Shown: piece after piece, positions 1 through 20,858 of the stretch | Numbering within the stretch: the first letter of the stretch is position 1 | Layout: every line of letters begins with the position of its first letter | Origin: Octopus sinensis | Lineage: Eukaryota | DNA: 20,858 nt | Assembly (NCBI RefSeq): GCF_006345805.1 | Contig: NW_021823880.1 | Span: forward strand, 1-20,858 | Direction: 5' to 3' | Translations under genes and position numbers: made by a program | The notes under the pieces: model-generated | Databases searched by the model: none | What the model was told of the DNA's origin: nothing | What the model saw: the letters and a program-made list of their open reading frames with translations, nothing else

Positions 1-220
1 GTGGAAAAATTGTAGTAATTGAAAATAAATATCCAACCGTACTCCTTCTTGTTGACTCCAAATTTTTTCGATTACCTATTCACACACGACAGAAGCCCAA
101 ACGCAAACCTGGAAGCACGTAAAATACTACTACTGGATAGCACAGGGTGAAATCTGAAGGCGTACGAGCTTTATACTGTACACTACTACGTTCTTAACAG
201 AATACAAAGTATACCATGAC

Positions 221-247
221 TATATATATGCATACATATAAATACAT

Positions 248-315
<68 letters not shown>

Positions 316-326
316 ATATATATATA
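221..326. repeat. (TA)n microsatellite
   Basis: Direct inspection. Confidence 0.95.
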
Positions 327-796
327 ATCGTCTAACTCAGCTCCACGCAATTTAAAATTTTGCTGGTTTGTAGAACGAACCTACCTCGTCAGATATCTGA
401 GAATCGAGTAACAGGATATGAGACAAATTCTAGATGTTAAGCTTCTGTTGGTTCACTCAGGTCACGTGGTGCTATTTGTCTGGAAGTGATATAAGTCCTT
501 GTCTTTGTTATTAGGTCAACGTGGACGGACATGATGCTATATCTGGAGGCTGCGATGCAATTTCTTGCATTTACTGCTGCAGATGGTAGGACGGGGTGTT
601 GAAGCGAGATAGTAAAGAATTAACACTATGGAGGCGACGGCCTTTCCGTGGGAGTAACCAGATTTGGTGCTGCTAGGTTGGATTGTCAGCATGTATGTAT
701 GTATATATAGATATATATATACTTTATGTATTCATTTATATATATATACACGTGTACATACATACGTAACCTACACATGGGTGTATATATTATGTA

Positions 797-802
797 TTTA
801 TT
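797..802 (-). terminator. Candidate distal polyadenylation signal AATAAA
   Basis: TTTATT on the + strand in the same TTTGTAATAAA context (minus strand) as the proximal site. Confidence 0.35.
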
Positions 803-1018
803 ACAAATTAAAATTATTAAGGAGAATCAAAAATATCCATGAAAAAAGAAAAATAAGGAAAAAACGAAAACAATATATCCTAAAATGTCATTCACTGTTC
901 GAAATTTGGAAATGAATATCGATGTATTCAGCTATTAAAAGACAGGAAATAATTGAAGAATTTTTATGAGTTGATTATCATAGTCAACCTTTGAAGACAT
1001 CTTCGGCCAAGTCTGGTG

Positions 1019-1024
1019 TTTATT
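1019..1024 (-). terminator. Candidate proximal polyadenylation signal AATAAA of the tubulin gene
   Basis: TTTATT on the + strand, about 237 nt downstream of the stop codon. Confidence 0.45.
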
Positions 1025-1027
1025 ACA

Positions 1028-1037
1028 AAGAAGAAAG

Positions 1038-1072
<35 letters not shown>

Positions 1073-1138
1073 GACAGACAGAAGAAAGCTGAGAAAATTA
1101 AAGAGAAGAAAAAAGCGAGAAAGAAATTGCGAGAGAGA
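1028..1138. repeat. Polypurine (GAAA)n/(GA)n tract in the tubulin 3' UTR (pyrimidine-rich in the mRNA)
   Basis: Direct inspection. Confidence 0.9.
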
Positions 1139-1260
1139 TTTAAGTTCGCTGGGGGTCGGGGGCATAATATATATTTTTCTATGATTATGGTCCACTTTCA
1201 TGCCACTGGAAACAGCAAGATCAACGCAATAATTGACTGGTTTGAAGAAAATCTCTATGT

Positions 1261-3186
<1,926 letters not shown>

Positions 3187-4028
3187 TTAATTTCCTCGCC
3201 CCACACCACACCACCCTACCTCACCCACCTCGTAAACTTTCGATATTGGCAACAGCAAATGATTGCTCGGTGACGTCATCCACACGTAACGACAGTTGTT
3301 AAGTTAATGTTAACAAATTTAATTCAGAAAACGTTGAAAATCTCAACGGAATAATTGTTATGGCAGAAACAACAATATTAATTAAAACAAATATTGTTTT
3401 AATTATTCCAGCAAACACGGGATATATGTTGGCCTAATTAGACATCGTCAGTGAAGCAATAACTAAATTTTTACATTTCGAGCAGAGGGTGACTCTGAAT
3501 AATTTATTCTTTAAAATACTTTAAATTTTCTCGTCTGTTCCATGTACGATATATAATGACTCTCATTGCTGCCTCAGCAAGTACAGTGTAGCCTATGAAC
3601 CGCTGAAGAGGTCTAATAACAATGAAACATATATCCGCAGTTGTCTCCCACACCACTGGGATAATTCATATAATGCTCTCTACTGAGTTAGAATTGTAAT
3701 TTGCTAGCAGTATATTTATTTCTTAGAAGTGTTTTCGAAATGTCTTAGATAAATTAACGATCACTGAACATATTATACCTGCAACTATGGAATCATATCT
3801 GCAATAGATCAGATCTGCTAAAGAATTAATCTTAGGAGAGAAATACTAAATGAAATATAGACGTAAACAAATTATGAAACAGAGAAATAAAAGTGACATA
3901 AATAAGGAATTTCGACAAATTCTAGAATAAAAACAGAACAACAGAATAATAGAATAACTATGATATGAGAAATATGCCCTAAGATAAGCCTTTTATGATA
4001 TTCCCCAACATAATTTCTCATAAATAAT

Positions 4029-4232
4029 TCTTTCTGCTATAGGCACAAGGCCTGAAATTTTGGAGGAGGAGATAGTCGATTACATCGACCCCAGTGCGTA
4101 ACTGGTACTTATTTCATCGACCCCGAAAGGATGAAAGGCAAGGCCGACCTCGGCGGAATTTGAACTCAGAACGTAGCGGTAAACGAAATACCGCTCAGCA
4201 TTTCGCCCGGCATGCGAACGATTCTGCCAGCT
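4029..4232 (-). mobile_element. tRNA-derived SINE family A, tail type 1, in tubulin intron 2
   Basis: A box TGGCAGAATCG, B box GAGTTCAAATTC, body GCCTTTCATCCTTTCGGGGTCGAT. TSD ATTTCTYATAAATAAT at 4013-4028 and 4235-4250 (15/16). Confidence 0.88.
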
Positions 4233-4446
4233 TTATTTCTTATAAATAATGAATGGGTGCTGAAACGTACTTTAACTCTCTCTTAGAAGTTCAACAACTT
4301 GTTATAAGAGAGAAAAGGATGCACATTGCATGTAACGAAAATAATGTATTTGGAAGCATCAGTTCCTATGATTAACTATAATTCAAAGTTTACAGAGATG
4401 TACTTGCATAGCAAGTGACCTGATCTGAGATCGTGTGCTGGAACGA

Positions 4447-4632
4447 AAACAATTGCAGGGTGGAAGGTGTTTATAAGCCATTTAAGCAACACACAAGATC
4501 CGTTAAATTCACTTCAACATTTAAATCTAATTTATCAAAATATTTTCGTCGCTTTGAGACCGCGACCTGTTCACTGACAAAATTCCGTGCTGCATCTTGG
4601 AATTATAAACACCTTCCACGCTGCAATTGTTT
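4447..4632. repeat. 30-bp inverted repeat (4447-4476 / 4603-4632) enclosing the hammerhead-like motif
   Basis: AAACAATTGCAGGGTGGAAGGTGTTTATAA matches the reverse complement of TTATAAACACCTTCCACGCTGCAATTGTTT at 29/30 positions. Confidence 0.9.
4531..4581 (-). ncRNA. Minimal type-I hammerhead ribozyme-like fold, G3:C8 core variant
   Basis: Minus strand reads TTTGTCA-GTGAACA-G-GTCGC-ggtctcaaa-GCGAC-GAAA-ATATT-T-TGATAAA. Stem I is 7 bp (one GU), stem II is 5 bp, and stem III is the palindrome AATATT. Confidence 0.6.
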
Positions 4633-4716
4633 AATTTAGAGGTTGTCTCGATTTAATTGCTATAAGTTAAAGTTTGTCCAGGTTTGACCCTAAGAAATTG
4701 TGGCAAGCCAACTTAC

Positions 4717-4939
4717 CGATGACCGTAGGTTCCAGATCAACGAAAACGGCCCTTGGGACGTGTTTTCCTCCACCAGTTTCGCTGAAAAACGTGTTAAACG
4801 AATCATCGCTGCCTGTTTGTGACCTCAGATCAGGTATTTGACCATTTTGCTGGATACAATGTTCCAAACAATACAGTTCCCAGCATGCATTACCGATTTG
4901 AACTCCTGCCTGTCCGATGTGGATACTGATACACTCACG
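4717..4939 (-). CDS. TUBA: Alpha-tubulin exon 2 (codons 2-76)
   Basis: [27 protein letters not shown]...[16 protein letters not shown]. Acceptor TTTCCTTGCAG| ends at 4940 and donor G|GTAAGT starts at 4716. The 223-nt length matches the conserved animal alpha-tubulin exon 2, and the phase fits exon 3. Confidence 0.97.
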
Positions 4940-4999
4940 CTGCAAGGAAAGGAAAGACAAAATCAGACTCATTAGTTTAATGAATAAAGAATATTGTAT

Positions 5000-5067
5000 G
5001 TAGCTGTGTGGTAAGAAGTTTGCTTCCCAACCATATGACTCCTGGTTCAGTCCCTTTACATGTCACT
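5000..5067 (+). mobile_element. SINE family B head fragment
   Basis: GCTGTGTGGTAAGAAGTTTGCTTCCCAACCA...GGTTCAGTCCC. Confidence 0.7.
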
Positions 5068-5089
5068 GTATGCATTTGTGTATATATGC

Positions 5090-5120
<31 letters not shown>

Positions 5121-5133
5121 TGTGTGTGTTAAA

Positions 5134-5460
5134 AGGAGCACTCCGTTGGTTGCGACGACGAGGGTCGCAGCTGATACGATCAACGGAACAGCCTGCTCGT
5201 GAAATTAACGTGCAAATGGCTGAGCATTCCACAGACACGCCTACCCCTTCTCATACTTCTCAGGTAGATTCAGCGTGGCACAGAGTGTGACAAAGCTGGC
5301 CCTTTGAAATACAGGTACAACTCATTTTTGCCAGTGGATTGGACTGGAGCAACGTGAAATAAAGTGTCTTGCTCAAGGACAAAACGTGTCGCTGGGAAAT
5401 GAACTCACAACCTTACGATCATGAGCCGAATGCCCTAACCACTAAGCCGCGCGCCTTCAC
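5134..5460 (-). mobile_element. tRNA-derived SINE family C, tail 1
   Basis: Minus-strand head GGCGCGCGGCTTAGTGGTTAGGG...GAGTTCATTTCC, then GTCCTTGAGCAAGACACTTTATTTCACGTTGCTCCAGTCC. Confidence 0.78.
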
Positions 5461-5471
5461 ACAATATGACC

Positions 5472-5700
5472 TTATTCTTTTATTCTTTTATTTGTTTCAG
5501 TCATTTGACTGCAGCCATGCAGGGGCACCGCCTTTTGTCGAACAAATCGACCCCAAGTCTTATCCTTTGTAAGCCTAATACTTATTCTATCGGTCATTTT
5601 TGCCGAACCGCTAAGTTACGGGGACATAAACACACCAGCATCGATTGTCAAGCGATGGTGGGGGTACAAACACAGACACACACACACACGCACACACACG

Positions 5701-5786
<86 letters not shown>

Positions 5787-5848
5787 ACGACGGGCTTCTT
5801 TCAGTTTTAGTCCACCAAATCCACTCACTAGGCTTTGGTCGGCCCGAG
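5472..5848 (-). mobile_element. SINE family B, 5'-truncated, in putative intron 1
   Basis: Reverse-complement match to the body and tail of 7686-8130, with an internal (CA)n(TA)n. Confidence 0.8.
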
Positions 5849-5893
5849 TTTGACACCTACTGGAATGGCTTCGATCAAATGGTTCCCTTGATC

Positions 5894-5943
5894 AAGAAGA
5901 AGAAGAAGAAGAAGAAGAAGAAGAAGAAGAAGAAGAAGAAGAA

Positions 5944-5977
<34 letters not shown>

Positions 5978-6066
5978 AACACCACCAACAAGCACAATAA
6001 CAACAACAACAGCAGCAGCAACAGCAACAATAACAACGAGAAGTACAACAACAACAACAGTAGCAG
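5894..6066. repeat. Compound (AAG)n-(AAC)n-(AGC)n trinucleotide repeat
   Basis: Direct inspection. Confidence 0.95.
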
Positions 6067-6675
6067 ATGTGGATCATGCACGCCATCATAACATTTATTA
6101 CAAACATATAACAGACAGGGAATTCTGCCGAAAACGTTGCAGTGGTCATTAGACAAACGTGCTGCTAACCAGACAAGATTTGTCAATAGATATATTACAA
6201 TAAAAGAGGTATTTGTAATTTGAGAATGTTCAAATACCTTTGAAGACCGATCCCAATTGAGAAGGAACAAAAGTTATGACACATCCCATATTGTCTCCTG
6301 TTCCTTGGTTTATTTTAGCTACGACAGCCAAAACCCATGTTTGAGGATTTGGAGGAGATGAAACGAAAATAAATTTACTGAAATAATTTAGGATCAGAAA
6401 TGACAGGAATCAACGAAGGTTGGTTTATCTGTTCATTCGTTCCACAACTTCTATCCAATTAAGGAACTACTAAAACACACATAAACACACGCACGCACAC
6501 GCACACGGATGTATGTTAAGATACATGTGTGTGTGTGTGTGTAAATACAGTGTACATTTAAATGCATAAGAGGTAGCCATCATAGGACTACCTGCACGCT
6601 AGAGAGAACAGTTAAGTTCCGAACCACTATTAGAGATAAAATATCGAAGAAAATGAAAAATGAAAAAACATTTAC

Positions 6676-6678
6676 CAT
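6676..6678 (-). CDS. TUBA: Candidate alpha-tubulin exon 1 coding part (ATG only)
   Basis: Exon 2 begins at Arg2, so a separate ATG exon is needed, as is usual in animal alpha-tubulins. The best ATG|GT donor I found upstream is TAGATG|GTAAAT at 6678-6670. 3+223+1130=1356 nt = 451 aa + stop. There is no transcript evidence. Confidence 0.6.
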
Positions 6679-6893
6679 CTAACTCCTGGACAAATGGTTT
6701 CAGACTTTTTTAGCAAATAAAATAATATTCTAGGCGAAGTCTTCTTCAGCAGGTACAACTTAGATTAAATATATATACACGAGGCAATCCAGTATATGCA
6801 TCGTGGTTATAAATTCTAAGTTTTCAAATTAACAGCGCAAGCGCAGCTCCCTGTCGGAGGTAAATAAATATGCCGGCTTTTTCATTTCGAAAA

Positions 6894-6913
6894 TACACAC
6901 ATACACATATATG

Positions 6914-6991
<78 letters not shown>

Positions 6992-7007
6992 TGTGTGTGT
7001 GTGTGTG
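6894..7007. repeat. (TA)n-(TG)n microsatellite
   Basis: Direct inspection. Confidence 0.95.
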
Positions 7008-7488
7008 CATGCTTGCAGCAATATATTATGGAATCTGATTTGATTGGTACTTGAAGAAGTGGTGAAACAGTTTATATCGAAAGAAAATGGAAAAACTTCT
7101 TTATTAATAATCTACAATAGTTGTCAAAATTATATATGTACACACACACACATCCACATACATGCGCGCACGCACGTGAACACTCACACACTTGAATTTC
7201 CATGAAGCCAATCGTAAATTAATCTGCAAAGAGATTCACAAACCAAACTTCCCCGATAGTCTCTCTCTATATAAGACAATAACTTAAAAGTTAACCAGTA
7301 TATGTCGACAGTGTATGCTATATGCACTTAATATGTCGCAGAAAAAAATTGTTAATATACAATTCACAAGAAAGTTATACAAGATATTATATTTAAATGT
7401 CATTCTAAACATTTCGTTGAATAAATTCGCCGATGGTAATTTTCAAGGGAAGTCACATAAGATAATTTGTAGTAGCGTCCCTTGCATG

Positions 7489-7528
<40 letters not shown>

Positions 7529-7685
7529 CTGACGTACAAAAATGAATGTACGTCCATCAAACTGAACTTCAGTGTGGACTGAAGAATGCGGACATTTTCC
7601 GATGGTATCAATCACTGCTCGGTATTACAGGAAGGATCAAAACTTCTCGAAAATGCTGAATTCAATGAGATCTTCAATAGGCAAA

Positions 7686-7840
7686 GACGTGGCTGTGTGG
7701 TAAGAAGCTTGCTTCCCAACCACATCATTTCGGGTTCAGTCACACGGCGTGGCACCTTGGGCAAAAATCTGCTACTATAGCCTCGGGTCGACCAAAGCTT
7801 TGTGAGTGGGTTTGGTAGACGGAAACTGAAAGAAGCCGTC

Positions 7841-7922
<82 letters not shown>

Positions 7923-8130
7923 TTTGTCTATGTGTGTGTGCCTTCTACCATTGATCGACAACCGATATTGGCATGTTTACGTCTCCGTAATTTAGCGGCA
8001 CGCCAAAACTCACCGATAGAATAAATACCAATCTTACGAAAAAAAAAGGATCGCTCGACTAAAATTTTTCATGGCGGTGCCCCAGCATGACCGCAATCTA
8101 ATGACTGAAGCGTGTAAAAGATAAAAGATA
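7686..8130 (+). mobile_element. tRNA-derived SINE family B (CORE-like) with internal (TA)n/(TG)n, near full length
   Basis: Head GTGGCTGTGTGGTAAG...GGTTCAGTC, CORE-like GTGGCACCTTGGGCAA, tail ...ATGACTGAA...AAAAGATAAAAG. Multiple copies occur in the window. Confidence 0.8.
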
Positions 8131-8356
8131 GAAGAAACGATCGAATCAGAAAGAAAAAGGCGCTTATACATTTGTAGTTGTTTTTCTTTTGCGAAGGGAC
8201 GCTACTCTAAATTATCTTTTCTTTATTACTTCCCTTGAAAATAAATTTATTTTATTTTATTTTTTTATTCAACTGAATTTGCTTGGCAGACGCCATTAGA
8301 AAAACTTATATCTATTTGCAAAGGAGCCTTCACTTTCATCGCTACCTGGTGGTTAC

Positions 8357-8399
8357 CGCCCGTTGACGAGGGACAACAATCCCGAAACTAGTTCGAGCG
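8357..8399 (+). ncRNA. Minimal type-I hammerhead ribozyme-like fold (Penelope-type)
   Basis: CGCCCG-TTGACGA-GGGA-caacaa-TCCC-GAAA-CTAGT-T-CGAGCG. Stem III is the palindrome ACTAGT, and stem I extends imperfectly out to 8313/8444. Confidence 0.7.
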
Positions 8400-8759
8400 T
8401 ATCACTCAGGCTTGCGAGGAAGGGATGGCCTCCCTTTGCAAATACTCCAAGGACACAGATATTGTGTCTAGAGCCAGCTAGAGACGAAGATCTCTTGGGA
8501 CTATAAAGCTACAGTAACACCCCCTCCCCAATGTGGTTAGCCATGATAAGATGGCTTCTATACTTTACATTATCGAGCGATTACTGTTTCAATCTCATTC
8601 TGAGATTTAATTATGCTTATTGTAAATTGTATTAGTGAAATTCTATCGCAAATTAACAAAACTCAGTGTACGTCTTTTAAAAATAGATTTAGAAGTCGGA
8701 TGGTTAACTATAATTGCGTTTTTTAAACTGCTTAAATTGTTTGTTTTAACTTCAGGTGT

Positions 8760-8944
8760 GTCTCTCTCTGTCTCCCTCCTTACCACTCTCTCACTTTCTC
8801 ACTTTCTCTCTCCCTCTCTCTCTTTCTCTTTCTCTTCCTTTCTCTCCCTCTCTTTCTCTCTCTCTCTGTATAATATATATATCTATGTATGTATGTATGT
8901 ATGTATGTATGTATGTATGTATGTATGTATGTATGTATGTATAT
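8760..8944. repeat. (CT)-rich tract followed by (TATG)n
   Basis: Direct inspection. Confidence 0.95.
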
Positions 8945-10590
8945 CGGAGGGTTTTAATCAAGATGATTTAAGTAAATGAATAAGTAATCATATCACTCCT
9001 AAATGTTCTAAACCTTATAACACAATAAATGTTTGTTTGCTTTTTTTTGACACAACATTTGCAACTGTATTATGATATGAAATGTCATGCCTGGCCCTGC
9101 TGTCTGCTGGAATACAAGCCTGTTTTGCTGCACCAACCTTTATGAGCGAGGTCGTTGAGTTTAATGACATGTTTATAATACAAATGCCTTTTAGCTGTTT
9201 TTTAATTTACAATCTCTTTCTGCTATGCAACCTCGTGATCTCGTGATTGAAAGATTGTAGTCCGATCTACTTTACATTTCTTAAATGTTAGTAATTCCTG
9301 TTGTTAAAATTTCCTGTCAATTAACCAACATGTCATTGCTCGCTTGTTTATTTGGTAAACCTGATGAGTTGAGAGTTGCATAACATATTTCGTAATCTTA
9401 TGGATTGTGGTTGTGCGCACTACATACCTGACTTATCATGTTTAAATTCCAATAAAGATCACAATGAAACAACTGTAGCAGTTTCAGAAACCCGTTTGCC
9501 CGTTTTTATTACGTATTTTACGCCGCGTTTAAGTTCCCATTCATCTTTGGACACTTTTGGATTAACTAAACAGCAGGAGATTTCCGTTCATGGATGCATT
9601 CCGTGCCATGGTAATGGATTGCTTAACTATCTGATTTACATCATTCTGTCTGGCCATTAATTGCTTCATTTTGATATGCCTCGATTCTTTATGGAACTCC
9701 TTTAACCAAATCTGTTTATAGTTTTCCCTGCTGATTCTTCTGGACGCTTCTGGAATTTCAAGTGATGGAATAGACAAAGTGAACAAGGATTTTTCTTTGA
9801 AATATTTACCAAGCTCTTGCTGCGAACAATATAGGAGTTTCCTTATCCATAGGACAAAAGTTTTTGTTGTACAACTAAGATAGAAGGCATTCTACTTCGA
9901 CAAAAATGGGACCTTGAAATTGACTGATATTGAAGAAGCTGAATTCAAATGCATCGTCAAGTCTAGACGAAACTCTTCTTATAACCGCTAAAAAAAAGTT
10001 TATTTGATATTATCAAAATCATTTCAGAGAAATTCTTTTAGAAATAAGCTCTTTTTTTAAAAAAAAAAACATTTAATGTATTCATAAAAGAACTTAAGAA
10101 ATCTTCCTACATCTAAGTCCAAGCGGATAAGACTAGAAATCTATATAGACTTAACTTTGATTTTTACCGGAGGTTTATACTTAAGGAGCTACAATGGGAT
10201 TATAAGAGACCTTAAAAAATCTACACTTGACATCAGCTCTGAAAGATATCAGATCTCACCTACCAACTTAACATCGAGGATCGAACCGAAAATCTTAGAA
10301 CTAAAACACTGTGGATTAATCTGAAGGATCAAAAAATCAACTTCAGGGAGAACTCTTCTTATCAGTCCTTCGAAATCTGATATTAGCTGGATTAATAATT
10401 ATTATTCCATTTATTTTGTTAATTTTTAAATCTTGGATTCAACCCTTCTGACGTGATTGATTCGTCCAAGCATATTCAATACAAACGTAAGTACACTTTC
10501 GTACATAATACAGTTCTATATTTAAGAGATGGGGAATTATGTACCTTATTTACATTATTTGTATTTGATGGATATTTGTCCTCATCCCTG

Positions 10591-10758
10591 TTGGATGAAG
10601 TTAAATTAATGGACAGAGTACACCACTGGAAAATATGGAAACTAAAAGCAGCAACACATATGCTAGGACACAACAACCTCCTAAGCAGACCGAGTGCAGA
10701 TATGAACAGCATTTGGGAATCGGTATTAAGGAAGGATAGGAGAATATTAGATTTATAA
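10591..10758 (+). mobile_element. Penelope-like retroelement remnant (C-terminal end of the GIY-YIG region)
   Basis: LDEVKLMDRVHHWKIWKLKAATHMLGHNNLLSRPSADMNSIWESVL resembles the 'vkild.e.hw..RklkEa.hi....l.....i..iW.p.l' end of PLE ORFs (recognised from memory). Confidence 0.6.
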
Positions 10759-11186
10759 GCCCTAAAAATCCCCTCCATAATTGCCCAACAACAAGAACAG
10801 CAACAACAAAGGCAGAATTAAAACGGACAAATCTCAGAATAACTTATCTAGCATCCGCTTTCAGAACCCCATTCAAACCCTTAAAACATGAACATAGCAA
10901 AATAAATATATTTTAAAGTGGCTAGAGAGATACCCGCCTAACATAAACACCGCTCTAACATAACAGATGCTACAAACTTTTCATAATAAACATTTACAGC
11001 AATCTGAAACTCGAGCCAACAAGAGGGCCTCTGCGAAGTAGATGAACGTACAAGAAATAGCAAACAAATATGCCTCAAATTACACGCTGTTATGCTTTAA
11101 AAAGGGAAAAACACATTAGACAATATAGGCCAAGATATACTATGCCTGGATAAATAATGGGATGGTCATATCTGGGACACTTTTGA

Positions 11187-11330
11187 CAGTTTCCGTCTAC
11201 CAAATCCACTCACAAGGCTTTGGTCGGCCCGAAGCTATAGTAGAAGACACTTGCCCAAGGTGCCACGTAGTGGGATTGGACCCGGAGCCATGTGGTTGGT
11301 AAGCAAGCTACTTACCACACAGCCACTCCT
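11187..11330 (-). mobile_element. SINE family B 5' half
   Basis: Reverse-complement match to 7686-7830. Confidence 0.82.
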
Positions 11331-11690
11331 ATGCTATTAAAATTTCTTGTTGAATCAGAATAGATCTGAAGCCACATATTAGTAATGCCGTTATTTCCAA
11401 AACAGACCTCAGTAAACACGATATATAAACCATCCGCCATGTTTAGTGACATTGGAGAAAACCAAAATGACGGGCATTTTCTGCTTCACATTCCATCGTT
11501 TTTCAAGGGGAATGAATGGATCCTGTGGTTGTTTTGTGGTGTTTTGTATTGATTTGTGGTAGTTTGTAGTGTTTTGTCGTGTTTTGGCTCGGAAATAAAA
11601 ATGGGTTCTAAAAACGGGATTGAATTCTGATGCTATTAAAATTTCTTTACAGAAAGCAGTTTTGTTTTGGTTTAACCACAGAATGCAGAA

Positions 11691-20858: not shown

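What the first reader, a model, noticed from the sequence alone, without database searches (positions are those of the whole stretch)
4531..4581. Hammerhead-like ribozyme with a swapped G3:C8 core, sense-oriented in tubulin intron 2
Seen: the minus strand folds as a type-I hammerhead, with stem I TTTGTCA/TGATAAA, core GTGAACA, one extra G, stem II GTCGC/GCGAC, GAAA, palindromic stem III AATATT and a UUU cleavage triplet. Established: the canonical core is CUGANGA, where C3 pairs with G8, and minimal hammerheads with palindromic stem III are typical of Penelope-like elements and are thought to act as dimers. Here both positions are exchanged, which keeps the pair and means CUGANGA searches would miss the motif. 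It lies about 135 nt downstream of the exon 2 donor on the transcribed strand. Inference: this could be a non-canonical ribozyme repeat family that cleaves or structures the pre-mRNA. The UUU triplet and the extra G argue for weak activity.
Basis: partly seen in the sequence, partly recalled or inferred. Interest (0 to 1): 0.8.

Follow-up and report, generated by a model that had tools for sequence, protein, structure and literature searches.

The report
Swapped-core hammerhead of Penelope-like retrotransposon
The motif is the end piece of a jumping gene with about 7,000 copies in this genome, whose lineage has swapped two paired letters in the core of its hammerhead RNA (C-G to G-C); it likely still cuts slowly for the element's own use, and its place in a tubulin intron is probably an accident.

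Summary
The fold is real (4531-4581, minus strand) but is not a tubulin element. It is the hammerhead of a solo pseudo-LTR of a young Neptune-type Penelope-like retrotransposon. ORF-bearing copies (RT plus GIY-YIG-type nuclease, open frames up to 1,042 codons) carry the same motif about 1 kb behind the ORF. The core pattern matches 6,951 places with G3:C8 and 455 with G3 plus another letter at 8. G3:C8 is the majority in four subfamilies of one lineage; sister families have C3:G8 or U3:G8, with compensatory stem changes. Between old and young subfamilies core and stems differ at 1 of 30 columns, downstream at 28 of 92. Inserted copies, this one included, decay neutrally. The extra G is a clade trait and U17 is common in such hammerheads. 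Cleavage is untested. The lab double mutant C3G/G8C is known to be partly active; I found no natural G3:C8 in the papers I could search, but three key papers were not held. This scan noted G3-C8 hammerheads behind Penelope-like RTs in two other genomes. The tubulin is intact and normally spliced; a host role is unlikely.

The parts
4531..4581 (-). Type-I minimal hammerhead fold with G3:C8 core (G3 4574, C8 4569, extra G 4567, predicted cut 4538/4537; private C>T at 4534 makes a G-U pair in stem I)
4392..4597 (-). Solo pseudo-LTR plus tail of the Penelope-like element; starts at AGATG (likely transcription start), ends at the long 3' end CATCTC(C/T)GT
4392..4481 (-). First 30 codons of the element's ORF (MAYKHLP...), the 'tail'; in partial-tandem locus L349 the same frame runs on into the RT ORF
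4603..4632 (+). Inverted 5'-truncated fragment of the element (copy of 4447-4476), ending at the short 3' end; Penelope-type insertion structure
4633..4659 (.). 27-nt filler of unknown origin between the inverted fragment and the upstream duplication
   Evidence: no match over 16 nt in the loci held
4660..4675 (.). Probable target-site duplication, upstream copy (14 of 16 identical)
4376..4391 (.). Probable target-site duplication, downstream copy
4717..4939 (-). Host alpha-tubulin exon 2 (context only)
1261..2390 (-). Host alpha-tubulin exon 3 to the stop codon, open frame (context only)

Best explanation
This is the hammerhead motif in a solo terminal piece (pseudo-LTR) of a Penelope-like retrotransposon whose lineage carries a G3:C8 core pair in place of C3:G8; it is likely a slow ribozyme that would cut only as a dimer or with the element's protein, serving the element and not the tubulin gene. 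Shown: family, autonomous partner, architecture (AGATG - hammerhead at +17 to +67 - ATG at +117 - two 3' ends near +150 and +206), lineage-level conservation and 3:8 covariation. Inferred: a promoter in the pLTR starts a capped RNA at AGATG; the RT primes at nicked AT-rich or (TA)n DNA and begins inside the RNA at one of the two tail sites, so copying back to the cap gives the thousands of 150-206-nt solo copies, all made from uncut RNA. Position 8 acts through its 2'-OH, so a G3:C8 pair keeps the active geometry at lower rate. The window copy is a dead insertion in sense orientation.
For: Family: 1,716 first-look candidates, best 40 scored at 88-96% identity; 6,951 G3:C8 vs 455 G3+other matches, reversed-pattern control 0. 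Partner: 793- and 1,042-codon open frames with YVDD, CX3CX2C linker and VY..C..C..YIG-R-H-E-N nuclease motifs; homologues hit RVT_1 (4 of 17) and GIY-YIG (3 of 17). Of 30 loci picked by protein match, 25 have the element downstream and all 25 are G3:C8. Penelope hallmarks in 49 of 50 pattern-picked loci: long end 25, short end 17, other 7; inverted partner 20; (TA)4 flank 18; duplications of 8+ nt in 10 of 21 parsed copies vs 24 of 420 cross pairs. Covariation: 3/8 = GC in A1 28/29, A2 25/25, E 16/25, D 12/21; CG in C 27/30; UG 16, CG 3 of 20 in B. Stem II pair G-C to A-U in C; stem III stays self-complementary (AAUAUU, AAUU, AGAUUU, AGGACU). Formal count: 14 of 32 rows change both sides of 3:8; slid controls far lower. 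Old subfamily D vs A1: 1/30 vs 28/92 columns differ, Fisher p=0.002. Tree: G3:C8-linked ORFs form one clade (96) beside the C3:G8 family (100); two outgroups are C3:G8. Extra G before AGATG in 16 of 28 solo copies vs 14% background. Papers: C3G/G8C partly restores cleavage of a PLE hammerhead, which is protein-assisted, and uncut RNA is what inserts (PMC11167929); PLE hammerheads are weak dimers (PMC4209133).
Against: No cleavage was measured and no RNA ends could be seen (only contigs). Among inserted copies the core is not better kept than downstream sequence in A1 (0.034 vs 0.028), E (0.11 vs 0.06), D (0.198 vs 0.138) or B (0.138 vs 0.138). The swap is one evolutionary event, so thousands of copies are not independent support, and the shuffle control ignores relatedness. 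G is twice as common as A at position 8 among departures (36 vs 18 of the first 100 listed), two ORF-linked copies are G3.G8 (L206, L209; derived), and subfamily E multiplied with a hairpin that covers the 5' half of the motif: pairing or cutting may not be needed to transpose. Conserved stems could reflect protein binding or promoter sequence. The ORF itself gets no Pfam hit and no PDB sequence hit. No ORF was tied to subfamily D or family B. The published consensus has H, not G, at the extra position.
Confidence: 0.7

Rival explanations
1. Same element, but the motif no longer cuts: the fold is kept as a protein-binding, promoter or translation element, or cutting is dispensable and the swap was fixed by drift.
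For: All solo copies come from uncut RNA; cleavage is not needed for insertion in vitro (PMC11167929); G3.G8 copies and hairpin-blocked subfamily E exist; G8C lowers rate 1e5-fold and C3G restores only part (PMC8495972, passage).
Against: U4 G5 A6 A9 G12 A13 A14 A15.1 U16.1 are the majority letters in all six families while N7, loop II and downstream sequence change. Restoring the 3:8 tertiary pair by a second transversion is what catalysis requires.
Confidence: 0.22
2. This copy is co-opted by the host and cuts or structures the alpha-tubulin pre-mRNA.
For: Sense orientation, 135 nt below the donor; stems fold in the intron context; the gene is transcribed (spliced contigs in X1 and X7); intronic hammerheads exist in mammals (PMC3088659, passage).
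Against: One of ~7,000 copies, so intronic sense copies are expected; private C>T in stem I; no extra conservation; monomer with a 2-bp stem III and no same-strand partner; exon 2 is joined correctly to both neighbours.
Confidence: 0.04
3. A MITE-like DNA element or chance hairpin that only resembles a hammerhead.
For: 30-nt inverted repeats flank most of the window copy; local fold z -0.98; no Rfam hit.
Against: The inverted arm is a truncated second copy whose length differs between loci; the unit is the end of an RT-nuclease element; sister families have the canonical core in the same scaffold.
Confidence: 0.02

Closest known systems
Minimal type-I hammerheads of Penelope-like elements (Cervera & de la Pena 2014, PMC4209133; main text parts 1-2 of 4 and supplement file 2 parts 1-2 of 3 read)
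   Same: Type I, in the pLTR, extra nucleotide between 9 and 10.1, G10.1-C11.1, short palindromic stem III, NUH site with U17, mostly solo copies, opposite-strand pairs 100-700 bp apart.
   Different: Core GUGANCA. Of the 56 representatives in Fig. S3, 53 are C3:G8, 2 U3:A8, 1 U3:G8, none G3:C8 (my count). Extra nucleotide is G (consensus H; G in 1 of 56).
PAc Poseidon element of Anolis (Frangieh et al. 2024, PMC11167929; parts 1-2 of 4 read)
   Same: Hammerhead at the ORF start region, two RT start sites inside the ORF giving an optional tail, AT-rich targets, uncut RNA inserted; C3G/G8C double mutant partly active.
   Different: There G3:C8 is an engineered control; here it is the natural state. 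ATG lies 57 nt after the cut site, tail about 55 nt, linker zinc-finger present.
Neptune-type EN+ Penelope-like elements (Craig et al. 2021, PMC8557442; passages and supplement search)
   Same: C-terminal GIY-YIG-type nuclease with two internal cysteines, CX2-5CxxC linker, DK motif, (TA)n preference, inverted truncated copies, tail at one end.
   Different: DKG reads DKS; about 1 kb microsatellite-rich 3' UTR; clade not placed against reference Neptune and Nematis sequences.
Non-LTR retrozymes (bioRxiv 10.64898/2026.07.22.740005, part 1 of 5 read; PMC7229834, listing only)
   Same: Short non-coding hammerhead-bearing units derived from PLE pLTRs.
   Different: Those are head-to-tail tandem arrays; these are dispersed solo or inverted pieces of an autonomous element.

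Membership tests
Hammerhead ribozyme (type I, minimal) | Three-way junction with stems I and II and short or dimer-forming stem III | tested here: met
   self-complementary stem III in all families
Hammerhead ribozyme (type I, minimal) | Literal core CUGANGA | tested here: not met
   GUGAACA; no Rfam hit
Hammerhead ribozyme (type I, minimal) | Watson-Crick pair between positions 3 and 8; U4 G5 A6 A9 G12 A13 A14 kept | tested here: met
Hammerhead ribozyme (type I, minimal) | A15.1-U16.1 pair, NUH site, G10.1-C11.1 | tested here: met
   UUU site in A1, A2, E and D
Hammerhead ribozyme (type I, minimal) | Self-cleavage at position 17 | not testable with these tools
   no raw RNA reads offered
EN+ Penelope-like element | Single ORF with RT and C-terminal GIY-YIG nuclease | tested here: met
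   motifs read; homologues at 33-51% identity hit RVT_1 and GIY-YIG; no direct Pfam hit for the ORF itself
EN+ Penelope-like element | pLTRs from partial tandems, inverted 5'-truncated copies, optional tail | tested here: met
EN+ Penelope-like element | Hammerhead motif in the pLTR | tested here: met
   25 of 25 ORF-linked ends
Neptune clade | CX2-5CxxC linker and (TA)n targeting | tested here: met
   CQSNCAVC; (TA)n flanks. The linker is shared with Nematis.
Neptune clade | RT phylogeny with named reference elements | not tested
   no named references held; tree uses local and unnamed relatives only
Non-LTR retrozyme | Head-to-tail tandem repeats each with a hammerhead | tested here: not met
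   loci are solo or inverted; same-strand pairs seen were 1-3 kb apart with their flanks; no genome-wide tandem search was run
Domesticated intronic hammerhead (RECK/C10orf118 type) | Single-copy, conserved beyond neutral flanks, stable monomer | tested here: not met

The most novel reading that the evidence does not exclude
G3:C8 is a working natural third code for the hammerhead core, fixed once in an active retrotransposon lineage because a slower ribozyme spares the capped RNA that is the insertion template. Position 3:8 would then be a rate dial in Penelope-like elements (C:G, U:A, U:G and G:C all occur in this one genome), and CUGANGA-based surveys would have missed a whole set of PLE hammerheads, including some elements now called hammerhead-less.
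Probability: 0.3. Interest if true: 0.72.

Novelty: new variant of a known kind. Interest (0 to 1): 0.5.

Why it matters
The C3-G8 pair is the hallmark of the active hammerhead structure. Its inversion is a standard lab rescue control, and natural covariation was reported only to U3-A8 in the papers I could read. Here the inversion is carried by a young, high-copy element next to sister families with the canonical pair, which gives a natural matched set for asking what PLE hammerheads are for, an open question. Descriptors and Rfam models miss about 7,000 motifs in this genome. The copy ends also give genomic support for internal RT initiation on capped, uncut RNA.

Tried and rejected
Rfam: no hit on the motif at E<=10 or on four family loci at gathering score. 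Pfam GIY-YIG search of the genome found other PLE families without this end; the partner was found instead by walking 5' from extended copies. MITE reading rejected. G3.G8 as a large subfamily or ancestral intermediate: the 13 such loci examined among 30 were scattered over subfamilies, and the ORF-linked pair is derived. The upstream CTAAC...TTTCTYAG looks like a splice acceptor, but the extra G at -1 fits a cap better; not resolved. 'U17 co-evolved with G3' is only weakly supported (PMC3884650 passage: G3-C8 does worse with C17; but U17 is common and family B has it with U3/C3). PDB sequence search empty. Seven ORF loci at 63-70% identity showed no element end except a piece in L216. Not-in-print searches: 'G3-C8' 1 paper, engineered; C3G+G8C 2 papers, engineered; 'G3 C8' 0; 'G3C8' 0; and the octopus/cephalopod searches showed no natural case in listings or passages read. 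Lunse et al. 2017, Przybilski & Hammann 2007 and Hammann et al. 2012 were not held and could report one; file 1 of the PMC4209133 supplement and bioRxiv supplements were not seen.

Full report
Observation. The minus strand at 4581-4531 reads as described, with the predicted cut at 4538/4537 and the exon 2 donor 135 nt upstream. Stems I and II dominate the fold alone and in intron context. A descriptor with any Watson-Crick 3:8 pair gives 1 hit in the window against 0.01 in resampled windows. Rfam misses it. The host gene is an intact alpha-tubulin; contigs of two runs guessed to be RNA cover exon 2 without differences, and in X1 the loose ends are exon 3 and upstream sequence, i.e. normal splicing.

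What the repeat is. The stretch 4597-4392 is a dispersed repeat: 1,716 candidates, the best 40 scored at 88-96% identity, with sharp ends. A pattern for the scaffold has 6,888 matches and 0 in the reversed control. Copies have two 3' ends about 55 nt apart, often a truncated inverted copy in front, and often (TA)n behind: of 50 pattern-picked loci 49 aligned, with 25 long, 17 short and 7 other ends, 20 inverted partners and 18 (TA)4 flanks. Exact duplications of 8 or more letters flank 10 of 21 parsed copies (of 29) against 24 of 420 cross pairs. The window copy has the long end, a 30-nt inverted fragment that stops at the short end, and a 14-of-16 duplication.

The autonomous partner. 516 copies keep native upstream sequence. 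[quoted passage not shown] Pfam does not hit this ORF, but 4 and 3 of 17 aligned homologues hit RVT_1 and GIY-YIG. These are the marks of Neptune-type Penelope-like elements given in PMC8557442 (passages). Of 30 loci chosen by protein match alone, 25 have the element end downstream and all 25 are G3:C8. Of 12 loci at 79-87% nuclease identity, 9 reach the motif: 6 G3:C8, 2 G3.G8, 1 deletion; the window's loop type lies behind this older group (up to 93% identity). In the partial tandem L349 the tail runs straight into the ORF, whose ATG lies inside the repeat; the window copy encodes the same first 30 codons. So the unit is AGATG, hammerhead, ATG at +117, and ends near +150 and +206. This matches the anole element, where RT starts at two sites inside the ORF and inserts uncut RNA (PMC11167929). 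16 of 28 solo copies have an extra G before AGATG (background 14%); reading this as a copied cap rests on recalled knowledge of other retroelements.

Is the swap real covariation? With G3 fixed, position 8 is C in 6,951 matches and another letter in 455. In the first 100 I counted 80 G:C, 12 C:G, 2 U:A, 1 U:G, 5 G.G and no C.C. Six families were sampled by BLAST or protein: A1 28/29, A2 25/25, E 16/25 and old D 12/21 (of 25 loci) are G:C; C is C:G in 27/30; B is U:G in 16 and C:G in 3 of 20. All share the extra G and the other core letters; stem II changes G-C to A-U in C; stem III changes length and letters but stays self-complementary. On 36 hand-picked copies (5-7 per family, chosen for being intact), 14 of 32 distinct rows change both sides of 3:8 and slid controls fall far lower (relatedness inflates the shuffle control). 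Between D and A1 majorities, 1 of 30 core and stem columns differs (a CpG site) against 4 of 10 at N7 and loop II and 28 of 92 downstream (p=0.002; A2 and E similar). Family C motifs lie 360-743 nt behind related ORFs in 7 of 11 loci. In a tree of the C-terminal 272 residues the G3:C8-linked ORFs form one clade (96) beside family C (100), and metagenome relatives L332 and L336 are C3:G8. The swap is therefore derived, happened once, and was kept through several subfamilies.

Results against. Among inserted copies the core is not better kept than downstream sequence in four of six families, so no single copy, the window's included, shows selection; the window copy has a private C>T in stem I. 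G at position 8 is twice as common as A among departures (36 vs 18 of 100 listed), two ORF-linked copies are G3.G8, and subfamily E spread with a hairpin over the motif. Cleavage is unmeasured. One origin is one data point.

Mechanism. Most likely (0.7) a slow, dimer- or protein-dependent ribozyme of the element. Position 8 contributes its 2'-OH and the 3:8 pair positions it (PMC8495972 and PMC6155905, passages); C3G/G8C partly restores cleavage in a PLE hammerhead; PLE hammerheads are weak even as dimers. Cutting at +60 would remove the cap from the element's mRNA or free it from read-through RNA, while uncut RNA is what gets inserted; a slower core would cost little. The rival is a non-cutting structural relic (0.22). 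A host role is unlikely (0.04).

Novelty. Known kind: PLE minimal hammerhead. Natural covariation to U3-A8 is reported (PMC3088659 passage; PMC4209133); none of 56 published representatives is G3:C8. My searches showed only engineered G3-C8; three key papers were not held, so priority is not secure. Two earlier notes of this scan describe G3-C8 motifs with an extra nucleotide behind Penelope-like RTs in other genomes; I did not test them, and they are leads, not support. Verdict: new variant of a known kind, interest 0.5.

Noticed in passing
window 8345-8415 (+): A second, canonical-shaped type-I hammerhead (Rfam HH9, 31 bits, below gathering score; core UUGACGA, GUU site), antisense to the tubulin gene.
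   Followed up: partly
L277-L301 (subfamily E): A unit multiplied with a fixed inverted fragment that can form an 18-bp hairpin over the 5' half of the hammerhead, and a shared 3' extension. It may be non-autonomous or part of a larger repeat.
   Followed up: partly
L333 ~2490-2540, L339 2810, L332 4973: Related elements from metagenomes show more core variants behind their ORFs: U3:A8 with C9 (L333, read by eye), an A3:U8-like core with palindromic ACAUGU but almost no stem I (L339), and U15.1:A16.1 (L332). Single copies.
   Followed up: no
L349:3926-4400; L347: Partial tandem that shows the ORF start inside the pLTR; L202 has a different 5' part at the same point.
   Followed up: partly
L122-L151, upstream of AGATG: Native upstream sequence reads like a branch point, pyrimidine tract and AG acceptor ending at the element's common 5' end; Drosophila Penelope has an intron ending at helix I.
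   Followed up: no
L082-L088: Other young Penelope-like families with 775-883-codon RT and GIY-YIG frames; some have a hammerhead-like UUGAUAA core (U3:A8) behind the ORF.
   Followed up: no
window ~12314-13201 (+): Broken transposase-like frames that look mariner-like (name recalled, not searched).
   Followed up: no
window 4074-4232, 15341-15683, 16421-16587, 18668-18826, 20098-20440: Several copies of another short dispersed repeat, probably a SINE.
   Followed up: no
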